From the NCBI RefSeq assembly GCF_032191835.1, contig NC_083233.1, positions 53,506,001 to 53,570,000 on the forward strand: a stretch of 64,000 nt of DNA, written 5' to 3'. The translations under genes were made by a program, and so were the position numbers. This document shows, piece by piece, positions 1 through 64,000 of the stretch. Numbering within the stretch: the first letter of the stretch is position 1; the number at the start of each line of letters is the position of its first letter. A model generated the notes under the pieces. That model searched no databases and was not told the DNA's origin. It saw only the letters and a list, made by a program, of their open reading frames with translations. The DNA is from Heteronotia binoei (taxonomy: Eukaryota).

Positions 1-534
1 TCTGCCATGAAAACGTGAAAGCAACGTCACCCCAGAGTCGGAAATGACTGCTGCTTGCACAGGGGACCTTTCCTTTTCTTCCTTGGTAGGGAGATCTCTC
101 CTAAGCAGTTATCCAGATTTCAGGGCCCCATCACCACCTGTTGTCTGTCCTGTTTGGTGAAATACACAGGCAAATAATAGCTGGCGGGGTGGATTTGAAG
201 ACAGAACAACAGTGTGATGGGGGAAGTTAAATCCTTTTCTTCCAGTGTGCAGCCTCAAGCTGTACAGAGATACCCCCCATGGACCATTTGCTACCTATCA
301 AGAAAAAAAAATGCCCTGAAAATCTATTTACAGTTCATCCAGTCTAATGAGAGAAAGCAGGTTGCTTCCAAAATATCTTCTAAGGTTCAGCTCCAGCCCT
401 GGGACGAGGAATTGCCAGATTTTCAAGCATGCCCTTGAACAAAGCTTGATTTGTAAGAATTAGCAGCTGGAGAACTGCTCAAACCCCTTTGCGCCCCTGA
501 TGATAGATTGAGCCACTATTAAAGGCACAGCTAG

Positions 535-720
535 CCCTGACCTGCAAAGCCCAGGCAAGCCTGATATTGTCAGATCTTGGAGGAAGCTAAGCTTTCACTA
601 CTATTTGGAAGGGATGACCTCCAAGGAATACCAGGATTGTGATGCAGAGCTAGGCAATGGCAAACTACCTATGAAATGTCTTTTACCTTAAAAGCAAGTC
701 TAACTTGCCACTTAGTGATG
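535..720 (+). mobile_element. 5S rRNA-derived SINE (5S-Sauria-like). Further copies: 1836-1887 + 2844-2955 (+, split); ~9820-9935, ~33170-33270, ~53640-53845, ~60110-60270, ~60715-60895 (-)
   Basis: Diverged 5S-like core (GTCAGATCT..GAAGCTAAG..TTGGA.GGGA.ACC) joined to a GGCAATGGCAAACCACCT tail. Confidence 0.7.
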
Positions 721-1887
721 CATAACTCTAAAATAGATAGAACTTATGACTGCCAGGATCTGGCTATTCTATACACAATGCCATGATAATTAATTAAAGG
801 CACAGAGGCAGGAACTGCCTTATCTCTGAGAAACTTTCAGTATAGCACTTTTTCCTCAGCATGAAGCCATACGAACAGCTTTATATAAGTGTGTTGAACA
901 GACAAAGCTGCCTAATCTCAAGTATGCCTTAGCACCTCTCCCTCGTTTTAGAACTGTTGCTCTGTATGTAGCTGTACCTACATAGAACACCTGACCATCT
1001 GCAATACCTTTCGTTTTACTTGCAAACAACACCACACACCCTGGTTAGTTCACCCCTCAGACTGATACCAGAAGAAAAGTTTCAGTTTGCAGGAAAAACT
1101 TTTTGCCTACCCTGAGATCCAGACAATCCCCAGCAGGTGGAATGCAAAAGTGACCACTTGGTAAATGTGTCTTTGTGCTGAGTCTCTCTCCAAGGGAACT
1201 GATCCAGATGAGTACCTGGCAAATTTTTTACTTTCTCCAGGAAGCGTGCTGAGTGCCAGTGTAGAGTCACATGATGAAAACTGAGTTCTGTGCTGGACAG
1301 GTCCCTTCCCCCTTCCAGCATTATTGACACAACTGCAGGAGATATGGTTTGCAGATTCCAAAGAGTTTAGTCATTCAATGGGACAGAAAGAATCTCAGCT
1401 CTGTAACCTAACATGTAAAAATTTAACAGGTGAAACATTTATTGCGTGGGAGAAAATGTCTGGAAAAACTTCATCAGAATTTCTGTTTGTCATACAGCTG
1501 TTAAAACATAGGAGCCACACCAGAGCGGAAAGTTGGCAGCTCCATTTTCTTTTTAGAAATGAGAAAGACAATCCCAAACAAATTGACTTGGATGGGAATC
1601 TCACTGAAACCAGTAAAGTAAACCTAGTTAGGAGTGGGATGTAAATTGGGTAGAGTAATTCTGGAGATATGTGTTGCAGGCCTTTCTTTCAAAGGTAACA
1701 TATGAAGCGACTTTATAAAGACTCAGACCATTTTGTTTAATATTGGCTGCTCTGACCAGGGTTTGTAATAGACCTGGAGGAACAAAAGACCTGTCACTTT
1801 AATAGACTCTTAATGGGATGATACTTAACAGGTGCCCTGACCTGAATAGCCCTCAGGAACCTCTCATCTTGTCAGATCTGAAAGCTA

Positions 1888-2843
1888 GACTATAAATGAA
1901 AAAATGTCAGGGTGAAACTATGTTATCAAAACATATATGTAATAGGGAAAACCCTTTTGGCCTCTACTTCTGAATAGACTCTGCTCCTAAATAATCTAAG
2001 ATAAACAATATAAATGTGCACAAAGGGCACTTTAATAATCCAAAGCTTGTGCCTTAAACAGACTGCAATATGAAACACAAGATTGCACGCAGGCACTTAG
2101 ACATGACTTCTATTCTCAAACAGTCTGCACCAAAATGAATTCAAAGCAGTCTGCAGAAAAATCACAGGCACTTTTAAAGTGCACGCAGGCACTTTTAAAG
2201 TGCACGCAGGCACTTTTAGAAGGTTAAGAATCTGCTGTAGACTCATGAACCAAAATCATAAGAGAACTGTCTGTAATGAATTATTGCATCCAGATTGTAC
2301 ACAGAAACTTAAAGAAACCAATTATCCCACTTCACAGTCTTGCTTGTTCAGTCCACTGTTTTTTCAGTGAGGTGTAGGATAAATAATAAGTTCATCCACA
2401 TTAAGCCAGTCCACGTTAGCCGGTGTCAAACGTTTCATTGCCGTTTTCAAGACTGATGGCTTTTAATTCTGTCTCTTCCTCACAAGGCTCTAGTTCATTC
2501 TTTGTAAGGACGGAGTGGGTTCTCCTAAAGTGGCTTCGTCATTGTGAGGAAGAGACAGGATTTTGGGGTTCCTATTTTGAGAACAGAGGTCATGTCTAAG
2601 TGCCTGCGTGCACTCTTGTGTTTCATATTGCAGTCTGTTTAAGGCAGAAGCTTTGGATTATTAAAGTGCCTTTTGTGCACATTTATATTGTTTATCTTAT
2701 ATAATTTAGGAGCAGAGTCTACTCAGAAGTAGAGGCCAAAAGGGTTTTCCCTATTACATATATGTTTTGATTGTATAGTTTCACCCTGATGTTTTTTTAT
2801 TCATAGTCTTGCTTAAACTCAGGGAGCCCCCCCTTTTCTCTAT
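1888..2843. mobile_element. Unclassified fold-back insertion with ~233-bp inverted arms and a 14-bp TSD
   Basis: 1888-2120 is the reverse complement of 2576-2808 (no gaps, ~15 mismatches by hand count); flanked by AGATCTGAAAGCTA at 1874-1887 and 2844-2857. Confidence 0.75.
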
Positions 2844-4969
2844 AGATCTGAAAGCTAAGCAGGGTCTGGGAGACCACCAAGGAAATCCAGGGTTGCAACG
2901 CAGAGGCAGGCAATGGCAAACCACCTCTGAACTTCTCTTGCCTTGAAAACCCTACAGTGCCTTGAAAACCTGTCAAGTGTCAGCACATTCCTTCCCCAAG
3001 TGATCTTATTTACCTGTATGCCATTAAAACCTTCAACAGCTCCTTTCCAAACATTAGGCCTTGGTGAAAAAGGCAGGATATTTCCCCCCCACACACACAC
3101 ACTCAGGCCCACTGGTAGCCCTAGCTCTGCCTGGCAGCTGCTCTTATTCACAACACCTGCTGCTTGAAAACCTGTAGCTGGAAATCCCAGGAGACAAAGA
3201 GAGGGCCTTCTGTATGCAACAGAGAGCTTCTTCCATTTGAGCTATGCCCCATTCTGGTCCTGATCTTCTAACACTGTACATTAATCAAATGGAGTTATTG
3301 CCCTGCTTGGATAAGTTGCACCTGTAATTTCTGGCATTAGGAAATCCTATTAAGAACACTGGAGGGAAATGAAAACAAAAAGAAGGTGGCATCCTGGACC
3401 TGAGAACATGCATCAAAGTGCTCCAGCATGTTGAAGGTTTAAAAAAAAAACAACCTTCAAATTCCTTCGACTGGCTTTAAAAATTCAAACTGTAGCACTG
3501 TGAAAAGGACAGAGAGAGATAAGCAGCACCCACAGAGACTTCCATAATAGGAAAAGCCTGCTATGATGAGGACTGCCCTTAAGAGAAGACTAAGGAGGAG
3601 CTGACTCATCCGGCATCCAGCAGTGAATGTTGTTCTTGTTCAGGTTGTCAGAAGTTCTGTGCATTCAGTTTCCCCATGAGGTGGATGTCTCACAGATGAA
3701 GCTGTCCTCTAGTGGGGGGATGCTGCACATCCACTCAATTTTCCCACTATGCCGCTAACAGGCTTTACAACAAACCTGCAGCATTTCCTAGCATTGCAAG
3801 GCTTTTCCTGTTGATTTTCTGCCTCTTGCCTAGCACAAAAGGCAATGGGGGCCTTGGCAGAGGGGGGAAAGGAGAAGGCAGAGAACAGAATGTTCCTTGT
3901 GCAAAGCGAAGGTCAGCATCCTATCAGCAGTGGGATATAATCTTGCTAATCCAAGTGTGGAGAAGCAGGAGGCCAGGGAAGGGAATACAAAAATTTAACC
4001 AAAATTGCTTCCTTGTATGGATCTCTCATTGAGGGATTAGTAAAAGTAGGCCTGGCTCAGAAGGAGCCCTGGTCTACTAAAAAATAAAGAACAAGCAAAC
4101 CTAGAAGCACCTGCCTGGGGCCAGTTTGTATTGCTTGCTGGGTTAACTGCTTTTAACAAGGGACATGAAAGAGCAGGAAACTGCATTCCCCTGTCCTGGA
4201 TTCACTATGGGACTTGAACAGGTGCTGATGGCAACTGCCTGTGGGAGGGGGGGGAGCCCTGTTCCTTTAATAAGGGCTTAACATGTGGGAGAAGGCAGCT
4301 GAAGCTTTTCACGGCATGGCAGTTAAAAATATCACCATCATAGAATCAAGAGGAACCTCCAGGGTCATCTAGTCCAACCCCCTGCACAATGCAGGAAATT
4401 CACTAATACCTTCCCCACCACCACCCCCAGTGATACCTGCTCCACACCCAGATGACAAAAAAAGAACCCTCCAGGATCCCTGGCCATACTGGCCTGGAGA
4501 AAAATTTACTGCCTGACCCCAAAGTGGCAAACAGCATTTCCTTGGTCATGTAAGAAAGGGCCACAAGACCTAAGCCCTGATGCAACCCTTCCTGCCTTCC
4601 TTCTGATCTGCTTAAATTCACAGCATTGCTGTCAGACGGCCAAATCAGCCAAACAACATCCTATTCCATCTCTTTTAAAGATGTGTTTTCTCCAAGTAGT
4701 TGGCAATCCTAGTCCTGGGTGAGTCACCCCACTTCCTTCCATGCATGTAGAGCAATCACTGATGCCTGCCCATAGCCGCCGGTCAGAACTTTGACTCACG
4801 AGCTTGTAAGAAAACTGGCAAAACTGGTTTCAAAGCAGTTAAGTAGAATATCTTCCTCACACACAAGCGCAACACCCTTCTGACTTTCTTGGGGTTAGGT
4901 GTGGCCACATTTGACCATTCATTCCACAAACAGCACCACAGCAGCCTCTACTCTGGGACCATCCACGTG

Positions 4970-7129
4970 CAGTAACTCTGACCTCCTTGAAGAAATCTCA
5001 TGCACAGGATGGATGGATGGCGTTTAAGCACATAGCCTGTTTCTTGAGCTCTGTTGAATGTTTACAGTTGCCAACTGGCCAAGTCTGGTTTGAAGCTGGA
5101 CCTTTGTCAGCCAGACGTGCAGAAACCAGCAGATGGAAGTTTTTCTAGCTGTGGAGACAAGCACTTGGTAATGTGATGTTGTTGCTAAAGGCACAAAAGT
5201 CAGGGTCAAAGAACAAGTTGTCAACCTTATTCATAGCTCTACGTGAAACTCATAGCACTACGTGAAATAAGGCAACCTTATTCAGACTTCTACATGGTGC
5301 AGCAGCAAGAATGTTGGACTAGGATCTGGAAGATTCAGGTTCAAATATTTAATCTGCCGTGGAAGCTCACGGGGTAACCTTGGGTCAGTCACACTGTCTC
5401 AGCCTAACCTACTTTATAAGATTGTTGTTGAAAAGCATGGTATCTAAACAAATGTAGCGGGTTTTTTCATTGTTGTTGCTCCGATGCTTTCACCTGAAGT
5501 CTGATAAAAAAAAAACCAAAGAAAAATGTTCCTAGCATGGACTGAAAATTCTGGGAAATGCTTTGCCTGCTCTCGTGCTGCTGTGAAAAGCAGGGGAGCA
5601 AGACCCATTTTTTAAAAAACGAAATTAGCAACCATATTTGGGTGTGAGATCTTGATTACCAAAAGTTTCGTTTCTGTTCCACAGACACATTTTTAGATTA
5701 CTCAAGTGTTGTGCTGGCTGCTAAGAGATCCTTTTTAAAAACAACACTCAGAACAAAAATATGAAAGGGAACACAGCATGCTTTTGTGATCGCACTTCCA
5801 AATAAAATTATATGGCATCAGCTAAGGAAGCTGTGGGTGAGTTTCACTCCAGGCCACTGGAAACCCGTGGGTGGCCCTGCGTAGTATTGGGTGCCATAGC
5901 AACCAACTGTGACCGGCAAGGAAAGCGAAGCCAGCCAGCCTACTTTGGCAACATGTACATGCTAGAAGCCAAAACCGCTGGAAACGCCAGGCAATTTCCT
6001 TTACTGAAATAGCTGCTTCTTGAGATACTCAACTCCCCCCTCCTTTGTAAGGGATCAGGGATGGAGGGGTGGGGCTGGTGCTCTCTTGCCTCCCACTATC
6101 TCTCCTTCCCTCCCTGAGGTCATTCAAGCACACAAGAGTAAGACAAAAATAGAACTTTTATTTGAAGGGCAAACGTAATTGGAGATGCCGGCCTGGCCTC
6201 ATTTGTGCACTTGTGGTGCCAGGAGGAGGAGGAGGGGAGCTGGGCTTTACCACCATCACAAATGGCACAATACATATTTACTTACAAAGAAAGGGGGGGT
6301 GGGAGCATTTGTGATTCATGAAACAGGATGGATACAATCCAAGAAGACGCCAAACCACACGCACAGTCAGAGAAGGTGACACCTCCATCCTCTAATTCCT
6401 CAATGATGGCAACTCCCATCACACCTTGGGAGCAGCTAGGATTAAGGGAACCAGTTCCCCAAGGCCAGTTGCTGCTCTAGAAATCTAGCAAGGGACCAGA
6501 GTGCTGAACTCCCATGCTGGCGCTTTGGGGAGGAGGAGAAAGGGTTGCTCCCTTTCCACAGTCATCCCAAAACCAAATAGGACAGTAAACATTGACATCC
6601 AAGAGCCATTGATGCTCCAGTCTTCATCAAAGCTGGTTTTCTGGCCTTCCGCAGGCTGGCCATACTGTTCTGGCCAATCACCGTCCTTTTGTCAAGTGGA
6701 AAGTCTATGGCCTCCCCAGCCAGTGGCTGCTTATGGGCAACAAAATGGGAGATGGACAGATAATGTCTCAGGCAACACTCCCCATCCCCCACAGCTTACT
6801 AGAAAACAATGACTTGAATACTGGAGAAAACACTTGTCGCTTAAGCATAGTCATTCTTGTTGAATGTGATAGTGGCTGGCTATACAATGGTCATCTGTTT
6901 ACCTAGCAGCTTAGTCCTCAACTAGAGTGGCACAGCAGGGTCAGTTCATTCATTAGGTTTCCCCCTAAATCCAAGAAAGGAAATGCACATATGCCCGAGT
7001 TTGAAAGCTACACGAACAATGACCCCTTCCACCTCCCCAGTAACCCTGACCTCCTTGAAGAAATCTCATGCACAGGATGGATGGATGGCGTTTAAGCACA
7101 TAGCCTATTTCTTGTGCACTGTTGAATGT
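4970..7129. repeat. Dispersed 92-bp direct repeat (4970-5061 and 7038-7129)
   Basis: 4 mismatches in 92 bp, offset 2068. Confidence 0.85.
6157..6162 (-). terminator. Candidate poly(A) signal AATAAA for SLC35E4 (~3-kb 3' UTR)
   Basis: First AATAAA I found on the minus strand downstream of the stop, followed by a U/GU-rich stretch. Not validated. Confidence 0.35.
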
Positions 7130-9136
7130 AGCATGTCAGGTAGCCTTTGCCCATACAACAATGACAAACCAATGCTGGGACAGTTTCCAAACAGCAGTTT
7201 GGAGGAAATGTAATGTGTGAAATGGCCTGGAGCCGAAAGAGGGAAATGAAAAGACATCTTAAAAGAAAAGGGGGATTTTACGCTTGCAAATAAATCATGT
7301 GACCCAGAGTTACATTTCAAACTGCAGGTGGGCAGGAGGGAGTTGTGTACTTGAACTCTCTCCTGTGTTTGTGTGGAGAACCTCCTTGCATGTAGAAACT
7401 AACACATCAGGAGGAAAGCTGGAAGCCATTCCCTGACATGCTAGCTTTCCATTTTTTAAAAATGGGCAGAATTCAAACATGCAGCCCACCATCAGCAGAA
7501 TGAAATGGTAAGCCAAAGAATCTGATTTATCTGCATGTGTAGAGCAGCCCTTATTACTTCAGAATGTGTTGTAGCCGATAATCTTTCACTCTGTGGACAG
7601 TAATACTGACAAGACCACACCACACCAGTGGGTTGAAGAGATGGCCTTTGAAAGAAGATGGCAGTCAACAGTGTCTGTGTGTGTGTGTAGGCAGAATGGA
7701 TCTATAATGCATTCACTCAGGCCCCAAAGTCTCCATTCACCCAGTAATCACACAAAGGCAAGCGTCTTACGTATTCCATTCTGGGCAGAAAACAAAACGT
7801 GGAAGCATACTCGAAAACTCCACACAAAATGGTAAAAACAACCAGTTACACAGCCCATGGGGCTGCTGTGCTCTGTCCAGCAGAGCAAAGTAGTGAAGGA
7901 ACACCCACTCCAAGGAGGCCAGAGGCGAATCCCATCCATGCAAGGACTGCAAGAGATGGGCAGGCATGCCCACGTAGGCATGCACAGAGACATTAAATTT
8001 GCTCTGCCCAGCAGAGGGCAAACGTACAAACAAGATACCATTACACTAGACTTTCCACCTGGCAGATGGCAGCAGCGAGCAGGAACAGAGCCCCCTGACC
8101 TTGTGCAATACTTCATCTACCGGGGCATGTTCCTACGTGGGGGTTTCTCCACACAGCTGTATCAGTGCTTTAATATAAATGGGAGAGACAGGGAGCAGCA
8201 TCCAAGGAAAGGAATACTGTGCACCAACACCACAATTCCTTCAGGCTGCTGTATCAGCTGGTGGAGAAAGAAGCCAGGATGAGTACAGCTGCCATGTAGC
8301 TTGCAGGAATCAGAAGTGCCAGACAGAACTTCGGACTCCTAACATTAAACCTCCCCCCCCAAACCCTTTTGCCAGTCTTGTGTAATAGCTAACCTTACCT
8401 CCATGCTGCACATGGCAGCTTAATTCTGTGCCTTTGGTTGATGCCTTCCCCCTTCCCAATTCCTTTTCAATAATCCACACTTTTACCTCTGAACTAGGAC
8501 AAGGGAGCAGGTGGCTACCTCTGTGGCTTCAACATGCTGTCCCTGGGAATAGAGCTGGGAACACTGTCTTGCTTGGGGGGGGGGGGAGGGAGGAGACTTT
8601 GCATACAGAAAAGCAGCATGCCAAGAAGAATGTGCTCAAACGATCCTCCCTGACAAGTGAACTTTCCGTAGGTAAAGAGGTTTTTAAACAAGTGGGGGAG
8701 AATTCAAGCACGCTGCTCTTCAGTTGCAGCAGGCAAAGGAGGTATTTCTCAGAGCCCTCTTGCTCCTGCCCAGTGTAATAGTGTCAGGCAACTTGAGGGT
8801 TAATTATTTGGGGAGGCTAAACCCTTTCAACACTCTTCTAGCCACTAATCAGCACTGCCCTCTCTCCTGCAGGCTGCAAGAGCAGCTAATACGGTATTTG
8901 GTAGAGGACAGACACGTGTGCTTGAACAGAGCTCAGGTGGGATTTAACCGTGATGCTGGCTGAGGGAAACTAAATCACCTGCAGGGATTTTGCCCTTGCA
9001 CGAGGAGGCCTTGTTTAAACTGGGACGCTACCTGTGCGGATCAAGTGCCCTATTTAAACACAAAGCCTCAGCTGGTCTCCTCTTTCAATCAGGGCTGAGC
9101 AGCTGCAGTCCCGGCCAGCCTGACAGGAGTCCCAGT

Positions 9137-9558
9137 TCAGTCTCGCTTGGCTCGCCTGCCCAAGGAATGGCAGCAGCTGGCGATGCGGTCACAGTGATGG
9201 TACATGAAGACCCCTACGAGGGTGAGGGTGATGCCCGCGTAGCCCAGCAAAGTCAGGTGGCTCCCGAAGAGCACGTGGGAGAGCAGCAGGTTCCCCACAA
9301 TGTTAAAGTTCCCGAGGATGTGGATGGTGAGGGCGGAGGTCAGCGAGATGACGCAGAAGCTGGCCAGGTTGTAAAGCACCGAGCCCAGGCAGCTCAGCAG
9401 GATGCAGAGCCAGAGGCTGTTGCTGGAGGTCAGCGTGCCATCCCAGGAGGGGCCAACTTCCAGCAAGACGGCGGCCGTGAAGAGGATGTAGAAGCTGGGC
9501 AAGGAGGTCAGGCACAGCAGAGTAGGAGAGTCCATCCGCTCCTCCTGCAGCAGTGTAC
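9137..9558 (-). CDS. SLC35E4: SLC35E4 coding exon 2 (422 nt, terminal)
   Basis: Part of ORF 9137..9601. Pyrimidine tract plus CAG acceptor; C-terminal transmembrane helices; TGA stop. Confidence 0.92.
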
Positions 9559-12500
9559 CTGTGGGGGAGAGCAGGAGAGTATCGTAATGAGAGCTTTCCA
9601 CTAGGACTGGGAGACACCTGGCTTCAAATCCCTATTTGTCCATAAAACTCACTGGTGCCAGGCTCTCCCTACTCCCTTAAGCTACCTTGCTGTGAGGATA
9701 ACACAGAGGAGGAGTCAGCTATGGGTGCTACCATGAGATCCTTGGAAGAGAAAGAAGGAGAGCGTGTCATCGGGTCACAGTGGACTCCTGGTGACCCCTT
9801 CCATTGAGCGTTCCAGGCAAGAGACAAGCAGAGGTGGTTTGCCACTGCCTGCCTCTGCATAGCAACCCTGGACTTCTCTGGCGGGCTCCCATCTAAGTAT
9901 TAACCAGGGCTGACCCTGCTTAGCTTTCGAACTCTCATGAGCTGCTCCCTTGGAGGAAGGGTGGGGCAGGCTGCTAGAACCCAGTCCAGAGGATGCAAGA
10001 GAAACCAGCTATGTCCTGTGAAAAACCAACTCATGTTAAGGCTTGTAAATACAAAAAGGAAACCACTGTATGAGTGCTCAATTTTTAAAAAGTGTTTGTA
10101 AAATATTTTTAAGCAATAAATCTATGAATACACAAACCATTTGAGGTCCTTATTAATAAACTAATATTATTATAAAGTCACAAGTCTATCTTATTAAGCC
10201 AGGGCACTATTTCACAACTTTTTGTGTAATGGTGCCCGGGCTTAATAAGTATTTAGTGGCATATTTGTGGCTGTCATCAATCTTTAAAAAAGATCTTTGT
10301 GATGCTTATGGAATATTATCTTTGAATATTACTTCTAATGCATATATTTCACTAAGGACGATAATCCTTAGTGTACTGAATGTACCTGGGAACCTCATGT
10401 GAATCTTTCTTCTGAATGGAATTTTTGAAATAACATTTGATGGTTTATATTGACTTTTTGGATGAAACTGAAAGATTGAGGTGACAAGAGAGGAGGTCCT
10501 ACAACTGATAGACGAATTAAAAACTAATAAGTCACCAGGTCCGGATGCCATACATCCAAGAGTTCTGAAAGAACTCAAAGTTGAACTTGTGGATCTCCTG
10601 ACAAAAATATGTAATCTTTCATTGAAATCTGCCTCTGTTCCTGAGGACTGGAAGGTAGCAAATGTCACCCCCATCTTTAAAAATGGTTCCAGAGGGGTTC
10701 CAGGAAATTACAGTCTGACTTCAATACCGGGAAAGTTGGTAGAATCCATTATCAAGGACAGAATGAGTAGGCACATTGATGAACACGGGTTATTGAGGAA
10801 GACTCAGCATGGGTTCTGTAAAGGAAGATCTTGCCTCACTAACCTGTTACATTTCTTTGAGGAGGTGAACAAACTGTGGACAAAGGAGACCCAATAGATG
10901 TTGTTTAGCTTTTGATAAAGTTCCTCATCAAAGGCTCCTTAGTAAGCTTGAGAGTCATGGAGTAAAAGGACAGGTCCTCTTGTGGATCAAAAACTGGCTA
11001 ATTAATAGGAAGCAGAGAGTGAGTATAAATGGGCAGTCTTCGCAGTGGAGGGCGGTAAGCAGTTGGGTGCCGCAGGGCTCAGTACTGGGTCCCATGCTCT
11101 TTAACTTGTTCATTAATGATTTGGAGTTGGGAGTGAGCAGTGAAGTGGCCAAGTTTGCAGATGACACTAAATTGTTCAGGGTGGTGAGAACCAGAGAGGA
11201 TTGTGAGGCACTCCAAAGGGATCTGTCAAGGCTGGGTGAGTGGGCGTCAACATAGCAGATGAGGTTCAATGTGTCCAAGTACAAAGTAATGCACGTTGGG
11301 GCCAAGAATTCCAGCTACAAATACAAGTTGATGGGGTGTGAACTGGCAGAGACTGCCCAAGAGAGAGATCTTGGGGTCGTGGTAGATAACTCACTGAAAA
11401 TGTCAAGACAGTGTGTGATTGCAATAAAAAGGGTCAACGCTATGCTGGGAATTATTAAGAAGGGAATTGAAAACAAATCGGCCAGTATCATAATGCCCCT
11501 GTATAAATCGATGGTGCGGTCTCATTTGGAATACTGTGTGCAATTCTGATCACCGCACCTCAAAAAGGATATTTTAGCATTGGAAAAAGTCCAGAAAAGG
11601 GCAACTAGAATGATTAAAGGGTTGGAACACTTTCCCTATGAAGAAAGGTTAAAATGCTTGGGGCTCTTTAGCTTGGAGAAACGTCGACTGCAGGGTGACA
11701 TGATAGAAGTTTACAAGATTATGCATGGGATGGAGAAAGTAGAGAAAGAAGTACTTTTCTCCCTTTCTTACAATACAAGAACTCGTGGGCATTCAATGAA
11801 ATTGCTGAGCAGTCAGGTTAAAATGGATAGAAGGAAGTACTTCTTCACTCAAAGGGTGATTAACATGTGGAATTCACTGCCACAGGAGGTGGTGGCAGCT
11901 ACAAGCAAAGCCAGCTTTAAGAGTGGGTTAGATAAAAATATGGAGCAGAGGTCTATCAGTGGCTATTAGCCACTGTGTGACAGAGAGTGTTGGACTGGAT
12001 GGGCCATTGGCCTGATGCAACATGGCTTCTCTTATGTTCTTATATTCTTATTTTTCTTCTCCATGTATTTATCAACATAGGCATTTAGGACTATTGATCT
12101 TCAGACTTGTGACTGTTTATAATAATATAATAGTTTACAGAGCTTTTTTTGTAGAAAAAGCTCAGCAGGAACTCATTTGCGTATTAGGCCACACCCCCTG
12201 ACGCCAAGCCAGCAGGAACTGTGTTCCTGTGCGTTCCTGCTCAAAAAAAGCCCTGATAATTTATTAACATGGACTTCAAAGTGTTTTTGTATTAACAGGT
12301 TTTTTATTTAAGAAAATTTTAAAAGCACTTTAAAAAATCTGCGCTCTTCATACAGTGGTTTCTTCTTTGAATTTATCAACTTGTATCCTTCTAATCACCA
12401 CTAAATGTTTCAGGTGGAGCAGAAGAGGAGCATGAGAGCCATTTCTCACAGGACAGCCAGCAGTCTGATCTCACTTTGGCACTGTGTTGAAATGCAAAGG

Positions 12501-14891
12501 CCAGTGCAGACCTGCTGTCTTAGAGCACTAGTGCTGTAAACACTGCCACAGCCTCCACTGTCCAGGAACAGAGGGGATCCCTTCCTGGAATGGAGACAAA
12601 TACAAGGGTTCCCATGCCACACACAAAACAGAGTACAAAGCGACCTTGGCTGACTTGTGAATGACAGAGGCACACGAAGCTGCCTTATACTGAATCAGAT
12701 CATCGGTCCTATCAAAGTCATTATCCTCAGTTTGTAAGAGGCCCTTCTAACCCAGGAAGGAGAGAAAGCCACCTCGCAAGGCTGATTTGGGGTGCCGTTA
12801 ATGGTGCTAGAGCAGAAAAAGCCAGATGAAATTTACCAAGGCATTATCCTGCCAATGTCCCCATTCACATAGCAGGCCCCTTGCACCATTACCACTCATT
12901 TCCATCAGGCTTGCATAGGGGAATGCCCTGGGGAGATTGTGTCCCATGTTGATGGGTGGATGGGAGAGATATTCCCATCAGTATGTTCCACCTCAGTGCC
13001 CCAAATTGGTTGAGATCAGCCTAGGAAAGATGAATGGTGCTGGGAGCAGGGGGGGGCGGTGTTGCAAGAATTAGATCAGGGCAAGTCCCCAAGGGTGGAG
13101 CTTCTGATTCAGCTAAAGCACAGTAAAATAGGGCCCAATGAAACAGAAATTAGAGGGAGTTGGACCCACACCCGAATTTCTAGAAAAATGAAAACCTAAC
13201 ACACACCCATTTTGTCCTAACATGTAGACTAGGGGTGGGATGGGGTGGGGTTGGGGCATAATAACGTTACAACTGAGCTTCATCTGCTTTTTCGCAACAG
13301 GATTTGGAGCCCTGGCACACAACACAGGGCCGCGGCTTCTACACATTATTTCAAAATTGTGATAAATTGAGTGTGTTCCATTGCCAATGCAAGAACTGGG
13401 CAATGAATGAAGCATTTCCCATAGCAGCTCCCCAGGCAAAGAGATCACACTTCACAGGAATCACTGTCTTTCTTTCTACTTAAACACAGCACTAAAACAA
13501 GAGATTCAGATACCAGAACTGTAGACATATAAAACAAGGGATTCAAATGGCCCTCTGTGCTAAAACCATCTGCCTTTAGAACAGCTGTAACCTGCATGAA
13601 CCATGGGCTGGATCCAACCAACTTTTACACTGAAGAAAAAGGGGGGAAGGCCCCCTTTGAACACCTGCAAGGGTATGCTGTGGATCATGAGATCCACACA
13701 GACAAAAGCCATGTGGGATGGAAGTGGCAGTCTTAAGGAGAGGAATTAAAGTGAGAGAGATTCTGCATTAGTCTTTGTCCTGGTCTCATTCTTGGCTCTC
13801 AAGATAGCGCAGGGCAGGGAGCAAGCAGGGAACACACAATCCCGCTCCAGAGATGCCAAAGCAGAATCCATGGAAAAGAGCTGCCATGAGGAATTCCGCA
13901 CAGAAGAGAGGCAAGTGCTAAATGCTGAATCAGTTGGGAGTAGAAACAGCTAGCTGGATCCAACCCCAGGTAAATTAAGAAAACTTGCATAATTTCTCTT
14001 TGCGTAATTAGCATTGGTTACAGTGCATAATCTATTCAGACCAGTTACAGGGAGAGGCAAGGACATTCAATGGGCACGGAAGCCCCACGAAAGCATTCTG
14101 CTGGTCTCCGAGATGTGACCAGGCCTTGCTGTATTCTTTCAAACTTATCTAGCCATAAGAACTAGAAACTTGTTCTTTTAAAAATGAAAGCTGAGATTCT
14201 GCCCATACAACAGACTCATATCACACATACACAGAGGCCCCTGGAATGACTTACTCTGCTGGATGGATTTCAGCCCACGGAGGAAAGTAGCAGCAAAGAG
14301 GAAGCAGCACCCAGCTTGATCGAACTGCACCTCTCCGATGATGCTCAAGGAGGCACCCAAGCAAACGGGCCCCATGGCTGCGTACTGCAGCGGGTGGTGG
14401 TGCTTCCCCAGCAGCACCTTGGAGAGGGTCAGAGTGAAGAGCGGCGTGGTGGTATACACCATCTGAGCAAAGTCCAGCTGCACATAGTTGAGACCCAAGT
14501 TCCCAAAAGCCACGCTGGCGCAGAAAGTCAAGCTGAGTAGGAACACCCGGGCCTTGGCCTCAGGGCCAAGTGTGGGGTTCCCACTCCCCCCAGCCCGGAG
14601 CCTGGCCAAAGGTTTGCCCACCACCACAGCGGTCAGCATGTGCAGGGATGACAGCAGCACAGGGTACCGGAAATTGTGGACAGCGAAGATCCATTTGTTG
14701 AGGCTGGACATGGTCGTGCCGGTGACCAACCAGACGAACACAGTGGCCACGAGGGGAACGGCGTGCAGAGATGGAGGGGGTGACCTCCGCCCCCCATGCT
14801 TCCCTGAACCTGGCTTCCAAGGAGAGCGCGGCCACGCTCCATCCGCAGAGTTCATTCCTGCTTCATTTCTCCCCTGAGAGGGCAGGCACAT
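9137..14891 (-). CDS. SLC35E4: Solute carrier family 35 member E4, join(14891..14255, 9558..9137), 352 aa
   Basis: Translation [16 protein letters not shown]...[26 protein letters not shown]...[10 protein letters not shown]|TLLQEERMD...YNLASF...GNFNIVGNL matches SLC35E4 as I recall it. Donor A|GTAAGT at 14255/14254 and acceptor CCACAG|GT at 9559/9558 share phase 1. Total 1059 nt ends in TGA (9139-9137). Syntenic with TCN2 and PES1. Confidence 0.93.
10470..12050 (+). mobile_element. 5'-truncated CR1 LINE (RT half of ORF2 with stops/frameshifts, plus 3' UTR) in the SLC35E4 intron
   Basis: Fragmented ORFs: [57 protein letters not shown]; ends in (TCTTATGT)-type repeats. Confidence 0.92.
14255..14891 (-). 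CDS. SLC35E4: SLC35E4 coding exon 1 (637 nt)
   Basis: Part of ORF 14178..14957. Start taken at the MC...M-x-SA Met (14891), which has the same 12-residue spacing as human MCRCPPEHHDGRMTSA. GTAAGT donor. Confidence 0.88.
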
Positions 14892-16162
14892 TGGGGATGA
14901 CAGCCTACCACCAATGGGAGAGAGTCCTTTTCCAAGCAGCTTTGAGTCTGGAGGCACCCCAGAGGAGGGTCACCTTATATCATATTCCCATTTCGCTGCT
15001 GCAGCAGGCTCTCGCTCCTCAGCTGACTGCCTCTGGCAGACCGTGGTGCCCACAGAGTGATTCTTACTCCTGTTTCTTTTCCAAAAGTCACTCCCCGTGA
15101 CTCACCAGGATCAAGTTTCCAACTCCGGCTTGGTGGGGCTCCCTGGCTTGCTTGGAAGTTTCCCCGAAGAAACAACAAGAAGCTGGAACTGGGGGAAAGT
15201 TTGCTTCAAACGGAAAGCAAGTGGTCATCTCAGCTCCTAGTATCCTCTGCCTTAGCTCCGATGAGACAGCCGTCCGGTGACTGCTTGGCATGGGATGGGT
15301 CTCAGGGCAATTCTGTGGAACTGGTTAGATGACCAAAGAGCCTACAATTAAACACCCAGCAAAGCTCTTCTGCTTTATTACCGGCCTGCCCTCCTTATAC
15401 ACTGGCCGGCTCCAGGACTGGCTGAGCTGAATCCATTGTGCAAACAGATACCAGATGGAGAGAGAAGCAAGTGGAAAGTCTGATGGTTCTGTGGTTGGTG
15501 AGAAGCTCCACCTCTGGCATCAGCAGGCAGTGCAACAGCAGCAGCTGAAGTGAGTGTGCAATGTTAAAGTGAATGAGGGCAGGAAGCCGGTGCTCTCTGT
15601 GGGCCCGCCCAGGGCGACTCATCCGCGGCTTTCTCCTGTGGGAGGAAGAAGGGCAGAGTGAGAAGGCGGGGGGGGGGAACACCCGTCAAAAGCATCCAAA
15701 ACAATCAGGCACTATGGAGACACACAAGAAGCTTTGAGTGACTGTGCCGGCATCCCTAGCAGGGTGGCAAAATATGCCAGGCTTCAGCCTGCCCTCTGTT
15801 TTCAATGTCAGGGCTCAGCCTTGGAAAAAAAACAAGGCATAGATGATGAAGACACTCATTTTATTTATATCTTGCTTTTCTCCTTCACAGGGACTCAAAG
15901 CAGCTTATCACATTGCTCTCCCTTCTTTTTTTTAAAAAAAACATTTTATTGAATGCTAATAAAATACAGTACAGTACACAGACTCAAGATAAAGCAATAC
16001 ATGCAAGAATCACCATACACATACAGAAGAGGGGAAGATTGCTCTCCCTTCTTCCACCCTACCCCTAAAATAACCACCTTGTATGGCAGGTTAGGGTGAT
16101 GGGACCAAGATCATCTGGCTAGCTTCCACGATACAGTGAAGATTTAAACTTGGTCCTATAGT

Positions 16163-16355
16163 CAGTACTCCCTCTAACTTTTGGAATCCTGTGAGCAAAA
16201 TCTCAACTTCGTGAGCTATTGGCACTAAAGTTGTGAGCTTCTGCATAAATTAGTTTGCTCTAGGGCCATTTTTCCTGAGCTAAGATTAAAATGTGTGAGC
16301 AGAGGCTAAAAAACCTTGAGCTAGCTCACACTAACTCAGCTTAGAGGGAGCACTT
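16163..16355. mobile_element. hAT-like MITE (CAGTGTTCCCTCTAA family); other copies 20699-20890, 28396-28568, ~63818-64000
   Basis: Shared ~190-bp body with CCCTCTAA..TTAGAGGG termini. Confidence 0.75.
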
Positions 16356-16399
16356 GTCCTAGTCTGCTACTCTGGGTACTGCTCACCGCTGTCTCTCTT

Positions 16400-16530
16400 A
16401 GTATCTGATGAAGTGTGCATTCACACAAAAGCTTAAACTCAGAATTAAACATTGCTGGTTTTAAAAGTGCAACTGGACTCAAGCTTTGCTCTGCTGCTTC
16501 AGACCAACACGGCCGCCTACCTGAATCTAC
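16400..16530 (+). mobile_element. Penelope-like pseudo-LTR remnant with decayed hammerhead core; other copies ~32425-32520 and ~58840-58975
   Basis: CTGATGA-hairpin-(G)AAAGCTTA followed by the shared ..TTGTTGGTCT..GGTGCTACTGGACT.. tail. Confidence 0.6.
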
Positions 16531-19500
16531 CACACTTCTGAGAAACTGCAGAATGCTTTTCCTTTACTACTGAGTCATGACAGAGTCCCCTTCCCCACCC
16601 CAAGAAATCAGGCTTGAAGCAGTGCTGGACTAAACTCTGTGGAGGCCCCTAGGCAGTCAAAAACTCGGGGGGCCCTGGCAAATTATCTCAGAGTTGGAGC
16701 ACCCACCCCACTGCCCTCTCTGTAGCCTGCTGGCAACTTCTCAAAAGCCCCTCTGATAAAGCTGTGGGGGAGAGGCAGAGAGAGACAAACTTGGCCATGT
16801 CGCCAGAAGCAGCCGCACCAGGTAACTTGGGCGTAGAGTGGCTCAGTTGCTGGCTGTGCATGCAGGCTGGGAGGGCTGCAAGCAGGGGGGAAACGGGGGG
16901 GGGGGGGGAGCCAACGTAGGGCCCCTAAAGGTGTGAGGCCCATAGGCCAGTACCTACTTGGCCTAATTGTTAATCCAGCTGCAGTTTGACAGGAGGAACT
17001 GTAGACATACCCAGATGCCTGTTTTGCTAAAAATTAAGCTCTTAGGCTAGGCCAATTAGGGAAACATCCTAACTGGAAATGAGTCCCAGAAGCTGAATCC
17101 ACAGAACCAGAGCATCTGGGGTGTAGGTGTATAAGGTATGAATCACTGGAATCTGGGAAGCCAGCAAAAGGCCCACAAACCTAATGGCTAATCCTCAGAA
17201 GTATGAACCGGATCCCTTTCTGATTGCCACAAAGTGGCAAGAAAGAAGTTTCAGTTGAAATATGCCTGTGCAACTGAGAAGCACACACATTTTGTACAAA
17301 AACTTGTTCCTCACATCCGTGGTGAATGGCCTTTCCTGGTTAAAATTGCAATGCAAATAAACGTTTAAACCAGTGCTTTTCTCTGGAACATTCAGTAATC
17401 ACAAGGGCAGCTGGCTTGCTGTGCCTCTATACATTTAGCTGAGAACAGCAACAATTAAAGCTTTCAATGAAGGTGTGAATCAGCCACCTGACTCACAAAA
17501 GATTTTTTAGCATGTAAGCAGGTCCAGAAAGGAAATTACATGCATTTAATAGCCGCAACACAAATTACCTCCCAACAACAAAAAGCTAATTTAGAGCAAA
17601 GGTTCATACATTTTGTCCTTTTAACAAAGTACCTGCATGCCAGTCACACCAAGACCTAGTTGCAATAATTTCTCTCTTAAAAACTTGACTTTGCCTGAAT
17701 TTCTCTAGAGACTCACATTGAAAGACAGCTCATTTAGTTTCCTTTCCATTTCCATAATGAGTAAAGCCTGGGAGCACAGTCACAATGTGAGCAAGACCAT
17801 GTTCAATTTTGCTAAGGCCTCTTTAACAAACCTTTCAGGCTTATGCTCAGTTTAAAAAAAAAAAACAGCTTGGCAATTTCTACCTACCTCTGCTCACTGC
17901 AACTGAGCCATTACAATTCTGAACGGCAAAGTGTAACCTGAATTGCCTTGCTTCAAATTTAGATGGGGGAATTAGTGTGAGATCAAATATGACAGACAGG
18001 AATAACAGGCGAGAAACATCACCTATGTATAACAGGTCAGTTGACGGACAAAACTTCTTACTGACTTTGATTTCAAATTAACAAAGACTGTCTTAAGCAA
18101 ATTATAAACCATACATACAAGTACACTATGAAAAAATAGATTGAAATGGGAAATAAGACAAGGGAGGGAGTTGTAGCAGGAATATTTACCACCCGGATGT
18201 GCAGAAGTCTATGGAGAGAGGGGAGGTGCGAGAAACCAGCATGCACAACTTCAGAGGTCCAAGCACAAGGCACTTGGGGGTGCAATTCAGAAAATGGCCG
18301 CCCTTAGAGTGAACATGTGGATGTGCATTCAGGCACATATATTTAAAATGTATCTTTGAGTGAAAAAGTGTGGGAAGAGGGCTTGATTACTGGGCACTGA
18401 TGCAAACGACAGGGATTGGCTGAAACTGGAACAGAAGGTGGGTTTGGAATGCTCAGCAAGAGGCGGATCTGGAACACCCTCAAAAAAGGTGGGTCTGGAA
18501 TCCTCAGCAAAAGGTTTCCCTTTTTTAAAAAAAACAAGTTCATTGTTCCTTAATGGGGACATCCTGAAAGAAGGTGGCCCCAACAATAGTGGATGTCTGA
18601 ATAATATTGTCTTGGTTCCTGGAGTCATAGAGCAGTGACAATAGGTGGGAAGCAGAGCTGTAGCTTAGACAACAAGATCTTGACAAGATTATGTAAAAGG
18701 AGGAGTTCCAGGAGCAGAACCAGGAACTAGCAAGAGTGTTCCCCCTTTGGAGACAAAGGCAAGACCTTTTGGAGCTAGACCTTCTGATCAAGCCCCTTTT
18801 ACATACTTGATGAGTTTAGAAGGTCTGAGAAATTTATGCTTATCTGAGAGTGGGAAAGAAGGTAATAGATTGCCCTCAGGCCCAAGCAGATATGCGTTCT
18901 CTCTTTAGTCTACTACAGATATCCAGAGCCCCTAAGTTGGGCTGCCTCATGTCTGCAATATAGTTGGCACTTTGGTTCACAGACACCGGAGAGGTGCCCT
19001 CTCAGGGTGCCTTGTGTGGTTCAGCAAATGAGAGCGGCATGAGACACAGGTGTGCCATCTTTATTCAAGTTGATGGCCAGGCATGGGGGCTAAAAGCCAA
19101 AAGCATGTGGTAAATCCAAAAGAACACACACACCCCAGACTGACTGTAAACAGAAACAAAAGGGGGATAGTTTTGTGCCACCCAGCAACAGACGTAACTG
19201 CTCCCGATGCTGTTTTTAAAGTCACGTGGGATAACTGAGTTAGTTTAATGGGTCATACAGAAGATCAAGTAAAATGCTGTAGCTAGGCAAGCATCCTGTT
19301 TGCACTCTACATGCTAAGAGACATCTCACAATGCTTTAAAAGATATGGTGGCTACTTGACCTACTCTGTGACAGCAGCACTCTAAAAAAAAAAGTGCAGA
19401 AAGTTGGCTCAGGCAAATGGGTGCAGGGCAGGGCAGAAGGTGCCGGCCGACACACCAAAGGAAAAGGCTAACGTTTGAAACTGAAAAAGTTATGGCAAAG

Positions 19501-21380
19501 AGTCACACTAAAGCTGAAGGGTAAATTATATTAGCTATGGGATTTTCTATATGTTATGGGGTACTGATATTGAATATATGCTACTGAGCATCACTTATGT
19601 ATGGTTTTAGAATTAATGAATACTTTTAGTTAAAGGCAACTGGTCCCTGTGTGTTTCTCTCCCTCTGGAGGCCTGACTTCCCTAGCCAGACTCTATCCAC
19701 CTACAGAAAAGAAACCTAATGGGGTTTGGGGATCTCAGGCAGATGCTTAGACCCCTTCCTGGACCCCTACAGGAAGACAGAAGGAACTCCAAATATGGGC
19801 ATGATTAACCATGTTGAAAAGTACAGGGAAAGCAAGGGAAATCTCAACCTGGGATGATTAGGCCTGGAATACCAGCTTGGCCTGGTTCAACAAAGGACTG
19901 GGCAGAGCTTGATGGCCCCTCCTGGGTTTGCAACTAATTTGCCACAGTGGCAAGCCTGGAGATAGCTGATCGCCATGGTAGCAACATTAGGTTTCCAGGG
20001 TACTTTCCACTGAAAAGCAGATTCCTAGGTGGTCCAAGAAGGGAAGTCACTCTTCTGAATGCTGGGGTCATTAATTATGGCCTGAACTCTGATGAGCCCT
20101 CACAAGACCAAAGAATAGAACTATTGTCAAGAGAGTGTCCTGTCCTAGGGGTGGGGTGGGGACAGGCCACCCTCCTCTGCATCAGCTTTTTTATTGCCCT
20201 TGGCCTGATTTCTCACTTTCTCAGTTTTCATATCAAACATTGCTTCCCTTCCACAGACAGCATGTGGCCTGAGAAATCATGAAGGTGACCCAAAATGTGG
20301 CTCCTGACTCAGGGCTCCTTTCAGGTTATGTGCCAGCACTCTGCATAGCAACTCCAGTCTTTGGTGGTCTTCCACCCAAAAAAGTTTATTGAAGTTATAT
20401 GTGACTAAGAACTGGTTCTCATTATGCACACAGATATTCTGAACATTCAATAACTATATCCTTCGGACCGGTTCACACTGGTGACTGCATCATTAAGTGA
20501 CAACTTACATGTCCCTACCTACAATATTTTTGTCTTCCTCCTTTCCCCAGAAGCTCAGACCAGCATGCATGTTTTTTGCCTTCTCTGCTATATCGTAACA
20601 AGAACCCTGTTGGGTAAGTTATGATGGGAGAGAGTGACAGGGCCCAAAGTCATTCAGTGAAATTTCATGACAGTGGGAAACTGAACCTGGGACCCCTCCA
20701 ATGCTTCCTCTAAGCTGTGAAGTCTTGTGACCAAAATTCTACTTTGTGAGCTACTGGGATTATTAAAGTTGTGAGCTGCTGCATAAGTTAATTTGCTCTG
20801 CGGCCATTTTTCCTGAGCTAAAAATGTTGTGAGCCTGACACTAAAAAACTGTGAGCTAGCTCACACTAACTCAGTTTAGAGGGAACACTGGCTCTCCTCT
20901 AGTCCAACATTTAAACTACTGCACTGTGATTACTCTTGAAAATGTGAATGGGACCATAACTGACAGAACTTTCAGTTAAGCGCCAGATCACTGCAAATCA
21001 TTGCACGCCATGAGATGGAACAGGTGTTGGGGCCCAAGGTGAGTGAACCTCACTCCCAGAAAACAGTTGTGTGTGGGAAGGATGTGCAGGTGAACAGCAC
21101 ATAGAGTGCAACAGAGGGAGAGGAAGGGAGAGAGCACCTGGTACTCTCTGCATGGGGCCCATCAAAACCTTAAACTGGCTCTGTCTAATGGAATGCTTCC
21201 CAGTGGAAACAGTCTGCATGTTCACATTTACACTGTTGTATGACATTCAGCTCCCTCCTCTAGTATACAAAAACCCAGTAAGGCATATATACACCTGTGG
21301 GAGCCAGACCCTGGGAGCTGCTAGTTCATTACAGCAGACTGACTTTTTTAGACAGGATAGCACTGCAATTGACTCTGCAT

Positions 21381-21659
21381 GAAGAAGATGATATTGGATT
21401 TATATCCCAACCTATACTCTGAATCTCAGAGCTGTCACAATCTTCTTTACCTCCCCCCCCCCCCACAACAGATACCCTGTGAGGTAGGTGGGGCTAAGAG
21501 AGCTCTTACAGCAGCTGCCCTTTCAAGGACAACTCCTATGAAAGCTATGGCTGACTCAAGGCCATTCCAGCAGGTGCAAGTGGAGGAGTGGGGATTCTGG
21601 GAATCAAACCCCTTCTCTCAGATAAGAGTCCGCGCACTTAACCGCTACACCCAATTGGC
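21381..21659 (-). mobile_element. Sauria-type SINE
   Basis: Reverse complement of the 27778 family. Confidence 0.82.
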
Positions 21660-21669
21660 TCTCCACCAT

Positions 21670-21836
21670 CAGGGGTGGAATTCTAGCAGGAGCTCCTTTG
21701 CATATTAGGCCACCCTCCCTAATGTAGCCAATTCTCCAAGAGCTTACAAAAAAGAGCCTTGTAAGTTTTTGGAGGATTGGCTACATCAGGGTGTGGCCTA
21801 ATATGCAAAGGAGCTCCTGCTAGAATTCCACCCCTG
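21670..21836. mobile_element. Palindromic MITE (167 bp)
   Basis: Perfect 44-bp terminal inverted repeat CAGGGGTGGAATTCTAGCAGGAGCTCCTTTGCATATTAGGCCAC; interior also self-complementary. Confidence 0.8.
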
Positions 21837-22949
21837 ATCACCACTGTCTTTTGGCAGCTCATTCACAAGTTTTTACCTGATGAACTCATATGTCTCAACC
21901 AACGGTCTGCAATAGGTCATCTTTGTTCTATTTGGCTCTCTTCTCTTTTTACAGGCGTGGTCAGTTAATCTGAGAGAGTCTCATCCCAAATATTTCTTCC
22001 TTGTGAAACCTCCTATAAATAAATACCCATCCATATAAAACTCTGCACACAGCACAGCACTGTTGTATAGCAGAGGGATCCCAGAACCACTTTTCAAAGT
22101 CTCAGCCTCACGCAAATATGAAGCTACCTGATACAGCGTCAGACCACTGAGCCCAGCGCCACCTATTCTGCCAGCACCAGCTCTCAAAGATCTCGGGCAC
22201 AGAAAGGTGCTTCCCAGCCCTACTACCAGAAACCTTCCCAGGTGGAGAGGGCAGGTGCTTGGAACTTCACAGGTACAAAACATGGGTTCTCACTGACCGA
22301 AACCTTTCCCATGCACTTTATGTCCATACAACAAGCATATGTCATTTGACAAAGTACAAAGTGGACAGGAAAATCTTCCCAAGTGTCAGTCATAAATATG
22401 TTTGAAGAACCAGGTTTTCAGCCCAGTCCATCCTAGCGAGCTGGTGGTATTTAAGTATCTTCCGAGGAGCTGAAGGGAATTTCAGATGAGTAGAAATTTT
22501 CCCACTTCAATTCTGGAAAGAATATGTAAACATGTTTGAAGATAATCTGATCTACAAGCCCCTGTAACTAAGAATCCACCACCAACATCAATATCCCCAG
22601 GATGACAGCCTCCCATCCAAGGAAGGCCTTTGACACACAGCTAACAGAACCAAGAGGTCCAGCTTTCCCCAGACTGTACCACTTCAGGCTGCAGGTGGAA
22701 ATGACTCTGAATAACCGGGTGTGGGGAGAACTCCCTGCACACAGAAAAACAGCAGGTCAGGAATCAACCTACTCTTCAATTCTTTTTTTTGAAAAATGAG
22801 CATGAGCTGGGATTCTGTTTATTATTCCACAGGGAAACAGTCCCCCCCCCCCCCGCAGCCCTAAGTGGTCCAGTCCAAGAAAAGCGAGTCTGATGATTGT
22901 ATAAAAGGAACTATTATTGCTTGGCATCGCGTCTGCACTAGTCTGCTAG

Positions 22950-23800
22950 GTTTTGGGGTGGGGGAAGGAGGAAAAACAGATTTGAGCCCCAGCAGGCCGA
23001 GGATGCGGCATCTTCAAGGTGACCCCTACCTTCACCAGCGGAAAGCGACGATGCTCCATCGGGAAGGCCGGGCTCGCCCTGCTGCTGCCTGCAGGGTCAG
23101 AGCCGCCGAGGACAGTCCCGCTCCCCCAAGCGTCACTCCGCAGGAGCCCGGGCAAAGCTCGCCTGCCCCGGCCGCTCTCGGCTTTTGCGCATTGCCCCCG
23201 GGCTGGCATCCGAAAGCCTCTTTCTCCCGCCCCAGCCGCCTGCCTCTTCCCGCGCGTCGCCCGTTAAGCCGCCTCCGAACCCCTCTTTGCAGTCCGGCGG
23301 GTCAGAACCGGGAGCAACAAAGAGCCAATTGGCGAGGGCTTCGCAGCCTTCCAAGAGGCCCCCGGGGCGAAAGATGCCCAGCGCCGAGCCGGAGCCGCCG
23401 GCCAAGGCTGTCCCACGGGCGCCCCCTCCCGCCCTCACCGCACATTGCACCCACCTGGCCGAAACGGCTTTTCGCGCAGGGGCTGCCCACGGCGCAAGGC
23501 TGCGGAAACCGGCCGCGGGCGCAGCAATGCGCAAAATTCCCCCGTCTCCACCCGTACGCGGCCATGACGCAGCTGCGGCTCTGAAGGCTTCCGGTGGGAG
23601 GTCGCGTTTGCGGAGAGAAAGCAAAATACCTCTTTTCTTTCTTCCAAACTTTTCCATCAGTGCCGCTGTGTTGTTGAGCTGCGCATCGAGAGTCCCCCCC
23701 CCCCCATTTTATTCAAGGCTTGCTAACAAACCCGGGGGGTGAGGAGGTCTGTCGCCCCGCGCCTGTACCTTTAAGAGGGCTGGCTCTGCAGAAACCAGCA
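22950..23800. promoter_or_regulatory. CpG island, probable promoter (likely upstream SLC35E4 promoter)
   Basis: Sharp GC/CpG enrichment against a CpG-depleted background. ETS-like CCGGAAG (- strand, ~23587), CCAAT-like motifs, and candidate minus-strand donors AAG|GTAGGG (23030) and AAG|GTACAG (~23768). Confidence 0.7.
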
Positions 23801-24234
23801 GGTGAACGTGGCAATCGGCATGCTGGGAAAGGCTCAGGCGCCAATTAGAAACAGGGCAATTTTGTTCTTAACTTAACTCTCCCACCGCTGTAGGAGCACG
23901 GAAGGAGCCTGAACACATTTTCGAAGGGACGTGGGGATGGGGTCACTCCTGATATTTTTCTTGTTCTCTGACATGACACTACTAGGTCAACCCACCAAAT
24001 GGCATATATCAAAGGCGTTTCCCCAGCATTTCAAACTACTAACTATAGTGTATTGTTCAGGTTGTTGCTTTAACTTTTTTTAATTGCAATTTAAAATTTG
24101 ATTTTATTAAGATATGTTTGGACTGCAAACCACCTCGGGTGCCTGAAGCAGCCAAAGTGGTATGCAGTCTAAACACATCTTAAACTCTTTTCTGTATTCA
24201 CAGATGAATACTTCTTAAAGGGTACTGTCTAGAT

Positions 24235-26319
24235 CAGTGTTTCCCATTTGCAGGGTCATGACCCGGTACTGGGCCACGGAAGGGTCACAAGAAAAGCCAA
24301 AGCTAGCCCCGCCCCCAGCAAAGCTAGCCCTGCCCCATCTCTGTGTTGTGCAGAGAGGAGCTGGGCTGCCTCTCCTTCCTTCTTCCCCGCTCCCAGTGTT
24401 TGAAAGAAAAGCTAGCGTCCACTGGCACTGTAGACCCATGAAGTGTTTTTCAAGGTATGAGCTTTCCTGTGCCTTGCAGTATGTTCTTTTGGGGAGACTT
24501 CCCGGGGAGGCCTGGATGGCAAAAAAGGGTGTGTGTGTTTTTTTCAGCTGGGAGGGGTGTGGAGTGGGCATTCCAGTAGCTATTTTTTTTTACCAAACGA
24601 TCCCTGGGCAGAATTTTTGCTAGCTGGGGTCATCTGATGGTGAGAAAGGCTTTTTTTTCTTTGCCCCCCCCCCTTCTTTCTTTCTTTCCCTGCAAGTGAT
24701 GCTCTGTCTGCTTCCCCCCCCCTCCTCTTGGTGCTGGGAGGGGGGGAAGCAACAGTGGGAGAGCTTCTAGTGCCCTGGCCCCACTGGTGGACATTCTGGT
24801 GCTTTCTGGGCATTGTATGAGAGAATTTTGGACTGGATAGTCCACTGGCCTGATCCAACATGGCTCCTCTTATGTTTTATTTTCTTTCCATGTCTTTCTT
24901 TTCTTTTCTTTTCCTTTCCTTTCCTTCCATTTCATTCTTTCCCTTTCTTTCTTTCCTTCCATTTTTGCTGGATGAAACTTTTCTGTTCATCATACTGTGG
25001 TTGCAGACATAGGAGCTCTGCCAATGAAAAGTTGGCACCCCCAGTTGTAGCCAGGTGGCCTTCTATGAGATTTCTGTGTGAGTGAGTGAGAGTAAGAGGT
25101 GTGGGGCAGAAAGAGATTATTGGAGGTTACTGTGGTATATCTCAACAGCACTGGAAGAGATGGTACTATGAACTTGGCACCATTTTACTGGTCCTGCTTT
25201 TAACAGCTGTCTGACACCAAAATTAAAAAGGATGTAAGTAGTTCACTGGCTAAGTATCTGCACAATAGGTTGCTTTTAAAGGCATAGGAAACACAGCCAG
25301 TAAAAAGCTGCAAGCCCCTCATAAATATCCTTTTTGGGATAACTGCAGAAAAGCTTGTATGAACTTCATATAACTTGAAATTAATTCATTAATTGCAATA
25401 CAATTCTCTGCTACCTTTCACATCAATTTCCCCGAGTTTCAACCAAAGAAAAGTATGAAAAATAGCTGTCGAAAGATTTTCTTGAAACCAAGCAAGCTTG
25501 GTTGTAGCTTGAGGCAGGGTTCCAGTAGTAGCAGCTGAAGGAAGGGCCTACTAAATGTGTCAGCATATTTTGAGGTAGAGCAGCTGCCAGGGCCCAGTGT
25601 GGGTGGTACACAGTGCTGGCATTCCTGTTGGCAATGGCAACAGCACTCCCAATTGCATACACTGACCAGTGCTGTTGAGGAAGGGATGTGTAGGTGGTGC
25701 AGGCAATTGAACATGGGCATTAGGAGTGCTTGCAAGCTCGAGAAGAATACACAAACAGATAGGTGCATGCAGGTGTGGGGGTGAAAAGAGAGGACGCCCA
25801 CTTTCCACCCCCATTTTGACTCAGCATGAGTTTCAGAGAGATTTTTCTGAAAATGAATTTACTTCCGAAGAAGAGGCAGGTTTGGGGGAGTGCCCTGGAA
25901 GTGACATCACAGGAAAAGACGGAGTTTTGGTTCAGTGTGCCCCAGAAGTAATATCGCTTGATCCTTGACACCACAGGAAATGACAATTCCCGCCTCCTGG
26001 CCCCACCCCCAAAGTCTCCTGGCTCCACCCCCAAATTTTAGTGGGCCATGAAGGAGAAGTGTAAAAATAACTGGGCCACAGGAAAGAAGGGAGGGACAAT
26101 GGCTCATTGGTAGAGCATCTGTTTGGGAAGCAGAAGGTCCCAGGTTCAATCCCTGGCATCTCCAAAAAAAAAAGGGTCCAGGCAAATAGGTGTGAAAAAC
26201 CTCAGCTTGAGACCCTGGAGAGCCGCTGCCAGTCTGAGAAGACAATACTGACTTTGATGGACCAAAGGTCTGATTCAGTATAAGGCAGCTTCATATGTTC
26301 ATAAGTTTGGGAAACCCTG
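24235..26319. mobile_element. Non-autonomous hAT (Charlie-like) DNA transposon with nested inserts
   Basis: Ends CAGTGTTTCCCA..TGGGAAACCCTG; perfect 8-bp TSD GTCTAGAT (24227-24234 / 26320-26327). Confidence 0.8.
26090..26300 (+). mobile_element. tRNA-headed SINE (squamate type; Squam2-like is tentative); partial second copy at ~30975-31125
   Basis: A box TGGCTCATTGGTAGAGC and B box GGTTCAATCCC, followed by a non-tRNA body and LINE-like tail. Confidence 0.7.
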
Positions 26320-27777
26320 GTCTAGATTTTTATTGTTATTGACATTGTATTGCATCCATTGTTATGCCCTTGTTATACCTTACATGATACTTTGTATGTT
26401 TTAACTTCTAGTTTACTTTCCTTTTTCTTGAGATTTTTGTAGATTTGTAACAGCCAATGGCTATTTACAATAAATTAACTGACTAAAGGGTACTGTATGG
26501 CTTTTGAAACCTCTGGTTGTATTGAGATACTCTGTCTTAAGCCCCCTTCTTGTATTTATTCATACAAGGTTGGACAAAATCTCTATGTGAACACATGTAT
26601 ACTAGAGCAACCAGGGGACCTGTAAGAACTTTTTTTTTGGGGGGGGGGGAGATCTCATTTTCACCTGTGTCCCTTCTCTCCCCCTCTGCCTTCAGCCAGG
26701 CCTTCATCCGAGTTGATAGGCAGTAGGAATGTGCATCTTTTTTAAAAAAAGTATTTTTCAGGTGCTGTGGAGGGCATAAACACTAGTAATCTGGTATTTA
26801 GGGGTTTTTTTTTAAAAAATGTGCAATAATTTGTGTCTATTATTTTATATAAGGAATCTTTTGGGAGATGGCTTTTTTTGAGTCAATGACACCAAAACTG
26901 CAGAAGTTAATGCTGCCCATCTACTAACCCCTCCCCCCCTCAAACTTTCAAGTGAATTAGAACAAGAATAACCAAACACACAAGAGCCAGAAATCACTGG
27001 CCAAAAGCTTCCCAATGTGAACAGAACCCCAGTAGAATCAACATAAAACCAAGGAATCCCAGCAGAACCAGATAATTCATTTATTTTATTTACATTATTT
27101 ATAGTCCACCTTTCTCATTGGAACTCAAGGCAGATTACAGAGTGAGTCAATACAATCAACAGCATGGCACAGTCAGTAAATAATGAAACAGGATTTGGGT
27201 TGCAGAATGAACCAAAAGTCTAAAAAACAAAACTGAGGCGAAGCATAAACATGTTAACATGACACAGTAAATTATGCAAAATTTGCAGGGCCCAAATTAC
27301 AGCAATTTGCACAGTACAGTCTCTAATAATTTGTCCATGTATCTTTGTGATTCCTTTTGTACAGTGCTACCCCATTGTCAGTGTACAAAAGCCCTCCCGA
27401 GTAATTCAATTTGCACAGTTTACAGAAAGCCAGGAGCATGGGAGCCTTCCTGACTTCCTCAGGCAGACCATCCCACAATGGAAAAGCAAACTAATTGGAA
27501 CAAGCAAAGAGACAGTATTTCTAATCCAACAGAACCAATGTCAAACCAAAAAATCCCAGCAGAGCCAACCTGGCAAGCTCCTCTTGACATATGACTGCAT
27601 TTCCATGTGACAGTTGCCTCTCCCCTACCCTTTCCTATTGCCCAGGAAACCTGCAAAAAGTACCATCCCACCCCTCCCCAATTTTGGAGCTTTAAAATGC
27701 TGGCCCCATCTATTCCTGCATATTCCCAAATATTCCCAGGAACATTTGGGATTGGGATATAGGTATTGCCAAGATTC

Positions 27778-28056
27778 CCAGTTTGGTGTAGTGGTTAAGT
27801 GTGCAGACTCTTATCTGGGAGAACTGGGTGTGATTCCCCACTCCTCTACTTGCACCTGCTAGCATAGCCTTGGGTCAGCCATAGCTCTGGCAGAGGTTGT
27901 CCTTGAAAGGACGGCTGCTGTGAGAGTCCCCTCCAGCCTCACCCACCTCATAGGGTGTCTGTTGTGGAGGAGGAAGGTAAAGAAGATTGTGAGCCGCTCT
28001 GAGACTCTTCGGAGTGGAGGGCGGGATATAAATCCAATATCTTCTTCTTCTTCTTC
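27778..28056 (+). mobile_element. Sauria-type SINE
   Basis: TTTGGTGTAGTGGTTAAG tRNA-like head..GGGCGGGATATAAATCCAATA(TCT)n tail; closely similar copies elsewhere in the window. Confidence 0.85.
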
Positions 28057-29436
28057 CATCTGAATCCCAAATATACCCAAAAAATACTGATAAGATTTTG
28101 GGGGATATATTCAGACTGGATGTATCCAAGCATTCATTCCTAGTAGCGAGTCACCTGTGTAAGCTGTGTAGTGGCCATTGTCAGGCTGGCAAAGTCACAC
28201 AGCTTGCACAGCAGCAAGTCACCAGATGAGTCTCTGTTGCTGCCAGTTGGCCTAGTCTCATTCTGTAGGTTGTACAGCAGCAAGTTGCCTTTCTTAGTGA
28301 TGAAGTGGCCACCACCAGGCCCAGCTGGGCCAGTTACATGAATCACACAGCTGCTGCTGGGCCCAAGCAAGATGTATAAGTTGCAGAGTGGTGAGCAGTG
28401 TTCCCTCGAAGCTGAGTTAGTGTGAGGTAGCTTGAAGGGTTTTTAGCCTCTGGCTTGCACATTTTTGACTTAGCTCATGAAAAATGGCTCCAGAGCAAAC
28501 TAATTTATGCAGTAGCTCACAAAGTAGAATCCCTGCTCACAAGACTCCACAGCTTAGAGAGAACATTGGTAGTGAGTTATGTAGTGGCTGCTGCCAGGCT
28601 CGGCCCCTCAGACAAGCCATCCCTCCATCAGGCACTTGGCATGGGAGTGCTCAGGACTGCTTTTCAGGACTAGATGTGGAAGGCTAGGCAGTATTGTGGT
28701 TATCTAGTAACCTCTGCAATGGCCACTGAGATCTCAGCACATAGTCTTTGAAGATCTTTGTGTGCATTCCTTTCTTAAAGTTATAGAAACTGCTGCTGTA
28801 ATTTTTTGGGAGAGGAGATATAAACCGTGTCTTTTTAAAATTTTCAGTTGCAAATTTTTCAGCAATCAGGGGCCTCCCTCAGGTTTGTAGACATGCCCCC
28901 TTCTCAGCTCCATTATGGGAATTTTTGATCCACACTACACATCCTGGTTCAGCATTACATACAATGGTAAGATTTTAGCAAAGAATCCATTATTTTTTAA
29001 AATCCAAACAAGTTATTTGAGTTAACTGGAAAACAAGTATTTTCACATAACTATTTATGCTTACCCCCCAAACCCCTGAATTTTTAAAAGCACATACTTC
29101 CATCAGACAAAAGAAAGATAATTCAGTTGATAACTAAATATTCAAGCAAATTCTCAGCTGCTCTTCTGGTTTTCTCGCATACTGACTGGATGACCAGAAA
29201 TGGTCCAGTTTTTTAGAGAGGTCACCAATTTTTTCATGTGAAAGTCTCACCCCATAAGCTTCCTCCTCAGATGGAAAAGGGGTGGTGCCATCTACCCCAT
29301 CCTGACACAAATCTTTGCTGCTGCATAACACTGCAACCAAAGCACCTGACCACCAGGCAGGCTGCCTCTTCTGATGAGGATTGCAGTCTTTAAAGGGATG
29401 CAAAAGCCAGAAGGAGGGAAGGGGAGAAAAAAGACA

Positions 29437-29442
29437 TTTATT
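29437..29442 (-). terminator. Candidate poly(A) signal AATAAA for TCN2
   Basis: AATAAA on the minus strand ~530 nt downstream of the TCN2 stop. Not validated. Confidence 0.4.
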
Positions 29443-29974
29443 GCTATTCTTTAAAAGCTCACTCTCTTATTTTGACAGTCTTGAGATTTGATAGTCATTG
29501 CATAGGATTTTAAAAAACCATACATTTGGCACTAAGCAACCCACGAGGTCTCTTCAGAAAGCACTACTTTAGGGCTGCCCACAAATCAGCAAAGGCTCAG
29601 GAAACACTTACTCAGATCCTCTGCAGCACCAAATGAGGTACCGTCTTCTTTAATCCTGTGAGAGATCTAGGAATACACTGTTGAATTGTGCACTCAGCTC
29701 CAGTGGCAATGAGTGAAGCCAGGGTGCAGATGCATCTCTCCACTGCTTGTTAAATTTCACTCCAAGCATGGTCTGAGCAATCCGTTGCATAAGAATTAAG
29801 TTGCATCAGAAGAAACATCATTTGGGGTTCAAGGTGAACGGCGTTTAGTGCAAGCGAGAGAAAGCTTAGAACCTCAAGAGATGATGTAGAGAATACGCTT
29901 CAGTGGCAGCATAACACACATCCCTGTGGCTGGGGCTGCCAGCTGAGAAGATGTCATTAGAACGAGGCCTCCCT

Positions 29975-30036
29975 CTACCAAGGGGTGAATCTTAAGATGA
30001 TGGATTCTTCATCTTGTGGGATATAGTCAGCAATAC
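29975..30036 (-). CDS. TCN2: TCN2 exon 9 (terminal; absent from ORF track)
   Basis: GIADYIPQDEESIILRFTPW* after TTCTTGCAG acceptor; TAG stop. Confidence 0.92.
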
Positions 30037-33000
30037 CTGCAAGAATAACAGCAAAGGCCATGAGGGGAGGGAGGATCCACTTTGTATATTTTATCCTTTT
30101 TCCTGCTATAGGAGCGTGGAATGCAATTCTGAGTAGAACAGGACTCAGAATTCAGCCTCCAGCAAAACTTTTTTTGTTTTTGTTTTTAAAGCAAGTTTCT
30201 AAAAGCCCTTGGGTGATGTTTGAAGAAGTTAGACTATTGACATCGAACAAGATTTTCAGTGGTTCAGGATGGGGTTTCAGTAGCTTCCATGGTTCCTTTC
30301 CCTTCCCTAAAGCTAGCAAAACAGGATGAATCACGCATCTGTTTATTGTGCTGTTCTCACAACACAATCTGTGCTTCTGCTTTCTGCACTGCCACCATAG
30401 CATCCAATGGCAGATTTGTGCAGCAGGGGTGATACGCAACCTGTGCACACACATATACGCCGCTGCAAATTTCAGCAGGATTGGGTGGGTGGGGAATGTG
30501 AGAAGCACTCTTCTGTAATTTGTCCTGTTCTACTAGCGCCTGCTGAGCCTGTCCTCAAAAAGTGCTGTAAATGAATGAAATTTCAAAGCTGAAAATAGGT
30601 CCCCCCATGCTATTTATACAACAGCAGCAGAAAACCAGTGGAGGGTGCATTAACCAACAAACAGAGACACTTCCAGGGCTGTGTCTTGCTGAAGACCAGT
30701 CTGAGACCCAATGTGGTGTACTGTCAGACTAATATCTAGGAGATTCTGGTTTAAATTCCCAATCTGCCATGGAAGTTTGCTGGGTGACCTTGGGCCACTC
30801 ACATATACACTTGGCCTGTAAGCCACATTTGGTCCCCTTTGGGAGAAAACACAAGGTATAAATGAATAAATAATTTGGATAAAGGCCACAGTACTTGGCA
30901 GAGGGAGTTTGTTTTAAACTTTTTGAGCTCAATAAGGTGCTGATTTCAACTGGAGAAACAGCACGGAGGGGGGGGGGGGAGAATGGCTCAGTGTTAGAGC
31001 ATCTGCTTGGCATGCAGAAGGTCCCAAGTTCAATACCCAGCATCTCTAGTTTAAAGGATGAGGTAGTAGGTGATGTGAAAACTTCTCTACCGCAGACTCT
31101 GGAGAACTGCTGCCAATCTGAATAGAATCATGGAATCCCAGAGAATCATGGAATCCCAGCCCAGCTAGTCCCACCCCCTGCTCAATGCAGGATCAGCCTA
31201 GAGCATTCCTGACAAGTGTTTGTCCAGCCACTGCTTAAAGACTGCTAGTGAACCTGAACAAACAAAAGCCATATCAAATGTCACTGTGAAAGAGGTATTC
31301 CTCTTGGTATCCCACAACCCCCTGGCATTGTGCTTCTAAAGCTCACCCTGCTCCACAGTGGTGTGTGGGAATTGGATAATTTTCCAGTATTTGCGTTCTC
31401 CTTGTCTCGGTTTCACCCCCATCACTGAAGTAAGCATCGGGCCAGAGAGGGTCTCCTGAGTCTCAAACCTGTTCAGCAAATGAGAGAACAAGACAGAAAT
31501 AAACAGGCCATGGTGGCCACTACGGTTTTATAAAAGCTGTTCATTCAAGCGAGATGGGACAGCTACGCCTGCCTTGTGTAAACATGGAAGCAAGATTACC
31601 AGAAAGTCTTCTAGACTAAGTCTTGGGGTCAAAGTAAGATCTACACTACAAACTTATTTTAATTTTATCATGACCTCTCCACAGAATCCTGGAAACTACA
31701 GTTTGGCCAGTGTGTTGAGGACTGTATTAAAGATCCACAATCCACTGCAGTTCCCAAGAACCGAGGAAGATGATTTTTAAAAAAGCTTTGATCTGTAATA
31801 TTGATATGCCCCAAGTCTCCAGTGCCCTCTCATCCACAGAAAAACTGATATTTCAAAAGGAAACATTTCATTACCTAAGTCAAGGCTGAAAACATCCTGC
31901 AGCATCCACTGTACTCCTAGTGTTCCAGAAACACCTACCTTAGCCTTCCTAGGCTTCAAAAGATTTCCACATTGACTTCTCAAAGGGTGCATTCCCACTA
32001 CACTAAATCATGTGTTTTGCAAATAGATTTTAGATATTCTTTCACAGTAAAAATCCAGTTGCAAAATTCATTATTTATTGTAGTATGAACACACCCACAG
32101 ACTCATTTCAGTCTTCAGCTTGATGAAATATGCTTGTGATTTTGAGGGACAAATAACTACATAATGCATAAATTAGGTGGATGGGAAAAACTTCTGAGAA
32201 ACTTCTGGTCCTCATTTCGGCCCAGGCTTGATAGCAATAGAGTAATTAACAGACATTCTCGCATTCTGACATGTTACTGTTTTATTGGTTTCCCACACAA
32301 ATGCTATCCAGAGCAAATGTTCTTTCAATTGTTAATTTCACTATTTTGCCATTGGATTCTAACTTTGCATTCTAAGCTACTACCTGCCAGCTATAAGTAG
32401 TTCTGCTCACTGTACTCCATTCCATTGTTTGATGAAGCATGCATGCATACGAAAGCTTACATTCTGAATAAAACTTTGTTGGTCTTAAAGGTGCTACTGG
32501 ACTACTATTTTGTTCTACTGCTCTGTCATGTTACTATGTTTTTGTTAGATGATATGATCTTAAAAATAAAAGTGTTTTCATTCTGTTTGAATTATTGCAA
32601 GATTCATTCCAAGTCCTGCCCCATAGAACCCACGAACTGAGGTTACACATGGTTATCCCAACTCGTATCCTCCCTGGGCTGCTCCCTTTAATTCCCTGCT
32701 GGAGGAAGAGTATCTCACGAGAATGGCTTGGAACTCCGCTTCTCAGCAGCTTTCAGAACATCTAGCAAGGAGGAGCCAGCAGGAACTCGGATGACTTCAT
32801 TGTACAGTGGCAGACGATGTGGTGGGCGTTTCACAGTCAGGTGGATGGTGATCTTTTTATCCTGGTAGGTCACCCTAGGCTCTGGAGCAGAAGTGCCCAG
32901 CACCAAATTGTCTGAAGAGGCAAAAGGTGAGAATCAGCAGCCAAAAATCCTCCTGCCAGCATCTTCATTATGTTGTTTTTCCTGCATCTTTCATTCAATG

Positions 33001-36000
33001 CATCTCCTCTTCTTCTAATCTCCTCTGAGGGAACACGCACCCCTTTTCTGTTTTTGTTTTTAAATTTATATAAGCATGTGTGTGCACCTAGAAGTCATGG
33101 CTACCTCTGGTGACTGACCTCTACTGGGAGCCTGGAGGATATTCAGGGGGGTGGCTGAATAAAGCCTGCCCCTCACCCCCCAACTTCTAGTATTCCAAGG
33201 AAGTCACCCAAACAAAAACTTGCCAGAATCAACCCTGCTTAGCTTCTGAGATCTGATAAGATCCGGCTTGCCTGGGGAGGAGGAGGAGGGAGAGGAAGAA
33301 GAGATTGGATTTATACCCCACCCTTCATTACCTGAAGAAGTCTCAGAGTGGCTTACAATCTCCTTTCCCTTCCTCTCCTCTCAACAGACACCCTGTGAGG
33401 CAGGTGGAGCTGAGAGGACTCTTAACAGAAACTGCTCTTGAGAGGAACACTGCAAGAACTTGTGACTGACTCAAGCTCACATCAGCTGGTGCATGTGGAG
33501 GTGTGGAGAATCAAACCCGGTTCTCTCAGATAAGAGTCAGTGCACTTAACCACTACACCAAGCTGGCTCTCAGAAGCACCAAGGAGCTTCTGCAGTGGAG
33601 AACTAATAGGTGTGAAAGTGGCCAAGCACCCTGCCACCTACCTGGTGACAGAAATGCATTATTTTTCCATCCTGAGCCTTATGGGAGGGCACGATAGAAA
33701 TCAAAGTAAATAAATAAATATCTGACTCATGATAATCCTTTCAAGTCTTGTGAAAAACATCAAGAAGCCTTGAAGTGGTGATGGAAGAGATGGCAAAGGA
33801 AAGTATGGTATACTGTGTTATTGGGAAAATTATCTGCATATAGGAAGTTCTGGAATGGAGTCCAACATGTACAAGATGCAACATGTACAATCACATCTCC
33901 CTTCATTACTTTTTGGAATAGAAAGAGCTCTAAAGAATCAGTCAAAAAAGAGATACTGAACCTTGTTTAGATTGGCAAATATTACCTCATAGATCTTCAC
34001 AGATATCGTATTAAGTGTATAATATTATAAAATAAATGGATTATAAAAACTAAAAGAAGTCCTGAAGTGGGAATTGTTGACATTCCTCATGGAGTGCCTG
34101 CCAGCCTATTATTTTTACTTCTTACACAGATTCTGCTGCATTGGAAATCAAAGTTAAAAAAGCTATTGCTGCGGTTTCTAAGAGATAAGTGTGAATTTCA
34201 GATCAAAGACAGCAAGAAGAAAAAGACTGAGGGGAGTCTCTGGAGGGAACTAAAGAACTGTGCTACCATGCCCACATAAAATAAATTTCTGAGAGTCATG
34301 TGTTCTGGAACCCAATTAATTATATACCACATTCAGACTGATTCCTCACCGGCATTTGCTGCACCCCCACACTTCTCCTTGCATCTGCACAAGCCATCAA
34401 TTCTCCACCAGTCGCTCTGCAGCCTCTTGCTTCGGAGCTCCTTCCCATTCTCATCGCAGCAACTGGAACTCCAAAAAACCAGCATCCTGTTGCTGCGATG
34501 GTAATAGGAAGTAGCTGTGATGTAACTAGTGGGGAATCCATGGCTTGAGCTGGTGCAGGGAGAAGCGTGGGGGCAGAGCAAATGCTGGTGAGGAATCAGT
34601 CTCAGTCAAGAGCGTCCATCTCTCAGCTGGATTGGTCTACGGTAAGTAGCTTGCTCAGGTAACAGAGCCTCTGCCACAGCTTTGCTCTTACTCCCAAGGA
34701 CTGCAATGCTGTGGAAGGGTGATATGCAACAACCGATTCTCCATTGTAATGACTTCACCCCTAGATCTGATTCTGGTACTTATTTTGACAAATGTCGATT
34801 TAAGAACACATTTGCTCTTCCATGTAATAGCCCCCACCCCCAGTATTTGAAGAATCACACCTTCCCTTAGTCTTCTCCAGGGTAGCACATTCAGTTTCTT
34901 CAACTTTTCCTCATAGAACTGCTTTTCCAGTTGCAGGGTCTGGAAAACAAGCTGTACAAGGAAAAGCTTAAGAAACTGGGTGTGTTCAGCCTGAAGAAGA
35001 GAAGACGGAGGAAAGACATGACTGTGGTCTTCAGATTCCTCCAAGAGCTGTTTGCTGCCCAAGAGGGCAACTCTAGACCTGGGGCTTAAGTTGCAGGCGG
35101 GAGGATTCCAGCTGAACATCTGAAGGAACTCCCTAACAATAAGAGCAATTCAACAAAGGAGCGCCTCACAGGGAAACAAGTTGACCTGGGTTGGTGGCTG
35201 GCTGGGGGTAATCCCAGTTTTGCATATTCTCACTTCCTTCCTCAACCGTACCTTCCTCAGTGTGGCACTCCATCCTGGCGATGTCCACATAGCTCTTGCC
35301 ATGTAAGACGGGTAGCAACTGGGATCCGACAAGGGGGTTTTGGAAGATGCCTTCCTCCAGCTTCCCAAGCAGGGCGGCCATACCGTTGGGGCACTCTGGC
35401 TCCTTGTTCCTCACCCCCGCCGCAATGAGAAACTATGTCAGAAAGGGATGGAATGGAAGAAAGAAGCTGTACTTGTGTTCTGCTGCTTGGGAGGCTTCTA
35501 AAGCTGAGCAGGGCAAAAAGCAATCTTCTAGAACAGCTGGGGTAGGCAGTAAAACCAGACGTCTCTCAGATTTACTATTGAAATGACAGACGTGCCTACC
35601 AAGAAATCTAATGCTGGCTTGGCTGTTACTCTTACCCCTCTCCCTTGCTTCAGGAAGGCGGGTGGCTTTTTTATTTTTAAAAGCAGCAGTCTATGGCTGC
35701 TCATGTATCTGTACTTTAAAGATGGAATGATAGGTGGTGATATTAATTGATTAAATGTCTTTCAATCAATAAAAGGGTGTCTAAAACTAACTGGGCACTG
35801 GATGTGGGCTTTTAAAAGTATTATTCTTTTAAAATGCAATTCCTTCTAAAGGCAGTGGATGACAAGCGCTTTTTGACCAAGTGGCTTTTCAGCAACTTCC
35901 ATGTAATTGGCTTTAAAAATACACACAGAGAGGAGGCATGCAAGAGTCTTTGCTCTTCTACCAAAATGGCAGCAAGACTCATTGATGGTAAATTCTTGAG

Positions 36001-39000
36001 CCTCTCCTAAGCACATAAAAAGACACCCCACTGCACATGTCCCAATCTCCTCACCTGCACTGCCAGGGGGCTGCTGTAGATGTTCCCAAAAGTCCCATCG
36101 GGAGTCTGAGCCTGGAGGATCTTCTTCTTCACTCTTTGGACTGCCTGGCTGAGCTCTGCCACTAGCTCAGGTGTATAGAAGGTGGCTCTTTCCAAGCAGA
36201 CAAAGGCTAAACCGGCCATCGCTTCTGTGTCTGGGTAAAGAGGAACAAGGCAATGGATGGTGGGGGGAAATCTGGGGGGATGCTTCTAGCCTGGTGTGGA
36301 GATTTTTGCCTTTGCTACAGTTTTAAGGATCATCACATGCTAATGGTCTTGCCAAATTTAGGGGGAGTGAGTCTTGGCTAGAAGACTGTCAGCAGATCTA
36401 ATTAACTTACAAAAAGTTAGAGGGGATGGAGGCATAAACTGCAAAGGCCACATTGGAAGCAGCCTCCACAACAGATCCCAGCTTTAGAAAGGTGGTTTAA
36501 TCCAGGAGGGAATTGACTGGCTCAAAAGCAGGAGAAGAAAATCAGTTTCCAGAATGGCATCCCAAGCAGCCCAAGGATGGTGGACACAGAACCAACAGAG
36601 AGTTTTCATCAGGTACTGAAACAGGCACTCACTAACTCCCTTGTGGTGAATGAGAATCCTCTCATTCCTCAGGTGAGCAGCTAAAGAAGTGATACAGGCA
36701 TAGGCTGTCTCTTTAACTGAGCAGGATAATTCCCAGTGAGCCACAAACATCTGGAGGGATGACCTGGATTCCTCTTTACAAAGAGAACCAGGGCATTTTC
36801 TTTCTCGCATGGAAAGTGATCCAGGCATGGCCCATTCCTGAGTCACCCTTCTCATGAGGATGAAAAGGCAGTGGCCACTGCATCTCCATGAAACAGGTAA
36901 CCCAGGCACAGCTAAAACAACAGCCACTGTGCACTCAACTGGGCCAGCCTCCCTTCAAAGGAAAGAGAGGCAGCAGCCTTCCTCAAAAGGAGGGCAGTCC
37001 AGATTCTGGGCACAGTGGCAGCTGCTACACTTGCACTTGGGCCACCATCTTTGCCAGGCAGAGGGTGCAAAGGGCAAAATGGCTGTCTCATCTCAACAGC
37101 TGCCATCTCAGCAGCCCAGTGACCCAGCAGAATTTGATAGTCAGGGTAGAAGGATTATCATATGACATGGATGGGAAATGATAGGCTTCCAGTTTGCCCC
37201 TGACTGGATGAGAACAGATCACCTTTCCACCAAGCTGCTTAAGTTTCACACATTACATACATACAAATACATGGGGCTAATAAAAATCACTGCAGACTAG
37301 CAACTTTTGTGGACTTATTTGCAAGGCTGGCTCTTACCCACAAACAGCTGGCTTCCATGCTCAAATCTGCCCTGCTTCTCTGCAGCCAAGAGCTTATTGA
37401 TCACATGCACATCGACCTTCTTGTTGTGGACACACAAAGCCAAAACCCCCAATCCGTACTGGTAGTAGTTAGTGAGAGGCCGACCATTCTTCTCATGAGC
37501 TACTGTAGAAGCAAAGAGACCAAGACTTAAGCCCTTCCTTTTCTGCCATTCCACCCAGAACCTCTCCTCATAAATGGATCTACCACAGCCATTATCCAAC
37601 ACCAATATTGGAAGACCACATAATTTATACAGTAAATGAATGGCTTTGTGGCCAAGCACCCGCCTTGCACACAGACACTCCCATGTTCAGTCCCTAGTTA
37701 AACACTAGTTAAAAGCTCTCAGGGAGCAAATATTGAGAACTTTTCTCCTCATGCAGCTCCTTTTAAACTTTCCCCTGTGTGTGTGCGCGTATGTGTGTGA
37801 TAGGAGAAGGGTGCCCTCCCCACAAGAATTACCGTTGCCAGCCCAGGATCCTGATCTTACCTATAGATGCCTTTTCTTTATGCAGGTGTAACTTAAGCTG
37901 GGTTACTAGCTGCCTCTCCGAGGGTGTCTCCATGTTCTGGCAGGCAGCCCGCAGTGCTAAGAGGTAGAGGGCCAGCTGGCCCGTATTGGGCTGCTCCTGG
38001 CCACTGGCTGGAGTTGGAATGCTGGACCAAGTGAGACAAACCACCAAATGGTTAGCCTTTTCAGGGCACAATTCACCAGCTTTATGTTTAGCAATTTACG
38101 AACATCTATTTCAAGTATTTTTAACAAAGACTTTATGCATTCTTGTCTCTCTGCTTCCTCTCTTCCATATCTCCCCGAGGGTTCTCAGCTTTTAAACTGG
38201 TCCCTCTAGCTGTCCTTTCAAGATTAGTCTGATATGCAGCAAATAGCAGAAGATGTTTACTTCCATGGCATGAAAAGCTTCAAGTGTTCATTTGCACACA
38301 CTGAAAGTCTCTATTAAAGGTACAGGACATTTTTTTTCTACTGTCCAGTTAGCAAAGCTAGTCTAATATGTTGTTGAGTATCGGACTCTGCACCCGCGCC
38401 GCGCAAGCCGGGACGTCCTCGGGTTACCTGGCGCAGCGCGGGAAAAGTCACCGCCAATCAAGACCAAGCGCGGGAAGTTTAACTGGCCAGGATTGGGCTG
38501 GCCAGCAGGGGGGTTGATCCGGGGTGCATGTATATATTAGCGGACCCGGCCGCGTGTTTCCCAGTTCTGTAATGTATCAGCGATTAAAGACCAATGCCTT
38601 TACCACGTCTCGTCTCCCAGTACATTACACTGGCGACGAGGATGGGATCTAGATAGGTCCGGCCGGAGACGAGGAAGGCGAGAGACCGCAGGATCGGGCA
38701 GCCCGCCGCCACCATGGCGAACTCGAGCGTAACGACGGGCCATCTTGCGGAATTCAACCCGGAGCACCCCGAGAGATGGGAGACCTACACCGAAAGGGTC
38801 GAGTGCTACCTGCGGGCGAACCTGATCGACGATGACGAGAGAAAGAGAGACGTCCTGCTGAGCGTCTGTGGCGAAGAGACCTTCGAGATCGCACGAGGTC
38901 TCTCCGCTCCAGCTAAGCTGACGGAGAGGACCTACCGGGAAGTCGTGAGGCTCCTCACGGGCCACTTTTCACCCCAACCGTCCATCGTCGCCCGCCGATT

Positions 39001-42000
39001 CCTCTTCCACAAGAGGGACCAAAAGTCGGGGGAGACAGCGGCGGTCTACCTGGCGGCCCTTCGGCAGATCGCCGGAAATTGCAACTTTGACAAAAGGGAC
39101 GAAGCCCTGCGGGACCGTTTCGTCTGGGGCCTCCGCGACGAGCGATTGCAGCAGAAGCTCTTCGCGAAGGAGGAGCTAACGCTACAACAAGCCTTCAACG
39201 AGGCAACGGCCTTCGAGAGGGCCACCAAGGCGTTCGGCCAGCCACGAGGTGAAGCAGTCCACCAAGGGGAAACGGAGCCAGAAGACCGAACAGAGGAAGA
39301 AGCGTTTCAACTCCGGCGGCCCCAAAGAACGGACACAAGGGCCCCCACTAGACAGCGAGCGACGGAGAGGGCCACCGCCACCACCGGTCCCAGATGCGCC
39401 AGCTGCGGCGACCCCCACGAGCGCCGGGACTGCCCGTACCGCAACCTGGACTGCCGCAGCTGCGGAAAGACGGGCCACATCGCTCGGGCTTGCCGGGCCA
39501 AGAACAGCCGCCGACAACCATCAGCGCATCACGACTCCCTGGACACCCACACGACGGCATCCACCACTCTGCAGGTATTGAACTTGCCCCTATCGGCCCC
39601 AGACAAGGTCAAAATGTCGGTCCTAATCGAGGGCGCCCCCTGCACCATGGAAGTGGACTCGGGTTCCTCCATCTCCATCATTTCGGAGGAAACCCTCAAG
39701 AAACTATGCCCCCACCGCCGCCTTCAAACGAGGCCAGCGGACTTCGTACTGAGGGACTTTCAGAAGAACCCAGTACACATCGTGGGGTGGGCCCGGGTGC
39801 ATGTGGAAAGAAGGGGTTTCAGAGGGCCCCTGGACATCCTAGTGGTCAAGCGCCAACTGACCACACTTCTAGGGTTGGCTTGGTTCAATCCCCTGGGGAT
39901 CCAGCTGGTGGGGGTGGACCACTTGCAGGCAAGCAATTTCGACGGGGTCTGCCATGAGTTCCCCGAGGTCTTTGATGGGTCTTTGGGGAGCTATAAGGGT
40001 CCGCCCATCACCCTACCGATTGACCCAATGGTCAGGCCCATAAGGCTTAAAGCGAGGCGCGTCCCGTTCGCCCTTAAGCCTAAAATAGAGGCAGAACTGG
40101 ACCGCCTAACGGCCCAGGGCGTCCTAGAACCGGTAACATACGCGGAATGGGAAACCCCCATAGTAACGCCCGTCAAACCCAATGGGGAGGTGAGGATCTG
40201 CGCTGACTACAAGTGCACGATCAATAAGGCGCTACAAGACAACCCCTACCCAGTCCCGGTGGTCAGCCACGTCCTAGCAGCGCTAGCCGGGGCGAAGGTT
40301 TTTGGGAAGCTGGACTTAGCACAAGCATACCAGCAACTGCCGGTCGACGCTAAGACAGCGGAGGCGCAGACGATCGTGACCCACAGGGGCGCGTTCAGGG
40401 TTAAACGGCTGCAGTTCGGGGTCAGTGTGGCTCCGGGGATATTCCAGAGCATAATGGACGCTCTCCTTAAAGGGATCCCCGGAGTTCAACCCTTCTTTGA
40501 CGACGTTTTAATCGCCGCCCCCAATGAAGGAGAGTTCTGCTGCCGCCTGCGCGAGGTCCTCAGGCGGTTCCAAGCGGCGGGGCTGAGAGTCAAAAAGGAG
40601 AAATGTTTGTTAGGGGTCCCGCGAGTGGAGTTCCTGGGGTTCGCCGTGGACGCGGCGGGGATACACCCGACGGCGGACAAGACCAGGGCCATAGTCCAGG
40701 CTCCGGCGCCCAAATGCAAGGCAGAACTACAGAGTTTTTTAGGATTGTTGAACTTTTATCACACGTTCCTACCGCACAAAGCCGCCGTAGCGGAACCGTT
40801 GCACCGTTTGCTGGATAAACAGGCCCCGTGGGTCTGGGGCCAACGCCAAGCCGCGGCGTTCCAAGCGGTGAAGGACCTCTTGGTCTCTAACGCGGTACTT
40901 CACCACTACGACGAAAACCTACCCCTGATCCTAGCTTGCGACGCCTCCCCCTACGGAGTAGGAGCGGTTTTGGGGCACCAACTCCCGGACGGGAGGGAAG
41001 TGCCAGTCGCGTACTATTCACGGACTCTATCTCCAGCGGAGCGGAACTACGCTCAAATTGACAAGGAGGCCTTGGCGATCGTGGCGGGGGTGCACAAGTT
41101 CAACGACTACCTCTACGGTAGGCGTTTCACCATCGCCACGGACCACAAGCCGCTCCTGGGCCTCCTAGCTCCAGACCGTCAGACCCCCCAAATCCTATCC
41201 CAGAGGGTCCTGAGGTGGAACCAGTTCCTGAACTCCTACACGTATGAACTGATCCACCGCCCGGGTAAAGCCATGGGACACGCCGATGCCCTCAGCCGCC
41301 TGCCGCTCCCCATGACAGAACCGGATCCCGCCCCGGCACATGGGGTAATGCTCATTGAATCGCTCCCCGAGCGCCCCCTGCACGCGGCGGAGGTGGCTCG
41401 GGCAACAGGGAGGGACCGCATCCTGGCACGGGTCAGGGACTGGGTGGGGAGGGGGTGGCCATCAGGCAAAGTCGAAGACGCGTTCAGGCCATTCGCGTCC
41501 AGGAAGGACGAGCTATCAACCCACAAGGGGTGTGTGCTTTGGGGCAGTCGGGTGGTGGTTCCCCCCCCCTTGCGCAAGCAGGTGCTGGAAGACCTCCACG
41601 AGACCCACCCGGGCATCGTGAGGATGAAAGCCCTGGCCCGTAGTTATGTGTGGTGGCCGGGCATGGATGAGGAGATAGAGGGGTGGGTGAGGAGGTGCCA
41701 ACCCTGCCAAGAATCCCGGCCCGATCCCCCATCAGCCCCGGTCCACAGATGGGAGTCTAACAGGCGACCATGGTCCCGCCTCCACTTAGATTTTGCAGGC
41801 CCGTATCAGGGCCAAATCTTTTTTATACTTGTGGATGCCTACACAAAATGGCTGGAGGTGATTCCAGTAGCCTCAACCTCCACAGCAGCAGCCGTCCGGG
41901 CACTCAGGAGGGTCCTATGCACGCACGGGATCCCAGACACCCTGGTGACGGATAACGGTACTGCATTCACCTCCCGGGAATTCCGGGAGTTCACGGAGAG

Positions 42001-45000
42001 GTACCTCATACGACACATAAGATCCGCACCCTTCCATCCGGCCACCAACGGCCAGGCAGAGCGGATGGTGCGGACCGCCAAGGAAGCACTGGGGAGAATA
42101 GTACAAGGGGATTGGGACCACCGCCTCTCAGCCTTCCTGTTCCACAACAGGATCACCCCAAACCCTATAACGGGATCCAGCCCCGCAGAACTGCTTATGG
42201 GGAGGAAACTGACAACACGCCTAGACAGGCTGCACCCCGACCGGGCCCCCGAGGTCCGCGGGTCCCCAGAGGTCCGGGAGGCGGTGCGGGGGTTCTTTCC
42301 GGGTGACCCGGTATACGCGAAGAACTTCGCAAGCGGTCCCGAGTGGGTCGCGGGGAGAGTCCTTAGGGTGACAGGTTCCAGGTCATACGAGGTGACCACC
42401 GAGGGGGGCCAGGTACTAAGGCGGCACATAGATCAGCTGCGCCGCCGCACCCTACCCGAAGAAACAGAGGAGGTAGGGAATAGGGATCCGCGGGCAACCG
42501 AAGGTCCGGAAGGGCGCTCGCCAATACAGGAACTACCCACTTATGACGCCCCCAGAGACACCGAACCAGAGCCGGAGCCTGAAACAGACCCCAACATCCC
42601 GCAGCCAGAAGCAGCATCGCCCACAACGGAACCAGCCTCCGCACCAAGAGCGACCCCGAGGAGATCGACACGGGAACGGAGAGCACCGGCGTACCTCCGG
42701 GACTATGTGGTTTAAACTAAGGGGGGAGGAGTGTTGAGTATCGGACTCTGCACCCGCGCCGCGCAAGCCGGGACGTCCTCGGGTTACCTGGCGCAGCGCG
42801 GGAAAAGTCACCGCCAATCAAGACCAAGCGCGGGAAGTTTAACTGGCCAGGATTGGGCTGGCCAGCAGGGGGGTTGATCCGGGGTGCATGTATATATTAG
42901 CGGACCCGGCCGCGTGTTTCCCAGTTCTGTAATGTATCAGCGATTAAAGACCAATGCCTTTACCACGTCTCGTCTCCCAGTACATTACATATGTAGACTG
43001 CAAACTCTCTGGGGCAGGATTTGGCTTATTTATTTTTATCTTTTATACCCTGTTTTTTCTCTGCAGTGGGAAACCAAAACAGCTTACAACATTGTTCTTC
43101 CTTCTCCATTTTATCCTAACACCACCCCCCTTGTGAAGTAGGTAAGGCTGAGGAGGACAACCAGCCTGAGGTAACCCATCAAGCTTCTATGGCAAAGTGG
43201 ATAGCTTAACTGGGGTTTTCCAGACCCTAGTACAGAACCATTATTCCACACTGGTGCGGTGGGAAAAAAGTTAAATGTTTTCCTATTGTCATTGCTTTTC
43301 TCTTTATCTATATAACAACATAAAACAGGTAAATATTGAAATCTTGATTCCAAGGGATATAGCCAATTTTATAATTGATCAATAGTCAATAAATAAAACT
43401 GGAAGTCATCAGGGCCGGATTAACAATTAGGCTAAGTAGACACTGGCCTAGGGGTCCCTATGCCTTTAGGGGCCCCAGGCCAGCTTTCCCCCACGTTTTC
43501 CTCCCTGCTTGCAGCCCTTGGAGCCTGCACACAAAGTCAGCAACTGAGCCACTCTTTGCCCAACTTGCCTGGTGCGGCGGCTGCTGGTGTTTTAGCCAAG
43601 TTTGCCTTTTTCTGCCTCTCCCCTGCAGTGTTGTCAAAGGGACTCATGCAAGGGGCCATGGGGGGTGAGGCAGGTGCTCCAACTTGGGGATAGGGGCCTC
43701 CACAAGGTTTATTCCGGCACTGGAAGCCATGCAGCAAATTTCAGTTCACCTCTGCTTCGATGTATCTTTTCTTCCATGCCTCAAAACTCTCTAGAGATTT
43801 TGTTTCTCTCCCCCTTTAATTGCCACCCTTGACCCTCCATTGAATCAGACAGCTGTGCTTTCGCTTGATTAGAATTTTGATGCTGATGGACATGCCTGGT
43901 GAAACTGGGCTGGAAGACATCCTTCAGTCGCTGGAGGTACTGGTTTTCTCTCTCTTGAATGTGGTAATCAGAAAGACGAAGGCCCAAATACACGCTGGGG
44001 TTTGGCTCTTTGGACGCATCCTCTGTTAGTTTCAGTAGCCCCTTGTTCAAAGACTTGATGTGATGAGTCCTGCCACTGGGGATTTCTTGCACAGGAAGAG
44101 AACACACAATGTGTGAGGCAGGTACAATAACCTCACAACAGTTATAGTCCGATCCCTAGATCTCAGAGCTTTTGGAGATCATTAGCTCTCCTTTGTGGAG
44201 CAAGAAAATTGAGATACAAGCAGCAACAGCTGGAGTGGTTAGACTCAACAGGTCTCATGGTTACCTGCTCCTCTTTGCTTGAGAGTAACCATCATACAGT
44301 AAAAATGTCTTCCATGTCAAAGGTTGTGTTAAGAATCAGCAACACTTGGGGGGGGGGGGGGGACTAACAATCTGTCCTTTGGCTGCATAACAGAAAAAAG
44401 CTCCTAGAATCATAGAGTTGGAAGGGACCTCCAGGGTCATCTAGTCCAACCCCCTGCACAATGCAGGAAACTCACAAATACCTCCCCCTAAATTCACAGG
44501 ATCTTCATCACTGTCAGATGGCCATATAGCCTCTTTTTAAAAATCTCCAAGGAAGGAGAGCCTACCACCTCCCGAGGAAGCCTGTTCCACTGAGGAATCG
44601 CTCTAACAGTCAGGAAGTTCTTCCTAATGTTGACCCGGAAACTCTTTTGATTTAATTTCAACCCACTGGTTCTGATTATACCTTCTGGGGCCACAGAAAA
44701 CAATTCCACACCATCCTCTATATGACAGCCCTTCAAGTACTTGAAGATGGTGATCATATCACAGTCGCCTCCTCTCCAGGCTAAACATCCCCAGGATAGA
44801 GGATAGCAACAGGCTCTTCCCAAGGTGGGAGCAGGGGAATATTATAACGGGAATGTCAGAGAATCACACAGTGCAGTCCCAAGCAGAGTTACGCCTTTCT
44901 AAGCCCATCATCTTCAATAGAAATAGAAGGGTGTAACTCTGCTTAGGACTGCATTGACACGGCTGCAAGAAACCTAGCATATCTCCCTGTTTTTTCAGGT

Positions 45001-45296
45001 TTACACTGTGGTGGGGCAAATCATGGGTTTGCCCTGCGAAAAATGCCGGCATGGAGCAACTGGTGTGAAATCGCCGGTTTGCTCCACCTAGAAATGGAAG
45101 CCTGCCCCGGAGAAATGTGAGTGCGGAATCAGACCTATTTTAGTTTTTCATGAGCCTATTAATTATGCACCATGGGGATATTTTCCAAGCTAAGTAGCCC
45201 TCAAAAGATAAGAAAGGAAGAGGACTTACCACACAGCTGGATGGTGGCAAACAGGCTATGGAGGAGGAAGACGGACAGCCATCTGGGACAATCCAT
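29975..45296 (-). CDS. TCN2: Transcobalamin-2, join(45296..45230, 44085..43896, 38021..37861, 37502..37338, 36230..36055, 35432..35252, 32911..32719, 31468..31347, 30036..29975), 438 aa (437 with the alternative exon 4 acceptor)
   Basis: All nine exons join in frame with phases 1,2,1,1,0,1,2,1. Hallmark motifs: signal peptide, NPSVYLGLRLS, GQLALYLLALRA, YYQYGLGVLALC, VDTEAMAGLAFVC, GNIYSSPLAVQ, SQLLPVL, LSGPMLTSV, YWK, GIADY..W*. Six structural Cys retained. Confidence 0.95.
31347..31468 (-). CDS. TCN2: TCN2 exon 8 (122 nt; absent from ORF track)
   Basis: FETQETLSGPMLTSVMGVKPRQGERKYWKIIQFPHTTVEQ; CAG acceptor, G|GTGAGC donor. Confidence 0.92.
32719..32911 (-). CDS. TCN2: TCN2 exon 7 (193 nt)
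   Basis: DNLVLG..ITIHLTV..VIRVPAGSSLLDVLKAAEK..PF; CAG acceptor, TC|GTGAGA donor. Confidence 0.9.
33293..33568 (-). mobile_element. Sauria-type SINE
   Basis: Reverse complement of the same family, more diverged. Confidence 0.78.
35252..35432 (-). CDS. TCN2: TCN2 exon 6 (181 nt)
   Basis: FLIAAGVRNKEPECPNG..FQNPLVGSQLLPVLHGKSYVDIARMECHTEE; TAG acceptor, G|GTACGG donor. Confidence 0.92.
36055..36230 (-). CDS. TCN2: TCN2 exon 5 (176 nt)
   Basis: DTEAMAGLAFVCLER..AQTPDGTFGNIYSSPLAVQ; CAG acceptor, CAG|GTGAGG donor. Confidence 0.95.
37338..37502 (-). CDS. TCN2: TCN2 exon 4 (165 nt, or 162 nt from 37499)
   Basis: AHEKNGRPLTNYYQYGLGVLALCVHNKKV..SQLFV; tandem CAG-TAG acceptor, G|GTAAGA donor. Confidence 0.92.
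37861..38021 (-). CDS. TCN2: TCN2 exon 3 (161 nt)
   Basis: IPTPASGQEQPNTGQLALYLLALRAACQ..HKEKASI; CAG acceptor, G|GTAAGA donor. Confidence 0.92.
38372..38629 (+). repeat. 5' LTR (258 bp)
   Basis: TGTTGAG...CATTACA; TATA-like TATATATT and ATTAAA; identical to the 3' LTR by eye. Confidence 0.97.
38631..38648 (+). other. Primer-binding site complementary to the tRNA-Ser(GCU) 3' end
   Basis: TGGCGACGAGGATGGGAT is the reverse complement of ATCCCATCCTCGTCGCCA, the vertebrate tRNA-Ser(GCU) 3' end as I recall it; starts after a 1-nt spacer following the LTR. Confidence 0.85.
38714..42715 (+). CDS. Gag-Pol polyprotein, 1333 aa (capsid-like, 2 CCHC knuckles, aspartic protease, RT, RNase H, integrase)
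   Basis: CASCGDPHERRDC and CRSCGKTGHIARAC; VDSGSS (PR); RICADY, KLDLAQAYQQ, FFDD (RT); CDASPYG, TDHKPL (RH); H-x3-H..C-x2-C, LDFAG..TDNG..NGQAER (IN). Perfect Kozak GCCGCCACCATGG. Confidence 0.95.
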   Translation: MANSSVTTGHLAEFNPEHPERWETYTERVECYLRANLIDDDERKRDVLLSVCGEETFEIARGLSAPAKLTERTYREVVRLLTGHFSPQPSIVARRFLFHKRDQKSGETAAVYLAALRQIAGNCNFDKRDEALRDRFVWGLRDERLQQKLFAKEELTLQQAFNEATAFERATKAFGQPRGEAVHQGETEPEDRTEEEAFQLRRPQRTDTRAPTRQRATERATATTGPRCASCGDPHERRDCPYRNLDCRSCGKTGHIARACRAKNSRRQPSAHHDSLDTHTTASTTLQVLNLPLSAPDKVKMSVLIEGAPCTMEVDSGSSISIISEETLKKLCPHRRLQTRPADFVLRDFQKNPVHIVGWARVHVERRGFRGPLDILVVKRQLTTLLGLAWFNPLGIQLVGVDHLQASNFDGVCHEFPEVFDGSLGSYKGPPITLPIDPMVRPIRLKARRVPFALKPKIEAELDRLTAQGVLEPVTYAEWETPIVTPVKPNGEVRICADYKCTINKALQDNPYPVPVVSHVLAALAGAKVFGKLDLAQAYQQLPVDAKTAEAQTIVTHRGAFRVKRLQFGVSVAPGIFQSIMDALLKGIPGVQPFFDDVLIAAPNEGEFCCRLREVLRRFQAAGLRVKKEKCLLGVPRVEFLGFAVDAAGIHPTADKTRAIVQAPAPKCKAELQSFLGLLNFYHTFLPHKAAVAEPLHRLLDKQAPWVWGQRQAAAFQAVKDLLVSNAVLHHYDENLPLILACDASPYGVGAVLGHQLPDGREVPVAYYSRTLSPAERNYAQIDKEALAIVAGVHKFNDYLYGRRFTIATDHKPLLGLLAPDRQTPQILSQRVLRWNQFLNSYTYELIHRPGKAMGHADALSRLPLPMTEPDPAPAHGVMLIESLPERPLHAAEVARATGRDRILARVRDWVGRGWPSGKVEDAFRPFASRKDELSTHKGCVLWGSRVVVPPPLRKQVLEDLHETHPGIVRMKALARSYVWWPGMDEEIEGWVRRCQPCQESRPDPPSAPVHRWESNRRPWSRLHLDFAGPYQGQIFFILVDAYTKWLEVIPVASTSTAAAVRALRRVLCTHGIPDTLVTDNGTAFTSREFREFTERYLIRHIRSAPFHPATNGQAERMVRTAKEALGRIVQGDWDHRLSAFLFHNRITPNPITGSSPAELLMGRKLTTRLDRLHPDRAPEVRGSPEVREAVRGFFPGDPVYAKNFASGPEWVAGRVLRVTGSRSYEVTTEGGQVLRRHIDQLRRRTLPEETEEVGNRDPRATEGPEGRSPIQELPTYDAPRDTEPEPEPETDPNIPQPEAASPTTEPASAPRATPRRSTRERRAPAYLRDYVV
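42719..42731 (+). other. Polypurine tract
   Basis: AAGGGGGGAGGAG directly abutting the 3' LTR. Confidence 0.92.
42732..42989 (+). repeat. 3' LTR (258 bp)
   Basis: Follows the PPT; identical to the 5' LTR. Confidence 0.97.
43896..44085 (-). CDS. TCN2: TCN2 exon 2 (190 nt; GC donor)
   Basis: EIPSGRTHHIKSLNKGLL..PNPSVYLGLRLSDY..QPSFT. AAG acceptor; AG|GCATGT donor in the phase required by exon 3. Confidence 0.85.
44404..44795 (-). mobile_element. CR1 3'-end fragment (second subfamily)
   Basis: Minus-strand translation DMITIFKYLKGCHIEDG..WNRLPREVVGSPSLEIFKKRL; ends ..CTATGATTCTAG. A related remnant lies at ~4339-4650. Confidence 0.85.
45230..45296 (-). CDS. TCN2: TCN2 exon 1 (signal peptide MDCPRWLSVFLLHSLFATIQLC)
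   Basis: ATG, hydrophobic 22 aa, G|GTAAGT donor, phase 1 joining to E-I-P of exon 2. Confidence 0.85.
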
Positions 45297-45984
45297 GCTA
45301 GCAACAGGAAGAGACACAGCAAAATGCTTATCAGAAGGTCAGGTGGGAAGCCAGGGGGACCAGAATGAGCCACTCGGCCTCTGCTGCGCCACAAGTCAAG
45401 CCCCTAGAAGTCTGCTGATTAAAGTGAAGAAATGTCACGAGAACAGGATTTCCCCCAAGGATCAGAAGCTGAGTCTGCACAACAGGAAGGACTTTGGCTG
45501 GATGAGAAGGAAACAAAGTGCAGGAAGCCTGTTTTCCTGATGCTACACAGACTATCTGTTGTGTGCCCATCCAATTACACAGTAACTGATTTATTGCATT
45601 CATGCATATCAGAGGCTGGCAATTGTGACAGTTCATGGGCAAAAAAATGTTCTTTGCCCCCACCCCCATTCTTGTAAGGCTCCTGGGCTTTTAACAGCTG
45701 TGTGATTATAAATAATGCCCATCTCTTGCCTTGAAACCCCTATAGGGTCATCATAAGTCTGCTGGGACTTGACAGCACTTTCCAACACCAAATAATAAAA
45801 GAATAGTCCACCTTTAAGCACTGAAACTCAAGACCGATTACATAATGTTATGTCAGGGAAATCAACAGAACAACACCTCTGGTAAGTGAAGTAACAGGAT
45901 TAGGACTGCAGAAGTCTGAAAGCAAAGCATAAGTATTAGACATAATTTACAAACGCCAAAATTGGAATTACATAGGTAGATAAT

Positions 45985-46168
45985 CAGGGCTTTTTTTGAG
46001 CAGGAACACACAGGAACGCAGTTCCAGCTGGCTTGGTGTCAGGGGGTGAATAATATGCAAATAGATTTTTTCTATAAAAACCTCTGTGTGAAACGATCGT
46101 GACATCAGGGGGTGAGGCCAAATACGCAAATGAGTTTCTGCTGGGCTTTTTCAACCAAAAAAGCCCTG
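45985..46168. mobile_element. hAT MITE (CAGGGCTTTTT TIR family); other copies 12138-12255 and 48893-49327
   Basis: CAGGGCTTTTT..AAAAAGCCCTG ends. 8-bp TSD TAGATAAT is perfect here and 7/8 in the two other copies. Confidence 0.82.
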
Positions 46169-46903
46169 TAGATAATGTAGTGAGAGCAAGATAATTTATA
46201 AGTTTATTTATTTTTTTATTTATTCGAGATTTATATCCCGCCCTTCCCACGAATGGCTCAAGTTCAACAGTAGTATAGCTCAGATCTCTGTTTCCTCTAC
46301 TAAATCAGCATCTTGAACCACTTTATCAATTTAGTCTTATTGCCTTTATAAAAATGCCCCATTTTATCCTCCTGATGTATGTATTTATTTTATAAATTAG
46401 ATTTAAAAATTGCTCTGTCCCTAAGTACTCAGGGCAATGCACAACAATAAAAACATAATATAAAAACAGTTCCAACTGTTGAATAAACCAATTAAAGTAA
46501 TTCACAGATAACATTAATATGCTATTCAGTTAATACATTGGGTTCCAACTGTGTCTTCACCTTATAGAAGTGGACATTCAACAGGGGAAAAATTTCCAGG
46601 CAGTTTGAGCCTCGGCATATAAAATTCTGAGAAATTTGGCACTGACTTTGGAACAAACCAAAAAGGGTTGTATGCTGTCCGAGAAAGGTAAGTGTCCTAC
46701 AGATGCCATAAGAGTCTAGGCCAAAAAAAGGCACCTGAGGAATCTATAGCAGGGCTGGTTAAAAGGCTGATCACAGCACATTAGCAGAGGTTAATATCCA
46801 GGGGACCATCTAGCATATGACAACTTGGATTCTTGCAAAGAATGCTGGAGAAGAATCTTAAATCTCACCCAGCAAGAGATTGCCTATATTCTGAAGCAAG
46901 AAT

Positions 46904-47408
46904 TAGGGTTGCCAAGTCCAATTCAAGAAATACCTGGGACCTTGGGGGTGGAGCCAGGAGACATTAGGGGTGGAGCCAAGATCAAGGCTGTGACAAGCAT
47001 CATTGAACTCCCAAGGGAGTTCTTGCCATCACATTTAAAGGGACGGCACACCTTTTCAATTCCTTCCTTCCATAGGAAATAATGAAGGATAGGGGCACCT
47101 TCTTTTGGGGCTCATAGAATTGGACCCCCTGGTCCAATCCTTTTGAAATTTGGGGGGTATTTTGGGGAGAGGCACTAGATGCTATACTGAAAATTTGGTG
47201 CCTCTGCCCCCAAAAATAGCCCCCCCAGAGCCCCAGATACACGCAGATCAATTCTCCATGATTTTCTATGGGAATAAATCTCCATAGGGAATAATAGAGT
47301 TCCCAGCAGACATTTCCCTCCCCCCCCCGCTTTCTGACGACTCTGAAACGGGGGGAGGGCCTCCAAACCGGGGGATCCCCTGCCCCCACCTGGGGATTGG
47401 CAACCCTA
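46904..47408. mobile_element. hAT MITE (TAGGGTTGCCA TIR)
   Basis: TAGGGTTGCCA..TGGCAACCCTA; TSD GCAAGAAT/GCAAGTAT. Confidence 0.82.
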
Positions 47409-49020
47409 GCAAGTATACATGCACAGGCCTGCTTAATGCAGATTAGTTCTAGATCTCATTTTTTTCATTTAAAACACATTGGTGAACTGTGTGGGTTTTT
47501 CTTTTGTTTTAAAGAATAGAAACAGACCACACAAGAATAAAGTTAGCCCAGTCCTAGGGGACCCAGAGAGCAAAACACTTGACCATTTGCCACTTCTCTA
47601 TACAACAGAAGTTCTTGTATCTTCCTTTGTCCTGCTCTGTATCTTCATGCTTAAAACCAAGCTGCTTTGCAAGGCAAGGCAACTGGTTATTAATGTTGTT
47701 AAATAATGTTTTATATTGTTTTATATTGTTAAATTTAAAGGTTTTATTATTACTGTATGTTATTAAGAAATGCTGTTAGCCGTCCTGAGCCTGCCGAGGC
47801 GGGGAGGGCGGGATACAAATAAAATTTATTATTATTATTAAGGCAATCCTTAATAATACACAATCCTGTGTATGCTTAAACAATTCATACGTTCGCAGAA
47901 CTTTCTTACAAGGAAGCTTGGATTTGCAGGCCTTAAAAACTGACATCAAACCAGCTTAACTGAGTAAGGATTATATTCAGAGAAAAGGCAAAGCAGCTGC
48001 CTTGACGCAGCCCTACCTTAGCGCGGTGGTAGTCTCTTTCTGTCCCCGGAGGCTTATCCCCTTCCCCTTGGATTATAAATTGGGGAAGGGGTTTAAAAGC
48101 AACTTTGAGAAAGAGATCTTTCCCCCAGTTGCTGGGCAAAGACAGGACACTCCTCTTTCTTGTTTACTTGAGGTCATGTGATACTTCCTCCAGCTGCTGA
48201 AATCAGCTGTTTGAAGGGCGTTTGTTTCAAGAGATAGAGGCTGGGCTGAAGTTTTAGGAGGATGAAGGCAAGCCACTGCAACGGGTCATGACCATCTTAA
48301 ATAACCTACTAGCTCCCTTCCCTTGGGAAGTTAGCAGGAAAAAAAATGTGTTTTTCACAGGCTTGTACAAGGGGTACTAAGAGCACAACTGGTTTGGTAG
48401 ATATTCATCCTTACATACCACGCACTTCCACTTTCTTTTTAGAAAGCGATACTCCTAATTCCTCACAAAAGTAAGTCTCCAAGTCCACTTTCACAATTGC
48501 ACACAATTACTTTACATTGGGTCATACATGACACTCTGCAGAATAAGCAAATGCTGACTACAGTTAACAATCAACTGCTATTAACTTTATATAAAGCTTG
48601 TCAGTTTGTTTATGCTGCTGTCATACAGCTTGTTATTATACAACCATTTTCTCTGTTTGCACATTATAAATAGCAACAATTTTGGCTCCACATGGAGTGC
48701 TGATAGCTACTACTGTTATGGTACACCAAGGAATAAAGTGCTGCTGAATATCACAATAACAGCATCTAGTTCATATGAATTTAAGAAAATAGTGGCCTAG
48801 GCAATAGTAAATCTGGATATATACTCAACAGGGTGCTATAGCCAACTTTGGCTCCATAATCCAAGAACCTGGCTGATACACATATTTGCAAGCAGGGCTT
48901 TTATTTTTCCTAGGGGAACGCAGTGGGGTGGAGTTCCGGAATCTCTTTGGGGAAACAAATTCTCAAAAAAGTTCATGAGGGGCCCCTGTGTGTTTCTCCT
49001 TCATTTCCTTCAAACTGGAG

Positions 49021-49293
49021 AGCCACTTTGGTGTAGTGGTTAAGTGCGTGGACTCTTATCTGGGAGAACCGGGTTTGATTCTCCACTCCTCTACTTGCAC
49101 CTGCTAGCATGGCCTTGGGTCAGCCATAGCTCTGGCAGAGGTTGTCCTTGAAAGGGCAGCTGCTGGGAGAGCCCTCTCCAGCCCCACCCACCCCACAGGG
49201 TGTCTGTTGTGGGGGAGGAAGGTAAAGGAGATTGTGAGCCGCTCTGAGACTCTTCGGAGTGGAGGGCGGGATATAAATCCAATATCTTCTTCT
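49021..49293 (+). mobile_element. Sauria-type SINE nested in a hAT MITE
   Basis: Highly similar to the 27778-28056 copy. Confidence 0.85.
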
Positions 49294-50220
49294 TATCCAG
49301 CACCTTTTTATCCAGAAAAAAGCCCTGTTTGCGAGCATGTGTTTGTTTCATTCATACATGAAGATGTTAAGCCTATACCTACACTACCACCTGTATAGCT
49401 TAGTGCTGAAGATCTCCAGTTAAGTCTCCAGCTGAAGAATCTCAGGGCTTGGCAGCAGTTCTCATACAGTCAGAGGAGACAATTCAGGAACATGGCTAGA
49501 ATGAAAATGGTTCAACAATATAAAAGCATCATGTGTGCGTGTCATCTTTTATAATTTGAGTTAAGCTTGGTGCATTAACTTCCTTTTAAAAGTTTGTTGT
49601 TGTTATATATATATGTTATATATATATATAAGTTGGAAAAAAAAATCAGAGAAGGAAAAAAGGATTTTAACTGTTAATAATATATTTCCCTCCCATAAAA
49701 CCATCCTCTTCTCTAGCCCTAAACAGAGGGAAAGGAAAGAAAGAAAAACCACATCCAGACATATAAATTTTATATCAAGTTTACAGCTTTAAAAATTCAG
49801 CACAAATACCATTATATTTAACGTCTGCATTCTATTATTAAATCCTTTTTTCCTTCTCTGATTTTTTTTGTCCAACTTACTATAAGAGGTAGAATTACAA
49901 CTTTCCAGTATTGAAAAATAGGATTTTGACATAGTGTTGGCAATCTCCAGGGGCGGCCTTGAGATCTTCTGCTTTTATAACTGCTCTCCAGCGGGGAAAG
50001 ATCAGCTCTCCTAGAGAAAATGGCTCCTTGGACAGATGGATTCTATGGCTTTATACCATGCTGAGGCCCCTCCCCGCCCCACCCCTCCCTCCATCTTTCT
50101 CTTATCTATAGCTGCCAGATAGGAGTCCCTGTGAAATTCACAAATAGGGCCCATGACCTCCAAGCAACAGAGACACTTCACTCGACTCTCCCAAAAGCCA
50201 GAGAGATTAAAGCTCTATAG

Positions 50221-50851
50221 CAGGGGCATCAAACATGCAGCCCAAGTGTCAAATCAGGCCCTTGGAGGGCTCCTATCAAGCCCATGAGTAACTCATTGTC
50301 ATCTGCTTCCTTCTCTCTCTCTTGCTTCCTTCTGCATCACAGCTTGCTTCACCAAGCTTGCTCAATTGCACATGAGCTTCAGAGCAAAGCCTCTATTTTC
50401 TTCATTGGCTGAACAGCACATGAAGCAACTTGTGTACAAAAGCTCACAATGCCCAGCCATTTCATGTTTTCCTCTAGGTCTTAGGCTCAAAGCATTGACT
50501 GTGAGATTTCTGTAATGAATGTCAATAAATCAAAAGTAGGTTTGCAATTTACAGACACACCTGAACAACATACTCAAGATTGCTACAGCACAGACATTGT
50601 CTCCAAATTTTGATGCAATAATTCAGGGCAAGAGGTGTCAGTTATCACAGACTGTTAAATAAACAAAATATTGCAAGAGTATAATCTTTTAAACATGCTT
50701 TATTTTATTTTATTTTTTTAAAAAAATCTGTTTGTTCATATAGTTTATATCTGCTACCTGGCATTACATTTTATGATGCATATGGCCTGGCCCAATAAGG
50801 TCTCATTTATGTCAGATCCAGCCCTCATAACAAATGAGCTCAACACCCCTG
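50221..50851. mobile_element. hAT MITE (CAGGGG TIR); related copy ~56689-57281
   Basis: CAGGGG..CCCCTG ends; TSD CTCTATAG/CTCTGTAG; internal sequence shared with the 56.7-57.3 kb copy. Confidence 0.78.
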
Positions 50852-51451
50852 CTCTGTAGCCAATGCACAGTTTAACCCAGTGTAAGCCAGGTCCCCACTG
50901 GCAGAAGATAAGGGTCTATGGTTGCCATCCAGATTGGAGAACTCCGGGAAATTTGGAGATAAAGCCTGGGGAGGACAGGGACCTCAATGGAGTACAATGC
51001 CACAGAGTTCAGCCTCCAAAGCATCCAGGTTTTTTCCCAGGGAAACTGATCTCTGTAGTCTGTAGATGAGCTGTAATTCCAGGGGGATCCCCAGGTCCCA
51101 CCTGAAGACTGGAATGATGATGATGGTGATTATGATGATATGCCGGATTTATTAGGTCACCCTTCCCTGCAAGCAGGGCACAGGGCAGCTTACAACAAAA
51201 ATGAGGTATAATAAATAGTTTAAATTAAAACTAACATTAAAACCCTAAAAAATCTACAAATAGAACAAATACCTCCAGATGGCTTCTATAGACCTAAGGG
51301 GTGGAGGGTGTGTGTGTGTGAGAGTGCCAGATTTTGTGCTGTCCCATTGCTGCCCTCAACCAAATGCCTGGTGGAACATTTCTGCCTCGCCTGCCCTTTG
51401 GAAAGGTAATAACTTCTGTAGTAAGAGTCTATCAAATAGCATTATACAGAG

Positions 51452-51631
51452 ACTTTCACCACTTCAAAAACAAAACAAAGTATAACCCACTTAGGATACA
51501 CTATAGGTGCATTCAAACTACACTAAATAATGCATTTTGCAACTTTCACCACTTCAAAAACAAAACAAAGTATAACCCACTTAGGATACACTATAGGTGC
51601 ATTCAAACTACACTAAATAATGCATTTTGCA
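51452..51631. repeat. Perfect 90-bp tandem duplication (2 copies)
   Basis: 51452-51541 equals 51542-51631; it overlaps the left half of a hairpin MITE (~51595-51703) whose relative lies at ~31984-32095. Confidence 0.9.
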
Positions 51632-51999
51632 GCTGGATTTTTGCAATTCTTATAGTAAAAATCCAGTTGCAAAACACTTTATTTAATATAGTGTGAACGC
51701 ACCCTAAAGTGTCACTAAAACATCCAGGCTGCACCTATGAAACCTGGATGCAGATTCCTGATTAGCTCTCATCTCATCAAGGTTGCCTTGTTGGCAAATA
51801 TAGCTGTGAATCGTTTAATCACTCAGAAGTCACTCACACAACTCAAAAGATTTACTCCATAACTTGTAAGTGTGCAAGTATTGCAACGTCAATTCCTGAA
51901 TCTGTCAACGGGAGAAAGGTTTAAATATTTTTTTCAAAGATATAAAAATTTTTTCCAAAGACCCTGCAAATTGAATAATAACTGGGAAAACTCTGAAAC

Positions 52000-52581
52000 A
52001 GCACGACACTTCTACGTTTACAAACAACCAATGAAAGAGGTGGAGGACGCCTTCAACAACATCGCCCAGTCGGGCCTTCTCTAATCCCAGCATGCCTCTG
52101 GGTGTCACCAATGTCCCTTCTCCTTCTCAGTATACTTCGCAAACCCATCCTTGACTCTATCGCTAACCATACACATCTGGAAGGCTTTCTAGCTTCGCAT
52201 CTCTATGATAGGCAGCCGAACTCCCAGCATGCTTTGCATTTTTCCCTGAAGTGTCTTAAGGCCCGCACTTAGGCTCTTTTGTAGTCGTTCGCAGTGATGC
52301 CTTTTCAAAAAGGCGCTAATTCTCTGAGAGCTTCTCTGGATTTTTTCCCTAAAGAGGCTCATTACAGAGTGATAAAAATGCAGAGATTATTTTTTTTCCT
52401 TTTCCGTCGCCTGTATCGGTACCACGGAACGGAACCCGATAAATGTGAGGCATCTGATCAGGCAGCATGTGGAACGCCACAGTAGGGTCCTGAAAACATG
52501 CTCAGCTTTCGGAGCTTCCTGAAGCCACCACGTGAGCGTTAGGAGAGCTCGAGAAGGGAAGAATATCTTGTTTCAGTAATA
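52000..52581 (+). promoter_or_regulatory. PES1 promoter / 5' region with two ZNF143(Staf)-like sites and CCAAT boxes
   Basis: Local CpG enrichment; TCCCAGCATGCCTCTGGG (52085) and TCCCAGCATGCTTTGCA (52222); CCAAT at ~52028 and ~52108. Confidence 0.55.
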
Positions 52582-52605
52582 ATGGGTGGCTTGGAAAAAA
52601 AGAAG
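52582..52605 (+). CDS. PES1: PES1 coding exon 1 (MGGLEKKK)
   Basis: ATG GGT GGC TTG GAA AAA AAG AAG|GTAAAA. Confidence 0.92.
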
Positions 52606-55600
52606 GTAAAATGAAGTAGTTTGTGTTTAATCAGGCTGTTTAATAATGTAGTATGTTCTTTAGCGCGCTAAGGCAATATAATTCTTACAACAGCCATGCC
52701 AGGTAGGATGCTGTCGTACCCATGAATGACTGAGAAGAGATTGGTTTGTCTTAAAAAATCCATTGTAGAGAAAAGGTTTGGACTTTCCAGTGTAAACAGT
52801 GTCGGTGAATATCCTATTCAGTATTTCTATAGAATTTTTAATGTGAAGGAGCATTCCACAGTGTGAGCATCCAGCTGCTGTTTGAAGCAGTGAATTTCAT
52901 TATACCATCTCAGCTCTTTGAGCTTTCCTACTCTAACTCTTTGAAATATTTAATGCGTATTTTCTCATGTATAAATCATTGTAACTGGGAAGCGGCAGAG
53001 CATGGAAGTGGGAGCATGGGAGCCAGCCTCCTTGCAATAGTGAGGCTACAGATCAGTACCAATCAACTTTGGCTTCAGTTTGAGGAATCATCAGCTCCTA
53101 ATGTTTGTCTCCTTCTTGTTCTGTCATCTCTGCCCTCCTCCCCCACCCCACACTGAAGTATGAGCGAGGCTCTGCAACCAACTACATCACCAGAAACAAA
53201 GCTCGGAAGAAATTGCAGCTGAGCCTGGCAGATTTCAGGTATGGAAAAAATATGTTGGTCTTATTTATCAGGCAGATGCCCAAGACTAAGTACTGACTCT
53301 TGTGTATTTCACTGACACAGGGGAGGTGTGCAGTGTGAATTTGTGTGCAGATAGAGAGTTTGCATCTCTGGTGCCTGATTGCTGTCAGCAAAGGCTAAGC
53401 TATCTAATGTTGGTTGAGGATAGTGAGTTTTACACTTTACGTTTTCCCCTACAATTGAGACCATTCACTGATATGAAAGAAAGTGAGGGCACACTCAGAT
53501 GGAGATGAATCTTGTTTCCTTCTCCCTCAGTGAGCCCAGTAATTGAAAACCAAGCCTGGTGGATCTGTGTAGCCCTTATTTCCTGTTTAGTTGTAGAGTA
53601 TCACAGTGTTGTAGAGTATTACAATATGTGTGTAAAGTGTTGTCAAGTCATAACTAACTTACGGTGACCTTATGGGTTTTCGAGGCAAGAGACTTAACAG
53701 CAGTAGTTTGCTGTTGGCTTTCTTTGCATAGCAACCCTGGAATTCCTTAGTGGTCCCCCATTCAAATACTAACCAAGGCCAACCCTGCTTAGCTTCTGAG
53801 ATCTGACAAGATTGGGCTAGCCTGGGCCATCCATGTCAGGGCAGCCTCAATAGAAACATTAATTCATATACCACATATTGTACCATTCTTACTCATTTTA
53901 GCCAGTGACCTTGTGAAGTTTGTTGCTGTTCCCATTTGCTGCCAGAGTAGTGAGGTTGAGGGTAAGAAATGTGTCAAAAAATCAACAGTGGGTTATTAGC
54001 TGAGATCGGAACTCTTTGGCTGATTCCTTTGTGCTGTGGCAGCTTAACGTTGTTTCGGAATGGCTGCAGAGATTGGCTGCCTTCGAGTCCCAGAGAAGAG
54101 GTAGTGGGGGACATTTCTTTATTTAAAAGGTGTATGTGTCACTCTGGAGATCTGTTGTAGGCGGCTAATAAAATGTTCAAACTATAGGGAGTAATGGAGA
54201 TTATTTCACACCTTAAGAATATGCTGGGCAATACAGTTATCCTGCCAAGTGATTTTATAAAATCTTTTTAAATGGAGGCTTGTAAGAAGTAAAGTACGGT
54301 ATACATTTGGGAATGTGTCATCAGGTATCCTGATATATAAATTAATTTTAAAATACGGATCAGGACCATGGTGGACAGGTCAAACTACCCCAGTGTAGTT
54401 TCTTTAAGAGATCAAACCCACCCACCTCATGCTACCAATAGGGGAAAAGATAGGAATCCATATTGTGCCTGTCTTTCTCTTACCTGGCTTTAGTAGAAGA
54501 CTGCAGATTTATACCCCAACCTTCTTTCTGAGTCTCAGCGGCTTACAGTCTTCTATATCTTCTCCCCCCTCAACAGACACCCTGTGAGGTGGGTGGGGCT
54601 GAGAGGGCTCTCACAGCAGCTGCCCTTTCAAGGACAACTCCTGCGATAGCTATGGCTAACTCAGGGCCATTCCAGCAGGTGCAAGTGGAGGAGTGGGGAA
54701 TCAAGCCTGGTTCTTCCAGATAAGAGTCCGCACACTTAAAACACTACACCAAACTAACTGTGTGGATATGTGTGATTTATTTTGGGGAAAACAACAGAGG
54801 GTGAAAGATTTAGCTGTCTCCTTTGTGTGTGTGAGTGCTAAGATCCAAAGAAGAGCTTGGGAGCCAGGTGCACTTTCCAAGGCTCCCAAGCTCCTTTGCC
54901 AGCAAGAGGCAAGAAAAGTATGGGGGCTTCTGGTTAATGCAACTTCCCTCTGCTTCCTTCTCTAGCTAGGTGGCTTTAGAAGGGAGTGTGAGTAAAACTG
55001 CATGCAGCAAGGTTTTCACTTCATGTTGTCTTTCCAGTCATTGAGTGGATATGTTAGCTCTTCCTGCGTGTGTTGTATCTCTCCTACAAATGACCCCCAC
55101 CCCCCCAGCTATCTTTAATCCTTATTATTCCTCATCAGCCTGAGGCCTGTGTGCATTTGCAGGGTAGAATTACCCTCCTTCAGGGCCCAAATTTATAGAT
55201 CCTTACTCACACCATAGTGGATTGCAGATGGGCAGCTTAGTGTAAGAGTTCTCTGCGTTGACTTACTGAAAAGACCACAGTTGTTGTGGGGGCATAGAAG
55301 GTAGAGTAAGTTTATATGGCAATAAAGGCTTGTGTTTGTTTAAGTTTAGAAAGGGCCCCCTGAATTTGAGAAACATGGGTAGAAATCATAAAGGTAAAGG
55401 TAGTCCCCTGTGCAAGCACCAGTCGTTTTTGACTCTGGGGTGATGTTGCTTTCACAATGTTTTCACGGCAGACTTTTTACAGGGTGGTTTTCCGTTGCCT
55501 TCATAATAGAGCCTATTTCAGTGCTTCAGAATTGAATGTAGTAGATGGATTTAGGGGTGTTACCAGCTGTATAGCATGTTTTGGCAGCTGCTGGCTTAGA

Positions 55601-58600
55601 AATTAATAATTCTCTGCATCCTCCTGTTTAAACTTCAAGCTGCTTGGGATTTTGGTGCAAGGGCAAACTGACAAGTTCTTGTCTAACATCTTTGTCTCTT
55701 GTAGACGACTGTGCATCCTTAAAGGGATTTACCCTCATGAGCCCAAACACAAGAAGAAAGTGAACAAAGGTTCCACGGCTGCCCGGACTTTCTATCTCCT
55801 CAAAGACATTAAATTCCTCTTTCATGAACCAGTTGTTAACAAGTTCCGGGAATATAAGGTATTATGATCCAGCAGCTGATCAAGAGTAGTAGATTACTGT
55901 TTCACTGCATAGAGTCACTTTAGGGTGACAGGCAAGGGGGGATTCCCAAGTCTTCTGAGTACTGCCATTTTTTGTAAGTTAGACAGCATTCTAGCCAGTT
56001 TGGTGTAGTAGTTAAGTGTGCGGACTCTTATTTGGGAGAACCAGGTTTGATTCCCCACTCCTCCACTTGCAGCTGCTGGAATAGCCTTGAGTTAGCCATG
56101 GCTATTGCAGGAGTTGTCCTTGAAAAAGCAGCTGCTGTGAGAGCCCCCTCAGCCCCTCAGGGTGTCTGTTGTAGGGGGAGAAGATATAGAAGATTGTAAG
56201 CCTCTCTGATTCAGAGAGAAGGGTAGGGTATAAATCTGCAGTAATCTTCCCTGTATCTTAGTGACAGTTGTTTAAGTGCAAGATCCTGTTTGTGCCTTAT
56301 AAGGCATTAATGAGTCTGGTTATATTTCAATATAAGATCTGTTGAATCTTGCTTGTGTTATTAAGCATTTCCAGTGCCTTTACCTGGTGTGCCATCTATA
56401 GTGGATCAGATGTTTCATTCTTGAGTGGAACTTGTGGAATGTTAGTGGGTAGCTGGCTGTGATATGAACTGTGTGGTAAACAACTGTAAAACATGGTCAC
56501 TCTGAAACTTTTGTCTCCCTCTAGGTGTTTGTCCGCAAGTTGCGCAAGGCATATGGCAAGAGCGAGTGGAACACTGTGGAACGCCTGAAAGACAATAAAC
56601 CGAACTATAGGCTGGACCACATTGTCAAGGAGAGGTGAGGGATAGGAAGCACCAGAAGAACTTTGTGAAATAGACATTTAGAATCTAGGGCTTGGGTGTC
56701 AAACATGTGGCCTAGGGGCCAAAACTCCCAGAAGGTTCGTATCAGGCCCCTGAGCAACTGTCTGCTGTCTGCTTCCTTCTCTGTCTCTTTTGCTTCCTTC
56801 TGCATCACAGCTTGCCTTGCCGGGCTTGTTCAATAGCACAGGAGCTGCAGAGCAAAACCTCTATTTTCTTCAATGGCTGAGGCTTCTCCCTTGGGGAGGA
56901 AGGGGGGGAATAGCTTGCTTTGCCAAGCTCTCCCAGTTGTACAGCAGAGCCTCTCTTCCTTCTATTGGCTGAGGCTTCCCCCCCACACACACCGCCGGTC
57001 CCCTGGGGAAGGAAGGAAAGAGCCAGAGCTTCCTTTGCCCGGTTTCCTGGATTGCATGGGAGAGATACAAAGAAAGCACCTTTAAGACAAACGAATGCTA
57101 ATGTTTTAAGCATGTTTCATTTTAAATTCTTAAAAAATCTTTAATTGTGTTTGTATGTGTCCTTTATGAAGTTTATATCTCCGTTACCTGGCATTACATT
57201 TTATGATGCTCATGGCCTGGCCCGACAAGGTCACATTTATGTTGGATCCAGCCCTCATAACAAATGAGTTCAACACCCCTGATTTAGGGCGGAAGGATGA
57301 CAAAAGACTGGGGAACTTGAACTTTATAATTTATTGTGTTGATTTATTTTTAAAAAATATTTATACTCACCTTTCTTCTTGGCCCGAGTCCACAGCACAT
57401 AGCTAGATATGTCAAATTTTTGGAAATTTTGAATTCGTTGGGAGGGGATACAGTTCCCCTCTCTTTTTTGGAAAAGAAAACACATTTTTGGAAGAGTTAA
57501 AATACATATGATATTGATTGTCAAGCCTAAACTTATTTTACTGTTTTAATGACATAAAATATCTGCTTCATTGTTAGCACATAGAAGTGTATGGTTTCTC
57601 ATGTTTATGACATTTTTAAATGCCTTAGAATTCTACAAGCAATATTATGAATGTATCCAATATGAGAGAAGGTGGGAGAGTACAATCTTGCTGGAAAGAC
57701 TGAAGATCACTTCACTATGCCAGTCCTTTCCCCAGATGCTCTCTCAGTTTCCTACCAGTTCCCACAGTATTTTCAGGGAACAGGAGAATCTGGTTAGGAA
57801 AACCTGAAGACAGCAGAAAGAAGCCATGTGTCTTGTTGCTCAGAGACCCATTTATGGGCATTCAGGTTCTATAAGAGTAGCTCACAACACTTGCAGGTGG
57901 GGCTAGTTGAGAAGTCTTCTAACTTAATTTCTTTGGTCTTCTGAGTACTGTGGCTTTAGCCTGAGAGCAATTGTAAAAATTTTGGGTGCTTAAAAAAGGT
58001 TGTGTAAATCTGTCTTTTTCATCTTCTGTGGTGGCTACAGATACCCCACTTTCATTGATGCTGTGCGAGACCTGGACGATTCCCTCTCCATGTGCTTCCT
58101 CTTTGCAACTTTTCCTCGTACGGGCAAGTGTCACGTTCAGACGATCCAGCTTTGCCGCCGACTCACCGTGGAGTTCCTCAACTACGTCATTGCTGCACGT
58201 GCTCTGCGCAAGGTCAGCAAGGAAAGGCTGAGAATGCTCTTGGTCCTGGAGAGGGTTGCTCTGTTGTGTCCACAGTCCATGCAGCACATTGGCACTAAAT
58301 GGGGGTGTGATAGTACTAATAATATCTCTTAGCTAAATGCTTCATGAATAGTGTTTTGAGTCTCTGTGTATGTGTAAAGTTCTATCAAGTGGAGGCAACT
58401 TATGGTGACCTCATAGGGTTTTCAAGGCACGAGACTAATAGATGTGATTTGCCATTGCCTGCCTGGTTTTCCTTGGCTAACTTTAACATATTTGTTGTGG
58501 CTGAAAATTGTTGGAAGCTGGATTTGCATATTTGTGTATATACATGCAAAAGCTTACTCAGGGGATGGCGGAGTTTACAATTCACTTTGTTAGCAGTAAG

Positions 58601-61600
58601 TAGTCTACACCTACTACGACTGGAACATCTTGTACTTTAATTGTATCTTGTTTTCGTATCTGCTCTGTGGTGTAACGTAATACATCTAGGTCTTGGGTTG
58701 CTGGATGCTCTTGTCTTAACTTTGTTAATAACTCTTCTCCCTCATTTGTGTGTACATGCACGTGTATAGTTTGCAGACTGAATGTAACACTTCATACATA
58801 TAACAAAATGGCATACCCAAAAGCTTCTTACAAAATAACTATCTGATGAAGAGAGCTTCGATTCTTGGAAGCTCATATCATGAATATCTTGTTGGTCTCC
58901 AATGCTACAGGACTCAACTCTAGCTCTTCTGGTAGCTTTTCTACTGCAGACCAACCGGGCTACCCTCTGAAACTACATACAATAAATATGTTCAATTTAA
59001 GGTGATACTGGACACCTGTGTGGTGTTTTGACTGCAACTGGCAACCATGACTGCCTCTCTGGAATATGTGCTTAGGCAGCTGACTTGCACTGAGTCAGAG
59101 CAGGGGTCTCTCAAGACCATAAGAGTTCTGCTGGTTGAGACTCAAGGATAATCTTGTCAACAGTAGCCAAGCAGATGCTTCCAGAGAGGCCACCAGTAGG
59201 CCACTAAGGTGATGCCCCTCCCCTATTTGCCTCAACATAGTCTTATGAAGTGCCCAGCAGTTATTTGTTCTCATCAGCACTAATTTGACATTCACAGAAT
59301 TTCATGAACAATTCTTCTAAAATACAGGTCAGGAATATTTAGAGTTCAGGTGTCAAACAGAACGACAGTGTGATTAAACTAAGTATGTTCTTATTTTAAC
59401 TTTTTGGTATACGACTCCTAAAAATCTAGCATATCTAAATAAAGAGATTCAACCTTATTGCTGGAGAAAATGCACTAATATTGGATCATATATACACTGT
59501 TGGCTTGAATGCCCCAAAATCTTACCTTTCTGGCAGAAAATACTGAAAGAAGTTCAATTAATAACAGGACAGAAAATTAATCTCACCCCAGAATTATTAT
59601 TACTGAATTATAGAATGGCAGTCAAACACGGCAATATTATTCACAAACGTATAACATTGCTTCTATATGCAGCTAGATCTGTAATAGCTACTAATTGGGA
59701 AAAAGAAAAAACACCCTCTATTAATCTTTGGTACAAGACTATTTGGAATACATATGTTATGGCTAAATTGAATGAGCAAATGAAGCCAATATCTAATATA
59801 AAAAATCAATCTGATTTTATAGCAACTTGGCTACCAATACTAGAATATTTACACGTACATTCTGAGATACCAGATATTATAAGTATATTGCATCTCTGTT
59901 GAATTAAGAGAAATAGTTTACAGTATTATAATATGCAAGCTTTTAGTCACCATTTTATTTTATATTGTATTGATAGTTGTAATTCTGAATTGAAACTTAA
60001 TAAAATATGTTGCGGGGGGGAACTAAGTATGTTCATATGATTTGTGACTCCACTAAAGGTAAAGTGTGTTCTCGAGTCATAGCTGACTTTTGATGACCTT
60101 ATAATGTTTCACCTCATGGGGCTTTCAAGGCAAGAGATGAGCAAAGATGACTTGCAGCTGCCTTTCCCTGCAGAGTGGCCCCTGTTTCCTTGGTGGTCTC
60201 CCATCCAAGTACCAACTCTGCTCAGCTTTCAAGCGCTGATGAGATTGGGCTAGTCTGGACTACACTAGCTGTGGATTACTACAGTTATGTGAAACCATGG
60301 TTTGGTTTATTAACCAAAGGCAGTTTTAAACTCCCTGAATCTTGGTTTGTTTCTCAGAACCACCCATATTGCAGTGCATGCTGGGATAACTGCTGAGTCT
60401 GCATAGGGAAGACAGTGGAAAAAGCTAAGGGAATGAAACCAGGATTTGATTGATCCTCTTTGAGCCAAATGCCAGTTTCACAAACAAATCATAGTTAAAA
60501 TATACCATGGTCTTGTGTCATAAGAACCAAGCATTGGTGATTAATATTCTTAGTAATTCCAAATTCCTTCAGTTGATGAGACCAGATTGTTCTTTGTTTT
60601 TATAATGGATATGCTTTATAGGAAAATTAGGAACTGCCATTTAGAAATTATTTTTAGCTGGTGTTTTCTTTTACTGTAGGGGATTTTTTTTGGGGGGGGG
60701 GGTGTTCCTGTGAGGTAACAGCCAATTTGTGGTGACCCTGTAGGATTTTCAAGGGAAGAGACATTCAGAGCTGGTTTGCCATTGCCTGCCTCTGCATAGT
60801 GGCCCTGATATTCCTTGGTGGTCTCCCATCCACCTTGCTTAGCTTCTGAAATCTGATAAGATTGGGCTAGCCTGGGCTACCAAATCAGGGCTTTGTTTAC
60901 TGTAGTAAATGAAGGCAAATGTACTTAGGAAAATTACCGTAAAACTGCTGCTTAATGTGCAGTTTCCAGTTGGCATATCCATAAGCCCTTGTATTCTAAA
61001 ATTGATGTTTTCTGGAGTAGGTTACTTTTAATATATTCCCTTTCTGGTCTCATGAATCCATGAGGTATATCTCTTATTTTTTTTTTCTAAATTTCATAAC
61101 CTAACCCAGTTACATCCATCATTGATTATTGTGAGTAAAATCATCTGCTTTTGCTCCAGTTTCTAGTACTTGGATGCTATTGAGAATAATAGCTGTTTAT
61201 AGGCCCATCTTCTCTGAATTTGTCTAACTCATTTATAAAAACAAGTTCTGCTGCTGTATTGAAGAAGCATTTCATGCACTGATTGTCAGTAGCTTTCCAC
61301 GGTCTCTGGCAGAGATCTTCCTGTGTCAAGACGCCTTTGACTGGAGGCGCTGGGAAATGGACTTGTGAAGTTTTGGCCCAGGAGAAGATACCTCATTGTT
61401 AGACGAAAAGATGATCTGTCAGTTTTTCCCTTTTGTTTCCATTTGTTATGCACCACTACCAAAAACTCTCAAAATACAATGAATTTAAAAAACTGGACCC
61501 TCCCCAACTAATCCACTGAAGCTTGAGATGTTTTGGCTGTAGTAGACCCTGCATTTTGACTGTGGTCTTAACCTGGAGCTACAGCTTGTTTTTGATTTAT

Positions 61601-61842
61601 TGATGTTGTTAGAAGATGTAACAGAAGAGAGGTTGCTAATCAGTCCTTACCTGTAGATTGTGTTCCGATCCATGTGAATAAGTGCTGGGATTCCTCAGTT
61701 GACCTCTTGCTTGCCCTTTTTACTGAGATCTTTCTCTGGGTTCTTTTGCTAGGTGTTCCTGTCCATCAAAGGCATTTACTACCAGGCTGAAGTGATGGGG
61801 CAACTTGTCACCTGGATAACACCTTATGCCTTTTCTCACAAT
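52582..61842 (+). CDS. PES1: Pescadillo ribosomal biogenesis factor 1, 5' part: join(52582..52605, 53159..53238, 55705..55858, 56525..56634, 58041..58212, 61753..61842), 210 aa; gene continues beyond the window
   Basis: Spliced translation MGGLEKKK|[27 protein letters not shown]|[22 protein letters not shown]..|[15 protein letters not shown]..|[13 protein letters not shown]..|[14 protein letters not shown].. is nearly identical to vertebrate PES1. All introns GT-AG with consistent phase. Confidence 0.97.
53159..53238 (+). CDS. PES1: PES1 coding exon 2 (80 nt)
   Basis: [26 protein letters not shown]; AAG acceptor, AG|GTATGG donor. Confidence 0.95.
54498..54757 (-). mobile_element. Sauria-type SINE
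   Basis: Reverse complement of the same family. Confidence 0.8.
55390..55502 (-). mobile_element. Bov-B/RTE-type 3' tail fragment; a + strand counterpart lies at 1-80
   Basis: GAAAGCAAC.TCACCCCAGAGTC..AAA.GACT..TGCTTGCACAGGGGAC with a (CCTTT)-type tail. Confidence 0.6.
55705..55858 (+). CDS. PES1: PES1 coding exon 3 (154 nt)
   Basis: [22 protein letters not shown]; TAG acceptor, AAG|GTATTA donor. Confidence 0.95.
55993..56242 (+). mobile_element. Sauria-type SINE
   Basis: Same family, + strand. Confidence 0.8.
56525..56634 (+). CDS. PES1: PES1 coding exon 4 (110 nt)
   Basis: [36 protein letters not shown]; AG|GTGAGG donor. Confidence 0.95.
58041..58212 (+). CDS. PES1: PES1 coding exon 5 (172 nt)
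   Basis: [49 protein letters not shown]; AAG|GTCAGC donor. Confidence 0.95.
59391..60020 (+). mobile_element. 5'-truncated L1-clade LINE (ORF2 C-terminus plus 3' UTR) in PES1 intron 5
   Basis: Open ~170-codon frame with zinc-knuckle CWRKC..IHCWLEC; AATAAA near the end; 14-bp TSD AACTAAGTATGTTC (59377-59390 / 60021-60034). Confidence 0.88.
61753..61842 (+). CDS. PES1: PES1 coding exon 6 (90 nt)
   Basis: [30 protein letters not shown]; TAG acceptor, |GTGAGT donor. Confidence 0.95.
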
Positions 61843-63170
61843 GTGAGTAGCGATCATCTTATCACTTTCTGCAAGGGCAAGATTTTCCTGCAATGTTTCT
61901 TCCTAAAAAAAAGTAAGGCAGCCAACACAGGTTGTGTCAAGGCTGAGAACAGTACCAGTAATCTCCACATTCTGAGCAGAATTAACTTGGCTGGTGTGAA
62001 TGTGGTTAATGAGTCCTGTATCTTGCCAGGCTCCTGTCATTAAAACATGGATCACTTCTTGAAAATGGGCTGACTGAAGTAATATTTAACTGAGAGAGCA
62101 TAGAGCACATAGTTGCACTGGAAGGACTATACTAGTGAATCTATGCTGAGAAAGGATGTATACTTTTTACTGGTGGATCTACCCCAAGGAAGGATGCAGC
62201 CAAGCTAAGGCATTAATTTATATATAAAATAAAAACATTCATTAGCTCCCCCCCCCCAAAGCTGAAAGTCATATATAATACAGTCAAACCAACAAAATGT
62301 TCTCACGTTACAGTGACAACATGTACTTATTTGATTTGTGTGTGTGTGCACACATTAACTCTAGTGTCACATTCAACTCATCTATAGCTGACTATTTAAA
62401 TAATGACTCGATGCTTGCACAGGGGATTACCTTTACCTTTTTATCCAAATACTGCTCTTCAGTTTTATTTGTAAACTGAATGCACATTGGCTGTTTCTTA
62501 CAAAACAGATGTTTGTAGCCACATGCTAGATCTGTGTGCATTCACTCTTAACATAAATGGACTGCAAACTAGAACTAATGCCTCAGAAGCACAGAAACCA
62601 GTTTTTAAAACGGTATGAACAGTTTTAAACAACATTATTTCAAATGGCTGGGTGGACTACAGTAGCTCTCTCTAGAAGCAGCCCATTCCACAGCTTCGAG
62701 GCCCTCACTTTACAAGTCCTAGTCGACAGCTGCCTAGGTATATGAAAAAATACAAAGGGGATGCAGTTATAAAAAGTGTAGTGGCTAGCAAACATATACC
62801 AGAAGAGGTGGTCCTTTGGATATGTGGGTCCCAGGCTTACTCAAAGCAGAAGTGTCTTTAAAACTGTTTTGCAAATAGGTTTGGAAAAGTAAAACAAGTG
62901 CCCCTGTGTTTGCACACCAGTATTGGTCATTTGTGATGTATTAACAGATTGAAGGAGTGGGGAGGCCAGCCTTCTCCTCATCTGGTCATCTGGAAGTTGA
63001 TTGTTATTTGCCATAGGTGACTAGGTGGATTGCTGCTCACAAACGGTAGTGGGCTAAATGCAAACAATGTGTTTGGTAAACATCAAACTTAATCTATACA
63101 ATGGGAAGTAGCCCTGTGTGAAAGTAGCCAATACCGTTCATAGCAACTAAACAGTGCTGACACTATCTTT

Positions 63171-63491
63171 AAGGGTGATTAACATGTGGAATTCACTGTC
63201 ACAGGAGGTGGTGGCGGCTATAAGCATAGACAGCTTCAAGAGGAGATTGGATAAGCATATGGAGCAGAGGTCCATCAGTGGCTATTAGCCACAGTGTATT
63301 GTTGGAACTCTCTGTCTGGGGCAGTGATGCTCTGTATTCTTGGTGTTTGGTGGTGGGGGGCACCAGTCAGGCTTCTAGCCCCACTGGTGGACCTCCTGAT
63401 AGCACTTGGTTTTTTTGGGCCACTGTGTGACACAGAGTGTTGGACTAGATGGGCCATTGGCCAAATCCAATATGGCTTTGCTTATGTTCTT
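63171..63491 (+). mobile_element. CR1 3'-end fragment
   Basis: Near-identical to the 3' end of the 10470-12050 CR1; ends in GCTTATGTTCTTA. Confidence 0.85.
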
Positions 63492-64000
63492 AAATGGCTT
63501 TTTTAAAGGATTAGATAAATTCATAAGAGGATGGGGCTACCAGTGCCTCATGGTCATGATAATCAGAGGACACTTTTAATACCTCTGATTACCCAGTGCT
63601 TGTGGCAGGGACTTAAGGAGCAGATTATGCTGTCTTTGTGACTTCCTTCTGAACGTAGTGGTGATAAATGGCAGGCCACTGGCAAAAGGAAATGAACCAG
63701 CAATGGAAGTTCCATATTAATTCAGCATTATAGGCCATAGCTATAGAAATACTTCACAAAATGCACCTAGAATTTATTGCACTACACAGTACACAAGTCC
63801 CAGATTTCCCTCTCGCTGAATTAATGTGAGTGAACTCAATTTTTTAGCCTCTGGCTCACACATTTTTGTCTTAGCTCAGGCAGGATGGCCCCAGAGCAAA
63901 CTAGTTTATGCAGTAGCCAAATTGTTTGCTCACAACTTTAATGCCATTAGGTCACAAAGTAGAATATTTGCTGACAAGGCTCCACAGCTTAGAGGGAGCA

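Follow-up and report, generated by a model that had tools for sequence, protein, structure and literature searches.

A probably young Mag-like Ty3/Gypsy retrotransposon in a TCN2 intron of Heteronotia binoei, with candidate splice sites for a Gag-only RNA

The host intron and the anatomy of the element

The window, that is, the whole 64-kb stretch of Heteronotia binoei DNA analysed, contains a 4618-bp Ty3/Gypsy element that lies antisense to TCN2, in the intron separating its coding exons 2 and 3. The gene is flanked by SLC35E4 and PES1, and transcobalamin-2 is the top PDB match for all three of the exons tested. An earlier note on this DNA had placed the insertion in a TCN2 intron, which is borne out by the exon matches and by the joints in RNA contigs from three runs (X1, X2 and X3, the last from a related species); that the element runs opposite to the gene is a point absent from it. 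The features are the following:

37861..38021, minus strand, TCN2 coding exon downstream of the insertion (RNA contigs; PDB match to transcobalamin-2)
38022..43895, minus strand, TCN2 host intron of the GC-AG type, 5874 nt (joint in RNA contigs X1, X2 and X3)
38367..38371, plus strand, 5' TSD (5 bp, TATGT; sequence)
38372..38629, plus strand, 5' LTR of 258 nt with TG...CA ends (a TATA-like box lies at 38531 and a poly(A)-type signal at 38583)
38631..38648, plus strand, PBS for tRNA-Ser(GCU) (first 12 nt matched, other 6 nt presumed)
38714..42715, plus strand, single gag-pol ORF, 1333 aa, no internal stop (translation, domain searches)
38714..39574, plus strand, Gag, with a capsid-like domain at about residues 8-175 and tandem knuckles (structure model, motifs)
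39395-39433, plus strand, knuckle 1, CX2CX3HX4C (residues 228-240)
39452-39493, plus strand, knuckle 2, CX2CX4HX4C (residues 247-260)
39572..39614, plus strand, pair of predicted phase-0 splice donors where Gag meets the protease (GT dinucleotides at 39575 and 39608; candidates)
39617..39900, plus strand, aspartic protease (catalytic motif 39650-39667)
40031..41248, plus strand, reverse transcriptase and RNase H (FFDD at 40493)
40449..40511, plus strand, candidate splice acceptor and +1-frame stop (AG ending at 40472, stop at 40509-40511; predicted)
41558..42460, plus strand, integrase with HHCC zinc finger, D-D-E core and C-terminal module, without a chromodomain (Pfam, motifs)
42720..42731, plus strand, polypurine tract (purine run abutting the 3' LTR)
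42732..42989, plus strand, 3' LTR, 258 nt, same as the 5' LTR (LTR comparison)
42990..42994, plus strand, 3' TSD (TATGT; sequence)
43896..44086, minus strand, TCN2 coding exon upstream of the insertion (RNA contigs and homology), by homology taken to be exon 2

This is almost certainly an intact single-ORF Ty3/Gypsy LTR retrotransposon with the parts listed. The essentials of the earlier description hold: the LTR pair is 100% identical (0 differences over 258 nt), the TATGT duplication is perfect at both flanks, the ORF starts at an ATG (38714) with a Kozak context upstream, the polypurine tract adjoins the 3' LTR, gag and pol share one uninterrupted frame, and CpGs are undepleted (observed/expected 0.84 in the element vs 0.22 in the rest of the window). 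The PBS begins one base past the 5' LTR, and its claimed 18/18 match to tRNA-Ser(GCU) stands for the first 12 nt, the last 6 nt presumably matching the vertebrate tRNA. Those 12 nt are the reverse complement of the tRNA-Ser(GCU) 3' end given in the beetle row of a published supplement (PMC13524379); a search of the literature for the PBS letters returned unrelated primers only.

Pfam recognises RT, RNase H, integrase H2C2 and rve in the ORF, together with zinc knuckle and aspartic protease matches that score under the curated cut-off, and the top PDB match is Ty3 Gag-Pol (E 8.7e-80). Gag residues 1-175 are modelled with a capsid-like fold (pLDDT 84.8), for which the top Foldseek matches are the dArc, MLV, PEG10, Ty3 and PNMA2 capsids (best E 3e-4); folded without an alignment, Gag reaches a pLDDT of only 43.6. 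Nine slippery-type heptamers are scattered over the ORF. As claimed earlier, env and chromodomain are absent: no such Pfam family was found in any of five pieces (C-terminal pieces and other frames), the last 171 aa of the ORF match no Pfam family, and an env ORF would have no room in the 16 nt that separate the stop of the ORF from the 3' LTR.

Without the element and one TSD the host intron would measure 1251 nt. The insertion is likely tolerated, given its antisense orientation and its distance from the splice sites of the host intron (345 nt to the acceptor, 901 nt to the donor). The intron is correctly spliced in contigs X1-X3, which do not tell the insertion-bearing allele from an empty one, and there is no empty-site joint among the 15 of 33 joints listed for the X1 and X2 contigs. 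The window holds no second copy of the element. Its place within a gene and its richness in CpG could be read as signs of co-option by the host, for instance in regulating TCN2 or as its antisense promoter, a reading that is very improbable: both LTRs and all enzymes are intact, which is the pattern of a selfish element, the RNA contigs represent many diverged copies, not a single conserved locus, and the X3 contigs have next to no cover over the element, although this does not prove its absence.

Classification, age and relatives

According to its anatomy, the element combines the general features of Ty3/Gypsy, namely LTRs with TG...CA ends, PBS, polypurine tract and TSD, the order Gag-PR-RT-RH-IN, and a Gag modelled with a retroviral-type capsid fold, with those of the Mag clade. 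The latter include two CCHC-type arrays in NC (a feature that also fits Micropia/Mdg3), a PBS for tRNA-Ser or tRNA-Leu (here the 12-nt match to the Ser-GCU 3' end), a 5-bp TSD, short LTRs and no env. The chromoviruses (V-clade, sushi), which carry a chromodomain and usually one knuckle, are excluded by the two knuckles and the missing chromodomain family; errantiviruses and endogenous retroviruses by the lack of an env ORF in the 16 nt between stop and 3' LTR; and the Gmr1 clade, with integrase upstream of RT, by the domain order. A Mag-like assignment, as proposed earlier, thus fits the anatomy, on which it is based, the trees having taken in unnamed relatives rather than named Mag references.

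Two knuckles are ascribed to the Mag NC in PMC2577118. Among the 21 Mag rows of Table 1 in PMC3286476, a Ser PBS appears in 16, a 5-bp TSD in 20 and one ORF in seven, with LTRs of 119-304 nt and most elements of 4-6 kb. The Mag lineage, with Mag of Bombyx and the Mag-like cqgypsy families of Culex, shares with the present element the two knuckles and the short LTRs, and in most rows the Ser PBS and the 5-bp TSD, but the present host is a vertebrate. A vertebrate counterpart, likened by description only, is the Mag-family element Jule of the fish Xiphophorus, said to have been described by Volff in 2001 as the first in a vertebrate and reportedly of about 4.8 kb, with short LTRs, no env and an almost intact copy in a host gene intron.

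The insertion likely took place within the last few million years, and an age under about 3 My can be held with considerable confidence. If rates of 5e-9 to 1e-9 per site per year are assumed, the lack of differences over 258 nt gives a 95% upper bound of 1.2-5.8 My, or of 0.5-2.3 My if CpGs are assumed to mutate 10-fold faster; youth is therefore supported, whereas the epithet "extremely young" used earlier overstates what the LTRs alone convey. As 258 nt is short, the LTR identity might stem from assembly polishing, collapse or gene conversion and hide an older element, which is very improbable, because youth is also indicated, independently of the LTR comparison, by the error-free TSD, the 4-kb ORF without a stop and the CpG ratio (0.84 vs 0.22). 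With respect to activity, of the 34 differences listed between the ORF and related RNA contigs, 30 are synonymous (25% would be expected), so that the family appears to be under selection; the earlier suggestion of potential activity is upheld for the family, not for the window copy itself.

The in-frame fusion of gag and pol, to which attention had been drawn, is present but not peculiar to this element. In a search admitting proteins of 733-2333 aa only, 72 of 120 homologues carry both knuckles and the protease and RT motifs in one chain, and in a Gag search free of length limits the frame continues into the protease in 45 of 85 representatives with knuckles. Unnamed "K02A2.6-like" polyproteins of Heteronotia, Zootoca, Lacerta, Gekko, Eublepharis, snakes and hard ticks have the same anatomy, and the element is an ordinary member of this widespread family. 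Its sister group is a Heteronotia family (90% over RT-RH-IN, support 100/100). The exact protein of the element is absent from the protein collection searched, where no best local alignment exceeds 83%, and no relatives were found in viral contigs. In Zootoca several full-length copies are 99% identical; young members with all parts intact are thus common among lizards.

The hard-tick elements cluster with the squamate ones (support 100/100), at a similarity of 70-76% at the protein level. A squamate-only clade is not rejected by the AU test (p 0.16), hence the tick elements stand inside or sister to the squamate ones, and nesting is not established. This closeness suggests a tick-lizard transfer, in either direction, which would be old given a protein similarity of only 70-76%. 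Recent horizontal transfer of the window element was rejected: the search for near-identical copies in distant taxa that had been recommended yields no such protein, the closest relative being a gecko element, at 90%. Passage via reptile ticks is described for the Bov-B LINE in PMC13295347; Bov-B is likewise a retrotransposon shared by ticks and reptiles, but non-LTR, whereas the present one has LTRs.

Candidate splicing and the Gag:Pol ratio

If the element follows the cycle established for LTR retrotransposons, its 5' LTR would drive a genomic RNA, the polyprotein would be cleaved by its own protease, reverse transcription would be primed by tRNA-Ser inside the Gag particle, and the integrase would produce the 5-bp duplication. 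A programmed frameshift for pol was discarded as unneeded, because the gag-pol ORF is already open. The question of how the Gag:Pol ratio is set, raised in the earlier note, proved productive in that it led to a candidate splice. Part of the RNA would be spliced from a donor at 39575 or 39608 to the acceptor at 40472 in RT, which would remove 865-898 nt, shift the frame and reach a stop 12 codons on; the resulting Gag would be about 300 aa long.

The candidate derives from Gag-only gene models of RefSeq, taken from three loci in Zootoca and three in Gekko (XP_060129890.1, XP_060130748.1, XP_060126410.1, XP_015264150.1, XP_015279477.1 and XP_015277321.1), in all of which the end of Gag is joined to one and the same out-of-frame position in RT. 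The Zootoca models (P0145, with two accessions, and P0155) leave the polyprotein after residue 288, and their tail of 12 aa plus stop fits the +1 frame at residue 589 of the polyprotein P0002 in all 13 positions, the next best placement agreeing in 6. An equivalent 11-aa tail is carried by P0429, P0546 and P0547 of Gekko japonicus, from three loci. A degenerate test for such tails finds three among 425 element proteins and none among 20000 random segments. In the window element, donor, acceptor and +1 stop lie at positions matching the breaks of the Zootoca and Gekko models. On account of these models and the matching sites, it is somewhat likely, at odds a little better than even, that a copia-like alternative splice sets Gag:Pol and would account for the element's Gag excess.

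Splicing of this kind has precedents. According to PMC5580714 and PMC3735527, splicing provides copia, BARE1 and EVD with an RNA for Gag alone, and the RNAs of CRR and Ogre are likewise spliced. Drosophila copia, barley BARE1 and Arabidopsis EVD have a single ORF in which a frame-shifting splice near the Gag/protease boundary leads to an early stop, to which the predicted event would be the counterpart; they belong, however, to Ty1/Copia, whereas the present element is an animal Mag-type Gypsy. Rice CRR and Ogre are plant Gypsy elements with splices other than the one predicted here.

A serious, if rather doubtful, alternative is that the young element leaves its RNA unspliced and makes a single polyprotein whose Pol products are degraded, the Gag-only models being predictor artefacts on broken copies. 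Yeast Ty5 obtains its Gag excess by degradation of Pol products, according to PMC5580714, and Arabidopsis Ty3/Gypsy elements are reported to lack conserved splicing. The candidate sites are moderate: the donor has 6 of 9 consensus positions, equalled by 35 sites in the element and bettered by 2, and a crude pyrimidine score places the acceptor 33rd among 90. The 15 of 33 joints listed for the X1 and X2 contigs include none within the element, and unspliced contigs span both candidate donors (X1 record 2, X2 record 8). All six models come from one source, RefSeq predictions, so that a predictor artefact is possible, and the gene models of Heteronotia and tick elements show other breaks, which are arbitrary. 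Identity to the representative is 97% for the Gag-only models of Zootoca and about 99% for full-length members, so the former loci may be older, broken copies. Additionally, the shifted-frame tail is missing in 17 of 19 pairs of other short members tested and in 27 of the 28 Gag-only representatives listed, and the Q/K/E-V donor pattern stands at the query's position in only 10 of 110 homologues; its valine could be retained for the protease N-terminus instead. Against artefact, a homologous acceptor and a Gag-end donor recur at three loci in each of two families whose Gags are only 35% identical, and a predictor would be unlikely to pick an unremarkable site repeatedly without RNA support. 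The wider joint claim, of a conserved Gag-end-to-RT splice in lizard single-ORF Mag-type elements together with passage of the lineage between lizards and hard ticks, is put forward tentatively, its chances falling a little short of even.

The insertion itself is routine, as lizards hold many young intact copies of the group. If polymorphic, it would be a simple marker and a natural test of the effect of a 4.6-kb antisense insertion in a GC-AG intron on B12 transport. Through the closeness of the hard-tick elements to those of squamates, the known traffic of retrotransposons between ticks and reptiles would come to include an LTR element. Finally, single-ORF Gypsy elements must make more Gag than Pol, and the element offers exact candidate splice coordinates; if the prediction is true, an animal Gypsy lineage would have reached the copia-like splicing solution, known mainly from another group of retrotransposons.

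Anatomy and family placement

The earlier note described an intact Mag-like Gypsy retrotransposon, and its structural account holds. The element is delimited by its LTR pair and the flanking duplication:

38372-42989, + strand: LTR retrotransposon

Its two LTRs (258 nt each, 100% the same sequence, TG...CA ends) are flanked on both sides by a 5-bp target-site duplication, a purine run directly precedes the 3' LTR, and a single ORF of 1333 aa starts in Kozak context. Within this ORF, the reverse transcriptase (RT), RNase H and integrase families pass Pfam cut-offs, and a zinc knuckle and a protease were found with scores under them. The Gag model, an alignment-based prediction (pLDDT 84.8), resembles the capsids of dArc, MLV, PEG10, Ty3 and PNMA2. 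In line with the note, neither chromodomain nor env came up in a Pfam-family check of the element, and CpGs are undepleted (o/e 0.84 vs 0.22 in the remainder of the window). No second copy lies within the window. Three upstream ATGs (38572, 38594 and 38642, with short frames of 26, 20 and 4 codons) follow a TATA-like box and precede the gag start; one of them overlaps the PBS. The PBS begins 1 base past the 5' LTR, and the last 6 nt of the 18/18 match to tRNA-Ser(GCU) claimed for it depend on the presumed tRNA sequence. Over its first 12 nt the PBS pairs with the tRNA-Ser(GCU) 3' end given in the PMC13524379 supplement (a beetle row). The two knuckles, Ser PBS, 5-bp duplication and short LTRs all fit Mag by the criteria in PMC2577118 and PMC3286476; this placement is by anatomy, the trees being made up of unnamed relatives.

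Most of the best 120 of 873 matches are polyproteins of squamates, ticks, nematodes, insects, amphibians and fish, or unnamed ones. In 72 of these 120, a count from a search favouring long proteins, a single chain carries the two knuckles together with the protease and RT motifs; in a Gag search without length limit, 45 of 85 knuckle-bearing representatives continue into protease, and Table 1 of PMC3286476 gives a single ORF for 7 of 21 Culex Mag rows. The in-frame gag-pol fusion is therefore a family trait, present as described but nothing special to this element. Tf1 and Tf2 are also single-ORF elements (PMC10085805).

Two trees were built, a FastTree of 117 rows, with 4 rows left out because their cover was short, and an IQ-TREE of 37 rows picked by hand. 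In both, the sister of the element is a Heteronotia family (100/100; 89.9% identity), followed by Gekko and then lacertids. This order matches that of the hosts, with no sign of the recent horizontal transfer that the note had proposed to look for. Many full polyproteins of one length from this group occur in Zootoca, Podarcis and Xenopus tropicalis (clusters P0002, P0011, P0013 and P0023, with 133, 67, 121 and 23 members), and recent bursts are therefore widespread. The element is of a known, common kind, with equally intact copies numerous in lizards. Two annotated proteins join element domains to host sequence, an FKBP15 isoform in P0081 (Erythrolamprus) and a PF00003 domain in P0009 (Heteronotia); both are probably gene-model chimeras.

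Host intron, age and activity

Transcobalamin-2 is the best match for all three host exons tested, and five exons match the cobalamin-binding family. TCN2 lies on the minus strand, and the element is therefore antisense to it. RNA contigs of X1, X2 and X3 (RNA runs, the last from a related species) skip 38022-43895 as a GC-AG intron that contains the element; the intron's acceptor is 345 nt away from the element and its donor 901 nt. Over three exons (517 nt), X1 and X2 show 0 differences and X3 shows 45. Since these animals may or may not carry the insertion, their TCN2 joint is no proof of harmlessness. The intron start (43890-43899, minus strand), read from the RNA joint, is GC rather than GT; the joint can be placed up to 4 letters apart, and no placement gives GT.

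Elsewhere in the window, SLC35E4 shares 95% identity with that of Paroedura, 93% with Eublepharis, 82% with Podarcis and some 60-67% with most of the teleosts listed, which makes the host a gecko. Further features are as follows:

10300-11970 and 44400-44840: LINE ORF2-like fragments, presumably CR1-type, the second with very high RNA-contig depth
21381-21663, 27778-28057, 33285-33571, 49016-49298, 54500-54755 and 55993-56242: six copies, 73-93% identical, of a dispersed repeat of about 250-290 nt, probably a SINE
23001-24000 (o/e 0.84) and 52001-53000 (o/e 0.64): two further CpG-rich kilobases, probably promoter islands of neighbouring genes
21668-21838 and 34335-34602: palindromic stretches from self-comparison of the window, possibly MITEs

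The element had been called extremely young and potentially active. An open ORF and undepleted CpGs are what a young element would show. Its 258-nt LTRs have 0 differences, which at assumed rates between 5e-9 and 1e-9 puts the 95% upper limit on age at 1.2 to 5.8 My, or at 0.5 to 2.3 My once 10-fold CpG mutation is allowed for; the LTR identity alone does not bear out 'extremely'. Short X1 and X2 contigs spread over the full element, the longest shown being ~88-97% identical. The ORF holds 34 of the 40 contig differences displayed (504 more lie outside the display), and 30 of these 34 are synonymous vs 25% expected. This excess shows selection on the family and says nothing on the activity of the window's copy.

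Hard-tick relatives

In the IQ-TREE, Rhipicephalus P0008 and Ixodes P0135 cluster with 24 squamate rows (100/100). The hard-tick elements (P0008; P0007/P0135; Dermacentor P0399) are multi-copy in tick assemblies, which makes contamination unlikely, and those of Rhipicephalus and Ixodes lie on large contigs. The Dermacentor Gag is 67-68% identical to the Rhipicephalus and Ixodes Gags, and in the reciprocal search the closest non-tick proteins are from lizards (70-71%). Over RT-RH-IN, tick-lizard identity (70-76%) lies above that of several squamate-family pairs (61-70%). Uniting the two hard ticks and the soft tick Ornithodoros in one clade was rejected (p-AU 0.00013) and a squamate-only clade was not (p-AU 0.16), both groups having been chosen after tree inspection. 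These comparisons point to a likely old transfer between ticks and lizards, in either direction; the rival account is deep paralogy combined with patchy sampling. The next outgroups of the hard-tick and squamate group include a soft tick and Trichinella, also vertebrate parasites. For Bov-B, transfer via reptile ticks is recounted in PMC13295347; among the open-licence papers listed for the topic, none reports, by title or abstract start, a tick-lizard link for this element group.

Gag:Pol ratio and a predicted splice

The P0002 cluster, represented by a Zootoca polyprotein, includes 300-aa Gag-only RefSeq models from three loci (of its 133 members 15 were listed, 2 of them such models), which diverge from the polyprotein past residue 288. 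Their tail and stop fit RT read in the +1 frame at residue 589 of P0002, in 13 of 13 positions (runner-up 6). A degenerate form of this tail matched one further protein among 425 element proteins, P0429, and 0 of 20000 random segments. Gekko japonicus is the source of P0429 and of the two other members of its cluster, gene models from three loci, and the P0429 Gag is only 35% identical to that of Zootoca. The corresponding sites in the window's element, all on the + strand, are:

39575 and 39608: predicted candidate phase-0 donors
40472: end of the predicted candidate acceptor AG
40509: +1-frame stop

A splice from either donor to past 40472 would yield a Gag of ~300 aa, and on this sequence evidence we lean slightly towards splicing as what sets Gag:Pol in the element. 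Against it, none of the 15/33 joints shown for X1/X2 lies inside the element, and unspliced contigs of these runs span both candidate donors. The candidate donor matches 6 of 9 consensus positions, a crude score puts the acceptor in place 33 of 90, and the donor pattern occurs at the query's position in 10 of 110 homologues. The tail is absent from most other short members, gene models of such elements contain other, arbitrary breaks, and all six Gag-only models come from a single annotation source.

According to PMC5580714 and PMC3735527, copia, BARE1 and EVD obtain excess Gag through splicing, the same solution as that predicted here, Ty5 degrades Pol instead, and CRR and Ogre, two Gypsy elements of plants, have splices different from the predicted one. 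On Gag-only splicing in Gypsy elements, a search of open-licence papers yielded PMC5580714 alone, which reports no conserved splicing for Arabidopsis Gypsy. The element owes its moderate interest to two leads, the predicted splice and the putative link to ticks, more than to the insertion itself.
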